DNA from: Candidatus Woesearchaeota archaeon
Lineage (GTDB): Archaea > Nanobdellota > Nanobdellia > Woesearchaeales > SKIA01
Assembly (NCBI GenBank): GCA_046704725.1
Contig: JBJKRI010000003.1
Coordinates: forward strand, 64,001-128,000
DNA length: 64,000 nucleotides
Direction: 5' to 3'
In this document: positions 1-64,000 of the stretch, piece by piece
Layout: every line of letters starts with the position of its first letter
Numbering within the stretch: the first letter of the stretch is position 1
Made by a program: the position numbers and the translations under genes
The notes under the pieces: model-generated
Database searches by the model: none
The model's input: only the letters and a program-made list of their open reading frames with translations
Told to the model about the DNA's origin: nothing

Positions 1-21
1 GACGGGGGGTAGGGTCCGCGA

Positions 22-1311
22 ATGGACCCCGATCGTGTCAGCGTCGTGTACGATCTTCGGCGGAAGCTCCGCAAGGGGCACAGCGAGGACGTCTTCAACC
101 AGTTCCTGACACTCGGCGGCTTCTCCGCGGGAGCGGCCGTGCTGCTCTTCGCGCTCCACTTGGTCATGGCCCGCTTGCTCGGGCCGGAGAGCTATGCGTC
201 GTTCGGCACCTACGTCGCGATACTCTACACCGCGTTCTTCTGCCTGACGAGCATCCATCTCATCATCACGCGGTTCATCAGCTACCACCGCTCGCGCTAC
301 CAGTACGAGCAGATCAACTACATCATCACGCACAGCCTGCGCATACTGTTCATCGCGGGCTTCGCCGCGTTCATCATCCTGCTGGCCGCAGCGCGCGGCG
401 TCGCGCTCTTCTTCCACCTGACGGGCATCGCCTCGACGGTCTTGCTCGGTTTCGCGATCTGGTTCGTCATCCTCTCGCCCGTCTTCGAGGGCGCCTTCAA
501 GGGCCTCGAGGATTTCCGCGGCATCGGGCGCATGCGCCTCATCGAGTCTGGTATCCGCTTGCTCGCGGCGACCGGTCTCGTGCTCTTGGGCTTCGGCGTC
601 CCCGGAGCGCTCTTTGGACTGGGCATCGGCACGTTCGTCGCCCTCATGTTCAGCTACCGTGATCTCTACCGCATCATGCGGCTCAAAATAGTCAAGCCCG
701 ACCTCACCCAGATGCGCCGCTTCGCCGTGCCTGTGCTCTTGACGATCGTCTCCATCTCCTTGCTCCTCAACCTCGACATCATCCTGGTCAAGCACTTCTT
801 CGACCCCGCCCAGGCGGGCGTCTTCGCGGCGGCGAGCCTCGTCGCAAAGGTGCCGTTCTTCATCAGCATGGTGTTCGTCGGCGTGATGTTCCCGAAGATC
901 ACGCAGCTCCACGCGGACGGAAAGAACGCAACACCCATACTGCGCAACGCCTTGCAGGTCGTGGTCCCGCTCGTCGCTGTCTTCACATTGCTCAGCTTCT
1001 TCTTCGCCGGACCCCTCTTCTCACTGCTCTTCGGCGCCGGCTATGTCATCGGACCCACGCTCGGCTTCTACGTCTTCGGCATGGGATGCCTTTCCATCAC
1101 CGTCCTGCTCGCGGTCTACCTGCTCGCGGTCCGCGAGGACAGCATCGCCTTCGCGATACCAATCTTCCTCGTCGTCTTCGCGGCATTGCTCGGTATCTTC
1201 CACGGCTCGCTCACGCAGGTCATGGTCGTAGTGATGCTTGTCATGGTAGCGGCCTTGGCCTACACGCTTTACAAGTCGCGTGACTTCATCGACTTCGACC
1301 TGTTCCTATAG
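22..1311 (+). CDS. Oligosaccharide flippase / polysaccharide biosynthesis membrane protein (Wzx/MOP superfamily)
   Basis: About 12 hydrophobic segments; MARLLGPESYASFG and DIILVKHFFDPAQAGVFAAAS motifs typical of Wzx-like flippases. Confidence 0.8.
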   Translation: MDPDRVSVVYDLRRKLRKGHSEDVFNQFLTLGGFSAGAAVLLFALHLVMARLLGPESYASFGTYVAILYTAFFCLTSIHLIITRFISYHRSRYQYEQINYIITHSLRILFIAGFAAFIILLAAARGVALFFHLTGIASTVLLGFAIWFVILSPVFEGAFKGLEDFRGIGRMRLIESGIRLLAATGLVLLGFGVPGALFGLGIGTFVALMFSYRDLYRIMRLKIVKPDLTQMRRFAVPVLLTIVSISLLLNLDIILVKHFFDPAQAGVFAAASLVAKVPFFISMVFVGVMFPKITQLHADGKNATPILRNALQVVVPLVAVFTLLSFFFAGPLFSLLFGAGYVIGPTLGFYVFGMGCLSITVLLAVYLLAVREDSIAFAIPIFLVVFAALLGIFHGSLTQVMVVVMLVMVAALAYTLYKSRDFIDFDLFL

Positions 1312-1317
1312 TGACTT

Positions 1318-2925
1318 TCAGAGTCTGTTGATGACTTTTTCGGCCTTTGTAAGCATACTCGAAATCTCGAACGCGCACGTCGGCATGTGGATGCTACGCG
1401 CGGACAGTTCCTTTGGATGGATCTCTCCCACAACGCCATGTATATCTCCTGTCACGCGCGCGCACCGCCCCGGCAAGAAACGCTCGTCCTCGTGCTCCTC
1501 GAACGTGACCCACCAATCCATCGCGCGGCACAACGCTTCCAGCGCCTGTCGCGCCTGGGTATAATCAGCGTCCTCGGCGCAGCGGACCGCGGCGGCATGA
1601 CGTGACTCGACGACACCCGTATCGCTCTTCCCCTTAGCGAACACCGGACCGACCTCGAAGGCTTGCTGCGGATAGCGGTTGTTCACGTTCTTTTTCAGCG
1701 TGTCGAGCATGCCGGCGAGCAGTTCCTCGCGCAACGCTGCAAAGTCCTGGGTGAGCTGATTCTCCAAGGGAACGCCGTCGGCTCGTAGGTAATAGTCCAT
1801 GAACTCTTGCATGCCCATCCCTGACAGCACGCCGCGTATCGCGTCCTCGATGATCGTCGTTCTTGCGAGCTTCCCGACAGTGTAGATGGAAGGCACTCTC
1901 GGTTCGATGCGGTCGTATCCGTAGCCGATGGCCGCGTCTTCCACGACGTCTGCCGCGTGCATGAAGTCCGTGCGGTACGGTGGGATGCGCACGGCATCCT
2001 TCTCCAATGAAAGTCCCATCTTCGCGAGGCTTGCCGAGAGCTCTGATGCGGGGATGCCGCTTCGCTCCACAACATAGTCGATGTCGATGTCGAGCTTACG
2101 CTGCGTCAGGTCGGGCGTGATGATGTGCCAGTCGGGATACTCGACGGTCATGCTCTCGACCGTCGCTCCCATGTCGGAGAATGCGCAGCAGATCATGGCG
2201 AGCGCTTGTTCGAGCGGCAGTTCCTGGTGGCCGGAGCACTCGATGAAGACGTCTTTCGTCTTCTCGGTGACTTTTCCCACGTCGTGGCTGTTGATGATGG
2301 GCGGCACCGACAATACCTTGCCCTCGGCGTCGCGGAACACCGGATACACAGAAGCCCCTTCGAGGAGGTGCGCGTAGTGCTGGCCGGTCGGATGCTCTTT
2401 TAGCATCGTTGAAGCGTCCATATCCTTATCGCTCTCCAATGGACGGAAGACGATGTCCTTTGGCTTTTCCGCGCCGAAAGTGATGGGCAGCGTGATGTGC
2501 TCGAGCGGGTAGATGCCGATCGCCACTTTCTTCCGCTTCCTGCCGAAGGTCACGTGGAGCTTCTCCTGCAGGTCGATGATCTCCTTTATGTGCTCATCGT
2601 CCAACGACAGCCCGCGTACGATCGCGCAGCGCGTGTGCGGCCGCACCTTCGCCGCCGATGGCAATACCTTCACCACTCCGTCGCCCTTCTCGACGGTGTA
2701 GGTGTCCATCCCTTTCGTGTATCCGAGGAAATGGTTCAGTGCGCGCGCGAGCCCCACAGCGGACAGCAGGTCCGGCCTGTTCGGGAAGATCTCGACGCTC
2801 ACGTCCTCCCCGATGGATTCGAGGTCGGTGCCGAGCATGCTGATCGCCTTGGCCAGCTCCTCGTCGGAAGGCTTCCCTTTCAGGTAGGAGCGCAGCGTGC
2901 TCGTCGGCATGGTGATGGTCGGCAT
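1318..2925 (-). CDS. pheT: Phenylalanyl-tRNA synthetase beta subunit (archaeal type)
   Basis: MPTI start overlapping the pheS stop (TGATG); EIFPNRPDLLS, QEKLH..GRKRKKVAIG, PPIINS, PPYRTDFMHAADVVED motifs. Confidence 0.95.
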   Translation of the reverse strand: MPTITMPTSTLRSYLKGKPSDEELAKAISMLGTDLESIGEDVSVEIFPNRPDLLSAVGLARALNHFLGYTKGMDTYTVEKGDGVVKVLPSAAKVRPHTRCAIVRGLSLDDEHIKEIIDLQEKLHVTFGRKRKKVAIGIYPLEHITLPITFGAEKPKDIVFRPLESDKDMDASTMLKEHPTGQHYAHLLEGASVYPVFRDAEGKVLSVPPIINSHDVGKVTEKTKDVFIECSGHQELPLEQALAMICCAFSDMGATVESMTVEYPDWHIITPDLTQRKLDIDIDYVVERSGIPASELSASLAKMGLSLEKDAVRIPPYRTDFMHAADVVEDAAIGYGYDRIEPRVPSIYTVGKLARTTIIEDAIRGVLSGMGMQEFMDYYLRADGVPLENQLTQDFAALREELLAGMLDTLKKNVNNRYPQQAFEVGPVFAKGKSDTGVVESRHAAAVRCAEDADYTQARQALEALCRAMDWWVTFEEHEDERFLPGRCARVTGDIHGVVGEIHPKELSARSIHMPTCAFEISSMLTKAEKVINRL

Positions 2926-4385
2926 CAGTCTTCCTCCGGCGGCACGTAGGTCTTCATGCCGCGCAATTGCGCAAGGTCGTTGCCGTACAATTCGCGCAGG
3001 TCGGTGATGCTGTAGTAGTCCGTGATGATGCGCTCCATCCCCAGGCCCCACGCAAGGACGGGGATGTCCTCGCCGAGCAATGTCTTGACGACCTCAGGCC
3101 GGAAGACCCCCATGCCGCCGAGCTCCACCCATTGCTTTTTCACGGGATGGTAGACCTCGACCTCCGCGGAGGGCTCGGTGTAGGGGAAGTATGCCGGCCG
3201 GAAGCGTACTTCGGTGAATCCCATCTTCTTGTAGAATTCCTTCTGCAGTCCGATGAGGTCCGCGATGGAGAGCCCTTCTCCCACGACGATGCCTTCCACC
3301 TGATGGAACTCGAACAGGTGCTTCCAGTCGAGCGTCTCGTTGCGGAAGACCTTGGAGACGGAGAAATACTTGCCCGTCCTCTCACCGCGCTCGCGCATGC
3401 TGCGCAGCATCTGCGCCGACAACACTGTGGTGTGCGTGCGCAAGAGCACCTTCTTCGCTTCCTCCTCGCTGTACGTCGTCTGCCAGCCCGTGCTTCCCGT
3501 GTCAGCGCCGTCCTCGTGGACGCGCTTGACATGCTCCCACCAGTCCGGAAGTTGCCCTCTACTGGGCAAGTAGAAGGTGTCCTGCATCTCGCGCGCGGGA
3601 TGGTCCTGCGGCACGAACAAGGAGTCCATGTCCCAGAACGCCGTCTGCGTCATGCTCCCTTCCATCTCCGAGAATCCCATCTCGATCCACAAGCGCTTGA
3701 TCGCCGTTATCGCTTCCTGCACGAAGTGCGCCCTGCCGAAATCCCGTTCGGGCACGCCCGTTGTCACGTCATACACGCGGAAGGTCTTGCCCTTCCACGT
3801 CCCGTCCGCGAGCATGCCGCTCGTGACCCGCTCCTCGGGCGCCTTTCCCAGATCGGTCTTGGCGAGTTTCTTGCCGAGAGCTGTGAGCGTGATGGCATAC
3901 GATGTCGTTGTCGACCTCTCGACGAGCCCGCGCTTCTCGTATCCCTCCAATCCCGTCCTCGCTTTCCAGCGCTCTGCGAACGAGTCGATGGTCTCGCTCT
4001 TCCGCGAGACGGTCTTTCCCATCTCGATGCTGCCAGCCTTGCGCAAGGCGCCGATCGCCGCGTTCAGCTCCTGGTCGTCGAGCTTGGCGAGCTTCTTGAT
4101 CTCCTGCAACGTCCGTGGCTTGTCAAGCGTCGAAAGGAATCGCTCCTCAGGCAATCCGTGCTCGAGCGCGTCCTGTCCGCGCTCTGTGAGCTCCCATTCG
4201 GAGCGCTCCTGCTTCCTAAGCGTGAGCACTTCCTTGTTCGAGAGGTACCGCGCCGCGCGCATGGCCTCGACCTCGGGCACGCCCGCCTCTTTCGCGAGCG
4301 CTGATACGCTCTTCTTGTCCACGAGGTGCGGCACGACCTTCCGCTCGATGGGCGAGAGGCTCCTGATGAGCGTTTCCGGCTCCAT
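2925..4385 (-). CDS. pheS: Phenylalanyl-tRNA synthetase alpha subunit
   Basis: PQDHPAREMQDTFY, LRTHTT, FRNETLDWKHLFEFHQVEG, RPAYFPYTEPS, WGLGMER. Confidence 0.97.
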   Translation of the reverse strand: MEPETLIRSLSPIERKVVPHLVDKKSVSALAKEAGVPEVEAMRAARYLSNKEVLTLRKQERSEWELTERGQDALEHGLPEERFLSTLDKPRTLQEIKKLAKLDDQELNAAIGALRKAGSIEMGKTVSRKSETIDSFAERWKARTGLEGYEKRGLVERSTTTSYAITLTALGKKLAKTDLGKAPEERVTSGMLADGTWKGKTFRVYDVTTGVPERDFGRAHFVQEAITAIKRLWIEMGFSEMEGSMTQTAFWDMDSLFVPQDHPAREMQDTFYLPSRGQLPDWWEHVKRVHEDGADTGSTGWQTTYSEEEAKKVLLRTHTTVLSAQMLRSMRERGERTGKYFSVSKVFRNETLDWKHLFEFHQVEGIVVGEGLSIADLIGLQKEFYKKMGFTEVRFRPAYFPYTEPSAEVEVYHPVKKQWVELGGMGVFRPEVVKTLLGEDIPVLAWGLGMERIITDYYSITDLRELYGNDLAQLRGMKTYVPPEED

Positions 4386-4408
4386 ACGGCCCGAGATGAG
4401 GCGTTTCT

Positions 4409-4981
4409 TTATAATCGTGCTGGGCTAGGCAGCCAGGACCGGATATTCTTCCCGAATGGCTCGAGCACCGCTTCCCCTTCGCGTAGGAGCTTCCGGACGT
4501 CTCTGAATTCGTGCTCCATCTCGGTGATCGTTTGAGCGGTCGTCCTCGATCTTCTCTCTATGGTATCGAGATTCTCCTGAAGGATTGCGAGATTCATTTC
4601 TATCTGTGTCCATGGGTCTACTTCTTCGTGCGAGCCTTTGGTCTGCTTGATGTTCTCTACGATCTGGCTTGCCGCATTGTAGGCGCGCCACATTGTATCC
4701 TTGAGCAGGCTTTCCAGCTGCTCGACCTCGTTCAGTTCGTTGGTCATCTCGACTCCGAGCCGGCGGAGCTCGTTGGCGCGCTCGGACATGCGCTTGATGA
4801 TATTGTCTTCGTGCCGCAGGAACTCTAGCGACCTCTGGAGGTGGTCGATGATCTTTTGCAGGCCCTTCTTGGTCTTTTCGATCTTCCTGTTGACTCCTGT
4901 CTGCGAGATGTGCTCCAGGTTGGTCCGTGCTTGGTCGATAATATCATTGTAGTCCTTGAAGTCGTCCTTGTGCAGAAGCAT
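4409..4981 (-). CDS. Hypothetical coiled-coil/helical protein
   Basis: 190-aa ORF filling the gap between trmB and pheS; charged heptad-like composition. Confidence 0.65.
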   Translation of the reverse strand: MLLHKDDFKDYNDIIDQARTNLEHISQTGVNRKIEKTKKGLQKIIDHLQRSLEFLRHEDNIIKRMSERANELRRLGVEMTNELNEVEQLESLLKDTMWRAYNAASQIVENIKQTKGSHEEVDPWTQIEMNLAILQENLDTIERRSRTTAQTITEMEHEFRDVRKLLREGEAVLEPFGKNIRSWLPSPARL

Positions 4982-5048
4982 CCCCTTACCTCCGCGCAGG
5001 TCCTATTTGAGCGTTTCGAGAATGGAGAATAGAAAAGGAACAGAAGGC

Positions 5049-5855
5049 TTACGCCTTCACTTTCTTCATCTCTTTCCACGCGAGCTCGAAGTACTCCTCG
5101 AGCGCCGACGCGAAAAAGGGCGTGTTGATCCAGATGCCGACATCGTAGGTCGGGTGGATCTCTTCGTCGTCCATGATCATGAACACGAGTTCCTGTCCGT
5201 CCACGATGACGAAGCGGGCCCGGGTCTTGCTCTCGCGCACCTCTGCGATGCCTTCGAGCTGCTTGGCCACCTTCCGCGTCTCGGCGTTCATGGGAGCCGC
5301 GATTCGGATGGTCACGCCGCGCTTCTTGATCTGTTCGAGCACGGGCTGCAATCCTTCGGTCTTGCGCATGAATCCCTGCGCCGTCGTCGCGATGGTCACG
5401 CTTTTTTCGGCGCCGCGGATGACAAGCTCGAGATGGTTGTACAGGTTGTGCCTGCCCTTGAGCGAACCGGAGAGGTCGCTCGGCTCGACGAGCTCGACCC
5501 CCTGCGTGTGCAGGTTGTTCAGCTCCTGGATGATATCGGTATTCTTGAGATCTTCCAAGCGTCGGACGTTCTCGTCCGCCTCTTGGCGCACGTTCTTCTT
5601 CACGCGCTCAAGCACCTCTTTGGGCGACACGGCGATGTACTTGATGGGCTTGCCCAGCTTCATCACCACGAAGCCCTTCTTCTCGAGGCTCTCGAGGACG
5701 TCGTATGAACGCGAGCGTGGGACGTTCGCGATATCAGACAGTTCGCCCGCCGTCGAGACGCCGCGCGATAGCAGCGCCGTCCAGATCTTGACCTCGTAGA
5801 GGTTCAGGTTGAAATAGCGGCGTAGCTTGCTCAGAAACTCTTCTTTGACGATCAT
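5049..5855 (-). CDS. TrmB-family transcriptional regulator
   Basis: LNLYEVKIWTALL...VPRSRSYDVLESLEKKGFV wHTH plus PLD-like effector domain (RARFVIVDG); GGGGGT SD-like site upstream of ATG 5855. Confidence 0.9.
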   Translation of the reverse strand: MIVKEEFLSKLRRYFNLNLYEVKIWTALLSRGVSTAGELSDIANVPRSRSYDVLESLEKKGFVVMKLGKPIKYIAVSPKEVLERVKKNVRQEADENVRRLEDLKNTDIIQELNNLHTQGVELVEPSDLSGSLKGRHNLYNHLELVIRGAEKSVTIATTAQGFMRKTEGLQPVLEQIKKRGVTIRIAAPMNAETRKVAKQLEGIAEVRESKTRARFVIVDGQELVFMIMDDEEIHPTYDVGIWINTPFFASALEEYFELAWKEMKKVKA

Positions 5856-5924
5856 TGCAGTTTTACCCCCTTGAAGGGAACTCACCCCTTACTGCGACGA
5901 CAACCCCTCCCTGCTATAAATATG

Positions 5925-6773
5925 TTACTGTCTTGCTGCGGTGACGCCTTGGGATTGCTCCAAGGTGATGATGGTGAACTCCTCGTTCGGAAGAGTGACG
6001 CGCCCCAACACCTTCCCGGTGATGAGCCGCTCGAACCACTCCCGAGGACGTAACGGTTTCTTCTGCCCGACGCTCAGGGTCGGAAAGCTCGTTACCAGGA
6101 TGCGCGCAGGGATGCTGTCGAGCAACTCCGCCGTCACATCGTGCCGCAATTCCTCGAGGCTGTCGAAGAGCTTGAACGAGAAGGCGACATCCGCTCGTGG
6201 AAGGGTCGCCACCGTATCCGGGTCGGTCAGGTCCACGCAGTGCTCGGAGTGCTCCACACCCACCGCTTCGAGGAAGCGTCCGACACGCTCCAGGTCCTGG
6301 CACGCGATGTCCGCCGAGTGGTATGCGGGCCTGCCTGGCAGGAACGGATACGCGAACGGATTGAAGCCGCATCCGAGATCCAGGACGCTCTGTGGCGTCC
6401 CCGTGACGCGGAACAACTGGTGATAGAGGAATGCGTAATAGGAGAGACGTTCGGCGCTCGACCGGTGCAATCCAAGCACGGCTCGCGCACGTTCTTCTGT
6501 CGGCTCGTTGATGAGCGCGTCCACCAACGCATCACGCTTGGCGCCGTACTGCGCGGTGAAGAACACCCCGTACACCGTACGTAATATTGCTCGTACTTCT
6601 GAGCGCAACCGCTGGAAGGCCTTCTTTCTCGTGAATCGTGATGGGTCCTTCTCGAACTCCGCCCGCACGTCCGGGTGCTTTCCCAGCCACGCGTCGAGGA
6701 TGCGTTTGGCGAACGGCCGCGATATCCCTTTCAGTTCTTTCTTGTCGAGCACGAGCTCGAGCAGCGCTACCAT
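5925..6773 (-). CDS. ArmA/Rmt (FmrO)-family 16S rRNA m7G methyltransferase homologue
   Basis: LHRSSAERL (family HxSTxERL), VLDLGCGFNPF SAM motif, FKLFDSLE and VTSFPTLSVG motifs; start overlaps the pelota stop (ATGGTAG). Confidence 0.8.
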   Translation of the reverse strand: MVALLELVLDKKELKGISRPFAKRILDAWLGKHPDVRAEFEKDPSRFTRKKAFQRLRSEVRAILRTVYGVFFTAQYGAKRDALVDALINEPTEERARAVLGLHRSSAERLSYYAFLYHQLFRVTGTPQSVLDLGCGFNPFAYPFLPGRPAYHSADIACQDLERVGRFLEAVGVEHSEHCVDLTDPDTVATLPRADVAFSFKLFDSLEELRHDVTAELLDSIPARILVTSFPTLSVGQKKPLRPREWFERLITGKVLGRVTLPNEEFTIITLEQSQGVTAARQ

Positions 6774-7786
6774 CGCAGCACTCCGGCCACGCCGCCGAGG
6801 GGGTCGAGCTGGCCTGTCGCGTGCCGCACGACATGCACTTCGGCCCCGGTCTTCCTCGCATTCTCCATGAGCGCGTCCAGCTCGGGATACCACCCTTCCT
6901 CCCGTGCCTTCGCGATGAGCGTGCCGCTCACGACCAGCGTCTCCACCTGACCGACCATCGCTTTCTCCGTGCACTCGTCGCGCCCATAGCACGCCTTGTC
7001 CTTGGCGATCGCCGCGAGGACGCGTTCCACGAGCATCCCTTCGGTGCGGGCCCTGTCCGTCTCCAGCGCTTGCTCCACTTCTGGCCGCTTGAGCGCCTCA
7101 CGGACTCCTGCTTCGCCGCCGGCGCTGACCGTGGCGAGCGTGAGCTTCTTCCGTTGCGTTTCGGGCAACGCGTTGCGCAGGTAGTCCGTCCAGAAGGCAG
7201 GGCTCGCCGCGATGATGGATTGGTATGCATTCCGCCCGTCCAGCTCCATGACAGCGGCGGAGAGCGTCTTCCAGAAGTCCTCCGCGCCCCCGCCGGGCGC
7301 TTTCTTGACGACATCCCCGGACAATGTGGTGATGACCTCGTGCCCTTTCCGTGTCAGGTGCGCGAGCGTCGCGCTCTCGCGGTCGAACACCACGAGCAAT
7401 ACGTTGATCGGCTTCGCTTTCGCCGCTTCTTCCATGCGCTGCCTGTTCTCGGCGTCCCAGTCCTTGATGATGGACAGCTCGGTCCCGGGCGTGACCGCGA
7501 TGCTGTGGTGGTCCCCGAAGCTCACGAGGTCCTCTGGTCCTTCAGCGATCGTGCCTTGCACGCGCAGCACGTCCGTCTCGAGCTCGGTCTTCGTCACCAC
7601 GACGGTGAGGGTCATGGGTTTTCGCACTTGCTTGGTCTTGTCCGCTCCCACCGCCACCTTGCGTTCGGTACGCGCCCGTACCTTGTCCCCTTCGGCGATG
7701 ATGTGCGAGAGCTCCCACAGGTCGTCGGCCGATTCCGCACGGACGCGTATCAGGCCTTCTCTCGGCGTTTTCTGCAGAATGCGCAT
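6767..7786 (-). CDS. pelA: mRNA surveillance protein Pelota (aDom34)
   Basis: DDLWELSHIIAEGDKV, HHSI, YGRDEC, C-terminal GQLDPLGGVAGVLRW. Confidence 0.95.
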   Translation of the reverse strand: MRILQKTPREGLIRVRAESADDLWELSHIIAEGDKVRARTERKVAVGADKTKQVRKPMTLTVVVTKTELETDVLRVQGTIAEGPEDLVSFGDHHSIAVTPGTELSIIKDWDAENRQRMEEAAKAKPINVLLVVFDRESATLAHLTRKGHEVITTLSGDVVKKAPGGGAEDFWKTLSAAVMELDGRNAYQSIIAASPAFWTDYLRNALPETQRKKLTLATVSAGGEAGVREALKRPEVEQALETDRARTEGMLVERVLAAIAKDKACYGRDECTEKAMVGQVETLVVSGTLIAKAREEGWYPELDALMENARKTGAEVHVVRHATGQLDPLGGVAGVLRW

Positions 7787-7799
7787 GTTTTTGCCAAAG

Positions 7800-7822
7800 A
7801 AAACGTTTATATATATACTTTT
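7800..7822. promoter_or_regulatory. Probable bidirectional TATA box between divergent pelota and 7837 genes
   Basis: TTTATATATATA (7806-7817) flanked by AAAA/TTTT, about 20-30 nt from both start codons. Confidence 0.6.
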
Positions 7823-7836
7823 GTCAGGCGGAAACG

Positions 7837-8970
7837 ATGGATTGGCGGAGACGGGCCCAGGCGGGAGCAGCGGTGCTCATCGCCCTAATCGCTGTCCTTA
7901 TCATCATGTACGTGCTCTTCTTGCCGCCGGCCGACCGTGCTGTGCTCCTCAACGAGACCTCGCCCGCGACCGCGGTCAACACGACGGGCTCGAACGTGAT
8001 CTTCCAGACCGTCCCGACCGTCGCGCAACAGCAAGGTCCGGAGACGCATGGCATGCCGCCGTTCACCGTCCGGACCCAGACCAGCGGCAACGTCCTCGCG
8101 GATCGCTCGTCCCTATCGGTCTCTCGCACCGCTTTCTCCAACAGTCCCGAGACCGTCGTATTTGATATGCCTTCCAGCTCGTCGAATCCTCTCCTCAGCT
8201 TCACGGCTTCCTCTTCGACGGGCGGGTTGCGCGTCCTGCTCAACAACGTCTCTATCTTCGACGCGGTCATACAGCACCCGCAGGTCGCTCCGATACAGCT
8301 GCCTGCTGGTATGCTGACCTCGCATAACACACTCACCTTCGAGGCTGATCCCGTCGGCTTCGCGATCTGGCAGAGCCACCAGACGAACCTGGTGAACGTG
8401 CGCGTCACCGCTGATGTCACGAGCTTCGCGCAGGCCGGCCAGACCCAGCGCATCGCCATCACCGACCCCGCATCCATCCAGTCCGCCGGTCTGGTCTTCG
8501 TGCCCGACTGCCCGCAGAAGCAGGGCCGCCTGACGGTCACCATGAACGGCGAGACGATCTACAGCGGCTTCCCCGACTGTGGCATCCCCGTGCATGTCGA
8601 GCTCGCGCAGTCGCACATCAAGGACGGCGAGAATGTCCTGTCCTTCTCCGTCGGCAAGGGCGAGTACAGCATCGACCAGGCGTCGGTGAACGTCCTGCGC
8701 CAGCAGCAGAACACGCAGAAGTCCTTCACCATCAGCCAGAACCTCCTCAGTCAGGTGGCTGCGCAGCAGCGACCCATCCTCTTGCGTCTTGCCTTCGCAC
8801 AGCCCGAAGCGCAGGGCGTCATCATCCTCAACGGCCAGCAGCTCGCGTTCCGAACGCACCAGCAATCGTTCGCGGCCCCGATCACGCAGTACCTGCATGT
8901 GGGCAGCAACACGATACAGGTCGCGCAAACGAGCGTCGGCATCGTCTCGCTCAGCGTGCTCTCGGGCTGA
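7837..8970 (+). CDS. Secreted beta-rich protein with class III (prepilin-like) signal peptide
   Basis: N-terminus MDWRRRAQ-AGAAVLIALIAVLIIMYVLFLPP: basic residues, AQ cleavage-type site, hydrophobic helix; beta-strand-rich body. Confidence 0.7.
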   Translation: MDWRRRAQAGAAVLIALIAVLIIMYVLFLPPADRAVLLNETSPATAVNTTGSNVIFQTVPTVAQQQGPETHGMPPFTVRTQTSGNVLADRSSLSVSRTAFSNSPETVVFDMPSSSSNPLLSFTASSSTGGLRVLLNNVSIFDAVIQHPQVAPIQLPAGMLTSHNTLTFEADPVGFAIWQSHQTNLVNVRVTADVTSFAQAGQTQRIAITDPASIQSAGLVFVPDCPQKQGRLTVTMNGETIYSGFPDCGIPVHVELAQSHIKDGENVLSFSVGKGEYSIDQASVNVLRQQQNTQKSFTISQNLLSQVAAQQRPILLRLAFAQPEAQGVIILNGQQLAFRTHQQSFAAPITQYLHVGSNTIQVAQTSVGIVSLSVLSG

Positions 8971-9037
8971 AGAGGTGGGAACCACAGTGACGTCGAAGAC
9001 GCTTCAGGACAGTCCGCACGCTCGGGGTGAGTCGTAG

Positions 9038-10747
9038 GTGGCTTTCGAGGCTTTCGGTCACCGCGCCCCCACCGGCCATGATCCGGTGGACCGTTTCCAC
9101 GAGCAGGTCGGGTCGGCGCAACTCTTCATTCTCGTCGTGATCACGGTGTTCACGTTCGGCTGGGACCTGTGGGTGAACAACTTCCGCCGTCTCGGGGGCT
9201 CGACCGCATCGAACATCGCGTTCTTCTTCATCTACCTGCTCGTCGGCATCATGCTCTACTGGTTCATCAATGGGAACCTCTCGAGCTGGGACCCCAAGAC
9301 ATTCTGGTTCATCGTGCGCCGGTTCGCTTTCGTGTTCTTCGTGCCGTACATCTTGCACGCCATCAGGCAGCCCTCGCTCACGGGTTACGCGAGCTTCCTC
9401 CCCGTTGTCGGGGCGTACCTGCTCGCTATGGTGACAAGCGCGTATCTTCCCTTGATCGTCATGTACTACGCCGGCTTCACGCACTACGTGCTCGACCAGG
9501 CGAGCCATCGCTGGAAGGCGGCGTACTACCTCAACAACCTCATTACGCTGTTCGTCATCCTGTTGATTTTCGTCCCGCTTTTCACCGCGCTCGCCTCCTC
9601 GCCGCAATTGCAGCGGTACGGTGTGTCGGGGGAGCAGGTGCCCGGTTTCTCGCAGATGTTCTCCGACTCCTGGCACTTCATCACAGGAACGTATCATAAG
9701 GTGGTCAGCGGCGTGCAGAACAAGGTGAACCAGACGCTCCAGCCGATCACGTACACCGGCACGGTCGAGCAGAACCAAGGAGCCCAATTGGGTGTCTTCA
9801 TCACTGACGTCAATCCGATCAAGGACGTCTTTGTCATCGACCAGGCGAAGGATGGCACGCGCAGCATCGGCCAGGACAAGAACGTGCAGTTCTTCGGCAC
9901 GGTGAAGGCCCGCACGCTCGCGAACGACTTCCCGCTGCAGCTGAGTTGCCTGTACACTTGGCAGGGCGGGAAGCAGCCCGTCACTGTCCCTGCGCAACCG
10001 TCGCACCTGACGGTGCCGTTCACAGGGAGCAATGGCCTTGAGCAGTTCCCGTTCAACTGCAGGATCCCCATGAGCTCGTTGCCGTACGCGGACGCGAACG
10101 GCCTGAGCGGCCAGTTCTGGGTGCGCGCCAATTTCTCCTTCGACACGTGGGGGTATGTCACCTTCACCTTCATGGACCGCCAGCAGATGACCGCCTTGCT
10201 CCGTGACGGGAAGGATCCCGCGACATACCTCGGGCTTCCTTCCAGCATGCCTATCGCGAAGTACACGCCCGGTCCCGTGTCGCTGGGTATGGCAACCATG
10301 TCGCAGCCTATCGGCGTGAATACGCAGGACCCCTCCTCGAACGTCTTGCCGAGCTTCGGAGTGACCTTGTCCAACGCGTGGGCCGGCCAGGGCAACATCA
10401 CGCATATCGCGCGAGTCATCCTCCAGGTGCCCGATCCCATGCAGCTCGACCCGAACAACTGCGCGGGACTCGACTTCAAGCACGTGGATGTCTATGCGCA
10501 GGCCGGGCCGACGCCGTACGGGAACGTCACGCCGGGGTACACCTGGTACGTGTTCGACGATGTGGGCACGCCGGGCGCCACCTATCTCACGATGACCTGT
10601 CCGCTCAAGCTGAAGGACGGGAAATCATGGTCATCCCTGCTCGGGCCCGACCTCTCGAGCCAGCAGTACACGCTGGTGGCGCGAACGACGTATGACTACC
10701 TCCTGCAGCGCACCGCGCCAGCGCAGTTCCGGGTGATGCCCAAATGA
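9038..10747 (+). CDS. Multi-pass membrane protein with large Ig-like extracellular C-terminal region
   Basis: About 5 N-terminal TM segments then a T/S/G/P-rich beta domain with paired Cys; GTG start; overlaps next gene (ATGA). Confidence 0.75.
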   Translation: MAFEAFGHRAPTGHDPVDRFHEQVGSAQLFILVVITVFTFGWDLWVNNFRRLGGSTASNIAFFFIYLLVGIMLYWFINGNLSSWDPKTFWFIVRRFAFVFFVPYILHAIRQPSLTGYASFLPVVGAYLLAMVTSAYLPLIVMYYAGFTHYVLDQASHRWKAAYYLNNLITLFVILLIFVPLFTALASSPQLQRYGVSGEQVPGFSQMFSDSWHFITGTYHKVVSGVQNKVNQTLQPITYTGTVEQNQGAQLGVFITDVNPIKDVFVIDQAKDGTRSIGQDKNVQFFGTVKARTLANDFPLQLSCLYTWQGGKQPVTVPAQPSHLTVPFTGSNGLEQFPFNCRIPMSSLPYADANGLSGQFWVRANFSFDTWGYVTFTFMDRQQMTALLRDGKDPATYLGLPSSMPIAKYTPGPVSLGMATMSQPIGVNTQDPSSNVLPSFGVTLSNAWAGQGNITHIARVILQVPDPMQLDPNNCAGLDFKHVDVYAQAGPTPYGNVTPGYTWYVFDDVGTPGATYLTMTCPLKLKDGKSWSSLLGPDLSSQQYTLVARTTYDYLLQRTAPAQFRVMPK

Positions 10748-11646
10748 GACGCACGCTCGTCCTCCTCATCGGGCTTCTCGTGCTCGCCGGCTGCGCGCAG
10801 CAGGCAAAGACGACGCCCTTCACGCTGACGGGCACCGACGGCGTCACGCTCACGAACGTCTACGCGCCCAAGAACGTCTACGCCGGCGAGGACTTCTCCT
10901 TGAGCTATGACCTCAAGAACGCAGGCATCACGAACATCACTTCGGACAATCCCGGCCATCTCATCGTCTCGTGGGACAAGCTCTACACGATCTACAATGG
11001 GAGCGTCTCCTCGTCGGGCGCCGACACCTTCACGCTGCGCGGGAAGGATCTCTATGAGGATGGGCAGACCTCCTACGTGACCCTGTACTTCACGGCGAAC
11101 CAGTTGCAGCGCAACAGCCAGCAGGTCACAACGCCGATCATGCTCACCGTCTGCTATCCCTACGCCTCGGACATCACGACGCAGGTCTGCATCGAGCAGA
11201 CCCAGCGCGTGGACCAGGGCGCCGTGGCCTGCACGCCCGCACCGGTCCATCCGGATTCCCCTGGCGCGCCCATCGGCGTCAAGGACGTGGAGGTCCGCAC
11301 CCAGCGGGTGCAGAGCGGCAACCAGTTGCTGCTCCTGCCGCAGTTCCGCATCACGCTCACCAATTATGACAATGGTATCCCGTCTATCGGCGCGTGCGAC
11401 GATCCGAACGCGCAGCTCAATGCCGCGCTCGTCTCGGCCACCCTCCTCAACCAGCAGCTCGACTGCGGGAGCGGCCTTGTGCATTTCACCAACGGCGACG
11501 CGTTCATCCTCTGCTCTGTCCCGCCGTCGCATCCCGTTTCCCGCGGCGTCGGGAACTTCATCAGCCTGCTCTCCATCCACGCGTCCTACACCTATCGCCA
11601 GAGCGACAAGACGGAGGTGACCATCCTCAACAATGGTCTCCAGTAA
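10744..11646 (+). CDS. Putative lipoprotein, Cys-patterned surface protein family
   Basis: MRRTLVLLIGLLVLAGC lipobox; CYPYASDITTQVCI and APIGV motifs. Confidence 0.8.
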   Translation: MRRTLVLLIGLLVLAGCAQQAKTTPFTLTGTDGVTLTNVYAPKNVYAGEDFSLSYDLKNAGITNITSDNPGHLIVSWDKLYTIYNGSVSSSGADTFTLRGKDLYEDGQTSYVTLYFTANQLQRNSQQVTTPIMLTVCYPYASDITTQVCIEQTQRVDQGAVACTPAPVHPDSPGAPIGVKDVEVRTQRVQSGNQLLLLPQFRITLTNYDNGIPSIGACDDPNAQLNAALVSATLLNQQLDCGSGLVHFTNGDAFILCSVPPSHPVSRGVGNFISLLSIHASYTYRQSDKTEVTILNNGLQ

Positions 11647-11677
11647 GGGTTTTATAGCGGCGTCGCGCCAAGCGCTC

Positions 11678-13075
11678 ATGCGTCCCTCACTGTTCGCCCT
11701 CGCGGCGCTCCTCGTCCTCGCCGGCTGCTCGTCGGTATTGCCCACCGGAACGGGCTCTGGCTCGGGCGTCGGTGTCGTCACGACCATCGCGAACGCACCG
11801 TCCATCACCGACGCGTACTTCACCCTCAACTCGAAACCCGGTCAGACTCTCCCCCAACAGCTCCAGTCGTTGGGTCAGGGGGATCCCGTCCATCTCTTCG
11901 ACATGAACCTCGTCGTCCACGACGAGGGATACGCCGATTCTCTCACCGCGCTGTATATCTCCGGGTACGACCCGAGCCTTTTCGCCGTCGTGCCGCTCGG
12001 TCCGTACCTCGCGCAGAGCAAGACGCGTTACTGTTATCGTGACGTCACCCTCGAGTCCGACAGCACGTGGAGCGCGAATGTCTTGTGCGAGGCTGGTGAC
12101 CAGGTCTATCTCGGCGGCGGCTACACGTCCGGCTCGAACGGCGGTTTCTCCGTGAGCGCGTACAATGCGAACGTGGCCAAGTATCTCGATTCCCTCGTCT
12201 CCCTCATCAAGGGCGGGCAGACCTCCGTCTTCGAGAAGTATGGCTTGTTCCAGAACATGAGCGTGACCTGTTCGGCGCCTACGTCGGGTTCCTCGCAGTA
12301 CCAGAAGGGCTGCCGCATCAGCAGCCCCCTCGGTGCGTTCTACTATAACCGCGCCTCCCAGGGCGCCTTGGCCCTGGCCTTGTACGGCGATTCCGTGCGT
12401 AACTGCCAGAACGGCTGCATCCTCGTGCCGAGCCCGCGGCTTCCCGACCAGTTCTTGTCGGGCAACACCGCGCAGTATCCTGGCGGCGAGGCGGCCAATG
12501 TGGATCTTGGCGTCTACATGGACCGTTCGCGTTGGCCCGCGAACCTCAATGACCATCAGCAGCTCTTCCAGGTCACCGCTTGCTCCTTGTACACCACGTA
12601 TGCTACGCCGACGGTCTGCATCGACCCGAACCCCGCCACGAGTGATGGCGAGGTCTGCAGGCCGGGCATCCTGAAGATGCAGTCCCAGCCCGCGCCGGTC
12701 TCTATCACGAGCATCGACGAGGTCAATCAGGGCCCGCGCGTGATGTTCACCATCCACGTCAAGAACGAGGGCTCGGGCACGGTCTTCGACCCTGGCAGCA
12801 TCGATTATTGCGCGCCGTCCGCGCCGGATTCCATGGCCAGCCAGCGCCGCAACGAGGCCAAGATCGTCGACGCGCGCGTGCTCGGTTCGCTCAAGGCCAT
12901 GGATTGCCGTGACGGTATCATCCATTTCGTGAACGGCCAGGGCCAGGTGACGTGCTTCTATGACTTGCCGCCCGAGAGCATCGGCCGCCCTGCTTACCAG
13001 ACCACCGTCAGCTTCGAGATCGCCTACATCTATAGGAATATCCAGACGGTGGAGACGACGATCCACCGGACATGA
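11678..13075 (+). CDS. Putative lipoprotein, Cys-patterned surface protein family
   Basis: MRPSLFALAALLVLAGC lipobox; CSLYTTYATPTVCI and APVSI motifs; TTTTATA box ~25 nt upstream. Confidence 0.8.
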   Translation: MRPSLFALAALLVLAGCSSVLPTGTGSGSGVGVVTTIANAPSITDAYFTLNSKPGQTLPQQLQSLGQGDPVHLFDMNLVVHDEGYADSLTALYISGYDPSLFAVVPLGPYLAQSKTRYCYRDVTLESDSTWSANVLCEAGDQVYLGGGYTSGSNGGFSVSAYNANVAKYLDSLVSLIKGGQTSVFEKYGLFQNMSVTCSAPTSGSSQYQKGCRISSPLGAFYYNRASQGALALALYGDSVRNCQNGCILVPSPRLPDQFLSGNTAQYPGGEAANVDLGVYMDRSRWPANLNDHQQLFQVTACSLYTTYATPTVCIDPNPATSDGEVCRPGILKMQSQPAPVSITSIDEVNQGPRVMFTIHVKNEGSGTVFDPGSIDYCAPSAPDSMASQRRNEAKIVDARVLGSLKAMDCRDGIIHFVNGQGQVTCFYDLPPESIGRPAYQTTVSFEIAYIYRNIQTVETTIHRT

Positions 13076-13133
13076 GTTCTCTTCACTATGGAAGATAAAA
13101 AGGATTAAATACTTTTACCACCATACAGTGAGT

Positions 13134-13706
13134 ATGTTTCGTACCTCCATGGTGCTGTTGGCGCTGACGCTCGCGTGCATCCCGCTCGTGAGCGCCAGTC
13201 CCATCCTGCAATACACCGGCTATGGCCCCGGCCTGTTCGGTATCGGGGACTACAACGCCCTCAGCGTGCAAGGCAACGGCTACAGCACGGGCTTCTACAC
13301 CTCACCAGACAACGCTTATGTCTACAGCACGAGCACGGGACCCGGGCTCAATTATGGCGTGAGCTTCTCGCGCAACTACTACACCCAGTACAACACCTAC
13401 CCTGACCAGAACATGAACTACCGCACGATCGGTTACGGCAACTGGCAGCTCCAGAGCGCCTCGGTGAGCTGCGCTGACTGCGGCTATAACGCCTACATGG
13501 GCTTCAACCCGTACACCCGGACCTACGGCATCGACGCGCAGATCGGCGGCTACCCCAACTCTTACGGACCGGGCTACCTAGGCTACACCCAGAACCTCGG
13601 CCAGGGATTGTACGACACGGGCATGAGCGCCTACGGTTGGACCCAGCCCTACTACCCCTCCACCCCGAGCGCCTACACCGGCTGGGGATCGAGCTACTAT
13701 TCGTGA
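13134..13706 (+). CDS. Secreted Tyr/Gly/Asn/Ser-rich low-complexity protein
   Basis: Signal peptide MFRTSMVLLALTLACIPLVSA; mature region rich in Y, G, N, S, T; strong TAC/GGC codon bias; AAAAGGATTAAATA promoter-like box upstream. Confidence 0.75.
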   Translation: MFRTSMVLLALTLACIPLVSASPILQYTGYGPGLFGIGDYNALSVQGNGYSTGFYTSPDNAYVYSTSTGPGLNYGVSFSRNYYTQYNTYPDQNMNYRTIGYGNWQLQSASVSCADCGYNAYMGFNPYTRTYGIDAQIGGYPNSYGPGYLGYTQNLGQGLYDTGMSAYGWTQPYYPSTPSAYTGWGSSYYS

Positions 13707-13775
13707 AGCGTACCACTGTGGGATGCTCGCGCGCCTGACGCAACATTTAAAAAGCGCTTTTCCCGGTTCTCAGGC

Positions 13776-14804
13776 ATGAGGCGCGCCCTTCTGGCCATCC
13801 TTGCCATCGCACTCGTCGCGTTGGCAGGCTGCAGCACACAAAAGCCGCAGACCCCGAACCTGGCGCAGCCATTCATCGGCGGCACGGGGTCCCTCGCGAT
13901 CAGCTATCCGCCCGGTATGCCGCCGAAAGAGATCTTCGACGCGGGCCAGACCAAGTTCAGCATCGGCGTGCTCATGGAGAACGTCGGCGAGAGCGCTGTC
14001 GGCGTCAACACTCCCAATCCCTACGGCTATGTCGAGCTCATCGGCATCAATCCCCAGCAGTTCGGCAAGAACCCATCGGACATGCGCATATACTTCGACC
14101 AGGCAAATCTCCAGCTCAAGCCCGCACGCCGCGGCTATGACGGCAGCGTCGTGCCGGGCGACTCGGGCATGATCGAGTTCAGCGGATTGTCCTATCTCCC
14201 GAACCGCTTCGGCAACACGAACGTCACCGTGCGCGCCAACGCCTGCTACGAGTACCACACCTACGCCGACGCGCAGGTCTGCATCAAGGACAACGTGCTG
14301 GAGAATCCCACCGACGCGACCATCTGCGTCCTCAACGGGGCAAAGCAGGTCTCGAGCAGCAGCGGTCCCGTCCAAGTCACTGGCCTGACGGAGAACCCCG
14401 CCGGCTCGAACAAGATCCAGGTCACCTTCACCGTCGACAATGTCGGCAAGGGCATGGTATTCCTGCCGCCCACCCAGCAGGGCATCAGCTCGCACGGCGA
14501 CGCCTGCGTCGAGAGCGCCGGCGCCAATCCGTACCAGAACGCGGCCCTCGCGAAGGTCAGCCTCAACGGCATGGTCGTCAACTGCCCGCTCTTCGGTGGC
14601 GGCTCGCAAGGCATCGTGCACATGTACCAGGGCTCGCCAGCGACCATCTCGTGCACCATCACGACCGACCCGACGGCCGGCCGTATCTACACGGATAGCC
14701 TGCAGATCACGCTCGACTACACCTACCTGGAGTGGATAGACACGCCGATCCTCGTGCGTGACACGAACGTCGGCTTCACCGAGCCCGGCACGCAGACGCA
14801 GTAG
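13776..14804 (+). CDS. Putative lipoprotein, Cys-patterned surface protein family
   Basis: MRRALLAILAIALVALAGC lipobox; CYEYHTYADAQVCI and GPVQV motifs; TTTAAAAA box upstream. Confidence 0.8.
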   Translation: MRRALLAILAIALVALAGCSTQKPQTPNLAQPFIGGTGSLAISYPPGMPPKEIFDAGQTKFSIGVLMENVGESAVGVNTPNPYGYVELIGINPQQFGKNPSDMRIYFDQANLQLKPARRGYDGSVVPGDSGMIEFSGLSYLPNRFGNTNVTVRANACYEYHTYADAQVCIKDNVLENPTDATICVLNGAKQVSSSSGPVQVTGLTENPAGSNKIQVTFTVDNVGKGMVFLPPTQQGISSHGDACVESAGANPYQNAALAKVSLNGMVVNCPLFGGGSQGIVHMYQGSPATISCTITTDPTAGRIYTDSLQITLDYTYLEWIDTPILVRDTNVGFTEPGTQTQ

Positions 14805-14806
14805 CT

Positions 14807-15757
14807 CTACTTCAGCATGAACTGCGCGAGCAACGCTTCGAGCTGGACGAATTCGTCGGAGCCCTCGACCATGCGGAACTCGGCTTCGCCGCAGGCGTTC
14901 ACCAGTGCGAGCTTGCGATCGTCCGGCAACTCCAGGTCCCAGACGGTGCGTTGTACCTGCGAGACGACGTCGAGCCCGGACATACCGTAGTCGAGCATCG
15001 TCTTGAGCAGCGTGTCGCGCGCTTTGAGAAAGTCCCCCTTGCCCGCGAGCTCGAGCACTTCTTTGAGCTCTGCCGGCCGCGCTATAGAAGCCATCTGGTA
15101 CACGCCTTTCTCGGTGACGGTGTCGCTCGTCACCGCCACGGACTGCATGATGTTCTCCAAGCGTCGTACGTCGCCGTGCGACACCGTGCACAGCGCTTCT
15201 TTCGCGTCCTTGTCGACACTGAGCTTCTCCTTCTTCGCTATCGCGTCGATGATGCCGAGGATGTCCTCTTTCGGCAACGGCTTGAACTTGAAGACCGCGC
15301 ACCGGCTCTGGATGGGGTCGATGATCTTCGAGGAGTAGTTGCACGACAGGATGAACCGGCACGACGAGGTGTAGTTCTCCATCGTCCTTCGCAATGCCTG
15401 CTGCGCTTCCCGCGTCAGTGCGTCGGCTTCGTCGAGATAGATGATCTTGAACGGCACGTCGCTCATGCTCCGTGTCCGCGCGAAGTCCTTGATGGTGTTT
15501 CGCACGACGTCGATGCCGCGCTCGTCCGAAGCGTTCAGCTCCAATGTCGAGTCGCGCCAGTTCTCGCCGAACAATTGCCTCGCGACGACCAATGCGAGCG
15601 TCGTCTTGCCAACGCCTGCAGGCCCGACAAAGAGCAGATGGGGCATGTTCTTGGCCTCCACGAACGCCTTGACGCGGGCGACGATGTCTTGTTGCCCGCG
15701 CATCTCCGAGAAGTCCTTGGGGCGGTATTTCTCGGTCCAGATGAGCTCGTGCTCCAT
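14807..15757 (-). CDS. rfcS: Replication factor C small subunit
   Basis: WTEKYRP, GPAGVGKTT, ELNASDERGIDVVR, DEADALT, QSRC. Confidence 0.97.
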   Translation of the reverse strand: MEHELIWTEKYRPKDFSEMRGQQDIVARVKAFVEAKNMPHLLFVGPAGVGKTTLALVVARQLFGENWRDSTLELNASDERGIDVVRNTIKDFARTRSMSDVPFKIIYLDEADALTREAQQALRRTMENYTSSCRFILSCNYSSKIIDPIQSRCAVFKFKPLPKEDILGIIDAIAKKEKLSVDKDAKEALCTVSHGDVRRLENIMQSVAVTSDTVTEKGVYQMASIARPAELKEVLELAGKGDFLKARDTLLKTMLDYGMSGLDVVSQVQRTVWDLELPDDRKLALVNACGEAEFRMVEGSDEFVQLEALLAQFMLK

Positions 15758-15812
15758 ACCGGTGCGAACGGAGCGGCCCTATAAAAAGGGTTCTATGGCG
15801 TTTCCGGTGGTT

Positions 15813-16130
15813 CTACGCCACGCACGCGCCCTGGCTGCAGCCGTTCTTGCAGGTCTTGACCAAGCGCTCGGTCTGCTGCGCGTCGCAACGCGACGTGCAC
15901 GTCCCTTTCTGTCCCGTGCAGACGTTCGCGTAGTAGCCGCGCCAGACGTTGCCGTCCTTGCAGTACGCGCTGCCGTAGAATCCTGACGGTCCGCAGTCGC
16001 TGTTCGTCTTGCACGTGACCGCTGTTGTTCCGTCGCAGGCCGTGCCATGCGGCCACGCCAATGCCATGATGATAGCGACAGCGGCGAGGAGCACGACGAG
16101 TACCGCGAGATGGCTGATCGTGAATCGCAT
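15813..16130 (-). CDS. Small Cys-rich secreted/membrane-anchored protein
   Basis: N-terminal hydrophobic helix followed by 10 Cys, ending CKNGCSQGAC. Confidence 0.7.
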   Translation of the reverse strand: MRFTISHLAVLVVLLAAVAIIMALAWPHGTACDGTTAVTCKTNSDCGPSGFYGSAYCKDGNVWRGYYANVCTGQKGTCTSRCDAQQTERLVKTCKNGCSQGACVA

Positions 16131-16136
16131 GAGAAC

Positions 16137-16418
16137 CTAGATGATGTCTTCTTCGGCCACGACGAGGAAGTCTCCCATCGCGATGACCGCGGAGAACGGG
16201 ATGAGCAGGTCGCCTTCGCGCGAGCGCTCGAGATCCATGCGCTCGGTATAGGTGGTCGGGTTCGACAATACCAGGTGGATGAGCTCTCCGGAGCGGGTCT
16301 CGAAGACGATGTCGCCGACCTCGCCGAAGCGCTTGCCGGTCTTGCTCACGACGGTCTTGCCGAGAAGCTGCTTGGAGAAGCGCTTCTCATCTCCATCTCC
16401 TGTCTTGACGTCTACCAT
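16137..16418 (-). CDS. PRC-barrel domain protein (CdpB2-like)
   Basis: LLGKTVVSKTGKRFGEVGDIVF...LLIPFSAVIAMGDFLVV PRC-barrel pattern. Confidence 0.85.
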   Translation of the reverse strand: MVDVKTGDGDEKRFSKQLLGKTVVSKTGKRFGEVGDIVFETRSGELIHLVLSNPTTYTERMDLERSREGDLLIPFSAVIAMGDFLVVAEEDII

Positions 16419-16557
16419 CCACTTCGAATGGCAACACCGGATATTTAAAGGTTATGTTCGGGTGCCGGGCAGTCGACCATCGGGGTCTTGTGGCTTCTCT
16501 TATTGAGATATAGTTCAAAATAGTTAACCTTTTCTAGTTAACTAACTATCTATTGCT

Positions 16558-17817
16558 GTGGATGTCATAAGGGATATTTGGGAGCTGTATGGAGTGCGCA
16601 GCGACCCTTTTTCAACATCCCCCATTTTGGTGAAGGGAGGAAATATTCCTCCAGATTGTTTTGTAGGTCGTGAGGATGCTATCCGAAGGCTTGGTAAAAT
16701 CATTGGATCCTCGGGGGGATCGAGAACATTGGTATTTGGGGAGACTGGCGTCGGGAAGACCACTTTTGTCAATATTGTCAGGCGGCAGGCAGTGCTAAAC
16801 GGGTATTTTAGTCCATTTAAAGAAATCGCAGTTCAAAGTGACTGGTCTCCTGCTGATTTCATTATGAACACTCTTGCAGCAATCTCTGCAAGCATGCGGG
16901 TGATGGAGCAAAGGCCCATCAGCGACAATACTTGGAACAAACTGGAATCATTGGTTGAACTGAGTTTTTCTGACGGGTCGTTCGGTATTGATGTTGCAGG
17001 TTTTGGAGGGAGTTTTTCGAGGGATAGAAAATCTGGTCGAGCGACGAATCAGCAACTCATGAATTTTCTCAGCGATTTGGTACAGGAAATTCGACAAGAA
17101 ACAGGGCATGACGTTATTGTTCACTATAACAATCTTGAACTATTGGATGAGCGCGATATCAGACGGCTGTTCGAGAATTTGCGAGACTTCTTCCAAACTC
17201 CTAATGTGCACTTCGTTTTTGTAGGAAACCTGTCTGTGAAAGGATACATGCAGAGTATTACTCGTTTTGCGTCAACGATGACAGATACACCCATTCATAT
17301 TGAGACTCTGAATCTTGATGAAATGAAGGAGATTTTAACACGAAGGTTCAATACTCTTCAAATTCCAGGATTGCGGCACGTGCTTCCATATACTCCTGAT
17401 TGTCTTGAAGCACTATTCGATCTCTGGGGTGGTAATGTTCGAAACATCCTGAATAGTCTCTCCACAGCAGTACAAGAACTTACAGAAGAAAAGCCTGTGT
17501 TGATTGATCGAAACTCCTTGGCTGTCACGCTGAACAGCGTTCTTGAAAAACGGTATTTCTCGAAACTTACCCCTCGCCAGAGGGATGTATTGTTGGAGGT
17601 TGTCAAGCGAGAGGAAATCACCAATAAAGGATTATCTGAAATTCTCAAAATGCCTGCATCCCAAGTTTCGACTAACACCAAGGACCTTCTTGAAAAAGGT
17701 TGTATTTATGTAAGGAGGAAGTCCGGCAGAAATAAATTTTGGACGGCCGATTCAATATTAAAGTGGCATCTTCTGAAAGAATCCGATTCATCTCAGAAGA
17801 CGCTAACGCATTACTGA
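16558..17817 (+). CDS. AAA+/P-loop ATPase with C-terminal winged helix, AT-rich
   Basis: FVGRE, Walker A GETGVGKTT, GGNVRNIL, C-terminal LTPRQRDVL...LSEILKMPASQVSTNTKDLLEKG HTH; codon usage clearly AT-richer than neighbours. Confidence 0.85.
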   Translation: MDVIRDIWELYGVRSDPFSTSPILVKGGNIPPDCFVGREDAIRRLGKIIGSSGGSRTLVFGETGVGKTTFVNIVRRQAVLNGYFSPFKEIAVQSDWSPADFIMNTLAAISASMRVMEQRPISDNTWNKLESLVELSFSDGSFGIDVAGFGGSFSRDRKSGRATNQQLMNFLSDLVQEIRQETGHDVIVHYNNLELLDERDIRRLFENLRDFFQTPNVHFVFVGNLSVKGYMQSITRFASTMTDTPIHIETLNLDEMKEILTRRFNTLQIPGLRHVLPYTPDCLEALFDLWGGNVRNILNSLSTAVQELTEEKPVLIDRNSLAVTLNSVLEKRYFSKLTPRQRDVLLEVVKREEITNKGLSEILKMPASQVSTNTKDLLEKGCIYVRRKSGRNKFWTADSILKWHLLKESDSSQKTLTHY

Positions 17818-17857
17818 TTCCGCCATCTTCATAAGGCAGCGCTTCCCACACCAGTCC

Positions 17858-18868
17858 ATGACGCCAGACGAACGCTACGCGCTGATCGCGCGCAACACCG
17901 AGGAGATCGTCTCCGAAGACGAGCTCAAGGCGCTCCTGAAGGAGAAGCCGCATCCGCACGCGTATATCGGCTTCGCCTGCACGGGCCGCATGCACATCGG
18001 CTACTTCGTGCCCATCCAGAAGCTCGTGGATTTGCTCAAGGCGGGCTGTGCCGTCACGTTCCTCATCGCCGACCTCCACGGCTATCTCGACGATACCAAG
18101 ACGCCCTGGGAGCTCTTGGACGCGCGCGTCGCCTATTACACGGCCGGCGTGAAGGGTATCCTCGCGGCATTGGACGCGCCCGTGGACAAGGTCAAGTTCG
18201 TGCGGGGAAGCGATTTCGAGCTCGACGGAAAGTACATGCAGTCCGTGCTCCGCATGGCCGGCGACGTCACGCTCAACCGTGCCAAGCGGGCGGCCTCCGA
18301 GGTCGTGCGTTTCAAGGACGACCCCAAGCTCGGCGGTTTCGTCTATCCCCTCCTCCAGATCGAGGACGTCTACGCGTTGAAGGCGGACATCGCCTTCTCG
18401 GGCATCGACCAGCGCGGCATCTACATGCTCGGCCGCGACCTCGCTCCGCGCATGGATCGGGACAAGTACGTCTGCGTCTTCACGCCGCTCATACCGGGAC
18501 TCACAGGCCAGAAGATGTCGGCTTCCGAGCCGGCTTCCAAGATAGACTTGCTCGATGACGCGAAGACCGTCACGCGAAAGGTCAACAAGGCCCATTGCCC
18601 TGCGAAGGAGAAGGAGGGCAATGGCGTGCTCGCCTTCTGCGAGTATGCGTTGTTCCCGCACTTCGACGGCAGGCCGCTGCGTATCGAGCGTCCCGAGAAG
18701 TTCGGCGGCAACGTCGATTTCGTCTCCTACGCAGAGCTGGAGAAGGCGTTCTTATCCGGAGAGCTCCATCCCGCCGACCTCAAGGCCGCTGTCGCAAGAG
18801 AGCTCAATGCCTTGCTCGCTGTCGTGCAGCAGCACATCCCTCCTGACCTGGTCGACAAGGCGTATTAG
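17858..18868 (+). CDS. tyrS: Tyrosyl-tRNA synthetase (archaeal type)
   Basis: AYIGFACTGRMHIGY, YPLLQIED, GIDQR, KMSAS, ELHPADLK. Confidence 0.96.
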   Translation: MTPDERYALIARNTEEIVSEDELKALLKEKPHPHAYIGFACTGRMHIGYFVPIQKLVDLLKAGCAVTFLIADLHGYLDDTKTPWELLDARVAYYTAGVKGILAALDAPVDKVKFVRGSDFELDGKYMQSVLRMAGDVTLNRAKRAASEVVRFKDDPKLGGFVYPLLQIEDVYALKADIAFSGIDQRGIYMLGRDLAPRMDRDKYVCVFTPLIPGLTGQKMSASEPASKIDLLDDAKTVTRKVNKAHCPAKEKEGNGVLAFCEYALFPHFDGRPLRIERPEKFGGNVDFVSYAELEKAFLSGELHPADLKAAVARELNALLAVVQQHIPPDLVDKAY

Positions 18869-18919
18869 TTTTTCGGCGCCTCCGAAAAGATTATAAACGT
18901 CCCGTTCCCCAAGAAGAAC

Positions 18920-19126
18920 ATGGATATCAGGGCATTCAGAGACCAACTCCCGCAGTATCGCCACCTGTATCTGCTTTGGACCGGGGCCACCGCGCTCATC
19001 GTGCTGGCGCATTTCGCGCTGCCCGTCTCCCTCACGCTGGGTTTCGGACTACTCGCACTGGGCGCGCTCAACCTCGGCGCGGCGGGTGTGAGCTGTGCAT
19101 ACACTCTGGCGCACACCGCGGGCTGA
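18920..19126 (+). CDS. Small two-helix membrane protein
   Basis: 68-aa hydrophobic ORF with TTATAAA box ~25 nt upstream. Confidence 0.55.
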   Translation: MDIRAFRDQLPQYRHLYLLWTGATALIVLAHFALPVSLTLGFGLLALGALNLGAAGVSCAYTLAHTAG

Positions 19127-19157
19127 AACCCACGTTTTCGCCGATTCCGGGCACAGC

Positions 19158-19165
19158 TTTATAAA
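19158..19165 (+). promoter_or_regulatory. TATA box of PAN (probable leaderless or short-leader transcript)
   Basis: TTTATAAA ending 26 nt before ATG 19191. Confidence 0.55.
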
Positions 19166-19190
19166 TTACGGACTCTTGCACTAGTACTTC

Positions 19191-20351
19191 ATGCCCACGG
19201 AGGACAAGGAGAAAACCGACGATTCCAAGTCGGTGATGTACGACTATACCGTCAACACCGCCGAGCTCGAGGAGGAGAACCAGCTCCTTCGCCAGAGCAT
19301 CGACCAGCTGCGCGGCGAGGTCGACAGGTTCCGCAGCCCGCCGCTCATGGTCTGCGAGGTGGCAGAGCCGCAGGGCGACGGCTGGATCATCCGCATCCCC
19401 AACGGCAACAAGTTCTTCACCACGGTGAGCGCCGACTGCGGTCCCATCGCTCCCGGCGACACGGTGCTGTGCGAGCAGAAGAACCTCACCATCGTCCAGA
19501 AGATCGGTGCCGACCGCAAGTTCAACGTCGAGCAGTTCACCATCATCAGCAAGCCCGACGTCACCTTCCAGCAGATCGGGGGCCTCGACGAGCAGATCAA
19601 CGAGATCAAGGAGGTCGTTGAGCTCCCGCTCAAGAAGCCCGAGCTCTTCCAGGAGCTCGGTATCGAGCCGCCGCGCGGCATATTGCTCTACGGTGAGCCC
19701 GGCACGGGAAAGACCTTGCTTGCCAAGGCGGTCGCGAACAGCAGCGACGCGACCTTCATCGAGATCGTCGCCTCCGAGCTCGTGCAGAAGTTCATCGGCG
19801 AAGGGGCGAAACTCATCAGCGAGATCTTCGGCATGGCGCGCGAGCGCGCCCCGAGCATCGTCTTCATCGACGAGATCGACGCTTTGGCGTCAAAGCGCAT
19901 CGAGATCGGAACGTCCGGCGAGCGCGAGGTGCAGCGCACCTTCATGCAATTGCTCGCCGAGCTCGATGGCTTCACGCCGCTCGGCCAGGTCAAGATCATC
20001 GCCGCGACCAACCGCAAGGACATCCTCGATCCCGCCATCGTGCGTCCCGGACGCTTCGACCGGCTCATCAACATCCCGCTCCCCGACGAGAAGGGCATCG
20101 AGCGCATCTTCAAGATCCACACGCGCGCCATGAAGCTCGACAAGGATATCATCATCCCTTCATTGGTCCGCCGTTTGTGCGAGCAGGAGTTCTCGGGAGC
20201 GGAGATCAAGGCCGTCGCGACAGAGGCCGGCTACCTCGCCATCCGCGACGGGCGTCTCATGGTCAACCAGCACGATTTCGAGCAGGCCATCGAGCGCGTC
20301 ATCCGCATCGAGGAAGAGGAAGGCGGCGACTACATGCGCATGTTCGGCTAG
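19191..20351 (+). CDS. pan: Proteasome-activating nucleotidase (AAA ATPase)
   Basis: N-terminal coiled coil/OB fold, IGGLDEQINEIKEVVELPL, GEPGTGKT, DEID, RPGRFDR, C-terminal HbYX-like MFG. Confidence 0.93.
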   Translation: MPTEDKEKTDDSKSVMYDYTVNTAELEEENQLLRQSIDQLRGEVDRFRSPPLMVCEVAEPQGDGWIIRIPNGNKFFTTVSADCGPIAPGDTVLCEQKNLTIVQKIGADRKFNVEQFTIISKPDVTFQQIGGLDEQINEIKEVVELPLKKPELFQELGIEPPRGILLYGEPGTGKTLLAKAVANSSDATFIEIVASELVQKFIGEGAKLISEIFGMARERAPSIVFIDEIDALASKRIEIGTSGEREVQRTFMQLLAELDGFTPLGQVKIIAATNRKDILDPAIVRPGRFDRLINIPLPDEKGIERIFKIHTRAMKLDKDIIIPSLVRRLCEQEFSGAEIKAVATEAGYLAIRDGRLMVNQHDFEQAIERVIRIEEEEGGDYMRMFG

Positions 20352-20986
20352 AGCCGCTCCAGCACCTTCACGAGATTCCGCAGGTCCGACGAATCCACGA
20401 CGTGCGTCGCCGCGCGGCGCAGCTCGTCCGACTCGCTGTTGAAGGCGACCGAGCAGCCGACGATGCGGAACGCTTCGAGATCCTTCAACGTGTCGCCGAC
20501 GTACACGACCTCCGATAATGGGATGTTGAGATCTTCGCTGAGATGCTGTACGATTCGAGCCTTCTCCTGCGTCCCTTCCGCGACGAGGCCATGGAACTCG
20601 CCGGAGATCTTGCCGTCCCTGATGATGAGCTCGTTCGCGAAGAAATGGTCCACGACGAAGTTCCGGTCAATCCGCCGCGCGGCGTGCATGCTCCCGGCGC
20701 TCACGATCGCCGAGACGATATCGCGCTCGTGTATGAACGCGAACAATGCCTTGATCCCTCGCATGTAGGGCATGGATTCGATGAGATTGAGGTATGGTTG
20801 CGCTTCGCGACCTTTCCAGAGGCGTCCGACGACCTCGGCGACGAGACGGTCGTAGTCCGCTTCCAGGTATCGCTGCGTGAGCGCATCTCCCTCCGCGAGC
20901 GTGCCGAAGGCCTTGTGCGCCTCCATCCAGATATTGCGCCGGTCATCGATGAGGACGCCGTCCATGTCAAGGCAGATGAGCCGCAT
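20348..20986 (-). CDS. HAD-superfamily phosphatase (SerB-like, HAD-IB)
   Basis: DMDGVL motif I, IVSAG motif II, VGDTLKD motif IV. Confidence 0.88.
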   Translation of the reverse strand: MRLICLDMDGVLIDDRRNIWMEAHKAFGTLAEGDALTQRYLEADYDRLVAEVVGRLWKGREAQPYLNLIESMPYMRGIKALFAFIHERDIVSAIVSAGSMHAARRIDRNFVVDHFFANELIIRDGKISGEFHGLVAEGTQEKARIVQHLSEDLNIPLSEVVYVGDTLKDLEAFRIVGCSVAFNSESDELRRAATHVVDSSDLRNLVKVLERL

Positions 20987-21036
20987 ATCCGTTCGGAGAA
21001 GGATAGCGATATAAGGGTGTCGGGATTCGTCCGTGC

Positions 21037-21927
21037 ATGCGACTGTTGATCGTCGGCGACCTGCACGGCGCCATGCCAGAGCTCTCCACGACCGATGTCG
21101 ATGCTATCATCGCTCCGGGGGATTTCTGTCTCGACAAGGACATCCGTCCCTACGTGCTGCAGGCCTACCGGGCATATCTCGACGGGACCGACGACAAGGA
21201 ATGGTGGGAGATACCTCCGCTCGATGAGGCAAAGCGCATCGCGCGGGCATCCGCCGACGCCGGGCGTGCCATCCTCGAGCGTCTCGATAGCGTGGGCGTC
21301 CCGGTCTTTGTCATCCCGGGGAACTGGGATTTCACGGGCACGAACATTGATAGCGAGGCGAACGAGCATCTCTTCGGCTTCGACCCGTGGGAGGAGCTTC
21401 TGCTGCCCGGATTGAGGAACGTGCGCGACGCCGATCGCCGAGCCCTGCCGCTCGACGGCTTCACGATCATCGGCTATGGGCGCGTGAACGGTCCCGAACT
21501 CCTCGAGCACCGCGGCTATGATGACGAGGAAGCCGAGGAGGAGGCCCGCGCCGACTATGAAGAACTCAAAGAAGAGTATGATACATTGTTCAAGAAAGCC
21601 AAGGGCCCGACCATCCTGCTCTCGCACAACGTGCCGTACGATACGCCGCTCGACGCGATAGACAATCCCGACTCTCCCAAGAACGGCGAGCACTACGGCT
21701 CGAACCTCGCGCGCTATCTCATCGAGGAGCACCATCCGCTCCTCTGCGTCGCTGGGCATATGCACGAGCACTTCGGACGCTACGACCTCGACGGAACGGT
21801 CTGTATCAACTCCGGTTTCGGCGGCAAGGTCAACACGCTTGTCACCACCGAGGACGGCAAGGTGACCGACGTGACATTCGTGGGAAAGAGCGCGGTCCCC
21901 GGCCACGAGGACGCGAAGGTCTACTGA
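21037..21927 (+). CDS. Calcineurin-like metallophosphoesterase
   Basis: GDLHG, GDF, PGNWD, SHNVP, GHMHE motifs. Confidence 0.9.
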   Translation: MRLLIVGDLHGAMPELSTTDVDAIIAPGDFCLDKDIRPYVLQAYRAYLDGTDDKEWWEIPPLDEAKRIARASADAGRAILERLDSVGVPVFVIPGNWDFTGTNIDSEANEHLFGFDPWEELLLPGLRNVRDADRRALPLDGFTIIGYGRVNGPELLEHRGYDDEEAEEEARADYEELKEEYDTLFKKAKGPTILLSHNVPYDTPLDAIDNPDSPKNGEHYGSNLARYLIEEHHPLLCVAGHMHEHFGRYDLDGTVCINSGFGGKVNTLVTTEDGKVTDVTFVGKSAVPGHEDAKVY

Positions 21928-21975
21928 GCGTTGAACCTATTGAATGGGATTGCCGTTGTGGAATGATCGGGGCGA

Positions 21976-22518
21976 TCAATCGGTCGGGTAGAGCGCTTCC
22001 AGCAATTCCGGGAAGTATTCGTGCGGGACGATGAGATTCTTTGGATCCGTGCTCTTGATGAGGATCTTGAACTCTGAAAGAGAGAGCCAACGGACCTCAG
22101 CGACCTCTTCTTCTTGGAGCTGAAGGTCATCAGGATTGCCTTTCCAACGGAGCAGGAATACGTAGTTGAACTCGTTGTTGATCCAATCAGGACGAGGGCG
22201 CGTTTCACTACGGTGGACGAAAAGCTGCTTGAGCTCGTCGGGAGAGACGGAGATCCCGAGCTCTTCGTTGAGCTCGCGCACGCCGGAGGTTCGTGCATCC
22301 TCTCCCGCGCTGATGTGGCCCGCAGCGCTGATGTCCCAATACCCGGGATGGCTCGGTTTTACATATGCGCGTCTCTGGAGAAGGATGTCTCCATCGTGAT
22401 TCTGGATCCAGATGTGGACTGTGCGGTGCCATATGCCGTCACGGTGGGCGATCGATTTGGGTGTCGTCTCCCCTGTGAGTTGGCCGTATTTATCCAAGAC
22501 GTCGATGATCTCCTCCAT
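21976..22518 (-). CDS. NUDIX hydrolase (IPP isomerase type 1-like)
   Basis: HRDGIWHRTVHIW, WDISAAGHISAGE...VRELNEELG; start could be 22551. Confidence 0.85.
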   Translation of the reverse strand: MEEIIDVLDKYGQLTGETTPKSIAHRDGIWHRTVHIWIQNHDGDILLQRRAYVKPSHPGYWDISAAGHISAGEDARTSGVRELNEELGISVSPDELKQLFVHRSETRPRPDWINNEFNYVFLLRWKGNPDDLQLQEEEVAEVRWLSLSEFKILIKSTDPKNLIVPHEYFPELLEALYPTD

Positions 22519-22547
22519 GACCGGCGATTGGAGTGTCACTTCATAAA

Positions 22548-23555
22548 TCAATCGACACGGATGTCCAGCGACCAGCGGTGCACGCCAGGGGCGAGATTGC
22601 CGCAGCGCTGGATGTGCTCGACCTTGCCGGCTCTCCCCAGCTGACGGAGCCGTTCGGTAATCGTCTTTGCGAAAGCCTCCACTTCCTCCGCTGTCGCGAA
22701 GTGGTAGAGATGGATCATCCCGTTCTCCTTCGTGGCAGGCACTGCCACATCGAGGAAGTCCTCGGCCGTGTGCGGCAAGGGCATCGCGATGCGGTCGAAC
22801 TGCCCGAGTTCGGGAACGATGACGCGCACGTCCCCCTGCAACGCCTTCGTCTTTTTCTCGACGTGGTTCTTGACGATGTTCTGCTCTGCATATCGATGCG
22901 CATCCTCGTTCAGCTCCACGCCGATGACCTCGCTCGCCTCCGTGTGCTTGGCGATCACCAAGGTGAACGGCCCGATGCCGCTGAACATGACGAGCACGCG
23001 TTCGCCCGGCCGCACCAGTGACGCGACGCGCTTTCTCTCCGTGGATGATCGCACCGAGTAGTAGGTCTTCCTGATATCCAAGCGCATGCGCACGCCGTTC
23101 TCGGTCACCGTCGTCTCGAAGCGATCCTCTCCTGCGAGGTGCACGTATTCCTGCAGCCGCAGCTCCCCCTCGTGCTTTCCCGCTTTGCGCACGACGACCT
23201 TCACCGACGGGTACAATGACAGCAGCGTCTCGCCGATGAGCTTCTCCTTGCTGCGCAGCTCCTCGTCGACCTCCATGATCGCGATGTCCCCGACTAGGTC
23301 GTACGCCGTCTTCAATCGCGAGAGCTCTTCCGCGCTCAATTTTTCCGACAATTCGGTGCGCAGGTCGGTGCTCGTCTCGACCTGCTCTAGCTCCGCATCA
23401 ACCGTCCCGTAGCCTTCCGGTTCTCTCATGACAGGAATGAGGAACGAATCCCTCTCCTTGCGAGGCTTTCTCGAGAAGTCGATGACCCCTTCTGCCTGCA
23501 ATTCCTTGCGCACCCGCTCAGCATCCTTGAGCCGCACGCGCACCGCGAGTCCCAT
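22548..23555 (-). CDS. trm5: Trm5/Taw22-family tRNA methyltransferase (Met-10+-like)
   Basis: AYDLVGDIAI, TENGVRMRLDI, MFSGIGPF, ELNEDA, DRIAMPLP. Confidence 0.85.
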   Translation of the reverse strand: MGLAVRVRLKDAERVRKELQAEGVIDFSRKPRKERDSFLIPVMREPEGYGTVDAELEQVETSTDLRTELSEKLSAEELSRLKTAYDLVGDIAIMEVDEELRSKEKLIGETLLSLYPSVKVVVRKAGKHEGELRLQEYVHLAGEDRFETTVTENGVRMRLDIRKTYYSVRSSTERKRVASLVRPGERVLVMFSGIGPFTLVIAKHTEASEVIGVELNEDAHRYAEQNIVKNHVEKKTKALQGDVRVIVPELGQFDRIAMPLPHTAEDFLDVAVPATKENGMIHLYHFATAEEVEAFAKTITERLRQLGRAGKVEHIQRCGNLAPGVHRWSLDIRVD

Positions 23556-23586
23556 TGTTCTTCGGAAAGGAGCTGCCTATAAGAAG

Positions 23587-24453
23587 CTACACGATGAGGA
23601 TCACGCCGGCGACCATGATGGCGCAGCCGAGCGTCTTTCTCCACACGCCGTCCTCGTGGAACAATCGGCCGCCCAGTATCGTCTCCATGAGGGTCGCTGT
23701 CCGTCTGATGGGTATCGCCAGCGAGATGAGCGCTCCGGGAAGCGCGATGGCTGAGTAGAACAGGCTGATGTCCGTGATCGCTGCCGCGGCGCTGAACAAG
23801 AGCCAGAACCATCCTTTGCGCAGGTCTCGTGCGACCCCGCGCAAGCGGTACTTGGCATAGTTCGCGCCCAGGCTGATGAGTGCTGTGAACAAGTAGAGCC
23901 AGAATAGGTAGGTGAACACGGGCACTCCCACGCGTGTCAGGAAGGTCTTGTCCACCATGGACTGCACGGAGAGCAATACAAGGACGAGGAACACCAGTCC
24001 GGTGTACGGGTGTTTTCGGAGCGTCTTGAGCGGACGCAGAACGTGTCCCCTGCGGGCGTCGAGCAGGTATCCTCCCGCGGCGATCAATAGGATGCCGCCG
24101 ATCTGTATGATGGCGGGGTGCTCTCCCAGCAGGATGACCGCCAGTGGCAGCAAGACGATGGGCGAGATGTTCCACAATGGTGCGACCGTGCTTATCGGCA
24201 AGTGCCGCACCGCCCGGTTCTTGTAGACGAGCAATGTGGCGAGCAGGGCAGCCGAGCCGACGATCGCGAGGAGCACCGGCCATGACGGTATCGATACGAG
24301 CGGTATGAGAAACAAGAGGATGAGCAGCCGGAACGGCGCTTCAGCAGCGACCTGCTCCATCGGGTGTTCGTGGTTAAGGATGTGTTTGCGCACGAGGTCG
24401 CCGAGCGCGACGGCGAGCGCCGAGAATCCCGCGAGAATGTACCATTGGACCAC
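23587..24453 (-). CDS. EamA/DMT-family transporter
   Basis: 10 TM helices in two repeats; PISTVAPL and LLGE motifs. Confidence 0.85.
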   Translation of the reverse strand: MVQWYILAGFSALAVALGDLVRKHILNHEHPMEQVAAEAPFRLLILLFLIPLVSIPSWPVLLAIVGSAALLATLLVYKNRAVRHLPISTVAPLWNISPIVLLPLAVILLGEHPAIIQIGGILLIAAGGYLLDARRGHVLRPLKTLRKHPYTGLVFLVLVLLSVQSMVDKTFLTRVGVPVFTYLFWLYLFTALISLGANYAKYRLRGVARDLRKGWFWLLFSAAAAITDISLFYSAIALPGALISLAIPIRRTATLMETILGGRLFHEDGVWRKTLGCAIMVAGVILIV

Positions 24454-24496
24454 GTGCTCACCTGTCTCTTGCCCCCGGACGCTCCTTTAAAAGTCT

Positions 24497-25522
24497 TTAG
24501 AAGTATTCTCCTAGTCCGCGCTGCTGGCGAGCGGTCGTCAGCTTTCCGAGCGTGTCGTCCACGCGCTTCGCGCTGAACTCGAAGCGTTCCACGAGAAGAG
24601 CGTGCGCCTTGTCGCGGTCGGGCTGTCCCCACACCACGCTGTAGTCGTCTGTCACCGGCATGTGCGCGATGATATCGTAGACCTCTTTCCAGTCCACGTC
24701 CTGGTGCGCTTCCCATTGCGCTTCTTCGAAGATCGCCTTCAGGTCCTCGCCGTGCTCGCGCACGAGCTTCAGGCTCTTCTTCGGTCCGAGCCCCTTGATG
24801 CCTCCAGGATTGAAGTCCGTCCCGACGAGCATTCCGAGCGCGATCAATTGCTTGTGCGATATCTGCAACCGCGCGAGTTCCGTGGAGAGCGTGATGACCT
24901 CGGGGTGCACGGTGTAGTACGCGCTCGTCCCAGGTCGCTTGCGGCGTCCGGTGATGGAGAGGTTCTTGAGCATGCGTGGCGCGCCGAACAAGAGACAGTC
25001 CATGTCCTGGCTCCCGACGTACTCTGCGTCCCCGCGCTTGACCATGTGCGCCGCTTGCGCCTCGGCCTCCGCGGGCGCCTGCACCCACGGTATGCCTAAC
25101 GCTTCAAGCAGCTGTTGCGATTCGCGCACCATGGCGCGCGTCAATACAGCGGTCCTCCCGGCGTACTTGCGCATGCCTTCGATGTCCTCGCTCTTCACGG
25201 CTTCTTGGTGGAGACGGGCGGCTTCCTGCTTGATCTCCTTCCGCCGTTCGCGCTCCCGATGCTTGAGAACGGGTGTCTTGCCGTCGTAGACGAAGACCAA
25301 TCGCAGGTTGCTCTCCAGCAATGTGCTCACGCGCGCGAACAGTCCGACAAGGTGGCTGGTCACCTCTCCCTTGCTGTTCTTGAGCGGGGTCCCGTCACGC
25401 ATGCGTATCGTGGTGAGGAACTGGTAGAGCATGTTGAACGCGTCCACCGCGATGACGCGGTGCGCGAGCTCTCCGAGCTGTATCTCCTCTCCGTGCAGGA
25501 TGCTGCTAATTGCGACTCCCAA
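24497..25522 (-). CDS. fen: Flap endonuclease 1
   Basis: MGV start (TTG), DAFNMLYQFL, EAEAQAA, SQDMDCLLFG, GTDFNPGGIKGLGPKK, C-terminal PIP box QRGLGEYF. Confidence 0.96.
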   Translation of the reverse strand: MGVAISSILHGEEIQLGELAHRVIAVDAFNMLYQFLTTIRMRDGTPLKNSKGEVTSHLVGLFARVSTLLESNLRLVFVYDGKTPVLKHRERERRKEIKQEAARLHQEAVKSEDIEGMRKYAGRTAVLTRAMVRESQQLLEALGIPWVQAPAEAEAQAAHMVKRGDAEYVGSQDMDCLLFGAPRMLKNLSITGRRKRPGTSAYYTVHPEVITLSTELARLQISHKQLIALGMLVGTDFNPGGIKGLGPKKSLKLVREHGEDLKAIFEEAQWEAHQDVDWKEVYDIIAHMPVTDDYSVVWGQPDRDKAHALLVERFEFSAKRVDDTLGKLTTARQQRGLGEYF

Positions 25523-26405
25523 TCTCCACCACCGTGATTTCCTGCAGTTCTTTCGCCTTTTTCGCTTTTTGGGTGACCTGCCCTGTCGTCACGTACAATG
25601 CGGGGAGCATCCGTCTTTTCGCCGCGAGGATAGCCGCCGCCAGATCCCCGTCGGAGGAGCGCTTCTTGCTGCGTGCCTTGCAGAAATACGTGATATCCCC
25701 CACAGGTGTCGGCATGCGCACGACGCATTCGACGTCGCTGTCCTTTCGCACCTCGTTGAACTCCTCGACATGGATGCCTCTCTTGCTGAAGTAATCGAGC
25801 AGGCGCTTGCCGAAAGCGCTCTGCGCTGTGACCTCTTGCGGCAGGTGCTGCTGTGCCGCGCCCTTCGGCATTTTCGGCTGCGGTTTCGGCTTTTCGACGG
25901 GTTTCGCTGCGACCTTCGGTTGCGGCTTCGTCTCCGGCGCTGCCGGCTCGGGTTTCGTCTTGCCGAGCATCGCGCGGATGCGCTGCCCCGCTTCTTCTGA
26001 AGGCAGAAGGAACCACCGGTAGAAGGTCTCTTCCTCCTGTCCGGTCTTGACCTGTATGGGGATGGCGAAGTCGGGCGTGTTCTTGAGGCAGACGCGTGTG
26101 AGCGGTTCTTCTTGTACCGGCCGCAACACGCCTTCTGTTCTCAGGCGTTCTGCCACCCGTCGCTCTTTCTCGTTGAGATGCTTGGCCAGCTCGGCGACCT
26201 TCGGCCGTTGCTCTGGCGTGTAGTAGAAGCTGCTCGAGCCGAGCTTGACGTTCGTCCGCCGCAGCGTCCCTTTCTGCGTGAGGTCGGACAGGTACACGCT
26301 GATGAGCGTGCTGTCCGGCTGCTCCAGAGCCTTCCGGATGTCGTTGGGGATGATGGGTCCGCGCTGCCGCACCACGGCAAGGACTTGTTCGGACGTCAGG
26401 GGCAT
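25506..26405 (-). CDS. Hypothetical protein: N-terminal winged-helix-like region, P/K linker, C-terminal alpha/beta domain
   Basis: 299-aa ORF overlapping the fen start; VRQRGPIIPNDI...VKLGSSSFYY wHTH-like pattern. Confidence 0.75.
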   Translation of the reverse strand: MPLTSEQVLAVVRQRGPIIPNDIRKALEQPDSTLISVYLSDLTQKGTLRRTNVKLGSSSFYYTPEQRPKVAELAKHLNEKERRVAERLRTEGVLRPVQEEPLTRVCLKNTPDFAIPIQVKTGQEEETFYRWFLLPSEEAGQRIRAMLGKTKPEPAAPETKPQPKVAAKPVEKPKPQPKMPKGAAQQHLPQEVTAQSAFGKRLLDYFSKRGIHVEEFNEVRKDSDVECVVRMPTPVGDITYFCKARSKKRSSDGDLAAAILAAKRRMLPALYVTTGQVTQKAKKAKELQEITVVEIGSRN

Positions 26406-26442
26406 GCTTCAACCACCTGCCACGCCCTTTTATCGGTTGTGG

Positions 26443-26931
26443 TCAGAATCGCGTGTCGCTTGGCAATAGGTGGGTATGGTTGTTGCTCTGCCGGCGCACG
26501 CCGTATGTGCGACTCACCGCATGCCTGTCTGTGAAGGGGACGATCTCTTGCTTCAATGCCTCCACGGCGCGTGCGCGATCAGTGAACAGGAGGACCTTTC
26601 TGGGGTTCCTCGCGCCATAGCACACGACCGCGTCCTGTCCGACCGCTTCGTGGATGAGTGCGCTGAGGTGTGCTCTATCGATTTGTGCTAATCGATCGTT
26701 CTTCGGGCTAGCCGCTTCGTCGGCGATGTCCAGGCTCCCACGGTTGTAGCGCTGTCGCAATGCATCGCGTACCGCCGAGAGCGAGATGTAGGGTGTTTGT
26801 CCGCGGTCCAGCCATGCCTCTACGACCTCCCCGATTCTTTGGTGGTGTTTCTTGAGTCCTCCGTGCCGGGGAATTCCTGCTTGGGAGAGTTCGGCAACCA
26901 GCTCTTCGATGACCATGTTGTATTTACTCAA
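26443..26931 (-). CDS. Hypothetical protein
   Basis: 162-aa ORF filling the gap downstream of endA; start uncertain (26931 TTG or 26916 ATG). Confidence 0.55.
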   Translation of the reverse strand: MSKYNMVIEELVAELSQAGIPRHGGLKKHHQRIGEVVEAWLDRGQTPYISLSAVRDALRQRYNRGSLDIADEAASPKNDRLAQIDRAHLSALIHEAVGQDAVVCYGARNPRKVLLFTDRARAVEALKQEIVPFTDRHAVSRTYGVRRQSNNHTHLLPSDTRF

Positions 26932-26947
26932 AAGTAGTATATATTTC

Positions 26948-27487
26948 TTACGGTCGCACCCAGCGGATCTCGTAGTAGGTGACGTCGGCCTCGTCGTCCA
27001 CGATGCCGATCATGAGGCGCTTTTTCGTGCTGTGCGCCACGCGGTTCTTGGCCGCGAACTCGTACCAGGTCTGCTTCTCGCCCTCGTGGACGGGATACAC
27101 CACCCAGCGCGCGTGGTCCTCACCGGGCTTGATGCCCCGGTCGTAGACCCGGAAGTCGGCTCCGAACTTGAGCGCCGTCTTGACCACGTATCCCCTGTTG
27201 CGCAGGTCCTTGTAGACGCTGTAGCGCACCCAGAAGTCCGGCTCCACGCGCCGCGCGCGCCGCAGGTAGCTCTCGAAGCTGACGGTCTTTCCGCGCCCGT
27301 CCACGACTTCGATGCGTCCCTTCTCGGATAGATACAGTCCTTCGAGCAGGCTGAGCTGGAGCTTGCCGTCCTCGAGCAGGACGCCGTATGCGCTCTGCGA
27401 GCGCAGTTCATTGGCCTCGTCGCTCTGCTCGAGCAGGACTCGTTCGCGGGCCAGGATCGCCTTGAGGGCTTGCCGCTTCTCTTCCAT
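26948..27487 (-). CDS. endA: tRNA intron endonuclease (catalytic subunit)
   Basis: LSLLEGLYL, VYKDLRNRGYVVKTALKFGADFRVY, catalytic His (EDHA) and RVAHSTKK. Confidence 0.95.
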   Translation of the reverse strand: MEEKRQALKAILARERVLLEQSDEANELRSQSAYGVLLEDGKLQLSLLEGLYLSEKGRIEVVDGRGKTVSFESYLRRARRVEPDFWVRYSVYKDLRNRGYVVKTALKFGADFRVYDRGIKPGEDHARWVVYPVHEGEKQTWYEFAAKNRVAHSTKKRLMIGIVDDEADVTYYEIRWVRP

Positions 27488-27672
27488 GTTCTCGGGGACA
27501 CCCTTCGCGCTTTAAAATCCACCGGAAATCCCCGTTTTGTGGCCTTTTTTGGCTAATGGTGTATATTTTTTCCATATCTCCTTAAAAACGATGTTTGGCA
27601 GTTCAACGCAGCCTCCGGAACGCGTTTCCGGACCGTCGCTCCCCGACAGAGGAAGAGACGGAAGGTACCCCC

Positions 27673-28047
27673 ATGGCAGTTGCCAGAAAGAAAACCTCCA
27701 GAAGGGCGGCCAAGCGTCCGGCGAAGCGGACGGCCAAGAAGACGGCCAGGAAATCCGCGAAGCGTCCGGCGCGAAAGACGGCGAAGAAGCGTACGGTCAA
27801 GCGCGCTACGAAGCGCACTGCGAAGCGTGCTACCAAGAAGCGTACCGCTAAGCGTGCTACCAAGAAGCGTACGGCCAAGCGCGCGTCCAAGCGTACCGCG
27901 AAGAAGTCCGCGAAGAAGCGTACCGCTAAGCGTGCCACCAAGAAGAGCACTGCGAAGCGTGCTACCAAGAAGCGAACGACCAAGCGTGCCGCGAAGAAGA
28001 CGACCCGTCGCCCCGCCCGAAAGGCCTCCAAGAGATCCCGCAAATAA
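27673..28047 (+). CDS. Histone H1-like / Hc2-like Lys-Arg-Ala-Thr repeat protein
   Basis: 124 aa almost entirely K, R, A, T, S, P; tandem AKRATKKRT-type 9-mers; GAAGGT SD-like site; T-rich terminator follows. Confidence 0.8.
   Translation: MAVARKKTSRRAAKRPAKRTAKKTARKSAKRPARKTAKKRTVKRATKRTAKRATKKRTAKRATKKRTAKRASKRTAKKSAKKRTAKRATKKSTAKRATKKRTTKRAAKKTTRRPARKASKRSRK
27760..28000 (+). repeat. Degenerate 27-bp coding tandem repeat (AKRATKKRT units)
   Basis: Recurrent GCTAAGCGTGCTACCAAGAAGCGTACC-like units. Confidence 0.75.
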
Positions 28048-28066
28048 TCAATTCAAGACTGAATAG

Positions 28067-28093
28067 ATTCTTGTTTTCTTTTTTTCTTCTCAT
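28067..28093 (+). terminator. Archaeal oligo(T) terminator
   Basis: TTCTTGTTTTCTTTTTTTCTTCT right after the H1-like gene. Confidence 0.6.
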
Positions 28094-28190
28094 TCAAACT
28101 TCGATTCTGTATTGCTCGTTTTTCACAATGTTTTTAACCGAATCGCTCCGGTACGCGCGCATCCCTGTTGCGCAGGGCGGAGGTGCCCTG

Positions 28191-28235
28191 ATGGCTGCCA
28201 AGAAGACGAAGAAGAAGGCGACGAAGAAGAAGTAG
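28191..28235 (+). CDS. Putative 14-aa Lys-rich micropeptide MAAKKTKKKATKKK
   Basis: GGAGGTG Shine-Dalgarno at 28179-28185, ATG 28191, all Lys codons AAG, TAG stop; TTTTTAA box upstream at ~28131. Confidence 0.55.
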   Translation: MAAKKTKKKATKKK

Positions 28236-28319
28236 TTGCCGCGTCGCACCATACGCGAAACGATCCATTTTTCCTTTGTCTCCGTACCCTTTTTAAGGCC
28301 CTTCCCACTCTCGCCCCGC

Positions 28320-29231
28320 ATGCAGCTGTGCTTTCTCGGAACCGGAGCGATGGTCCCCACGAAGGAGAGGAACGTCTCTTCCGTGCTCCTCGAGTACGAG
28401 GGGGAGTTCATCCTCTTCGACTGCGGCGAAGGCACGCAGCGCCAGATGAACCTGGCCGGCTACAATCGCACCAAGGTCAAGAAGGTCCTCCTCACGCACT
28501 GGCACGGCGACCACGTCTCCGGCCTGATCGGATTGATCCAGACCATCGGCAACGTGCCCGAGCCCGGCACGCTCGTCGTCGTCGGCCCCAAGGAGACCCG
28601 CCAGCGCCTCGACGCGCTCACCCACAGCGCGATCTTCGACGCCCGTCTCCATCTCGACGTGCACGAGATCGCTCCGGGAAAGCCTGAGAAGGTCCTCGAC
28701 ACCGAGCGCTACGAGATCTGGGCCGCGCCCGTCGAGCACACAGTCCCCACGCTGGCATACGCTTTTGTCGAAAAGGACGTGCGCCGCATCGACACGGAGA
28801 AGGCCGCTCGCCTCGGCCTCAAGCCAGGACCCTTCATGGGCAAGCTCTCGCGCGGCAAGCCCGTCGAGCTCGACGGCAAGACCATCACGCCCGAGATGGT
28901 CACCTACGTCCAGAAGGGGCGAAAGATCGCGTACGTCATGGACACGGGCGTGAACGAGAACGCCATCCGCCTCGCCGAGGACGCCGACGTCCTCATCTGC
29001 GAAAGCACGTTCAGCGCAGACCAGCACCAGGAAAAAGCGGAGGAGTACGGTCATCTCTCGGCGCGCGACGCCGCCCACATCGCCCGAGCCGCCAATGTCA
29101 AGAAGCTCGTCATCACTCACTTCTCCCAGCGCTACGTGACGAGCACTCCGTTGCTTGAAGAAGCGCAGGACACCTTTCCCAATACGGTCGCCGCCTACGA
29201 CTTCTTGCAGATGGACGTTCAGCGTGCTTGA
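28320..29231 (+). CDS. rnz: Ribonuclease Z
   Basis: FLGTG..PTKERN, DCGEGTQRQ, THWHGDH, exosite GLKPGP, ESTF, HLSA, THFSQRY. Confidence 0.95.
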   Translation: MQLCFLGTGAMVPTKERNVSSVLLEYEGEFILFDCGEGTQRQMNLAGYNRTKVKKVLLTHWHGDHVSGLIGLIQTIGNVPEPGTLVVVGPKETRQRLDALTHSAIFDARLHLDVHEIAPGKPEKVLDTERYEIWAAPVEHTVPTLAYAFVEKDVRRIDTEKAARLGLKPGPFMGKLSRGKPVELDGKTITPEMVTYVQKGRKIAYVMDTGVNENAIRLAEDADVLICESTFSADQHQEKAEEYGHLSARDAAHIARAANVKKLVITHFSQRYVTSTPLLEEAQDTFPNTVAAYDFLQMDVQRA

Positions 29232-29623
29232 TTATGGTCGATAGCGCGGAGAACCACTTCGAGCATTCCTTGCTCATTCTCGTCTGTGGCCTATTCTCGC
29301 CACTCTGCGAGGAATTCACGGGTGGGCCGCAACGCAGAGATGTCGCGATCGAATGTGATCTCTGTTCCGCCGCGGCCTTCGGTCGCGAGGTGATAACGCA
29401 CTACTCCATCCCGTGTCACACTGATATCGTGTAATTCCTGACTGCCATCAGGAGAATTGTCGCGTATAGCTGATTTCTACGGGAATGGCTGGTGGTAGAC
29501 CCCGAGTTTGCCACGTGGTCGCGCGGTATTGATAAGAAACTGGTGTTGCTCATCTTCTGTGGACCGTATCACGCTGTAGATATCGGCCGCCCCTGAGAAT
29601 ATCCCTTGATTGCTTGCGGCCAC
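29219..29623 (-). pseudogene. Possible disrupted ORF (135 codons with two in-frame TAG)
   Basis: Single frame from GTG 29623 to TGA 29219 interrupted only by TAG at 29479-29477 and 29293-29291; fills an otherwise empty gap. Confidence 0.3.
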
Positions 29624-29661
29624 AGTTGCGGAGGGATGATACTCCTGAATATCAGTTTCTC

Positions 29662-29877
29662 TCAGGCGTTCTGCCGGACGGCGAGCTTGACGTCCTCGTC
29701 CTTGATGGTCTTTCTGCCGGCGTGCTCGGCGAATTTTATCGCTCGTTCACCGTAGCGGTTCGCGAGATCGGTGCAGATGTTCCGGAGTTCCTCTTTCGCG
29801 TCCTCGGAGACGCGCTCTGCCCCTGCACGCGTGATGATACGCTCCATCGCTGCCAGGGGGATGCTGCGTGTTGCCAT
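29662..29877 (-). CDS. Archaeal histone (HMf-like)
   Basis: IPLAAMERII..AGAERVSEDA...AEHAGRKTIKDEDVKLA histone fold; GGGAG SD-like site. Confidence 0.93.
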   Translation of the reverse strand: MATRSIPLAAMERIITRAGAERVSEDAKEELRNICTDLANRYGERAIKFAEHAGRKTIKDEDVKLAVRQNA

Positions 29878-30001
29878 ATCTCCCGTGAAGCCATCACGGT
29901 ATTTAAGCCCTGTGCATGATGCCATCGCGTCCGGAATACCTTTTTTCCCACTGGACGCGCACGAGGCGTCGCTTTAAGAACCACAAGACGGCTATGAACG
30001 C

Positions 30002-30190
30002 ATGCTCACTGTCCAGTGCCCGTCGTGCGGCCACCAGCAGCGCACCCAGCCAAAGAACGTGATGCGCAGCGTCAAGCGCTGCGTCTACTGCGGGAAGTCC
30101 TTCAAGATACACTCAGGCGCGGACAGCCGTATCGTGCGTCCTGACGGTCGTTTCACCAACCGCCAAGCTCGCGCGCCAGATCGATGCTGA
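30002..30190 (+). CDS. Small zinc-ribbon protein
   Basis: CPSCG...CVYCG; TTTAAG box upstream. Confidence 0.7.
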   Translation: MLTVQCPSCGHQQRTQPKNVMRSVKRCVYCGKSFKIHSGADSRIVRPDGRFTNRQARAPDRC

Positions 30191-30842
30191 CCGGCTTGTC
30201 CGCGCCGAGGAACTCCACGTATTTCGCATCAGGGTAGTGTTCGGCCTGCGCTCTGCGCTGGAGGGTCAGGAATTCGATGAGCTTGCTGCCACGCAGTTGC
30301 GTCTGGCTCTTGTGGCAGTCCCACAGTTTTTGCATCGTGTCGAGTACAGAATCAACCGGCACGGCGATCCGTGCTTCGCGCGAACCGACCATGTACCAGA
30401 GGATGCTGTGCGTCTTGTGCTTCTCGGCCGTCAGTTCAGACACGCCGAAGCGCGCGTACCGCGCGCCGTCCCGAACGAGCAATCCCATGATTCGGTGCTC
30501 GGGGTGCGCTCTTCCATCTAGCACGTCGCCCGACAGTCCCCACCAGTTGCTCAGGATAAGTTCGGGCTGTACGTCGCGGATGATCTGTGCCACCTGCAGC
30601 GTGTGCTTCCGGTCGTGCTCGAGCGAGGTGTCCGGCAGTCCCTGCCAGAGCAGTTTCGCGCCGAGCAGTTCCGCCGCTGCTTCCTGTTCTTTCTTGCGCG
30701 TCTTCGTATCGCCGTAGCTGCCCGCGCTGCCGTCCGTCATGACTGCCATGACGAGCTCGTGACGTTTCGCGAGCAATGCCAATGTGCCGCCGAGGGCGAA
30801 CTCCGCGTCGTCTGGATGTGCAGAGAATACAAGGATTCGCAT
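30153..30842 (-). CDS. PIG-L/LmbE-family N-acetylglucosaminyl deacetylase
   Basis: AHPDDAE, TDGSAG, HPEH, HKSQ motifs. Confidence 0.88.
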   Translation of the reverse strand: MRILVFSAHPDDAEFALGGTLALLAKRHELVMAVMTDGSAGSYGDTKTRKKEQEAAAELLGAKLLWQGLPDTSLEHDRKHTLQVAQIIRDVQPELILSNWWGLSGDVLDGRAHPEHRIMGLLVRDGARYARFGVSELTAEKHKTHSILWYMVGSREARIAVPVDSVLDTMQKLWDCHKSQTQLRGSKLIEFLTLQRRAQAEHYPDAKYVEFLGADKPVSIDLARELGGW

Positions 30843-31002
30843 GGTGGTGCGAGGTTCTTCACTGATTTAAGGCCATCGTTCACCTTTCACCATATAGACA
30901 ATAAATACAAACTTCCATAAGGAAAGAAATTGTGTCGGAGCCGACCTGCCGAAAGAGCGGAATTCCTGCGCGAGAAGCGGTGAGAAGCCAGTATCTGAAT
31001 CC

Positions 31003-31018
31003 CGAAACCTTATAAATA
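31003..31018 (+). promoter_or_regulatory. BRE-TATA promoter of gyrA
   Basis: CGAAACC-TTATAAATA about 20 nt before ATG 31038. Confidence 0.55.
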
Positions 31019-31037
31019 CGCCCGCGTCACACAAACC

Positions 31038-33452
31038 ATGCCAGAAGAAGTCTCCGCGCGCGTCATCGAGGACGAGATGCGGGACGCCTACATGGCCTAC
31101 GCGATGAGCGTGATTGTGGGCCGCGCACTGCCCCACGTGCGCGACGGGCTCAAGCCCGTCCATCGTCGGATCCTCTATGCCATGCTCGACATGGGCATGC
31201 GCCACAACCAACCCTACAAGAAGAGCGCGCGCATCGTCGGAGAGGTCCTCGGAAAGTACCATCCCCACGGTGACTCCGCCGTCTACGACGCGGCCGTGCG
31301 CATGGTGCAGGACTTCAGCCTGCGATACCCATTGATTGACGGGCAAGGAAACTTCGGCAACATCGATGGCGACTCGCCAGCGGCGATGCGATACACCGAG
31401 ACCCGTCTTGCCAAGATCAGCCAGGAACTCCTCAGCGACATCGACAAGGAGACCGTCGACTGGTCCGAGAACTTCGACGGAAGCCTCAAAGAACCGTGGG
31501 TGCTCCCCGGTCCCCTGCCCAACCTGCTCATCAACGGCTCTGCCGGCATCGCCGTCGGCATGGCCACCAACATGCCGCCGCACAACCTCACAGAGATCGC
31601 CGCCGCGCTCATCGCCTTCATCGACGATCCAGAACTGGATGTCTCCGAGCTCTTGGAGCTCGTCCCTGGCCCGGACTTCCCGACCGGCGGCATCATCTGC
31701 GGACGCTCCGGCATCCGCAGCGCCTACCAGACCGGACGCGGCAAGGTCGTCGTGCGCGGCGTCATCGAACGCGAAGAGAAGAAGGACCATGTCCGTCTCA
31801 TCGTCACCGAGATCCCATACCAAGTCGTCAAGGCAGACCTCATCACCCAGATCGCTGACCTCGTGCGCGACAAGCGCCTCGAGGGCATCAGCGACATCCG
31901 CGACGAGAGCGACCGCCGCGGCATGCGCGTCGTCCTCACCCTCAAGCGCGACGCGAATCCCGACGTGGTGGAGAACCAGCTCTACAAGCACACACGATTG
32001 CAACAGACCTTCGGCGTCATCAACCTGGCCATCGTCGGGCAAGAGCCCAAGGTATTGAGCCTGCCCGAGCTCCTCGGCCATTACGTCGCGCACCGCACCG
32101 AGGTCGTCACGAGACGCACCGAGCACGACCTGCGTCAGGCGCAGGAGCGCGCCCACATCCTCGAAGGCCTCCTGGTCGCCATCGAGCACCTCGACGCGGT
32201 CATCCCCCTCATCCGCAGGAGTGCGGACGCCGACGCCGCGAGGACCGCCCTCATCGACCGCTACGACCTCACAGACGTCCAGGCGAACGCCATCCTCGAC
32301 ATGCGCTTGCAGCGGCTCACCGGCCTCGAGCGCGACAAGATCGAGACCGAGCACGCAGAGCTGCAAACGACCATCAAGGACCTCACAGACATCCTCGCCA
32401 AGCCCGAACGCATCAAGAACATCCTCAAGGAGGACCTCGAACGCCTCTCGGAGCAGTACGGCGACGCGCGACGCACGCGGATCACCGACGCCGAGGAGGA
32501 CATTGACATCGAGGACCTCATCGAGCCCGAGGACATGGTCGTCACCATCAGCCACTCCGGCTATGTCAAGCGCTTGTCCGTGAGCACGTATCAGGCCCAG
32601 CGCCGCGGCGGCGTGGGCATCATCGGCGCGACCACCAAGGACGACGATTTCGTCGAGCACCTCTTCGTGGCCAACACCCACAGCCACTTGCTCTTCTTCA
32701 CGGACAAGGGGGAGGTCTACTGGAAGAAGGTCTATCATCTTCCTGAAGCGTCGCGCACCGCGAAGGGAACCCCGTTGGTGAACATCCTCCAGCTCCGTCC
32801 CGATGAGCGCGTCAGCGCGGTCATCCCCGTCCACGACTTCTCCGAAGAGGGTTACCTCTTGTTCGCGACCAAGAACGGTACGGTCAAGAAGACGCCGCTC
32901 GCCGACTACAGCCGCCCGCGCCAAGGAGGTATCCACGCCATCGTCCTCGATGAGGGCGACGATCTGGTGCGCGTGGTTCGCACCTCCGGAGACGATGACA
33001 TCCTCCTCGCGTCCTCTCGCGGGCAGGCCATCCGTTTCAACGAGAACGACGTGCGCTCCATGGGACGCGTCTCTCGCGGCGTCCGCGGCATGAAGCTGCG
33101 CTCCGACGACGAGGTCATCAGCATGTCGCTCGCAAGCGAAGGAGCGGACGTGCTCACCCTCACAGAGCATGGGTACGGCAAGCGCACATCGATAGCTGAA
33201 TACCCAAAGCAGGGTCGCGGTGGCTATGGCGTGCGCAACATCGTCACCGGCGGACGCAATGGCAAGGCCGTGTCCTGCCGTGTCGTCGACGGCTCCGACG
33301 ACCTGTTGCTCATCAGCCAGAACGGCATCATCATCCGCACGCCCGCCAAGGATATCAGCCGCATCGGGCGCAGCACGCAGGGCGTGCGCGTCATGAAGCT
33401 GCGGTCTGGCGACAGCCTCGTGGCGGTCGCGAAGGTCGTCTCCGACGCATAA
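31038..33452 (+). CDS. gyrA: DNA gyrase subunit A
   Basis: [25 protein letters not shown] catalytic Tyr, GyrA-box QRRGGVG, beta-pinwheel repeats. Confidence 0.97.
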
Positions 33453-33483
33453 CTTTATTATGCACGCGTGACCGGGATACCGT

Positions 33484-34263
33484 ATGGCAGAGGTGAGCGA
33501 AGCGCAAGCGCCGCAAGAGCAAGTCGCTGAACCCGATTCTCCGCAGGATACATCCGCCGCTGCACCAGAACCTCAAGCCCCTCCGGAACAGCCTCCTATC
33601 GAAGCGAAGGCCGACCAGGAGGAGGAGCAGGTGCAAGGCGCGGTCGCATCCGCGTCGGAACGTCCTGACGCCGAACAGGTCACGGAGGAGGACTGGCAGC
33701 AGGAAGCGAGGGAGCTCGAGAGCATCGCGCAAGAGCTCGACGCGCTCGCGCAGACCTGCGAGCAGGTCCTCGAGAAGACCGCGTCCCTCAAGGACCAGGA
33801 TGCCGTGCAGGACCGGCTCTCAGAATACAGCGCGGACCTCATCCGATTGCCTCGCGCCATCCAGGCGCTCAATGACTTCCGCCGCTATCTCCCACGCATC
33901 AAGGAGCGATCCGACAAGACGCGCGCGGACCTCATCAAGCTGCGTGGCGGCGAGGACGACGCGATCACCAGCGAGGAGGACCGACTGCTCACTTCGCTCT
34001 CCGGTATCAAGGACCACGTGATCGAGATTATCGCGTCTCTCGAATCGACATTGGAGACGGTGCGCAGCGGCGCTGCCGCATTGCTTTCGCTCATCGGTTA
34101 TCACCAGCCAGGTTTCTATGACTACGCCGTGCAGGCGTTGCGCGTCGTGCGCATCGACATTGTTTCCGACGTGGTGCACAAGGAGGTCTTGCGCGTGCGT
34201 GCGCTCATCGAGGATATCGGTGCGCTCGCGAAACTGCAGGAGCACGCGCAGTCGTTGCAATGA
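33484..34263 (+). CDS. Hypothetical protein, acidic disordered N-terminus plus coiled coil
   Basis: 259-aa ORF; TTTATTA box upstream; ATGA overlap with next gene. Confidence 0.7.
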   Translation: MAEVSEAQAPQEQVAEPDSPQDTSAAAPEPQAPPEQPPIEAKADQEEEQVQGAVASASERPDAEQVTEEDWQQEARELESIAQELDALAQTCEQVLEKTASLKDQDAVQDRLSEYSADLIRLPRAIQALNDFRRYLPRIKERSDKTRADLIKLRGGEDDAITSEEDRLLTSLSGIKDHVIEIIASLESTLETVRSGAAALLSLIGYHQPGFYDYAVQALRVVRIDIVSDVVHKEVLRVRALIEDIGALAKLQEHAQSLQ

Positions 34264-34739
34264 GCTTCGAGAACCTCCGGACGAAGGGATGGACCGACGC
34301 GGAGATCACGCACTTGCAGCAGCACTTCCATCCGCAAGCGGAGAATCGCACCGTGGTCGCGTTCGCGCTCATCCTGCTTCTCGCAGCCGCTGTCGGCGTG
34401 CCCTTCCTCTATGGATTGTTCGGCGGCGTGATGACCGAATCCATCTTCTGGACGGTGCTCCTCATCATCGGCGTCCCGCTCGGAGCCGTCTTCGGCGTGT
34501 TGCTCGTGGATATCGATCGGTTGACGCGCCAGCACCACATCCTCTTGCTCGTCGCCGTGCCCGTCGCCGCGGCGATCGGTGGCGCCGCGCTCATCGCGCA
34601 GGCCGAAGCGACGGTCCCCGGACTGGCGCCCCACAATGCTCTTATAGGGGGCCTTGTCTACGCGACCGCATTCATCGCGCCGTACGCGATACTGGTGAAG
34701 CGGGAATGGAACTCGAGGATTGGACGCTGGAGTACGTGA
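34260..34739 (+). CDS. Hypothetical 4-TM membrane protein
   Basis: LRTKGWTDAEI N-terminus then four hydrophobic helices. Confidence 0.75.
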   Translation: MSFENLRTKGWTDAEITHLQQHFHPQAENRTVVAFALILLLAAAVGVPFLYGLFGGVMTESIFWTVLLIIGVPLGAVFGVLLVDIDRLTRQHHILLLVAVPVAAAIGGAALIAQAEATVPGLAPHNALIGGLVYATAFIAPYAILVKREWNSRIGRWST

Positions 34740-35086
34740 AGGCGCGCAACGCCATGCGCCGCACCCTCAAGAGCCAGTCGAAGGATGGCGACGTCTTGAC
34801 GTTCGTGCACAGCCACAAGACGCATCACTTCCTCATCGCTCCGGAACTGCACGTTCCGAAAGCGGAGGACTGGTACACCGTCGTCTGCCTCAACTCCAAG
34901 CGTAACGTTGACTTCCTGCTCGCGCACTGGGACGACCTCTGCCAGGACCGTCTCTCGATCCTGTTCGTCAATCCCGCGCAGAACCAGTCATGGCAGGTCA
35001 CGCCCAAGATGCATTCTCTCATCGCGGATCCCGACACTCTCGAGCAGGGCGTGCGCACCATGGCCTCCGAAGTCCCGACCGCCTGA
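34706..35086 (+). CDS. Hypothetical protein
   Basis: MELEDWTLEYVKARN... 126 aa, host-like codon usage; VVCLNSKRNVDFL and FVNP motifs. Confidence 0.7.
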   Translation: MELEDWTLEYVKARNAMRRTLKSQSKDGDVLTFVHSHKTHHFLIAPELHVPKAEDWYTVVCLNSKRNVDFLLAHWDDLCQDRLSILFVNPAQNQSWQVTPKMHSLIADPDTLEQGVRTMASEVPTA

Positions 35087-35105
35087 TGTTCCTGTATAAG
35101 AGGTG

Positions 35106-35330
35106 CTAGCATGTACAGGTCGTCGCGTAATCTCCTGCGCCGAGCCGTTTGGATCTCTGCACTTCATCAATCTTCTGTTGCGCCCAACGACCATGTTCCC
35201 AGACTCGCCTCATGTACACTTCTCCCTGCGACGGGAAAAGCCGCAGCTGCACGACAGGCTTGGGATCAAGAATCACATCGGAATCAGCGAGCAACGGATT
35301 GTGAGTGAGATGCTGATAGAGCTGGTTCAT
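35106..35330 (-). CDS. Possible small hypothetical protein
   Basis: ATG overlaps the stop of the PRC-barrel gene (ATGA); 74 aa; weak support. Confidence 0.3.
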   Translation of the reverse strand: MNQLYQHLTHNPLLADSDVILDPKPVVQLRLFPSQGEVYMRRVWEHGRWAQQKIDEVQRSKRLGAGDYATTCTC

Positions 35331-35599
35331 TCCTCGTCTTCCATGCCGGGCTGGCTCGGGATCGCGTTCTTGCTGATGATCACGATGTCGCCGATGGCCT
35401 TGACGAGCTGGTGGGGCACGATCACACCCTTGGCGTTGCCCAGTACTTTCTGGAGGAAGCTGCCGCGCGTCGCCTTGACGCGCCAGCCGAATATCTTGTT
35501 GTTCGTGAGGATGGATTCCTCCACGTCGCCGAAGTAGTCGCCTTCGTCCGTGAAGACGCGCATGTCGTACGTCTCCGATATACGCTTCATCCGTAGCAT
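35327..35599 (-). CDS. PRC-barrel domain protein (CdpB1-like)
   Basis: MRVFTDEGDYFGDVEE...KGVIVPHQLVKAIGDIVII; AGGTGG SD-like site. Confidence 0.85.
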   Translation of the reverse strand: MLRMKRISETYDMRVFTDEGDYFGDVEESILTNNKIFGWRVKATRGSFLQKVLGNAKGVIVPHQLVKAIGDIVIISKNAIPSQPGMEDEE

Positions 35600-35753
35600 T
35601 CTTCCACCTAAAGCCGATAAGTCGAGAATCCATATTTAAAGGTTGTGGCTCTGGAAGCGGCGAATCGCGCCTCTGACGGCCCGAGATTCCTCCAAGCCAT
35701 AACCCTTATAAGGGAGCGGCCGCCGTATCCGACCCAGAGGTGAGTCTTTCCAC

Positions 35754-36014
35754 ATGGCAGTCGACATCCAGACCGTTACGCTCGCGATCATCCTCGGCAC
35801 GTTGATGGCGATCGTCTACAGCTTGCGTATCCTCGTGCTTCTCGAACGGCGCATCGCGCGCATGGACCATCATCTCGAGCTCATGACCATGGCGGTCCTC
35901 AAGGATGAGAAGCAGCTCTTGACAGAGGAGACCACGATCGAGCGGCTCGTGAACAAGTCCAAGGGCCCCGCGAAGCGCGCGCGCAAGAGCAGCAAGAAGA
36001 AGTCCAAGAAGTGA
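35754..36014 (+). CDS. Small single-TM protein with Lys-rich tail
   Basis: GAGGTGA SD; hydrophobic N-terminal helix, VYSLRILVLLERRIARMD, KKKSKK tail. Confidence 0.75.
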   Translation: MAVDIQTVTLAIILGTLMAIVYSLRILVLLERRIARMDHHLELMTMAVLKDEKQLLTEETTIERLVNKSKGPAKRARKSSKKKSKK

Positions 36015-36018
36015 TTCA

Positions 36019-36648
36019 GTGATTCGTCACACGTCCTTCAAACACGGGTGGTTCTACCACTATCGCGTCCATGAGGAGAAGCTCGCACGCCTTTCCAAGC
36101 CGTTTCCCGCATTGCAGCAGTACCTGCTCGGCGTGTTCGACGATTGTCCGGATGAGTATTTCCAGAGCGGTCCGCGGGGCTCCAAGCTGCAGATGCCAAT
36201 CAAGATTGAGCCGGTCCATGTCAAGAACCATGGGTTGTGCGCGATGACTGCATTCGCATTGGAGAACGGACGCTTCAAGACAGCGCACAGCAACGTGCAG
36301 GTCGCTATGCTCGAGAACGACCACACGACCGTCGCCGTGGAGGTGCCTTTGTGGCTGCTCCCTGACGATCTCGACGGCTTTTCCGACGTCTTCGGTGAGG
36401 ACCGTCCGTTGACCGGGCATATCGATGCATTGTCGGTCGACGACGACCGCATCTGGATCTGGGACTACAAGCCCGGCGCGTCCAAGGAGCGCTACGCGCA
36501 CGTGCAGACCTACATGTATGCTGTCATGCTCTCCACGCGCACCGGCATCCCCTTGGAGAATTTCCGCTGCGGATATTTCGATAAGGAGGACTGCTATGTC
36601 TTCTTGCCCGAGCGTCCGGAGCGGGTGCTGCCGATTATCGCCGGATGA
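36019..36648 (+). CDS. PD-(D/E)xK nuclease family protein (RecB/Cas4-like fold)
   Basis: AVEVP...LTGHIDAL...IWDYKP...QTYMYA (E, D, DxK, QxxxY motifs). Confidence 0.8.
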   Translation: MIRHTSFKHGWFYHYRVHEEKLARLSKPFPALQQYLLGVFDDCPDEYFQSGPRGSKLQMPIKIEPVHVKNHGLCAMTAFALENGRFKTAHSNVQVAMLENDHTTVAVEVPLWLLPDDLDGFSDVFGEDRPLTGHIDALSVDDDRIWIWDYKPGASKERYAHVQTYMYAVMLSTRTGIPLENFRCGYFDKEDCYVFLPERPERVLPIIAG

Positions 36649-37036
36649 GTTGCTCGAAGTTGCGTCCGCGCTCCTGCGCATCCTTGTAGGGAAGCACATA
36701 ATGCTTTCCCGACGACAATAACGTGTGCGCGGGAACGAAGTACCAGCCGCGCCGAACGAACTTCACGCCGACCCAGGCTTCCGCGCCGAAGCGCTCTGCG
36801 AACGTTTGAAGATCGTTCACCTCTTGGTCCTTGAGGTATTGCCGGTCTCCCTTGCAGTACTTGGCCTCGACAGCGACGACGCGTCCGTCGTGGCCCGCGA
36901 TGACATCAGGCACCTCGAGCGGCACCGATCCCGAGCCTGCTGCGCGCACGCCTCCCCAACCCGCGTCATAGAACAGGTGCAGGAGTTCGCGCTCGGCGGC
37001 CGAGCCGCGCGCTTTGGCCGTTCTTCGGGAGGGCAT
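36635..37036 (-). CDS. hjc: Archaeal Holliday junction resolvase
   Basis: GSAAERELL, VRAAGSG, PDVIA, AVEAK. Confidence 0.92.
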   Translation of the reverse strand: MPSRRTAKARGSAAERELLHLFYDAGWGGVRAAGSGSVPLEVPDVIAGHDGRVVAVEAKYCKGDRQYLKDQEVNDLQTFAERFGAEAWVGVKFVRRGWYFVPAHTLLSSGKHYVLPYKDAQERGRNFEQLIRR

Positions 37037-37120
37037 GTGCCTTTCTCTCCCTCCTCATTCATAAAGCTGGATGCTCTGTGTCCAGTGAAAGCGTGTGTAC
37101 AGGCTCCCGAATCCTGGTGC

Positions 37121-38065
37121 CTAATCATCAATGTCGTCGAGTTCCTTCTCGACCTTTTCACGCGTGCGTTTGGCCTTCTTCATCGCGTCGTCGAGCGTGT
37201 CATCGTCTGAGATATCGTCGGGATTCGGTCCGTCGGGCCGTTCCTCAGGCTCGTCCTCGCCCGTTCGATCCTCTGGCGGTTCTTCATCCTCGGCCGGGGA
37301 TTCCTCGGCCTTGGGACGCATATCCTCCATCTCCTTGGCGATGCGCTCGCGCGTCTTCTGGGATTTCTCGAGCACCTTCTCAAGGTCCTCGACGGCGACC
37401 TTCTTTCGCAGCTTGGCTCCCTTCTTAGACAGCTCCCTTCCGGTCGCCTCTGTCTCGCTGGTCTCCGGCTCGTCCACGTCGACAGCCCCTTCCTCCTCCT
37501 GCGGGTCGGCGAGCTTCTTCTCCAGGCGTTTCTGGGACAGCTCGATCTCCATCTCTTTTTGCCGGTGCGCTTCTTCCACCTCGCGGAAGACCTTGCGGAT
37601 GTCCTCGCGGCCCTCGATGTCGAAGTACTCGAAGAACTTGTCCGTGATGCGCAACTGGTACGAGCGTCCCTGCGGCTCTTTTGCGACAAAACCACGTTCC
37701 ACCAGCTCTTTGACATGCTCGTACGCCCCGCTGCCGCGGATAGCGATCAGGTCCGATTGCAGCATGGGCGAGCGCCAGGCGATGACCGCGAGCGTCTCTA
37801 GGACGGGTCCGGACACTTCAGTGTCCGACACGATCTTCGAGACTAGATCCAGATACTCATCCTTGACGTGCAGCTTCCAGGCACCCTCGTCCTCGACCAC
37901 GCGTAGCGCCGAATCCTCGGTGGCGTAGCGCTTCTGCAGCGCCTCGAGCGCCGCGCGCACCTTCTTGCCGTCCTTCTCGAGGAGCTGTGCGATGTGTGTG
38001 GTGTCCATGAAGCGCCCGGAGGCGAACAGGACGGCCTCTACTTCTTTTTCGAGCCGAGCGTCCAT
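37121..38065 (-). CDS. scpB: SMC-Scp complex subunit ScpB with long charged C-terminal extension
   Basis: VEAVLFAS, LETLAVIAWRSP..QS.LIAIRG..AYEHVKELVERGFV, TDKFFEYF. Confidence 0.92.
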   Translation of the reverse strand: MDARLEKEVEAVLFASGRFMDTTHIAQLLEKDGKKVRAALEALQKRYATEDSALRVVEDEGAWKLHVKDEYLDLVSKIVSDTEVSGPVLETLAVIAWRSPMLQSDLIAIRGSGAYEHVKELVERGFVAKEPQGRSYQLRITDKFFEYFDIEGREDIRKVFREVEEAHRQKEMEIELSQKRLEKKLADPQEEEGAVDVDEPETSETEATGRELSKKGAKLRKKVAVEDLEKVLEKSQKTRERIAKEMEDMRPKAEESPAEDEEPPEDRTGEDEPEERPDGPNPDDISDDDTLDDAMKKAKRTREKVEKELDDIDD

Positions 38066-38655
38066 TTTTTCCCCTTCTTCGCGATGATCTTCTCCTCTGA
38101 CATGGGCGCTAGCACGCGTTCCATATCCTCGGCGGAGGTGCCTGCGAGCCGTGCGAGCTCTTCGGCATCCTTCGGTCCGGAGGCGAGCAGGATCGTGACC
38201 ATGTTACGCAGGAGGTTCATGATGCTCATCCCGAGATGGGAGATGCGCTGACGCTCCCCGCGGAGCGTCTGTTGCGTGTAGTGCAGCTGGCTGAGCAGGT
38301 CGTTGAACCAGTTCTGCAGGTCGAGATGCTTGATGACGAGCTCCGCGGGCTCGAGCATCTCGATGGACGCCGGCGTGTAGTTGAACGCGAGCGACGTGAG
38401 CGTCTCGGGCGTCTCCACAGTCATTTCCACCTCAGCGAAGGCGCTGAAGAATCCAGGGTCCTCCTCGAGCTCGTTGGCCTTCTCCGAATGGATGTCCACG
38501 ATGCCCAACGCCTTCTCGTCCACGATCTCCTTGAGAAATTTCTTGAGCGTCGTCTCGACGTGCTCCTTGGGCGTTCCGACGATCTCGAACGTGACGAGCA
38601 CGCGGAGGTGCCCTTCGCTGACGCGTTCCTTGGCGTCGTCCTCGCTGATGCGCAT
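38038..38655 (-). CDS. Conserved archaeal hypothetical protein with C-terminal winged helix
   Basis: FEIVGTPKEHVE, FSAFAEVE, YTPASIEMLEP; C-terminal GPKDAEELARLAG..wHTH; overlaps scpB start. Confidence 0.75.
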   Translation of the reverse strand: MRISEDDAKERVSEGHLRVLVTFEIVGTPKEHVETTLKKFLKEIVDEKALGIVDIHSEKANELEEDPGFFSAFAEVEMTVETPETLTSLAFNYTPASIEMLEPAELVIKHLDLQNWFNDLLSQLHYTQQTLRGERQRISHLGMSIMNLLRNMVTILLASGPKDAEELARLAGTSAEDMERVLAPMSEEKIIAKKGKKWTLGSKKK

Positions 38656-38756
38656 GAGCGTTGCACCGGGCTGCGCATTATAAAGATATTGCCCCGTGCG
38701 GGAGCACAACCTTTAAATACGCCATATTCGGTTCAGGACAAAGAGGTGAGCGATAC

Positions 38757-39668
38757 GTGGGCTTTCTGAGCAAATTAGGGATAGGGCACAAGACAGAAGA
38801 GGATGACATTCCGCCTCCGCCACCCCTTCCCGGGACTCCGGACCGCGCGCCCGTCCAGACCAAGGACGTCGGTCCGCAGGCCAAACCTCCCAAGCTCGAC
38901 GAGCCCAGCATGCCTCCTCCCGCGCCACCACCAAAGAGCATGCCTCCCCCGATGCCTGCGGCACCGAAAGAAGCTTCACCCAAGATTCCGCCTGCCAAGA
39001 TACCAGCACAGTCAATGCCGCCCAAGCCCGACATGAAGGCTCCCAGCGCGCCGCCGCAGGCGAGCAAGCCGGCGCGCGCGGATGTGAGAAAGGCCTTCTC
39101 GGACATCCCGCCCATTACCGTGTCGGCCGAGAGGAAAGCGACCATCACGAACGACCAGGCGAAAGAGTTCGACGTGGACAAGTTCGTTCTCCCCGAGCAT
39201 GAGGTCCAACGGGATATGCCTAAGCCGATACCACCCCGTCAATCGAGCACTGCGTCCGTGCAGCAGTCGTCAGCACCCCGCTCCGCTGCTCCTCTTCCGA
39301 TGCATCCGCGCCCGCAACGACCGCTACCCCCGGACGCTTCGCACTCGGTGCTCGACCATGAATCACCATTCCAGTCGCGCCCGCCCGCTCGTCCGTCCAG
39401 TCCAACCACACAGCATGTGGAGCCTCCAGCAGAGCCTCATCAGTCGGGCTTCGCCGGACCCCTCTATGTGAATGTCGATACGTATCAGGGTATTCAGAAG
39501 GCGCTCAAGGACCTCGACAAGCAGATCACCGACGTGAGCGCGGACATGGAGGATATCAAGCGTCTCACGAACGATGAGGACAAGCAGTTCTCGGTCATCG
39601 TCTCCAAGCTCGAGAAGATCCAGGATGATATCCTGACGATCGACCAGGACCTGTTCGAGGAGAAATGA
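38757..39668 (+). CDS. Pro-rich disordered protein with C-terminal coiled-coil domain
   Basis: GAGGTGA SD before GTG 38757; MGFLSKLG amphipathic start, poly-Pro tracts, terminal PLYVNVDTY...IDQDLFEEK domain. Confidence 0.75.
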   Translation: MGFLSKLGIGHKTEEDDIPPPPPLPGTPDRAPVQTKDVGPQAKPPKLDEPSMPPPAPPPKSMPPPMPAAPKEASPKIPPAKIPAQSMPPKPDMKAPSAPPQASKPARADVRKAFSDIPPITVSAERKATITNDQAKEFDVDKFVLPEHEVQRDMPKPIPPRQSSTASVQQSSAPRSAAPLPMHPRPQRPLPPDASHSVLDHESPFQSRPPARPSSPTTQHVEPPAEPHQSGFAGPLYVNVDTYQGIQKALKDLDKQITDVSADMEDIKRLTNDEDKQFSVIVSKLEKIQDDILTIDQDLFEEK

Positions 39669-39877
39669 CAGCCATCTACGTAGAGATCAGGCAGTACCGT
39701 AGCGTGCTCGACAGTCAGGATACGCTCAAGAGCAAGCTCTTGGCCGCCAAGCGCGTGCTGCACGAGCTCCATGACATCCGCAACGAGGAGAACAAGGAGC
39801 TGCATCGTCTCGAGGCCCAGCTCAAGGAGATGCGCGGCCGTCTCGAGGGCGTCCGCACGGAGTTGATGGACGAATGA
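39665..39877 (+). CDS. Small coiled-coil protein paralogous to the C-terminal domain of the upstream gene
   Basis: AIYVEIRQY...IRNEENKEL aligns with PLYVNVDTY...LTNDEDKQF; ATGA overlaps on both sides. Confidence 0.75.
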   Translation: MTAIYVEIRQYRSVLDSQDTLKSKLLAAKRVLHELHDIRNEENKELHRLEAQLKEMRGRLEGVRTELMDE

Positions 39878-40347
39878 CTGACGAACCGACCAGTTACTTC
39901 GTCGGATTGCACAAGCCGGGCAGCATGCGTAAGGACCTGCTCGAAGGAGCGAAGATCTCTGTCAACATCCTCAAATCGCAGTATCGGGTGCGCTCGTTGC
40001 GAGCGCGCAAGGTCGAGTTGCTCAGTACTCTCGCGAGCATGACGCGCGAACTATCGACCTTGGTCGGATCCATACAGATGGACATGCCTGATCAGCAGCC
40101 TGACAAGATGCCCAAGGTTGTACGCGAATTGCAGCAACGGCGGGCCAAGGCAGCGGCGAAGGAGATGGCTGCCAAGCGGGCCGCGGCCAAGAAGGCGTCG
40201 AAGAAACCTTCGAAGAAATCCGCGAAGAAGACCCCGAAGAAGGCTGCGCCGAAGCCCACTCCTAAACCAGCCCCTCGTCCTGTGGATGACATGGCGCATC
40301 TGGAGCAGAAGCTTGCTGACATCGAGAAGAAGCTTAATAAGCTGTGA
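39874..40347 (+). CDS. Hypothetical helical protein with K/A/P linker
   Basis: YFVGLHKP..MRKDLLE..K; terminal LEQKLADIEKKLNKL helix; ATGA-coupled. Confidence 0.75.
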   Translation: MTDEPTSYFVGLHKPGSMRKDLLEGAKISVNILKSQYRVRSLRARKVELLSTLASMTRELSTLVGSIQMDMPDQQPDKMPKVVRELQQRRAKAAAKEMAAKRAAAKKASKKPSKKSAKKTPKKAAPKPTPKPAPRPVDDMAHLEQKLADIEKKLNKL

Positions 40348-40367
40348 GTTTTCCGTGCATTTTCCCT

Positions 40368-40470
40368 GTGGGGGTTCCCGAGTGGTCAAAGGGGCAGGAC
40401 TCAAGCGTCGATTGTGACGGGGATATCCTGTAGCTGAGCGCTTTCGGGGGTTCGAATCCCTCCCCCCACA
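40368..40470 (+). tRNA. tRNA-Leu(CAA) with 19-nt intron at 37/38 (40406-40424)
   Basis: Acceptor GTGGGGG/CCCCCAC+A, D arm CCCGAGTGGTCAAAGGG, anticodon arm CAGGA-CT-CAA-G|intron|A-TCCTG, long variable arm, GGGGG-TTCGAAT-CCCTC; CCA not encoded. Confidence 0.93.
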
Positions 40471-40650
40471 TTTTTATGGATTCACGTGTTTCAGGTGTTC
40501 TCCGCCTTGAATTCGATAGATAAGTTTGCGATTTTCAGTGAAATTCTTGGATTGGTCTGATTTTCCGAATGTCGAGAATTCGTTATTCTCAGGATGCGTG
40601 CTTGAAGAATCGCATTTTTCGGATATATCTTGATTTTCGAATTATTGTGT

Positions 40651-41381
40651 TACAGGCTTTCAGATACGTGAATTCACTATTTCAGCCACTCAAGGGTTCT
40701 GAGCCCTTTGAGGACCTTTAAAATTATTAATTATTGCTTCTCAAAGCCTGAGGAACATGAATTCACTCCTTTCAGCTTTCTCAATTCTGTGTGAATTCAC
40801 TCATTTTTCGGACTGATCGTGCTGCTCCTCACGTGCCTGCAGCGGATCTTGCCTCTTCTGCTCGATATTCAGGTTACTGTTGGCGTTTCTGTTGTATTTT
40901 CTATATAGATATAAATATCATCTACTGAAATTGGATTCTAGAGCTACAGGCTTTGGGGGACGTGAATTGACGTGTTTACTGATTTTTTGAAATTTTCCGA
41001 TTTTCTGTGATTTTCGAATTTAATTATAGCTTCTCAAAGGCTGAGGTGTACGAATTCTCGAGTTCCAATGTCTTTGAAACTGGCTGTTTTGGCTTCAGAT
41101 CCCGTTCGTTTTGTGGAGTTGGATCCTTCATTTGTGCTATTTTTGGCCTCCGTCGCACGCTCTATCTGTCGATTGTATCTTTTTTGATATTTTCTATAAT
41201 GAAAATAATTGATTTTCCGCTTATTTTCGATCGATTTCTGTGTTTTTGATTCGTGCGATATAGGCTTTGGGGGAAATGAATTCTCGAGTTTCGCTATTTT
41301 ATGGTCTTAAGCTGGATATCTTGGTTTTCTGGCCACGATTCTCGCTTCCCAAAGCCCGAGGGGGATGAATTCTCGAGAATC
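40651..41381. repeat. Three ~300-bp-periodic composite units (inverted-repeat pair plus GAATTC boxes) in an AT-rich intergenic region
   Basis: A elements TAYAGGCTTT.. at 40651, 40945, 41259; B elements GCTTCYCAAAGSCYGAGG at 40736, 41029, 41344; each followed by a (T/C)GAATT(C/G)WC box. Confidence 0.85.
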
Positions 41382-41535
41382 AATGATTGAAAACTGGCTT
41401 TGTATTACCAAGTATGGAAATATCACACAAAAACCGGAAGATTTCCGGAATGCTTTATAATAGATGGTTCCGGCGATGCTGCGATCCGACCCGAAAAATA
41501 TAGAGTTAAATATTACTTAGTACGACCAGATTGGT

Positions 41536-41799
41536 ATGAGAACTGTTTCTCTCAAGATGGCGGACAGTATCCTAGATAGGATCGATGCCCACCTTGAGCG
41601 ACACAACTTCACGACACGCACGGAATTCATACGGGAAGCCATCCGGGACAAGCTCCAAGAGCTCGAAAGTGATAGGTTCGAATCAGAAATCCGTAAATAC
41701 TTCCGGCACCATTCTACCGAATTAGGCAAAGAAATCAACGATATCGAAAGCGACGTGTTCCGAGAGCTGGAGAACCGCTTCGGAAGACAGCGACGATAG
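41536..41799 (+). CDS. Ribbon-helix-helix (CopG/NikR-like) DNA-binding protein
   Basis: MRTVSLKMADSILDRIDAHLERHNFTTRTEFIREAIRDKL. Confidence 0.85.
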   Translation: MRTVSLKMADSILDRIDAHLERHNFTTRTEFIREAIRDKLQELESDRFESEIRKYFRHHSTELGKEINDIESDVFRELENRFGRQRR

Positions 41800-41808
41800 G
41801 AGAATACC

Positions 41809-43137
41809 ATGACTCTTGAATTGACCGCCATAGGCGGATATAACGAAGTAGGAAGGCAGTCCACAGCCGTCAAAGTGGACAATGACGTCATCATCATCGA
41901 TCTGGGATTGCACCTGGACCAGTACATCAAGTACACAGAGGACGAGGAGGAAGACATCAACACGACCAGTTCGCGCGGCCTGCGAAAAGCGGGAGCGATC
42001 CCTGATTGGACGAGCATCCGCGACTGGAAAAAGGACGTGCGGGCGATCATCCTGACGCACGCGCACCTCGACCACGTCGGCGCCGTGCCGTATCTCGCGC
42101 GCATCTTCGGGTGCCCTATCTACGGTTCGCCGTTCACCATCGCGTTGCTTAAGCAGCTCATCGCGGACAAGGATATCGACGTCCCGAACACATTGATCCC
42201 TGTGGACAAGAAGGTGAAGATCACTGACAAGGTGACCGCCGAGTTCATCCACATGACGCACAGCACTGCGGACAGCCGTTTCGTCGCGCTCCATACGCCG
42301 TACGGCGTCGTCTCGATCGACAACGACTACAAGCTCGACCCGCATCCCACGCTCGGCCACCCGCCCGACTACGCGCGCCTCGGAAAGCTCAAGGGCAATA
42401 TCATCGCCCATGTCGGCGAGTGCCTGTATGTGCAGAACGCGACCAAGACCCCTTCGGAGGTCGTCGCCCGCCAGATGCTCGAGGACGTCTTGCTCACGCA
42501 GGACTTCAAGAACCGCACGGTCTTCGTTAGCACTTTCTCCAGCCACATCGCGCGTCTGCACACCCTCATGGAGATCGGCAAGGCCATGGGGCGCGAGGTG
42601 GTCTTCCTGGGACGCAGCATGAGCAAGTACCTCGCGGCGGCAGAAGAGGCGAAGATCCTCAAGACGCCCAAGCACGTCACGTTGCTCAAGTACGGCAGCC
42701 AGATACGGCGCTTCTTCAAGCAGCACCGCGACCTGTCATCGTACCTCGTCGTCTGCACCGGGCACATGGGCGAGAAGAAAGCGGCCCTCACCAAGCTCGT
42801 CGAGGGCAAGTATCCCTTCCGGTTCAAGCCCGACGATGTCGTGGTCTTCAGCAGCCGCACCATACCCGTGCCGGGAATCATCGCTGACCGTGCCGACCTC
42901 CAGCGCAAGCTGCGCGGAGCGCAGGTGCGCATCTTCGACGAGGTCCACGTCTCGGGCCACGCCTCGCGCGAGGATATCCGTCGCCTCATCCAGCTCATCC
43001 GGCCCGAGCACCTCGTGCCGAACCATGGTGTCCCTGCCATGACGGAGAGCTACATCGCGCTCGCGCGCGAGCTCGGCTACGACCCCGACAAGATCCACAA
43101 CCTGCGTGAGGGCGACCGCATCGTGCTCGCCAAGTAG
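41809..43137 (+). CDS. rnj: Ribonuclease J (beta-CASP)
   Basis: GGYNEVGR, THAHLDHVG, THSTAD, DYKLD, HVSGHA, PNHG. Confidence 0.93.
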   Translation: MTLELTAIGGYNEVGRQSTAVKVDNDVIIIDLGLHLDQYIKYTEDEEEDINTTSSRGLRKAGAIPDWTSIRDWKKDVRAIILTHAHLDHVGAVPYLARIFGCPIYGSPFTIALLKQLIADKDIDVPNTLIPVDKKVKITDKVTAEFIHMTHSTADSRFVALHTPYGVVSIDNDYKLDPHPTLGHPPDYARLGKLKGNIIAHVGECLYVQNATKTPSEVVARQMLEDVLLTQDFKNRTVFVSTFSSHIARLHTLMEIGKAMGREVVFLGRSMSKYLAAAEEAKILKTPKHVTLLKYGSQIRRFFKQHRDLSSYLVVCTGHMGEKKAALTKLVEGKYPFRFKPDDVVVFSSRTIPVPGIIADRADLQRKLRGAQVRIFDEVHVSGHASREDIRRLIQLIRPEHLVPNHGVPAMTESYIALARELGYDPDKIHNLREGDRIVLAK

Positions 43138-43196
43138 GCGTCGCCCTACTGGCGTAGTGAGGAGTCTTTTTTAAGCAGCGCCCGGCCTTCCGCTGC

Positions 43197-44156
43197 ATGA
43201 CTGATTCCGAAGGGGTCTACTTCCTGCTCAAGCAGTACGATTCGCAATTGCAGGACGCCCTGCGCGCCCCCGTCCCGTCGGTCGAGTACCGCAATGTCCA
43301 GCGTGTGGTGGTGTGCGGCATGGGCGGCTCTGGTGTCGTCGGCGATTTCGTCAAGGCCCTTGTCGGCCGGGTCGTCGTCGAGGTCGTCAAGGGCTACTCC
43401 TTGCCGGATTGGGTGGGCCATCACGACCTGGTCGTCTGCGTCTCCTACAGCGGCAACACCGAGGAGACCTTGACGTGCTTCGCCGCGGCCCGCAAGCGCG
43501 GCGCATTGACTGTCGTGGTCACCAGCGGCGGCAAGCTCTTCTCACAGGCACGCGACGGTGCTGTGCCTGTCTGTCGCGTCCCTTCCGGCCTTCCGCCGCG
43601 TTTCGCTACCGTGCATATGCTCGTGCCGCTTCTCGGCGTCCTGCAGGAGCTCGCGATCAGCGAGGCCGTCCAGGACATCCCCGGCAATGTCCTCGTGGAC
43701 GAGAAGTTCTGCCGTTCTGTGGCCACGCGCCTGGTCGGCCACACCCCTCTTGTCTATGCGAGCACGCAGAACATGGTGCTCTCCGAGAAGCTCAAGACCG
43801 ATATCAACGAGAACGCCAAGGTCCCTGCCTTCTACAACGTCTTTCCCGAGGCCAACCATAACGAGCTCAACAGCTACGAGCACATCACGCCGAACTACGC
43901 CGTGGTCTTCCTGCGCGACCCGCACGACAACGAGCGCGTCGTGCGGCGCATGGACGGCGCCAAGGGCATCCTGGAGGAACGACACGTCCGTGTCATCAAT
44001 ATCCCCTTGTCGGAGCGCTCCGTGGCCTACAAGCTCTTGCAGGGTAACCTCCAGGGCCTGCTCATCAGTTACTTCCTCGCCATGGCTTACGGTATCGATC
44101 CTGGCCCCGTCAACCTCATCGAACGCTTCAAGAAGACCATCGCCCAAGAGCGTTAG
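43197..44156 (+). CDS. Bifunctional phosphoglucose/phosphomannose isomerase (SIS)
   Basis: CGMGGSG, SYSGNTEET, TSGGKL, ENAK, PEANHNE. Confidence 0.92.
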   Translation: MTDSEGVYFLLKQYDSQLQDALRAPVPSVEYRNVQRVVVCGMGGSGVVGDFVKALVGRVVVEVVKGYSLPDWVGHHDLVVCVSYSGNTEETLTCFAAARKRGALTVVVTSGGKLFSQARDGAVPVCRVPSGLPPRFATVHMLVPLLGVLQELAISEAVQDIPGNVLVDEKFCRSVATRLVGHTPLVYASTQNMVLSEKLKTDINENAKVPAFYNVFPEANHNELNSYEHITPNYAVVFLRDPHDNERVVRRMDGAKGILEERHVRVINIPLSERSVAYKLLQGNLQGLLISYFLAMAYGIDPGPVNLIERFKKTIAQER

Positions 44157-44261
44157 GCACTATGATTCTGCGCTTCTGAGAGTCCCAGAGGGGCCGTTCC
44201 AAGGGTTCCAGCGACATAACGCTTATATAGACCCTGCGCCTGGCCCTATCCAGGAGAGACA

Positions 44262-45026
44262 ATGAAACTCACGCTCGCTGACGCACGATTGCTCAAGGAC
44301 GCTGTGGCCATCATCTCAGAACTCGTGACCGAGGCCCGCTTCGGCCTGTCCAAGGAGGGTATGGAGCTCATCGCCCTGGATCCCGCGACCGTCGCGATGG
44401 TGAATTTCAAGCTGCTCGCGAGCGCCTTCTCCGAATTCAAGCTCGACGGCACCGAGGAGATCAGCCTCAACCTCATGAACCTCAAGCAGGTCCTGCGCCG
44501 CGCAGGACCCAGCGACAGTCTCGTCCTCGAGACCCAGGAGAACAAGCTCAAGATCGTCATCAAGGGCGCGTCAACGCGCACCTTCCACCTGCCCCTCATC
44601 GAAATGGACGAGGGACGCCGGCAGATCCCGAAGGTGGAGTACACCGCGACGGTCACCACGACGAGCCAGCAATTGTCGGACGCCATCGACGACGCGGACA
44701 TCGTGGCCGAGAGCGTCGCCTTCATCGCCAAGGACAAGCTCTTCACGGTGAATGCCGAGGGCGACCTGTCCAAGGTGAACATCGAGATTCCGCAGGACAC
44801 GGACACGAAGATCGTGGTCGAGGAGAAGGTCGGGAAAGACAAGGTCGAGCAGCCCATCAAGGCGCGCTACTCCATCGAGTACCTCAAGAAGATGGTGCAG
44901 GGCTCCAAGCTCGCCGACAAGGTCATGATCCAGTTCCGCACCGACCACCCGCTCCGCCTCGAGTACAAGGTCCTCAACAAGGTCCTGCTCGTCTTCATCC
45001 TCGCGCCCCGCGTCGAGAACGATTAG
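44262..45026 (+). CDS. pcn: DNA polymerase sliding clamp PCNA
   Basis: ISELVTEARF, ALDPATVAMV, ARYSIEYL, FILAPRVE. Confidence 0.96.
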   Translation: MKLTLADARLLKDAVAIISELVTEARFGLSKEGMELIALDPATVAMVNFKLLASAFSEFKLDGTEEISLNLMNLKQVLRRAGPSDSLVLETQENKLKIVIKGASTRTFHLPLIEMDEGRRQIPKVEYTATVTTTSQQLSDAIDDADIVAESVAFIAKDKLFTVNAEGDLSKVNIEIPQDTDTKIVVEEKVGKDKVEQPIKARYSIEYLKKMVQGSKLADKVMIQFRTDHPLRLEYKVLNKVLLVFILAPRVEND

Positions 45027-45760
45027 GACTGTTTCTGCAAGTCCTCGTGCTGCCCTTCTGTGGGCTGCCAGTGCAAGGGGCGGTTGAAGCTGTGCTCCTT
45101 GTCCCGTTTGAGGTCGCTGCCCGTCCACTCGTAGACGATGGGCTCGCCGAACGGCAACTCGAGATGCGGGATGTCCTGGTCGCTGATGTTGTCGAGGTGC
45201 TTGATGATGGCGCGCAGGCTGTTGCCGTGCGCGGACACGATGACGTTCTTGCCTTCCTTGACCGCTCGCATGACCTGTCCGGTGAAGTAGGGCAGCACGC
45301 GTGCCGTGGTGTCCTTCAAAGACTCCCCATTGGGTGGCGGGACATCCCAGGAGCGGCGCCAGATATGCACTTGTTCGTCACCGAACTCCTCTCGCATCTT
45401 CTGCTTATCCTTTCCCTGCAGGTCGCCGTAGAAACGTTCGTTCAAAGCGTCGTCAGAGAAGATCGGGATCTCGTTGTCCTCGAACTGGTCAGGATGATTG
45501 GACCAGCCCTTGCGCTTGTCGCTCTCGTGCAAGAAGATGCCGGTCTTCATCTGCTTGGCGAGGATCGCGAGCAGAGTCTGGTGCGCGCGCACGAGCTTGC
45601 TCGTGAACGCGACGTCCAGGTCGAGCCCTTGCAATTCTTCGGCGGCGATCATCGCTTCGTAGATTCCCTTCTCCGTGAGGGGGACGTCCACCCAGCCGGT
45701 GAACTTGTTGGCGATGTTCCAGCGCGATTCTCCGTGACGGACGAGGATGAGAAAGCTCAT
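45023..45760 (-). CDS. gpmA: 2,3-bisphosphoglycerate-dependent phosphoglycerate mutase
   Basis: LVRHGESRWN..FTGWVDVPLT, LNERFYGDLQG, WRRS..PPPNGESL, AHGNSLRA. Confidence 0.95.
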   Translation of the reverse strand: MSFLILVRHGESRWNIANKFTGWVDVPLTEKGIYEAMIAAEELQGLDLDVAFTSKLVRAHQTLLAILAKQMKTGIFLHESDKRKGWSNHPDQFEDNEIPIFSDDALNERFYGDLQGKDKQKMREEFGDEQVHIWRRSWDVPPPNGESLKDTTARVLPYFTGQVMRAVKEGKNVIVSAHGNSLRAIIKHLDNISDQDIPHLELPFGEPIVYEWTGSDLKRDKEHSFNRPLHWQPTEGQHEDLQKQS

Positions 45761-45809
45761 AGGTTCTTTCCCGAGTGCTTCGCTCTTAAATGTTATGCGG
45801 GATGGAATC

Positions 45810-46355
45810 TTACCGGAGCCGCGGGATGCTGGTGTTCGCTACGCGCGCGAGCGCTTCGTGCGTGACGTCCGGACGATGCCGCACATTCGGCTCGTAGATG
45901 TCGTATGAGGGGTTGGTGAGTCCTGTCTGGCGCCACATCCTCTCTAGCTCGTCGCGGAAACCTTGCGAGAGGACGTAATCCAGTTGTGTTTCGGGGTGCT
46001 CCCACCAGAGCTTCAGGAATTCCTCTCCGGGCCGCGCTTCGTGCATCGCGTCGGGCTCGACGAGCAGCCGATAGACGGTGATGCGGACATCCTCGAAGAG
46101 TCGTTCGCGGACCAGCAGCGGGGCTGTCGAGAGAGGACGCACCGCTTCTTTCGGGATGCTGGTCTCTTCGGAGAAATGCCGCCGGGCGAGTTCCGCGCTC
46201 CCTTGCATGGGAGCGATCTTTCCTGGGATGACCCATTCGTATGGATAGCGCGACGGCCGTCCGGCAACCTCGTTCCACGGCTTCCGCTGCCCGAGCAGCG
46301 TCTGCAAGCCCGTCGGTGTGTATGCTTGCCCGATGGCTGCCGTCAATTCCCGCAT
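45810..46355 (-). CDS. Hypothetical protein with degenerate Nudix-like box
   Basis: TLLGQR...EWVIPGKIAPMQGSAELARRHFSEETSI resembles GxxxxxExxxxxxxRExxEExG with substitutions. Confidence 0.55.
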   Translation of the reverse strand: MRELTAAIGQAYTPTGLQTLLGQRKPWNEVAGRPSRYPYEWVIPGKIAPMQGSAELARRHFSEETSIPKEAVRPLSTAPLLVRERLFEDVRITVYRLLVEPDAMHEARPGEEFLKLWWEHPETQLDYVLSQGFRDELERMWRQTGLTNPSYDIYEPNVRHRPDVTHEALARVANTSIPRLR

Positions 46356-46430
46356 CTCGCTTCGGATGCTGCCCGTGCTTATCAGTCCTATGGAGGATTC
46401 CTTTTTATACGGCGGCCTGTTCCGGCCATC

Positions 46431-47429
46431 ATGACCGACGAATTCGTCTCTGAGGGCACCGGACGGCTCAGCCACATGCCTGAGCCCACCACGACGCTCG
46501 ACGACCATCCCGACGTCCACGGTTTCGACCTCGGCGAGGAATTGTCGGCTTCCGGTTTGCTCGACGCCATGGGCAGTATCGGTTTCCAGGCCACGCACTT
46601 GTCGCGAGCCCTCGAGGTCGTGAAAGCGATGCGCCGCGAGGGCGCCACCATCTTCTTCTCCTTCACAGGCAACATGGTCTCTTCCGGGGTGCGGGATCTC
46701 ATCCGCTATCTCGTCGAGCACGAGTACGTCGACGCTCTTGTCACCAACGCCGGCGGCGTGGAGGAGGATATCATCAAGTGCTTCGCGCCTTTCAAGATCG
46801 GCTCGTTCACCGTTCCCGGCCATGTCCTGTTCGAGAAGGGCGTGCACCGCATCGGCAACATCTTCGTGCCGACCGACCGCTACACCAAGCTCGACCAGTG
46901 GCTCACCCCGCGCATGGATTCCTATTTCGAACAACACAAGGTCGTTCGTCCATTGGAATTGCTCAAGTGGGTCGGTCAGGAGCTCGATGACGACAGCAGC
47001 ATCCTGACATGGGCGTCGCGCAACGACATCCCTGTCTTCTGTCCTGGCCTGCACGACGGCAGCTTCGGGCAGTTGTTCTACTTCCGCACCCACAAGGACA
47101 AGGAGTTCGTCGTGGATATCGCGCGCGAGAACAAGGCGATGATTGAATTGGCGTTGGGAGCGGAGAAGACCGGCGCGATCATCCTCGGCGGTGGTATCAG
47201 CAAGCACTGGACATTGCTTGGAAACATCTTCAACGACGGATTGCAGTACGTGGTCTATATCAACACGGGCATCGAGCATGACGGCAGCGACTCCGGAGCG
47301 GCGACCGAAGAGGCGGTGACCTGGTCCAAGATCCGTCCCGACGCCTTGGCGGTCAAGGTATGGTGCGACGCGACGATCGCCTTTCCGCTCTTGTGCGCGG
47401 GCTGGATGTCTTGGGAGCGCTCGCGATGA
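46431..47429 (+). CDS. dys: Deoxyhypusine synthase
   Basis: IGFQAT, TGNMVSSGVR, NAGGVEEDIIK, RIGNIFVP, DGS, GGGISKH, DGSDSGA..EEAVTWSK, DATIAFPLL. Confidence 0.95.
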   Translation: MTDEFVSEGTGRLSHMPEPTTTLDDHPDVHGFDLGEELSASGLLDAMGSIGFQATHLSRALEVVKAMRREGATIFFSFTGNMVSSGVRDLIRYLVEHEYVDALVTNAGGVEEDIIKCFAPFKIGSFTVPGHVLFEKGVHRIGNIFVPTDRYTKLDQWLTPRMDSYFEQHKVVRPLELLKWVGQELDDDSSILTWASRNDIPVFCPGLHDGSFGQLFYFRTHKDKEFVVDIARENKAMIELALGAEKTGAIILGGGISKHWTLLGNIFNDGLQYVVYINTGIEHDGSDSGAATEEAVTWSKIRPDALAVKVWCDATIAFPLLCAGWMSWERSR

Positions 47430-47911
47430 ACGTCGACGACGTCCCGCCGTCGGTCAGCGCGTTCTCGTCGCTTCCGCGTTTTCCGGACGGACGCATCGAT
47501 TATTCCGGTTCGGACACCGCTCCGGTCCTCACGGCTTTCCTCTTTTTCGGCGACCAGCTCTTGCTGCTCAAGCGCAGCCAGAATGTCGGTGCCTACAAGG
47601 GTCTCTGGAATGGTGTCGGCGGCTATCTCGATGAGCAGGTCCCGCTACGCCAGAAGGTTCTCGAGGAGCTGCGTGAGGAGCTCTCGATTCCCGAGGAGCG
47701 AGTCGTCTCGATGAAGGCAGCAGAGCCGATGGACTTGCTCGACGCGGAGATCGGGCGTCGCTGGATCATCCATCCCGTCCGCGTGGACATTGACAGCAAC
47801 GACTTCACCTTGGATGAGGAGCATACCGAGGCGCGTTGGATACGGCCCGAAGAGCTCGGAACCTTCGATTACGTGCTCGGTGCGGACACCGTGCTCCACA
47901 AACTCTTATGA
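47426..47911 (+). CDS. NUDIX hydrolase
   Basis: LLLKRS..V..YKGLWNGVGGYLDE...EELREEL; EHTEARWI. Confidence 0.85.
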   Translation: MNVDDVPPSVSAFSSLPRFPDGRIDYSGSDTAPVLTAFLFFGDQLLLLKRSQNVGAYKGLWNGVGGYLDEQVPLRQKVLEELREELSIPEERVVSMKAAEPMDLLDAEIGRRWIIHPVRVDIDSNDFTLDEEHTEARWIRPEELGTFDYVLGADTVLHKLL

Positions 47912-47914
47912 GTT

Positions 47915-48670
47915 TCAGGTCCGAAGTCCCCAGCCTTTCTTGAAGAGCCAGAAGTCCACGGCGAGAAAAGCCGCGGCCATTCCTGACAAGATGATGATGC
48001 CGAGCCAGATGGGCGCTTCGGCAGTGCCGATCATGCTGTAGCGCACCCCGTTGACCATGTAGAAGATGGGGTTGATGCGCGTGAATATCTGCAGTCCCTT
48101 TGGTATCGCTTGTATACTGTAGAACACGCCGCCCAGGAATACCAGCGGCGTGATGGCGAAGTTCATGAGGATGTTGAGCTGGTCATGCCGCTTCGCCCAC
48201 AACCCGATGATGATGCCGAGGCCGGCGAAGCTGACCGTGGTGAGCAGGATGTGCACGATGAGCAAGAACGGGTGCAGCGGGACGACGACCACGAACAGCA
48301 GGCTGATGACCCAGACTGCCACGCCGAGCGTGGCTCCCCGCACGATGCCGCCGATGATGAAGCCGACGACCATCTCGCTGTATGACAGCGAGGAGAGCAG
48401 GACGTCGTTGATGTAGCCGAGCAAGCGTCCCATGTAGAGGCTTCCCGACGGGTTGCTGTAGCTGCCGATGACAAGCTGCATGAGGATGAGTCCCGGAAGC
48501 AGGAAGCGTAGGTACTCCGTGGGATTGCCTTGGCTGATGCGGCTTCCCAACGCGACACCGAAGATGAGGAAATACAGGAGCGCCGATATCATCGGCGGGA
48601 TGATGGTGTTGTTCGCGACCTCGAAAAAGCGTCCTGTCTCGTGCTTGACGAGCGTCCAGATGGCCCTCAT
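47915..48670 (-). CDS. ABC-2 type transporter permease (YadH-like)
   Basis: PPMISALLYFLIFG, FLLPGL, TPLVFLGGVFY, NPIFYMVNGVRY. Confidence 0.9.
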   Translation of the reverse strand: MRAIWTLVKHETGRFFEVANNTIIPPMISALLYFLIFGVALGSRISQGNPTEYLRFLLPGLILMQLVIGSYSNPSGSLYMGRLLGYINDVLLSSLSYSEMVVGFIIGGIVRGATLGVAVWVISLLFVVVVPLHPFLLIVHILLTTVSFAGLGIIIGLWAKRHDQLNILMNFAITPLVFLGGVFYSIQAIPKGLQIFTRINPIFYMVNGVRYSMIGTAEAPIWLGIIILSGMAAAFLAVDFWLFKKGWGLRT

Positions 48671-49560
48671 CGCTTCTTCCTCGTGAGCCGCAAGAAGACC
48701 TCTTCCAGCGATTGCCGCCTCGTGTCGATGCCCACGAGCTCTCCGGCATTCTGCAGCTCCTTGATGACTGCGGATTCGTCCTGTCCGGGCTCGATTTGCA
48801 CCGTGAGCGTCTTGTCTTCGCGTGTCGCTCCTTTCACCGCTTTGGGCTTTTTCGCGTATGTCGCGGTGATGGTCTTTCTCGCGAAGCGGTCGAGCAGTGC
48901 GGTCTTCTTCTCGACATGCAGGATGGTGCCGTCGTTGATGATCGCGACCGTGTCGCACAGTTCCTGCGCCTCCTCGATGTAGTGCGTCGTCAGAAGGACG
49001 GTCAGGCCGTCGTCATTGAGGCCGCGGATCTGCTCCCACAATTCTTGCCGCGTCTCCACGTCAAGGCCTGCTGTCGGCTCGTCGAGGATGAGTATCTCCG
49101 GTCCGTGTATGAGCGCTTTGGCGAGCTCGACACGGCGTTTCTGCCCGCCGCTGATCTCTCTTGGGGTTCGTTTCGCCAGCGAGGTGATGCCGAACCGCTT
49201 GAGGAGCTTCTTCGTTCGTTTCTCGGCTTCATCAGCAGGGATGCCGAAGTATCCCGCTTGGTAGACGAGCAGGTCGTGCACGGAGAAGAACGGGTCCATC
49301 TGCAGCTCCTGCTGAGACAGGCCGATGGCCCTTCGTGCTGCGCGATACTCTTGCTTGTTGTCGTGGCCGACCACGACGATCTTTCCTTTTGTCGGCTCTG
49401 TCAATCCGCAGATGCAGTGGATAAGCGTGGTCTTCCCCGCACCGTTTGGTCCGAGCAATCCGAAGAAGCTGCCCTTGGGGATTTCGAGGTCGATCCCTTT
49501 GAGGGCGTGGACGTCCTTGTACGCTTTCTTGACGCCACGTATCTCTATCGCCGCAACCAT
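48667..49560 (-). CDS. ABC transporter ATP-binding protein (YadG-like)
   Basis: GPNGAGKTT, ISGGQ, LILDEPTAG, TTHYIEEA. Confidence 0.93.
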   Translation of the reverse strand: MVAAIEIRGVKKAYKDVHALKGIDLEIPKGSFFGLLGPNGAGKTTLIHCICGLTEPTKGKIVVVGHDNKQEYRAARRAIGLSQQELQMDPFFSVHDLLVYQAGYFGIPADEAEKRTKKLLKRFGITSLAKRTPREISGGQKRRVELAKALIHGPEILILDEPTAGLDVETRQELWEQIRGLNDDGLTVLLTTHYIEEAQELCDTVAIINDGTILHVEKKTALLDRFARKTITATYAKKPKAVKGATREDKTLTVQIEPGQDESAVIKELQNAGELVGIDTRRQSLEEVFLRLTRKKR

Positions 49561-49674
49561 AGCATCCGCAACAGCAGGTCGTTTATATAGCTGCGTCTCT
49601 AGTATCACAGCACGGGCGTGCGTCCCGTTCACTCGCTGGAAAACTCTTTTAACGTTACTCACGTTTCAACGATT

Positions 49675-49959
49675 ATGGCGAAATGCACGTTCCTCATGGA
49701 TGAGCTGACCGTCGAGGTCGAGGATGGCTCTAAGCTTGTCGACGTCGCGCGCGACAGCGGCTCTTCCATCCCCTTCGGCTGCACGAACGGCTTGTGCGGC
49801 ACCTGCCTTTCCACGATCCCTTCCGGCATGGAGAACCTGTCCGAGATGCAGAAGCACGAGAAGGACACTTTGGAGATGTTCGGCGCCAACGACGGCGAGC
49901 ACCGGTTGATCTGCCAGTGCCGCCTCCTGAAGGGCGATGTGTCCATCGATAATCCCTAA
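49675..49959 (+). CDS. [2Fe-2S] ferredoxin
   Basis: PFGCTNGLCGTC...RLICQC. Confidence 0.9.
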   Translation: MAKCTFLMDELTVEVEDGSKLVDVARDSGSSIPFGCTNGLCGTCLSTIPSGMENLSEMQKHEKDTLEMFGANDGEHRLICQCRLLKGDVSIDNP

Positions 49960-49983
49960 ATAGGGGCCTTCTCTTCCTCTTCT

Positions 49984-50625
49984 ATGAAGCTGTTCGTCTG
50001 GGACCTGCATGGGGTGCTCGAGAAAGGGAACGACGATGCGGTCATCGTGATCTCGAACGCTGTGCTTGAGCAGCACGGCTACACGAAGCGTTTCACCATG
50101 GCGGATTGCAAACGTCTCAACGGCAAGAAATGGTGGGAGTATTTCGCCGACCTGCTGCCCGAGGAATCGCACGAGCGCCATCTCGTTTTGCAGGAGGCGT
50201 GCTTCGCCTACGACAACGCGCATTTCGAGGAGCTGTTCACCAAGCACATCTTCCCGAACGACCACGCGCTCCATGTGCTTCAGACGATCTCACGACAGCA
50301 CGAGCAGATCCTCATCAGCAACACGAGACCCCGCGCCCTCGAGTTCTACTTGCAGCATCTCGGTATCGGAGAGTATTTCGTCGCCGCGCTCGCCGTGGAC
50401 GCGCACTCGAATCCTGGACGCACCAAGCCGCCCTTGCTCGCGCGGTACTTGGAGGACAAGGACTACGACGCGATTGTCATCATCGGCGATTCAGCCAGCG
50501 ACATGGATCTGCGGTCAGTTGCCGGTGGCAAGACGTATCTCTATTCCCGGCCGGAGAAGCAGCACCGTGAATGTGAGTCGGACGTGCGCATCACCGATCT
50601 GCGCGACGTGCTCAAGGAACTGTGA
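49984..50625 (+). CDS. HAD-superfamily hydrolase
   Basis: WDLHGVL, ISN, K, IGDSASD. Confidence 0.8.
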   Translation: MKLFVWDLHGVLEKGNDDAVIVISNAVLEQHGYTKRFTMADCKRLNGKKWWEYFADLLPEESHERHLVLQEACFAYDNAHFEELFTKHIFPNDHALHVLQTISRQHEQILISNTRPRALEFYLQHLGIGEYFVAALAVDAHSNPGRTKPPLLARYLEDKDYDAIVIIGDSASDMDLRSVAGGKTYLYSRPEKQHRECESDVRITDLRDVLKEL

Positions 50626-50658
50626 ATGGTGCATTGATGGTGTTCCACAAGTCTTTCT

Positions 50659-51630
50659 CTATCGGAGCATCGCTTCGGGCACGGACACCTCTTTGTGCAC
50701 GGAAAGGTGCATCTGCAGTTCGTAGTCGAGCAGTTCTTGCGCGAACGTGTCTCGCAGGTCCTGGAGCACGGTATTGAATTCCTGTCGCGTCCTCGTGTAG
50801 ATGGTGAGCACGATGTTGTGCCGTCCGACCATGCGCGTGCAGTACGCGACCTCTGGCCGTGCGTTCGCCCACGCGGCCATCTTCTGTGTCGTCGCGTCGT
50901 TCATGCGTTCGAGCTGGAGCTCGACGTGGTATCCTTCGTATCCGAGGGCTTCGGGGTTGAGCAGGATGGTGTAGCTGTTGATGACGCTTCTCTCGAGCGC
51001 TTTGACGCGTTGACGGACGGTCTCAGGGGTCGTGCCGACACTCTCGGCGATATCGGTCGCTGGCGCGCGGCAGTCCTTCACGAGGATGCGCAGGATGCGC
51101 CTGTCCGTCTCATCGAGCGCTTGCGGCGTCCCGTGGAAGTGCACGATCCGCTCGGCGACCGGCGCGTTCTTGTCGAGCAGCCCGAGCCGCGTGAACTTGT
51201 ATTCTGTCGTGTACAACGAGAGGCGGTGCTCCTTGAGCGCGTCGCCCACGATATCCGTGATATCGCCGACCTGGTGGGCGAGGTCCTCGTTGCTGGTGTA
51301 GAAGACGTTGCAGGTGATGTCGAACGTGCCCGAGAGTTCCGCCACCCAGTTCGTGCGGTCGTGCGCGCAGAGCTGCGCGATGATCTCCGCGCGTCTCTGC
51401 TGCGTCGCGCCGCTGAGCTTGAGCATAACGCTCGCCACGCCTTGCGCGAACGCTCCTTGGTCGACGTGCGTGCGGTACGCGCCGATGACGCCCGCTTCCT
51501 CGCACTTTCCCATTGCGTAGCGCACCACGTCTCTGGAGACGGCGCAGCGCTTGGCGAGCGCGCTGATCGGGAGCCGCGCGTTCTCCAGCAGTGCGGCGAG
51601 GATCCGGCGGTCCTTCGCGTTTATTTCCAC
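50659..51630 (-). CDS. Tandem (duplicated) Lrp/AsnC transcriptional regulator
   Basis: Two HTH-RAM units: KDRRILAALLENAR and TDRRILRILVKDCR. Confidence 0.9.
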   Translation of the reverse strand: MEINAKDRRILAALLENARLPISALAKRCAVSRDVVRYAMGKCEEAGVIGAYRTHVDQGAFAQGVASVMLKLSGATQQRRAEIIAQLCAHDRTNWVAELSGTFDITCNVFYTSNEDLAHQVGDITDIVGDALKEHRLSLYTTEYKFTRLGLLDKNAPVAERIVHFHGTPQALDETDRRILRILVKDCRAPATDIAESVGTTPETVRQRVKALERSVINSYTILLNPEALGYEGYHVELQLERMNDATTQKMAAWANARPEVAYCTRMVGRHNIVLTIYTRTRQEFNTVLQDLRDTFAQELLDYELQMHLSVHKEVSVPEAMLR

Positions 51631-51717
51631 AATAGTTGGTACTGAATCGCTTGTATATAGAGTATTGTGGAAAATATCAGGGATTGTTTTGTATATCGTA
51701 AAGTATGCTATTTGTTA

Positions 51718-52782
51718 GTGGTTACAATTCCTGTGTTGGATGCGGCCGCGCGGTACGCGAGCGGCCTGGATCTCTCGAAGACCGTGCTCATCGCATCGCA
51801 GCACGTGCTGGAGACGAACCGGACGCTCTTTGCGTACCTGCTGCGCGCGGGTCTGCATCCGGAGAACACACACCTCATCGGGAAAGCCTACTCCGCGAAC
51901 AATGCCGTCGCAAGACGCTTCGACGCGATGGGCATCGACACGCGCATCGTTCCGTTCGACAGCCACGAAGCCTATGCGCAGACGTTCGGGCGTGCGACGG
52001 GCCCGTTCCTCGACGATGTCCTCGAGCGGCATCCCGATGCGGAGCGCTACGTCATCCTCGAAGACGGAGGGCACCTGCTCTCGCGGATGAATGCTCGTCC
52101 GCAGCGCGCTCGGGCGGTCGGTGTCGAGCAGACCTCTTCGGGGCATCACCTGCTCGCAGGATTGGATCTCGGTTTCCCGGTCGTCAGCGTGGCGCGCTCG
52201 GACGCGAAGCTCCTGTACGAGAGCCCTTCGATCGCGAAATCCGCATTGGAAGCGACGAAGCGAGCCGTCGACACGGATGGTCGCGAGGTCTTGGTCATCG
52301 GTGGAGGGGCGATCGGTCAAGCGATCGCTGCCGAGCATCCGGGAAGCATCGTATACGACATCTCCGACGCGGGGCTCTTGGAGGATATGCTCTCCTCGCA
52401 CGACCTCATCTATGGCTGCACGGGAAAACCCTCTGTCCCGCGCGAGCTGCACGAGTACATGCGAGCGGGCACTGTGCTCGCGAGCGTCTCCTCGCACGAT
52501 TACGAGTTCGACGCCGTGGCGATGCGCCGGCAGCACGGACGCACCGACGACCCGCACAAGCGGTACGTCACCAATGGGGTCGAGCTGCTCAACGCCGGCT
52601 TCCCGGTCAACTTCACCGGTGAGGAGAACAGCGTCCCGCTCGAGGATATCCAGCTCACGCTCGGTCTGTTGTACGGCGGCGTCGCCCAAGCGACGCGCGA
52701 GCGCGTTCCGGGATTGCGGCCGTTGGACCCGCAGCTTCAGAGACGCTGTTTGCGCGTATGGAGGGCTGATCATGGATACTGA
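51718..52782 (+). CDS. Divergent S-adenosylhomocysteine hydrolase-like NAD-binding protein
   Basis: ILEDGG, GVEQTSSG, FPVVSVARSDAKLLYES, IGGGAIG, GCTG, NAGFPVNF; start codon uncertain. Confidence 0.7.
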   Translation: MVTIPVLDAAARYASGLDLSKTVLIASQHVLETNRTLFAYLLRAGLHPENTHLIGKAYSANNAVARRFDAMGIDTRIVPFDSHEAYAQTFGRATGPFLDDVLERHPDAERYVILEDGGHLLSRMNARPQRARAVGVEQTSSGHHLLAGLDLGFPVVSVARSDAKLLYESPSIAKSALEATKRAVDTDGREVLVIGGGAIGQAIAAEHPGSIVYDISDAGLLEDMLSSHDLIYGCTGKPSVPRELHEYMRAGTVLASVSSHDYEFDAVAMRRQHGRTDDPHKRYVTNGVELLNAGFPVNFTGEENSVPLEDIQLTLGLLYGGVAQATRERVPGLRPLDPQLQRRCLRVWRADHGY

Positions 52783-52861
52783 CTCGCTGCGGGAATTGTA
52801 TGCGGAGTGGTCACGCTTCTACGATGTGGGGCGTAATTCCGCAGTCGTGCCGATACGGTCT

Positions 52862-53647
52862 TCACTGCGGTCTGCCGATTCCGCGCACCGCCTTCCTGAG
52901 TGCCGCTTGCGTCTCCCCATCCACTGCCAACACCCCTTCTTCTGCTTTCTCCCCTATTTCTTTGCTCAACGGTATCCGGCAGATGAACGGCAGTCCCAAT
53001 TCCTTGGCCACTTCTTCTGCCCCTCCTTGCCCGAACACGTCGCCGCTCATGTTCTCGATCACCCCATAGACACGCACGCCGAGCTTCTTCGCCATGGCCG
53101 CCGCTCGCTTCAGGTCGCCGAGCGCCGAGCGCGACGGCGTGCTCACCAAGATGACGCCGGTGAGGTTCGCGACCTGCATCGCCGACAAGGGCACGTCCGA
53201 CGTGCCCGGCGGAAAGTCGATGACCAGCGCGTCGAGCGCTCCCCAGTCCGTCTTCTCGATGAAGTCGGTGAGCAACCGGTGCTTGATGGGTCCGCGGATG
53301 ATGAGTGGCTCTCCCTCGTCCTGCATGAAGCCCGTGCTCACGACCTTCACTCCCTCGTGCAGGATCGGCCGGAGTTTGCCGCTCTCGGTGACGTGCAGCT
53401 CGGCCTTCTCGTTCAGCGCTGTGGGGATGTTCGGGCAGTCCACGTCCGCATCCAAGAGCCCGACGCTCTTTCCCGCGTCCTGTAGCGCCAATGCGAGCTG
53501 CACGGACAAGAAGGTCTTTCCCACGCCGCCCTTTCCCGCGTGCACCCCGACGCGCACCGGGATATCTTTCACGGATTCAAGCAATCGCTCCTTCTCCTGC
53601 GTGATCGGGTCCTTCTCGGCCTCGGGAGTGTATTGCGGCAGCGCCAT
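52862..53647 (-). CDS. Mrp/NBP35-family P-loop ATPase
   Basis: GKGGVGKT, LLDADVDCP, RGP, DFPPGTSD, IENMS. Confidence 0.9.
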   Translation of the reverse strand: MALPQYTPEAEKDPITQEKERLLESVKDIPVRVGVHAGKGGVGKTFLSVQLALALQDAGKSVGLLDADVDCPNIPTALNEKAELHVTESGKLRPILHEGVKVVSTGFMQDEGEPLIIRGPIKHRLLTDFIEKTDWGALDALVIDFPPGTSDVPLSAMQVANLTGVILVSTPSRSALGDLKRAAAMAKKLGVRVYGVIENMSGDVFGQGGAEEVAKELGLPFICRIPLSKEIGEKAEEGVLAVDGETQAALRKAVRGIGRPQ

Positions 53648-53722
53648 GCGTATCGGAATTTCTAGCGCCTTATATCGCTTTTCGGGCGAAAGGCATATAT
53701 TTCGCCCTTCGACCGTAGCGTC

Positions 53723-54439
53723 ATGACTCTTGATTCTGCTCTCGCGGAGTTCAAGCGTGCGGAGGACTGGCGCCAGCGCGTGGTCCAGCAGACCGTTAGT
53801 GAAGCGAGGATGCTTGAGGAGCGACGACGGAAGGCTGATGGGTATGCCGTAACATGCAAGCGGGAGGTCGAAAAAGAGCTTCTCAAACAGCCTGCGGGCG
53901 CTGGACGCGTCTTGTACTTCCATGCGACTGGGGAGCTCGCCGATGATGATACTGCACAGGCATACGATATGATGATCCAGCGCGCGGCCATGCCGAACGA
54001 CATGCTGTTGTTCGGTGTCCTTGGCCGTACTTTCGACGACTTATCTCTGGTGGCCGCGTATATCGCGAGGACCTCCGTCGATTTTCTCCGCACACCGTTC
54101 ATCCTCCCGCCTGAGCGGACACGCGTCGTGTGTTACCGTCATTCGCGGCCGATGTTGAACGGGCTTTCTATACTGTTCGAGCGCAATCCACAGGTCTTCT
54201 CGAATATCGACACTACCGAAGTCTGTAAGTCGCGATTGCGTTTCTCCTATGTTCCCGGCAATCCACAATCGGAACGGCACTCGGATGTCGTCATCGGGAG
54301 AGGGGCTGTCGCGAGCTATCTCCTGGAGCATGGTCTTGGCAAGTATTTCAACCGCGCGTTCAAGGAACTGTTCCCGAAAGAGAGCGGAGGCTTCCGGGAG
54401 ATGTTCAATGGTTTTCTCACTCTAGCCACCGGTCTCTAG
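53723..54439 (+). CDS. Hypothetical protein
   Basis: 238-aa ORF with CGAAAGGCATATAT promoter-like box; no recognised motif. Confidence 0.6.
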   Translation: MTLDSALAEFKRAEDWRQRVVQQTVSEARMLEERRRKADGYAVTCKREVEKELLKQPAGAGRVLYFHATGELADDDTAQAYDMMIQRAAMPNDMLLFGVLGRTFDDLSLVAAYIARTSVDFLRTPFILPPERTRVVCYRHSRPMLNGLSILFERNPQVFSNIDTTEVCKSRLRFSYVPGNPQSERHSDVVIGRGAVASYLLEHGLGKYFNRAFKELFPKESGGFREMFNGFLTLATGL

Positions 54440-55092
54440 CGATTTGGCACATTGAACGCTGACGGACAGATCTTCGACAATGCGCACTTCTCGCATTCGG
54501 GCTTCCGCGCGTGGCATACGGCGCGGCCATGCTGGATGAGCAGGTCGCCCCACTCCAGCCAGTACTCCTTCGGCAGGAGCCGCATCATTGTCCTCTCTCC
54601 GACGATCGCGTCCTTTTTCTCGATGAAGCCGAGGCGCATCGTCACGCGCTGGATGTGCGTGTCCATGACGATGCCGTGCCGCGCCCCCTTCCAGACCTGC
54701 AGCACGACGTTCGCCGTCTTCCGGCCGACGCCGGGCAGCGCGACGAGCTCTGACATCGTCTCGGGCACGCGACCGTCGTGCTCATCCACGACGGCTTTCG
54801 CGCATGCTTGCAGGTTCTTCGCCTTGCTCTTGTAGTATCCTGTGCTGTACACGAGCCGCTCGATCGCTTCTCGCGGAGCGCCCGCCACGGCTTTGGGCGT
54901 CGGATACGCCTTGAACAGCGCGGGAGTCACGCGATTGACGTTGTCGTCCGTGGTCTGCGCCGACAGCATGACCGCTACCAGCAATTCCCACGGTCTTTTC
55001 CAGCGCAGCTTGGTGCCGTGGATACTGTACTCGCGGGAGAGGATGCCGATGACGTCTTCCGCTCGCTTCCGCAAGGCTTTCTCGCTCGCCAC
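54436..55092 (-). CDS. nth: Endonuclease III
   Basis: LSAQTTD, HhH LPGVGRKTANVV, MDTH, C-terminal C-x6-C-x2-C-x5-C 4Fe-4S motif. Confidence 0.95.
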   Translation of the reverse strand: MASEKALRKRAEDVIGILSREYSIHGTKLRWKRPWELLVAVMLSAQTTDDNVNRVTPALFKAYPTPKAVAGAPREAIERLVYSTGYYKSKAKNLQACAKAVVDEHDGRVPETMSELVALPGVGRKTANVVLQVWKGARHGIVMDTHIQRVTMRLGFIEKKDAIVGERTMMRLLPKEYWLEWGDLLIQHGRAVCHARKPECEKCALSKICPSAFNVPNR

Positions 55093-55184
55093 CTACAGAC
55101 CACCGCGCGTCCCTTTATCGGTGTTTCGCAATCCCTGGCAGTTTCGTGCAGAACGCTTTTATACGGCCACGATATGGCTTCTCT

Positions 55185-55790
55185 ATGACAGAGAAACTTC
55201 CGGATTTACCCTACGCCTACGACGCGCTCCAACCGTCCATCGACGAGAAGACGATGCACCTGCATCACGACAAGCACCACGCAGGTTACGTCAAGAAGTA
55301 CAACGCCGCAGTGGAAGGCACTCCGTTCGCGGACATGCCCGTCGATGCGGTGCTCGCCAAGCTCGACGAGGTGCCCGAGGATATCCGCACGGCCGTGCGC
55401 AACAACGGCGGCGGCGCTTCCAACCACGCCAAGTTCTGGCTGTGGATGACGCCCGATAGCACGAGCCCCAAGGGCGATGTGCTCGACGCCATCCAGGAGG
55501 CTTTCGGCGGCTTCGAGGACTTCCAGGCAGCGTTCAAGAAGGCTGCATTGACACGTTTCGGCAGCGGATGGGCGTGGCTCGTCGTCAAGGACGGCAAGCT
55601 CTCCATCACGAGCACCCCGAACCAGGACACGCCGATCAGCCAGGGTCTGACGCCGATCCTCGGTTTGGATGTCTGGGAGCACGCCTACTACATCCACTAC
55701 GGCCCCGGACGCGGCGATTACATCGACGCGTGGTGGAACGTGGTGAACTGGGAGCAGGTGGCAAAGGACCTCGCCGCGGCGAAGAAGTAG
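55185..55790 (+). CDS. sod: Fe/Mn superoxide dismutase
   Basis: LPYAYDAL, HHDKHH, NNGGG..NH, FGSGW, NQD, DVWEHAYY. Confidence 0.96.
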   Translation: MTEKLPDLPYAYDALQPSIDEKTMHLHHDKHHAGYVKKYNAAVEGTPFADMPVDAVLAKLDEVPEDIRTAVRNNGGGASNHAKFWLWMTPDSTSPKGDVLDAIQEAFGGFEDFQAAFKKAALTRFGSGWAWLVVKDGKLSITSTPNQDTPISQGLTPILGLDVWEHAYYIHYGPGRGDYIDAWWNVVNWEQVAKDLAAAKK

Positions 55791-55794
55791 TTGT

Positions 55795-56289
55795 TCAGGC
55801 CAGGTCCTCTCGCAGCAGGACGAAATGCCTGTAGCCCGACCCTTCCGAGTGGTAGGTGAAGCCGAGCCGCTTGATGAGCTCTTGGGAGCGGATGTTCTCC
55901 TCCTTCGCGCTCGCGACGATGTGCGTGAGGCGGAGTCTCCTGAAGGCCTCGCCGATGACGAGCTCGAGCGCTTCTTGCGCGTAGCCGTTCCCCCAGTAGG
56001 CCCTCCCGAGCCATGTCCCGATGTCGGCGCGCCCGTTCCCGATGTTGAGCAATGACGCGACCCCGATCGGCCGTTCCGCGTGGATGACGTAGCTCGCGTC
56101 CGTCCCTGCCCTGAAGCGCTCGCGCACGTCGGCTATCCAGCCTGCCGTGTCCTCCGGTCCTTTGGGCTTGGGGATGTTGGTATGCTCGATGACCTCATCC
56201 TCTAGCAGCCCGTAGAGGTCCGCGGCGTCGCCGGGCCCCGGGAGAGCTAGCGTGATGCGCTTTCCATGGATGCGTTGGGGGAGTCTCAT
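55795..56289 (-). CDS. GNAT acetyltransferase (RimJ/RimL-like)
   Basis: IGTWLGRAYWGNGYAQEA, NIRSQELIKRLGF. Confidence 0.88.
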   Translation of the reverse strand: MRLPQRIHGKRITLALPGPGDAADLYGLLEDEVIEHTNIPKPKGPEDTAGWIADVRERFRAGTDASYVIHAERPIGVASLLNIGNGRADIGTWLGRAYWGNGYAQEALELVIGEAFRRLRLTHIVASAKEENIRSQELIKRLGFTYHSEGSGYRHFVLLREDLA

Positions 56290-56310
56290 ACCGCCACACA
56301 GTCTGCAGGA

Positions 56311-56874
56311 TTAGGCAGAATCATTCTTATCCTCACGCGGAGCCACGAGATTTTTCAGGTACTTTTGAGGATTGAACCTGAATACTAATCCTTCCGCTCG
56401 TTCCGGCAACTCGCTGTAAAGCACTTCCACGAAGTCCGGTTCATGAGCGACATATTCACGTTGTGCACCCGAACCCAAATGCCTCTTTATTAGATGCCGA
56501 ATGTATTCATTCACGCTTTTCCTGAGCTCCATCGCATCAAGGATACAGAGAAGCAATCCAGGATGGAGGGACAAGTCCCCCTGTGTGAACACATCTTGCG
56601 CAATCATCGTCTGTGGAGCGGGATCGTAACTTATCCTATCATCGAAGTCTTTCAACGGGCTGTTGAAGTATATCTTTAGAAGCCCTTGTGACCATGGTAG
56701 CTCGCCTTTGCGGAAAGCCGCGAGAAGGAAGTATTCGGCGAGGACAATGAACATGGCAGGAGAGTCTGCTTCCTTGCGTAACTGTGCAATGAGCTCTTCT
56801 TGTGGTGTTGGTGCCGATTGATACTGTTCATACAGCTCGTTCGCAACTCTGGTGATATCGCCTTTGATTGTCAT
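56311..56874 (-). CDS. Hypothetical helical protein, AT-richer than neighbours
   Basis: 187-aa ORF with GGAGG SD. Confidence 0.7.
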   Translation of the reverse strand: MTIKGDITRVANELYEQYQSAPTPQEELIAQLRKEADSPAMFIVLAEYFLLAAFRKGELPWSQGLLKIYFNSPLKDFDDRISYDPAPQTMIAQDVFTQGDLSLHPGLLLCILDAMELRKSVNEYIRHLIKRHLGSGAQREYVAHEPDFVEVLYSELPERAEGLVFRFNPQKYLKNLVAPREDKNDSA

Positions 56875-56919
56875 GTTTCCTCCGATTCACATGAAAAGAG
56901 AAAGATAAATGCTTGCTCT

Positions 56920-57252
56920 CTAGAGGGGGAACAAGTCGATGTGATGGGCGTCTCCAAGGATGGTCCTGCGGCTCGAACCGACCACATCGTAGTTCAGATG
57001 AAAGTCGGGGTCTTGGCTCGCGTCGAAACGTTCTTGGAGGCGTCCATATCGCTCAATCAACTGTCCTGGAGAGATCAACTCCGGAGCGGTGCGATTCATC
57101 CAGTCGTCTCCTGGAAGCGTCGGAGCAGCCCCTCCGGCCATGCCGCCGATGATGGGGTCGAATATGACTGGCTGTGGCGTGTACAGCGCGGTCGTTCCCA
57201 TCCGGTACGCGTCTATGTGTGTCGGTGCTTGCAACAATTGTTCCAATGCCAT
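56920..57252 (-). CDS. Small hypothetical protein with ALYTP motif
   Basis: GGAGGGAG SD before ATG; 110 aa. Confidence 0.7.
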   Translation of the reverse strand: MALEQLLQAPTHIDAYRMGTTALYTPQPVIFDPIIGGMAGGAAPTLPGDDWMNRTAPELISPGQLIERYGRLQERFDASQDPDFHLNYDVVGSSRRTILGDAHHIDLFPL

Positions 57253-57441
57253 TTTGTGTTCTCCCTCCTGCAGAGCTCACGCTATGTTGGTCGTTCTCAC
57301 GCCCGTTTCTCGCGGACGGTCTGCAGGAGTGTCAGTGTTGATGCGGTGACGTGTCGTGGGGTTCTGTCGATTCCGTCAGGTTTATTTCGAGTCTTGTCGC
57401 AGCGGCGAACGCTTTGGGTTGTGGTTTTTGGTTGTTCATAT

Positions 57442-58875
57442 CTACAGGTCAACAGAGGACATGGGCAGGCCATTGTCCGTGATTGTAGGCCCTGTCCCTG
57501 AGTTCCAGCGGGCTATGGGCGGCGGGTGTGCGTCGTTGGGATTCCAAGGCCCGGGTAACGGTCTTGGCGATGGTCCGTTTAAGTCTGGAATCCAAAACAA
57601 TAGCCTTGGTGGGACTGGCACTGGACCGTAGTATGGCTCTGGTATGATGAATTCGTTTGGGTGTGGTCTTGGTAGCCATGGATTGAACGGGTCTGGTGTT
57701 GGCTCTGGGTCTGGTCCGAATGGGTGTGGCCCGATGGGCGGCTCTGGGTCTGGTCCTGGGAATGGTGCTATGTATGGCCTGTAGTTAGGTACTGGCGTAT
57801 ACAGCGCGGCCTCATGGCCAAGGTACGCTTCGACGTCATCGCGTGTGAGGAGCTTCGTGCCTTCCCGTAGCGCTGCCGCTTGCGCGCGGAAGCTCTGTGT
57901 ATAGCCGTCGGCCACGCGCTGCAGCGACGGCACGAGCTTGTCGCGGAACTCGCTGTTGCGCTGCGCGCTGCGTTCGTTCTGCGCGATGGCGTCCTCGGTG
58001 ATGTCGGCGTCCAGCGCGCGTTCCCGAAGCCTTCCGAACGCGTTCTCCGGATCATATACAGCGCGTCCTTCGAAGAGCGTGGAGAGCGCGGCGATATCGA
58101 GGTTATCCACGTCAGCTTCCAGTTGCCGTGCGTTGTATTCCCCGACGTCGAGCCAACCGGTGTTCCAGTTTCTCGGCGCTCCGTTATGCACGACGTAGAG
58201 GTCGAGGTCGTGGCCCGGAAGCTCGCTTCCGGAGACGACGACCATGGAGATGTCGCTGAATCGCGCGCCATAGACGTTCCGAAGCAACTGTACGACATCC
58301 TTGTCAGGCACCTCCACAGGGAATCCGAGCTGCCGCAGGAAGCCTTTCCTCGTGAGCGCTCCTTCCGTCTTCGCGGCGTACGCCCAGAGTTCTTGCGCTT
58401 CTTGCGGGATCGCATCGAGCTTCCGTCTCCAGGCGTCCCCGTTCCCGGTTGCGTCGCTCAGGAATCCTTCGGTCCAGAGGGCGAATCCCTCGTATGCCAC
58501 GATGCGTGGCCCGGAAAGTCCGGTCTCCTCGCGACCTTTCCATTCTTGCAGGTACGCGTCGCCAGCTCCTTCCCGAGCGCGTTCGACCAGCGTCTTTCCG
58601 GAACTGCTGTGTTCGCAGAACAGTCCGTGCCCGAAGAGTTCGTGGAAGGCGTTCGGGATTATCCTGGGGCTCGGACGGACGTATCCTTTGAGGACGGACG
58701 GCACGAAGAGGCCTTCGCCCGACAAGGTCAGATTGGGGAACGCTGCATGGTTCTGCTCCACGAACGCCTTCCACTGGGTCTCGTCGTATGGGGTGAGCGT
58801 GCTTTGTTCCACCTCGAACCCCAGCTCGGTCTTCGCGACCTGCTGGCCTTCCACCAAGGCGGTTTGAAGGTTCAA
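57442..58875 (-). CDS. Zincin-like peptidase / pol-beta nucleotidyltransferase-like fusion with Pro-rich tail
   Basis: FHELFGHG and downstream YEGFA; SGSELPGHDLDLYVV plus WLDV; tail of PDPEP repeats; TTG start overlapping the upstream stop (TTGA). Confidence 0.75.
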   Translation of the reverse strand: MNLQTALVEGQQVAKTELGFEVEQSTLTPYDETQWKAFVEQNHAAFPNLTLSGEGLFVPSVLKGYVRPSPRIIPNAFHELFGHGLFCEHSSSGKTLVERAREGAGDAYLQEWKGREETGLSGPRIVAYEGFALWTEGFLSDATGNGDAWRRKLDAIPQEAQELWAYAAKTEGALTRKGFLRQLGFPVEVPDKDVVQLLRNVYGARFSDISMVVVSGSELPGHDLDLYVVHNGAPRNWNTGWLDVGEYNARQLEADVDNLDIAALSTLFEGRAVYDPENAFGRLRERALDADITEDAIAQNERSAQRNSEFRDKLVPSLQRVADGYTQSFRAQAAALREGTKLLTRDDVEAYLGHEAALYTPVPNYRPYIAPFPGPDPEPPIGPHPFGPDPEPTPDPFNPWLPRPHPNEFIIPEPYYGPVPVPPRLLFWIPDLNGPSPRPLPGPWNPNDAHPPPIARWNSGTGPTITDNGLPMSSVDL

Positions 58876-59132
58876 TGTAATCCGTGGTATGTCATTGCCA
58901 TCGTCGGTGCGATTATCGGGAGCTCGTTATAGGTCCTTCCTGGCGCTACGTGCCGTCCGGTGTTGTATGCGGTCGGGCACTCGACGCTTTGCGGTCTCCA
59001 TTCTTTCTCCGGCGCTGGGACCGGGATCCATGCCGGCAGCTCGTCCGTCTGTCTCGGTGGCGGCAGTAGCGCAACGCCGACCTCTTCTATCGGATTCGTG
59101 AACGGTGTAGCGTACGGTTGTTGGGTGAACAT
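58872..59132 (-). CDS. Small Pro-rich hypothetical protein
   Basis: 86 aa, GGAG upstream, stop overlaps the next start. Confidence 0.6.
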   Translation of the reverse strand: MFTQQPYATPFTNPIEEVGVALLPPPRQTDELPAWIPVPAPEKEWRPQSVECPTAYNTGRHVAPGRTYNELPIIAPTMAMTYHGLH

Positions 59133-59285
59133 CGTTTTTCGCTCTCCGGGGAAGCAGAGCTACAGCTACGCTGTTCCACTGGTGTGCCTACTCCCCCCAC
59201 TCTCTTGGGTGTTGCAGTGACTTGGGGAAACTTAGATATAGACGTAATCACCATATTTTTATACGAGTACATACTATACATACTC

Positions 59286-60245
59286 ATGTCTCGCCGCAAG
59301 CTCGTCCGTTCGGGGAGCACGAGCTACACGCTCTCTATCCCCATAGATTGGGTGCGCAAGAACGGTCTGCAGGCCGGCGACGAGGTCGTCGTCACCGAAT
59401 CGCCGCGCGGCGGCCTCCGCGTGGAGACCGGCGACTCCCCTCACACGACGGAGAAGACCGTGTTGGATCTCGATGTGGACGAATTGAACGACGAGGAGAT
59501 CGAGACGCGTCTCTTGCTCGCGTACATCCACGATGTGGATGCTATCAATATCAAGGGTTCGCAGCTCGGCCGGCGCATCCCGGCGTTGACGGCGATCTCC
59601 CAGAACCTGATAGGATTCGACATAATGGACCAGTCCGCCGACTACCTCAAGATCAAGGACTTCTTCCATCTCGATGATGAGACTCGGCCGCAAGCCATCA
59701 TCCATAAGATGACGGTCATCAATCGGGCCGCGTTCGATGCCATCATCGCGGCTTTCAAGGAGGGCGCGGGAAAGGAGCTCCTCTACGATATCGAACAATA
59801 CCGTGACCAGAACAAGAAGCTGTCGAGCGTGGCGCAAAAGAGCATGTTCACCCTGCTCGACGATCCGCAGCGGATGCGCGAGTTCCAGCTGGACGCCCTC
59901 CAGATCGTCAAGCTCACCATGCACACCCAGGCGTATAGGCGCATAGCGACGCGTCTCGCGCATCTGGCGCAGGCGCTCACATTTATCGATTACGGGACCG
60001 ACGAGACGAAGGCCATTCAGCGACTGTTCAGGCGCACCCGGAACGACCACGACGAATTGCTCGTCCTCATCGCCCACAGCGATCGGGAGGGGCTCATGCG
60101 TTTCCTCGTCGATTCGCGGCAGCACGAGCGTCGTTTCCGCGACGCGATCGTGCGCACAGAGGACATGTTCCACGCGCGTGTTGTGGACTACATGCAAATC
60201 ATCTACTCGAACCTTCAGGAAGCGGCCTTCACCGCCCTACTTTAG
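59286..60245 (+). CDS. AbrB/MazE DNA-binding domain plus PhoU-like helical regulator
   Basis: RRKLVRSGSTSYTLSIPIDWVRKNGLQAGDEV AbrB domain; LLAYIHDVDAI, LIGFDIMDQS pattern of archaeal phosphate-uptake-regulator family. Confidence 0.85.
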   Translation: MSRRKLVRSGSTSYTLSIPIDWVRKNGLQAGDEVVVTESPRGGLRVETGDSPHTTEKTVLDLDVDELNDEEIETRLLLAYIHDVDAINIKGSQLGRRIPALTAISQNLIGFDIMDQSADYLKIKDFFHLDDETRPQAIIHKMTVINRAAFDAIIAAFKEGAGKELLYDIEQYRDQNKKLSSVAQKSMFTLLDDPQRMREFQLDALQIVKLTMHTQAYRRIATRLAHLAQALTFIDYGTDETKAIQRLFRRTRNDHDELLVLIAHSDREGLMRFLVDSRQHERRFRDAIVRTEDMFHARVVDYMQIIYSNLQEAAFTALL

Positions 60246-61259
60246 GCCCGTGTTCCCTGTGTTCACGATGAGTATCTTCTTGTGCTTGGGGATCTGGTCC
60301 CGCATCTGCAGCAGGAGCGCGAGCCCGGCGATTCCCGAGGGTTCGGCGGAAATCCCTTGTTGCGACGCGAGCTCCATCGCCTCGTCGATGAATTTCTCAC
60401 GTACGACATAGACGTTGGAGTCGGGTCCGCAGAAGCCCGACAGCCGGTAGCACCGTATCCATTGCTCCTCGAAGATGAGGAACGGGCGGTGCGGCGCGTA
60501 TAGCTTGTCGGCCTTGCTCCGGGGGTCGTTGACGGTCGCGCCGATGAAGTTGCAGTGCTTGAGAGCGTCCGTCTTCCCGCTGAAGCGCGGGTCGTGGTGC
60601 ACTGTGCTCACCTCGGCCTTGCTGATATTGAGGATGTTCTCGTACAGGTGTCCCGTCCCGAAGGGGATGAAGCAGTAGTCGGGCGACTGGTTGATGATCT
60701 CGTAGCTCATCCAGTCGTAGAAGCGCGTGTTCGGGTCGAGGCCCTCCGCGCTCGTGACGTCGATGCCGTTCGGGTTGTCCGTGTATTCCAGGATCTCCTT
60801 CCAGGTCAACGCCTTGCGGGAGAGGTCGATGAAGTAGAGCTCGCAGCCGAGCTCTTCGAGCTTCTCGACGATGTCCTTCTTGAGGTTGAGGTCCACGAGG
60901 CACTTGAGCGGCGGTAGCCCGTATCTATCCAGCATGGTCTGTATGGCGATTCCGGCGGAACCGCTCGTGATGATGGAGAGTTGCGGCAGCTTCTCGTTGA
61001 TGATGCCGTCCTTCTTGGCGATGAGGAAATCGCGGTAGGTCACGACCATCTCCCATGCGAGGCGGTCCTTGTGGGTTCCCGTCGGGTTCGTGCTCTCGTC
61101 CTTCAGCCAGATATCCGAGAAACCCGGTACTTTGATCCTCCGGGTCTGCGTCGAGGGGAATTGGGGATTGTCCGGCGGGAACTCCGGTTTGTGCGGGTCG
61201 TTCTCGCTCGCCACGTTGATGCTGTAGAGGATTTTCCTCTCCTTCTCGCTCAGCGGCAT
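60237..61259 (-). CDS. PLP-dependent fold-type II enzyme (threonine synthase-like)
   Basis: KDESTNPTGTHKDR Schiff-base Lys, TSGSA, PFGTG, AEPSG, VNTG. Confidence 0.85.
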   Translation of the reverse strand: MPLSEKERKILYSINVASENDPHKPEFPPDNPQFPSTQTRRIKVPGFSDIWLKDESTNPTGTHKDRLAWEMVVTYRDFLIAKKDGIINEKLPQLSIITSGSAGIAIQTMLDRYGLPPLKCLVDLNLKKDIVEKLEELGCELYFIDLSRKALTWKEILEYTDNPNGIDVTSAEGLDPNTRFYDWMSYEIINQSPDYCFIPFGTGHLYENILNISKAEVSTVHHDPRFSGKTDALKHCNFIGATVNDPRSKADKLYAPHRPFLIFEEQWIRCYRLSGFCGPDSNVYVVREKFIDEAMELASQQGISAEPSGIAGLALLLQMRDQIPKHKKILIVNTGNTGLK

Positions 61260-61370
61260 TCGTCGCGGGGCGGGAAAGGCGTTAATATGGATTCCGGTCG
61301 GCGTTCTGTCGCATTTCCAGCTTTGTCACATGCCGCAATACTTTTAAGCGACGTCGTCCTTCGGCCTCCC

Positions 61371-61952
61371 ATGCCAGAGGCCAAGACCGTCCCGCAGTTC
61401 GTCAATGCCGATATGAACATCGGCGAGGTGGTGATGCGGTATCCCGTCACCGCCGAGATCATGCTCAGCTATGGCCTTCATTGCGTGGGCTGTCATGTCA
61501 ACGCGTTCGAGTCCATCCGTCAGGGCGCTCTCGGCCACGGCGGCATGGATGACGAGGAGATTGTCGAGCTCGTGCAGGAGATGAACGAGGCTATCGCAGA
61601 GCGCGAGCAACTCTTCGATTCGGAGGCGCCGCTCATCGTGACGCGTCGCGCCATGGAGAAGATCGCTGAGTTCGCCAAGGACGAGAAGGAGAAGAACGAT
61701 ATGTTCTTGCGCGTCAAGGTATTGCCTGGCGGTTGTTCCGGCCTCACCTACGATCTCGACTGGGACCGTTCCGCCAAGGACGATGACGCTGTCATCAAGA
61801 CGGACAACTATGACTTGCGTGTGGACCCGCAGAGCCTCGAGCTCATTCATGGCTCCGTCCTCGATTACGTTGACGGCCTGCGCGGCAGCGGTTTCAAGAT
61901 CGACAACCCGAACGCGACCCAGCAGTGCGGTTGCGGCCAGTCTTTCTCGTAA
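61371..61952 (+). CDS. DUF1858-like domain fused to HesB/IscA A-type Fe-S carrier
   Basis: N-terminal YGLHCVGC..ESIRQGA..HG; C-terminal GGCSG and NPNATQQCGCGQSF. Confidence 0.88.
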   Translation: MPEAKTVPQFVNADMNIGEVVMRYPVTAEIMLSYGLHCVGCHVNAFESIRQGALGHGGMDDEEIVELVQEMNEAIAEREQLFDSEAPLIVTRRAMEKIAEFAKDEKEKNDMFLRVKVLPGGCSGLTYDLDWDRSAKDDDAVIKTDNYDLRVDPQSLELIHGSVLDYVDGLRGSGFKIDNPNATQQCGCGQSFS

Positions 61953-61983
61953 GCGTTAAATAGCTGTTCTCCGGCCTGATTCC

Positions 61984-62526
61984 ATGGGGGTTCCGGTGGA
62001 TGTCCGTCCCGATGACGCTGCGTATTGGTTGCGCGCGTCCGATGGGTCCGATTTCTTGTTGTGGAGCCAGGCCAGACCTGCGCATTCGGTTCGCCGGGTG
62101 GCGTCTGTCTGGACGCCTCATGCTGATTTGATGCGTTTCTTCGGGGGGATAGATGCTTTTCTCCGGGGCGCTGAGGAGAAGCGGCTCTCTTGGGTATTCA
62201 ATCTTCCTTATACAGCGTCGGCCGTGCATGATGATGGCACTTTTCGTGAGACGCCCCTCTGGACTGCGGACGGTCATCCGTATTCGTGTCGTTCCCTGTG
62301 CAAGAGTCTCCACATTCATTTGGATCGGCTCGTCCGGTTCAGCATCCAGGACAAGTGGGGGTCGTTGTCGCTCTCATCGATGGATGGTGCTTCGCCGTAC
62401 CGTGTCTCGCCGGGGATGGTGAGCGTGCTATCAATCGAACGTCCCGATGCGTTGCCTGCGTTCGTGGAGGCGTCGACAGGATTGGAGCTTCTGAGCCTGG
62501 ATTATCACTTCAGAGCGATCTATTGA
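61984..62526 (+). CDS. Hypothetical protein
   Basis: 180-aa ORF with TTAAATA box ~25 nt upstream; atypical codon usage. Confidence 0.5.
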   Translation: MGVPVDVRPDDAAYWLRASDGSDFLLWSQARPAHSVRRVASVWTPHADLMRFFGGIDAFLRGAEEKRLSWVFNLPYTASAVHDDGTFRETPLWTADGHPYSCRSLCKSLHIHLDRLVRFSIQDKWGSLSLSSMDGASPYRVSPGMVSVLSIERPDALPAFVEASTGLELLSLDYHFRAIY

Positions 62527-63238
62527 ATCGGGCGCTGCGAGCGTGGTGGAACAGGTATTGCTGCAGCAGTCCCGCTTTCGGTCCGAGGGTCTCCTTGCTG
62601 ATATCGTGCTCCGCGAAGACGCGTTTTATCCAGACGTCCTCCGGGCATGCTTCGTCGAAGCCGAGGCTGAAGAGCAGCACGCAGTCCGCGACTTTCGGGC
62701 CCACGCCGGGCAGTGTGCAGAGCTCTGCTTTCGCTTCCTCGTATGTCTTTGTCCGCAATGAGTCGAGCCAATCGAGGTCGATATCCTTGAGCGTGGTGAT
62801 GTAGGGCGCGCGATAGCCGAGCCCGAGCTTTCGCAGCTCGCTCTCCGTTCCTAGTTCGCTCGGCGTCGGGAAAGAATGGAATCCTTTCGTCAGTGGTTCT
62901 CCGAATGCGCGTGCGAGCGACACGCAGTTCTGCTGGATGCGTTTCTGGTGGTTGTTCTGGCTGATCACGAACGTGACCAGGCATTCCCATGGGTCCTGCC
63001 GGAGCACGCGCAGTCCTGGATGCGCGTCCAATGCTTCTTGCACGTATGGATGTGCGTGCTTCAGCACCGGTTGGTCGTGCCGGAAGAAGCGTTCGGCCCA
63101 CTCTGCGTGCTCGCCTTTGACAGTGCCGTCGTTTCCCACGAACACGACGCGATCGCGGTGGCACAGCCACGCGCCGTCCTTCTCTAATCTGAACCGGAAG
63201 ACCTGTCCCGAGGATAGCGTGTCGTGTAGCGAGAGCAT
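62510..63238 (-). CDS. 8-oxoguanine DNA glycosylase (OGG1/AlkA-type HhH-GPD)
   Basis: TLSSGQVFRF, LRQDPWECL..SQNN, LGYRA, LPGVGPKVADCVLLF, DVWIKR. Confidence 0.9.
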   Translation of the reverse strand: MLSLHDTLSSGQVFRFRLEKDGAWLCHRDRVVFVGNDGTVKGEHAEWAERFFRHDQPVLKHAHPYVQEALDAHPGLRVLRQDPWECLVTFVISQNNHQKRIQQNCVSLARAFGEPLTKGFHSFPTPSELGTESELRKLGLGYRAPYITTLKDIDLDWLDSLRTKTYEEAKAELCTLPGVGPKVADCVLLFSLGFDEACPEDVWIKRVFAEHDISKETLGPKAGLLQQYLFHHARSARFNRSL

Positions 63239-63260
63239 GCGCTGCGGAACGCGGTGTTCC

Positions 63261-63488
63261 TTATAGCGTTTGCTCGCGGGTCACGTCGACCAGGTGCATC
63301 CCTGCGTGCGCGTGCATGAGCACGGCTTCCGCCAGGCTGATCGTCTCGTGCCTTCCGACCGGGTGCGCGTAGTACAGGTTCAGCACGTTGCCGTATGCCG
63401 CCACGCCGACGACTCCGGCGCACTGCTCGTACTGCGCGATATCCTCTTCTGCCAGTTCCATGTCGAAGACGAGTGTGTGCTGTTCCAT
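63261..63488 (-). CDS. Small hypothetical protein
   Basis: 75-aa ORF with TTAAATA box upstream. Confidence 0.5.
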   Translation of the reverse strand: MEQHTLVFDMELAEEDIAQYEQCAGVVGVAAYGNVLNLYYAHPVGRHETISLAEAVLMHAHAGMHLVDVTREQTL

Positions 63489-63656
63489 GCGGCGTTTCCT
63501 GCGGAAACCCCTATTTAATCATGTCCGCAAGACAACCTATTCATTGCGCTTACGGAAAAGAAACGACGCATAATTGTTTTCTTATGGAAAGGTAATATGG
63601 ACAAGAATCGTTTTGCGCAAAGCTTCCGGGCACTGCCAAAGACCACGAGATGGTGG

Positions 63657-64000
63657 CTATCCTTCGTACTGCTTTTTCATAAGCAAGGCGTCCTCCTCGA
63701 TCTTGGGGCTCTCGCTGATGACCCATCCCTTGATGCTGAAATCCTTCCAGGCGCGGATGAGGTCCGGCAGGTTCATGTCGGAATCGCTGATGGGAAGATG
63801 GTTCCTCTCCCCCTTGGGGCCGTACTCGATTCCGGACATGTGGATGTGCATGCTGTGCAGCCCTTCCTTCCCGAGGTGCTTCTCGACCGTCTCCAGCGTC
63901 TTGCTGAACTCCTCGTAGGTGTTCTCTTCGCCGTTGCTTCTCGCGTGCAGGTGCGCGAAGTCCACGCACACCCCCACGCCGTCCAGTTCCTCTGCTAACT
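63657..64000 (-). CDS. Endonuclease IV / AP endonuclease 2 TIM-barrel protein (5' end outside window)
   Basis: CVDFAHLHAR, HIHMSGIEYG..GERNHL, ISESP..EEDA. Confidence 0.85.
   Translation of the reverse strand, partial: LAEELDGVGVCVDFAHLHARSNGEENTYEEFSKTLETVEKHLGKEGLHSMHIHMSGIEYGPKGERNHLPISDSDMNLPDLIRAWKDFSIKGWVISESPKIEEDALLMKKQYEG

Follow-up and report, generated by a model that had tools for sequence, protein, structure and literature searches.

The window analysed here, a stretch of 64,000 nucleotides from a Woesearchaeota genome of 1.18 Mb (G000), contains a gene-free gap that carries an array of repeats, flanked by a tRNA-Leu gene on one side and by an operon of a ribbon-helix-helix (RHH) gene and the RNase J gene on the other (Table 1). 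The gap is the AT-rich non-coding region that the initial annotation had described, with a GC content of 0.41 compared with approximately 0.60 for the genome, where the median intergenic gap is 63 bp. Among the gaps between called genes the spacer 40471-41535 is the sixth, and at least two larger low-GC gaps are low-GC coding genes (C7:369-1790 and window 16558-17817). The other long low-GC gaps were rejected as sister arrays, as they harbor no repeat families and no Rfam matches except two tRNAs. The tRNA-Leu(CAA) gene itself gave no match in a default ARAGORN run and was recovered with the intron option.

Table 1. Features of the tRNA-Leu/RNase J locus, with positions in the window.
Feature	Position	Strand	Evidence or remark
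tRNA-Leu(CAA) gene, 19-nt intron	40368..40470	+	left array border; Rfam RF00005, 42.7 bits; ARAGORN with intron option
Whole gene-free spacer, AT-rich and T-rich	40471..41535	.	GC 0.41, AT skew -0.25
Degenerate copies adjoining tRNA: box 40477, element-like stretch 40492	40477..40525	+	box scan; relatives-only PWM score 8.2
Single reversed box	40572..40592	-	inverted repeats I1 and I3; PWM match on - strand
Element A1 and TGAATTC box	40644..40686	+	nhmmer E 3e-3; pattern match
Element B1 and box	40733..40779	+	nhmmer E 2e-5; box and B-pattern scans
Solitary extra box	40792..40807	+	2 mismatches; repeat family D5
Palindromic TATA-like motif TTCTATATAGA, long spacer	40899..40916	.	overlaps promoter-PWM match at 40907
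Element A2 and box	40938..40985	+	nhmmer; box and A-pattern scans
Element B2 and box	41026..41070	+	nhmmer; box and B-pattern scans
Block with strongest 10.5-bp T-tract phasing	41032..41381	+	local power 10-16
Second copy of TATA-like motif, TTCTATAATGAAAATAAT	41192..41209	.	repeat family D9
Element A3 and box	41254..41299	+	nhmmer; box and A-pattern scans
Element B3 and box	41340..41387	+	nhmmer; box and B-pattern scans; dyad check
Ribbon-helix-helix (CopG family) gene	41536..41799	+	right border; Pfam PF01402, E 1.9e-5; promoter match 41502
RNase J gene	41809..43137	+	anchor for synteny comparison

The spacer is built of three units of about 300 bp, each with an element A and an element B, and a TGAATTC box follows each element. 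Direct reading and shuffling confirmed the positions and spacing of the elements given in the initial annotation. The A pattern matched three times (40651, 40945, and 41259; 0/100 shuffles reached three or more) and so did the B pattern (40736, 41029, and 41344; 0/100 shuffles), although these shuffle tests are post hoc because both patterns were derived from the same data. The A-to-B distance is 85/84/85 bp with a period of 293-315 bp, and elements are spaced alternately by 84-89 and 205-226 bp. When the box TGAATTCNCNNGTTTC was allowed up to 2 mismatches, 8 matches were observed in the window against 1.2 expected (0/100 shuffles reached 8), 7 of them within 40477-41381 and all on the + strand. 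Same-direction boxes after all six elements, extra copies at 40477 and 40792, and a reversed box near 40572 (the inverted repeats I1 and I3) had been noted before and were all found again; the box at 40669 escaped the scan because it requires 3 mismatches or a 1-nt shift.

Two claims about the elements have to be revised. Element B had been taken for an approximate reverse complement of A, and the array for two interleaved motifs, but A and B make better sense as a single element, RGSCYTK..N..TGAATTC, present in two diverged copies that face the same way. The 8-nt AGGCTTTG/CAAAGCCT complementarity was seen in G000 alone and is not conserved in relatives. The unit is a diverged tandem triplication (mean column identity 64%), and one of the six copies in the window, B3, has a good dyad, near-complete with 6/7 symmetric pairs (AATTCTCGAGAATC). 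The suggested uniqueness scan placed the elements at a single locus: genome-wide, an nhmmer profile gave six matches (E 2e-5 to 3e-3), all in the array, with the next best at E 1.3, in agreement with the pattern scans. A dispersed MITE/REP-like repeat was rejected since all significant copies lie inside the array, and a CRISPR array since the copies are only 61-77% identical and are spaced at about 85 and 205-226 bp in turn. The TATA-like motif of the long spacers is not confined to them, as copies lie in the origin next to orc1 and ahead of several unrelated genes; TTCTATATAGAA was rejected as a replication-specific motif, as it occurs upstream of ThiI, two SufBD, HTH, glycosyltransferase, and L37ae genes.

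The T-rich DNA that carries the elements is periodic. TTT shows a peak at 10.5 bp with a power of 15.2, reached by 0/200 shuffles, compared with a maximum of 10.8 over 725 genome windows sampled and 6.8 or less in six other long low-GC gene-free gaps. The power was still 13.3 with the elements masked (0/300 shuffles), and 18 of the 21 runs of T4 or longer lie within 2 nt of one phase. A second test of periodicity, the Rayleigh test applied to T4+ runs, gave weak results, with 18/300 shuffles for the window and 22-154/300 for the relatives. Four relatives gave a TTT power of 18.2 and 15.3 (0/200 shuffles each), 11.1 (3/200), and 9.7 (5/200); no TTT peak was found in the sister-genus genome, G006 (37/200). 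By helical phase, the elements themselves separate into two classes that differ by half a turn in G003 (p=0.001) and G004 (p=0.03), with p=0.16 for the window alone. The array DNA is probably curved, as predicted from its periodicity alone.

The same architecture is present in all four other genomes of the genus and in the one genome of a sister genus examined (G006). In these relatives the tRNA-Leu gene is followed by an AT-rich and T-rich spacer of 1.1-1.5 kb with 4-12 same-direction elements, spaced alternately by 74-89 and 168-226 bp, and then by RNase J, with or without the RHH gene. The large gap has been retained in six genomes, despite the 63-bp median, and all six arrays have an AT skew of -0.14 to -0.29 (T>A), the genome intergenic median being +0.03. 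In the cross-genome alignment the elements and the RHH region align but the inter-element spacers do not, as would be expected if the elements were binding sites. The core of the relatives is a GAATTC-centred dyad, AATTCACGTGAATT, with at least 5/7 symmetric pairs in 4/7 elements of G004 and 7/12 of G003, and its inner hexamer changes symmetrically, being CACGTG in relatives and CTCGAG in 3/6 window copies. Elements look homogenised inside each genome. The copy number ranges from 3 to 6 units, and one unit of G003 is a 99%-identical recent duplicate, so that some of the within-genome similarity reflects turnover rather than selection. A profile of G003 and G004 elements only, run genome-wide in G000, did not recover the elements of the window; the case for homologous elements in different species is thus built on their position, their spacing, and the short motifs that they share. 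Among 24 hit records, the exact element of the relatives occurred in multiple copies only in two related MAGs, at this same locus. A metagenome scan with a single protein query found no relative, and in a scan with an alignment the closest among the best 80 of 317 candidates was 50% identical, with no new family member. In other families of the order tRNA-Leu lies directly upstream of RNase J with a spacer of 46-90 nt, so the array is a lineage-specific insertion. The initial annotation had held that a sequence of no function would show motifs and spacing not conserved in relatives, or elements dispersed through the genome; the motifs and spacing are conserved and the elements are not dispersed, so that this check does not refute a function.

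The array had been put forward as a non-canonical oriC. This was rejected for the main chromosomal origin, since canonical ORBs lie beside orc1 elsewhere. Cdc6_C (PF09079) matched the genome only once, at C3:30468-30725, which is some 75 kb away from the array, and directly upstream of this single orc1/cdc6 gene is a canonical oriC, with inverted ORBs and their G-strings, at C3 29206(-) and 29439(+), around an AT-rich core. This origin (G000:C3:29.2-29.5 kb) is conserved in G004 and G001. An ORB pattern built from the orc1-adjacent copies matched only C3:12081, 29206, and 29439 and nothing in the window, and no initiator gene (orc, rep, or whiP-like) was found among the ORFs flanking the array, in agreement with the initial remark that the boxes do not match the canonical ORB and have no cdc6 next to them. 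All strong elements of the array are in direct orientation. The AAA_16+wHTH gene at 16558-17817 was rejected as array initiator, having been found in 0/5 array-bearing relatives.

In G000 the skew is more favorable to the origin proposal. Along contig C3 the gene-strand-corrected GC3 skew shifts from -0.074 to +0.011, with the best changepoint at C3 103,164, about 1.2 kb from the array start (0/300 permutations as large), and no GC3-skew change was found at the orc1-adjacent origin (C3 29 kb). Thus of the two findings announced as fatal to an origin, ORBs elsewhere were found, whereas the skew switch in G000 was not elsewhere but at the array. These data could point to a secondary origin, acquired from a mobile element and working without Orc1 bound to ORBs, in which the repeats would be iterons and the bent AT-rich DNA the unwinding zone. 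Such an origin would fit an AT-rich region whose T-tracts are phased and which carries several repeats in one direction, and integration would explain both the location 3' of a tRNA gene and the absence from other families. Nevertheless, we consider it quite unlikely. The conserved oriC at orc1/cdc6 and the lack of any ORB match in the window or adjacent initiator gene argue against it, as do the flanking genes, whose directions do not diverge from the array. The skew itself is equivocal: on contig C4 of G006 (orc1 and array), the one relative with a contig long enough for the test, the skew is -0.062 to the left of the array and -0.076 to the right, with no change; G000 has three further switches at featureless places; and archaeal skews are described as largely not strand-specific in PMC12999951.

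An extended upstream control region for the RHH/RNase J operon, made of tandem promoters, activator sites, or an insulator, is unlikely. The array is always directly upstream of RNase J, which it abuts without RHH between in G002 and G003, and every strong element points toward this gene. A promoter PWM trained on the upstream regions of the same genome had good matches at 40714, 40907, and 41502 (the RHH promoter), the first two inside the array, TATA-like palindromes recur in the long spacers, and curved upstream DNA can activate promoters. Tandem promoters were rejected all the same, because a good, promoter-grade TATA lies upstream of only 2/6 elements, and the predicted starts do not keep a constant offset from the element. 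Depending on the genome, about 40 to 190 nt separate the last element from the start codon that follows, RNase J of other families runs from a spacer of 46-90 nt, and six to twelve sites over 1 kb far exceed, to our knowledge, what archaeal regulators use. Another alternative raised at the outset, a series of small genes for structured RNAs with A paired to B, appears highly improbable. The minimum-energy fold does close with an A:B stem in 3/3 window units, with G-U pairs only on the + strand, T runs follow many elements, and two promoter-like matches lie upstream. Yet the fold z-scores of -2.25, -1.33, and -0.70 are not exceptional, long-range 5'-3' pairing was recovered in only 2/9 element pairs of G003 and G004 (z -2.2 to +3.0), so that the A:B pairing is not conserved, no Rfam family matched at E up to 5, sequence conservation does not extend to the stretches between elements, and the strands, G+T-rich (+) and A+C-rich (-), are poor for folding.

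A non-functional tandem-repeat relic of an element integrated at tRNA-Leu, maintained by duplication and unequal crossing-over, would agree with a lineage-specific, low-GC insertion at a tRNA 3' end, with the variation from 3 to 6 units, and with the homogenisation and the recent duplicate in G003. We judge a relic decidedly unlikely, since the array is retained in all six array-bearing genomes, which belong to two genera, have RNase J proteins with identity down to 50%, and are about 90% coding, and since architecture, orientation, T-skew, and periodicity were kept while the spacers were randomised. The locus has no integrase and no other mobile gene, a pattern scan of viral contigs gave 0 matches, and blastn against plasmid and phage collections gave none. 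The elements were also rejected as tRNA-derived att repeats: the 56-68% ungapped identity to the tRNA 3' half counted by eye is no better than shuffles in local alignment (8.5-9 for the tRNA-Leu 3' half against the array of its own genome; mean top 7.7-9.3 for shuffled arrays). Inversion sites, likewise suggested initially, were not supported.

The RHH protein encoded next to the array, which the initial annotation had named as a possible binder, is unlikely to have this role and was rejected as a general explanation. Its gene is beside the array in 4/6 array-bearing genomes; in the other two, G002 (97% complete) and G003 (91% complete), the query used did not recover it. The gene is also common in the order without arrays (100/301 genomes; the count includes G000 and the unpublished G248, which is the source of one of the 16 loci read, L044, and our claims are independent of G248). 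No ParA/SegA partition ATPase was found among the flanking ORFs, and a ParA-type partition role is weakened since AAA_31 matched one protein only in the genome, the Fe-S protein Mrp/NBP35 (PF10609).

The explanation that we favor, at about even chances, is a lineage-specific cis-acting protein-binding array on curved DNA, as one branch of the initial annotation had it, with motif architecture and spacing conserved in relatives. The array has six good and about three degenerate copies of an element of about 35-45 bp, in one direction apart from the lone reversed box, each with an asymmetric 5' arm (RGSCYTK...) and a GAATTC-centred core in T-rich DNA with 10.5-bp T-tracts. A sequence-specific, probably dimeric, DNA-binding protein would occupy these elements, and the phased T-tracts would bend the DNA, so that the region of about 1 kb may wrap or loop into one higher-order nucleoprotein complex. 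The insertion of the array between tRNA-Leu and RNase J presumably dates to the ancestor of the family. With low confidence, we suggest for such a complex a task in chromosome architecture or maintenance near the origin (an organising, loading, or accessory-origin site) in preference to ordinary gene regulation. A more specific version, which we hold to be unlikely, is that the array is a domesticated plasmid-type maintenance site at tRNA-Leu in Woesearchaeales, acting as a second origin independent of Orc1-ORB or as a centromere or organising centre, and that the replication strand bias of G000 switches there.

DPANN genomes are tiny and tightly packed and their cells are not growable alone, so that almost nothing is known of chromosome replication, organisation, and segregation in these organisms. 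The array offers a concrete cis element, at least 1 kb of non-coding DNA on phased T-tracts, found at one locus in six genomes and unique in each, that can be synthesised as bait for its binding protein. Should it turn out to act as an accessory origin or in the manner of a centromere, no such element would have been defined in DPANN before it, and it would add a second case of an origin or maintenance site captured at a tRNA gene. Even as no more than a stretch of upstream regulatory DNA for RNase J, it would rank as unusually large among archaeal control regions.

Compared with archaeal origins of the Orc1/Cdc6 type, by criteria given in a portion of PMC3528665, the array is similar in being AT-rich and intergenic, with repeated elements of about 35 bp, a G-run in some window copies, and a location on the same contig as orc1. 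It differs in that its elements are direct rather than inverted and do not match the ORB core of its own genome, and in its neighbours, which are tRNA-Leu, RHH, and RNase J instead of an adjacent orc1/cdc6. The RHH centromeres (SegB S1/S2, ParR-parC, omega, and ParG) resemble it in having multiple sites with palindromic character, and the RHH gene adjoins the array in four genomes; higher-order DNA wrapping is described for these centromeres in a part of PMC8682754. Unlike the RHH/ParA systems (SegAB, ParMRC, and type Ib), the array has no adjacent ATPase, and RHH was not found in two array genomes. The SegB site is a 13-bp palindrome, TCTAGA-S-TCTAGA, at about 46-49 scattered, mostly intragenic places, according to a section of bioRxiv 10.1101/2025.02.07.637068. 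The elements of the array form, in contrast to these scattered sites, one unique cluster. With plasmid iteron origins and sopC-type repeats the array shares same-direction copies, an internal dyad, a single locus, and a variable copy number. Such tandem repeats are contiguous units of 20-43 bp, whereas the array has long spacings of about 80 and 200 bp in alternation and there are no adjacent rep or par genes; of the marks of an iteron-type plasmid origin, an adjacent rep and iterons about two helical turns apart, neither was found, with no rep-like ORF near the array. A literature search found no archaeal counterpart for T-tract coherence over about 0.8 kb tied to a specific repeat array. The closest likeness in the DNA itself is to helically phased A/T-tracts, which are intrinsically curved, and with which the array shares T-tracts on one strand that recur every 10.5 bp over several hundred bp.

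The genome under study (1.18 Mb in 8 contigs, 60% GC) has as its nearest named relatives, by RNase J similarity, soda-lake 'Candidatus Woesearchaeota' MAGs. The window corresponds to positions 64001-128000 of its contig C3. Its gene calls are crude and were made for this analysis with a GC3 criterion. By direct reading and by repeat and pattern scans, elements A and B and their TGAATTC boxes were recovered with the positions and spacings of the initial annotation. The three units of ~300 bp can be aligned end to end with a mean column identity of 64%; the array is therefore a tandem triplication whose units have diverged. Scans of the whole genome with patterns and with an nhmmer profile confined the elements to this locus (six matches, E 2e-5 to 3e-3; next best E 1.3), so the array is not a dispersed, MITE-like repeat. 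The tRNA-Leu(CAA) gene at the left border was missed by default ARAGORN and is one of two intron-containing copies; introns appeared in 15 of 49 tRNA calls, some implausibly long. The scpB operon terminates 1.7 kb upstream of the array, and its 223-aa ORF, with a single weak match (C-terminal winged helix), may encode a divergent ScpA kleisin. The uncalled low-GC stretch on contig C6 may be a gene or something else.

Features of the array locus and of other sites discussed (window positions unless a contig or locus is named; C2 to C8 are contigs of the genome under study, G000)
Feature	Coordinates	Strand	Remarks
Array spacer	40471-41535		No credible genes, longest ORFs 45-80 aa; GC 0.41
tRNA-Leu(CAA), intron-containing	40368-40470		Left border of array spacer
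Second tRNA-Leu(CAA), intron-containing	C5:231656-231751
RHH (CopG-type ribbon-helix-helix) gene	41536-41799		PF01402; right border of array spacer
RNase J gene	41809-43137		Starts 10 nt after RHH gene
scpB (name from initial annotation), with 223-aa ORF ahead of it	37121-38709	-	Same operon
Histone gene	29677-29865	-	PF00808; 10.6 kb upstream of array
Histone gene	C4:78981-79163		PF00808
AAA_16 P-loop protein gene, 419 aa	16558-17817	+	GC ~0.45; C-terminal MarR-type winged helix
Promoter-like match	40468	+	tRNA trailer
Promoter-like match	40470	-	tRNA trailer
Promoter-like match	40714/40716		Upstream of B1
Promoter-like match	40905-40907		Upstream of A2
Promoter-like match	41502		RHH promoter
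Cdc6_C-bearing gene (orc1/cdc6)	C3:29418-30776		The only one in the genome; outside the window
Canonical-looking oriC	C3:29166-29417 (locus L019:200-600)		Directly upstream of orc1/cdc6
Origin recognition box (ORB) TCCACACGAAATCAAGGGG	C3:29206	-	In ~400-bp spacer upstream of orc1
ORB TCCATAGGAAATGAAGGGG	C3:29439	+	In ~400-bp spacer upstream of orc1
Third ORB	C3:12081
12-bp palindrome TTCTATATAGAA	C3:19978, C3:2833, C5:5778, C5:61496, C6:247121, others		Intergenic; upstream of ThiI, two SufBD genes, HTH gene, PMT_2 glycosyltransferase, L37ae; also in origin and array
Stretch without GC3-criterion gene call	C6:104859-107750		2.9 kb; GC 0.44; no Rfam match, no repeats
102-nt duplicated stretch in G003 (contig C82)	L015:1433-1534 and 1705-1806		99% identity; 272-bp offset

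All relatives compared are MAGs. The order tRNA-Leu(CAA), long AT-rich spacer, (RHH and) RNase J is kept in the other four genomes that belong to the genus (G001-G004) and in one from a sister genus (G006), each with a gene-free part of ~1.1-1.5 kb. Within the genus, each spacer has a distinct, homogenised family of elements that all run in the same direction: 7 in G004 (for example GGCTTTGTGCACGTCGAATTCACGTGAAT), 12 in G003, 5-7 in G001 and 4-5 in G002, with start-to-start distances alternating between 74-89 and 168-226 bp. The G006 layout, read by eye, is similar but more diverged. When genomes are compared, alignment succeeds for the elements and the RHH region only and fails for the spacers. 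The reverse complementarity of A and B noticed initially holds in the window; in the relatives both members of a pair share the same direct 5' arm. The complementarity is a local peculiarity of the window array. A profile built from G003 and G004 only did not retrieve the window copies in a whole-genome search of G000, while the corresponding PWM, restricted to the array, placed all six elements, in register, among its top nine matches (sixth-best score -0.4 vs a shuffle mean of -11.1). The case for related elements in the different species thus draws on their position, orientation and spacing and on short motifs in common (AGGCTTTG, GAATTC), and not on strong sequence similarity. In other families of the order RNase J follows the tRNA-Leu gene at a distance of 46-90 nt (three loci), or a glycosyltransferase gene stands between the two (one locus, L012). 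G005, which represents a third genus within the family, has a different neighbourhood; array and RHH gene are thus an insertion limited to part of one family. The duplicated stretch in G003 indicates that its array grew recently by one whole unit.

In all six arrays the strand that carries the flanking genes is rich in T (AT skew -0.14 to -0.29, compared with a median of +0.03 across 231 co-directional intergenic gaps). The spectrum of TTT positions in the window array peaks at 10.5 bp with a power of 15.2, which was reached by none of 200 shuffles; across 725 genome windows the power rose no higher than 10.8, and six other long low-GC gene-free gaps gave at most 6.8. With all elements masked the power was still 13.3 (0/300 shuffles). 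Of the 21 T runs that are four nucleotides or longer, 18 begin within 2 nt of one helical phase across ~0.8 kb, and the signal is strongest at 41032-41381. The power in the relatives was 18.2 in G003 and 15.3 in G001 (0/200 shuffles each), 11.1 in G002 (3/200), 9.7 in G004 (5/200) and 6.4 in G006 (37/200). A cruder Rayleigh test on the T runs was much weaker (window 18/300 shuffles, relatives 22-154/300). Phased T-tracts bend DNA, and the phasing is a new feature of the array from whose periodicity curvature is predicted. At a period of 10.5 bp the elements themselves group into two phase classes separated by half a turn (window phases 0, 5, 0, 4, 9.5 and 4), with probabilities against random positions of 0.001 in G003, 0.03 in G004 and 0.16 in the window; element phasing in G001 was not significant. 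Their 14-bp core is a dyad: five or more of its seven pairs are symmetric in 4 of 7 G004 and 7 of 12 G003 elements (in G003 mostly the second pair member) and in only one of six window elements. The inner hexamer reads CACGTG in the relatives; three of the window copies have CTCGAG instead, which preserves the symmetry.

The unique sites, the architecture conserved over randomised spacers, the dyad cores, the single orientation, the strand asymmetry and the helical phasing fit a cis-acting DNA element, in which protein binding to the elements together with DNA shape would provide the function. The adjacent RHH protein is the obvious candidate binder, but the distribution of its gene does not favour it: a search with the window protein did not find it in G002 and G003 (97% and 91% complete), whose arrays are the largest, and did find it in G005, which has no array. 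Across the order, 100 of the 301 genomes sampled have an RHH match. The gene is followed by a convergent ORF of 138-151 aa in at least 9 of 16 inspected loci from other families, and none of 14 such loci with ~1.4 kb of upstream sequence had an ORF-free stretch longer than ~400 nt ahead of it, on a rough reading of stop-to-stop ORFs of at least 70 aa. Its NCBIfam matches (NikR N-terminal domains, CdrS, aCcr1) are weak, all under the curated cut-offs, and suggest a small RHH regulator like those described in PMC9976878 and PMC9976892. No ParA-type partition ATPase was detected in G000; two archaeal histone genes are present.

As to what such a cis-acting element would do, a site for chromosome architecture or maintenance is the leading reading, held with low confidence. 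An extended control region for RNase J is unlikely: a TATA/BRE matrix learned from 512 upstream regions of G000, where the box lies ~34 nt before start codons, reached the upper quartile of real promoters or more at five places in the spacer, but only B1 and A2 have such matches upstream, so that two of the six elements carry a promoter-grade box, at unequal offsets. RNA genes are very improbable. The A:B stem, which the initial annotation had thought might form structured RNAs, does close the minimum-energy fold in all three window units, but the z-scores are unexceptional (-2.25, -1.33 and -0.70) and comparable long-range pairing occurs in 2 of 9 element pairs of G003 and G004; the spacer matched no Rfam family even at E up to 5, and the array is not a described RNA. 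It is quite improbable that the array is a functionless relic. Nor is it demonstrably an att relic. The exact G003/G004 element is multi-copy in those two MAGs only, among 24 match records, and was not found in viral contigs by pattern scan, and the window spacer had no blastn match in plasmids or phages.

The non-canonical oriC with two interleaved motifs first proposed for the array can be compared with the orc1-adjacent site, where two inverted ORBs with G-runs lie on either side of an AT-rich core containing TTCTATATAGAAA. The same two boxes are kept upstream of orc1 in G004 and G001, and G006 has TTCCAGTGGAAAT there. The palindrome TTCTATATAGAA may be a promoter variant or a global-regulator site. 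The AAA_16 gene of the window, whose product has a faint Orc1/Cdc6-like N-terminus (TIGR02928, 19 bits vs a cut-off of 181), was not found in five related genomes and was probably acquired horizontally.

An accessory or captured origin at the array is improbable. The one result in favour of the initial origin reading comes from GC3 skew after removal of the coding-strand bias (-0.122), with genes taken by the GC3 criterion. This residual plus-strand skew on contig C3 is -0.05 to -0.11 over 0-100 kb and ~0 over 110-196 kb, with a least-squares changepoint at 103,164 (runners-up at 97.9 and 102.4 kb), close to where the array starts (104,348). A step of this size arose in none of 300 permutations of the gene order, and the orc1-adjacent origin shows no step. 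The skew signal is however not repeated in G006, the only relative compared, whose 130-kb contig C4 carries both orc1 and array: its residual skew is -0.062 on the left side of the array and -0.076 on the right side, and the changepoints lie elsewhere, at 58 or 90 kb. Three further G000 steps (C8 at ~51-59 kb, C7 at ~71 kb, C2 at ~50 kb) fall where there is no notable non-coding feature, and the total exceeds what a single origin and a single terminus would produce. PMC12999951 argues that archaeal skews are mostly not replication-strand-specific. Alternatively, the step might mark an old rearrangement boundary, either at the tRNA or at the repeats. As the main, Orc1-type origin, the array is rejected in view of the canonical features beside orc1 at ~29 kb of C3. 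The ORB consensus used for comparison was that of the initial annotation, and only the general archaeal origin criteria were taken from PMC3528665. Of those, the orc1-adjacent site shows the inverted ORBs, the G-string, the AT-rich element and the adjacency to orc1/cdc6; the array shares the AT-rich element only.
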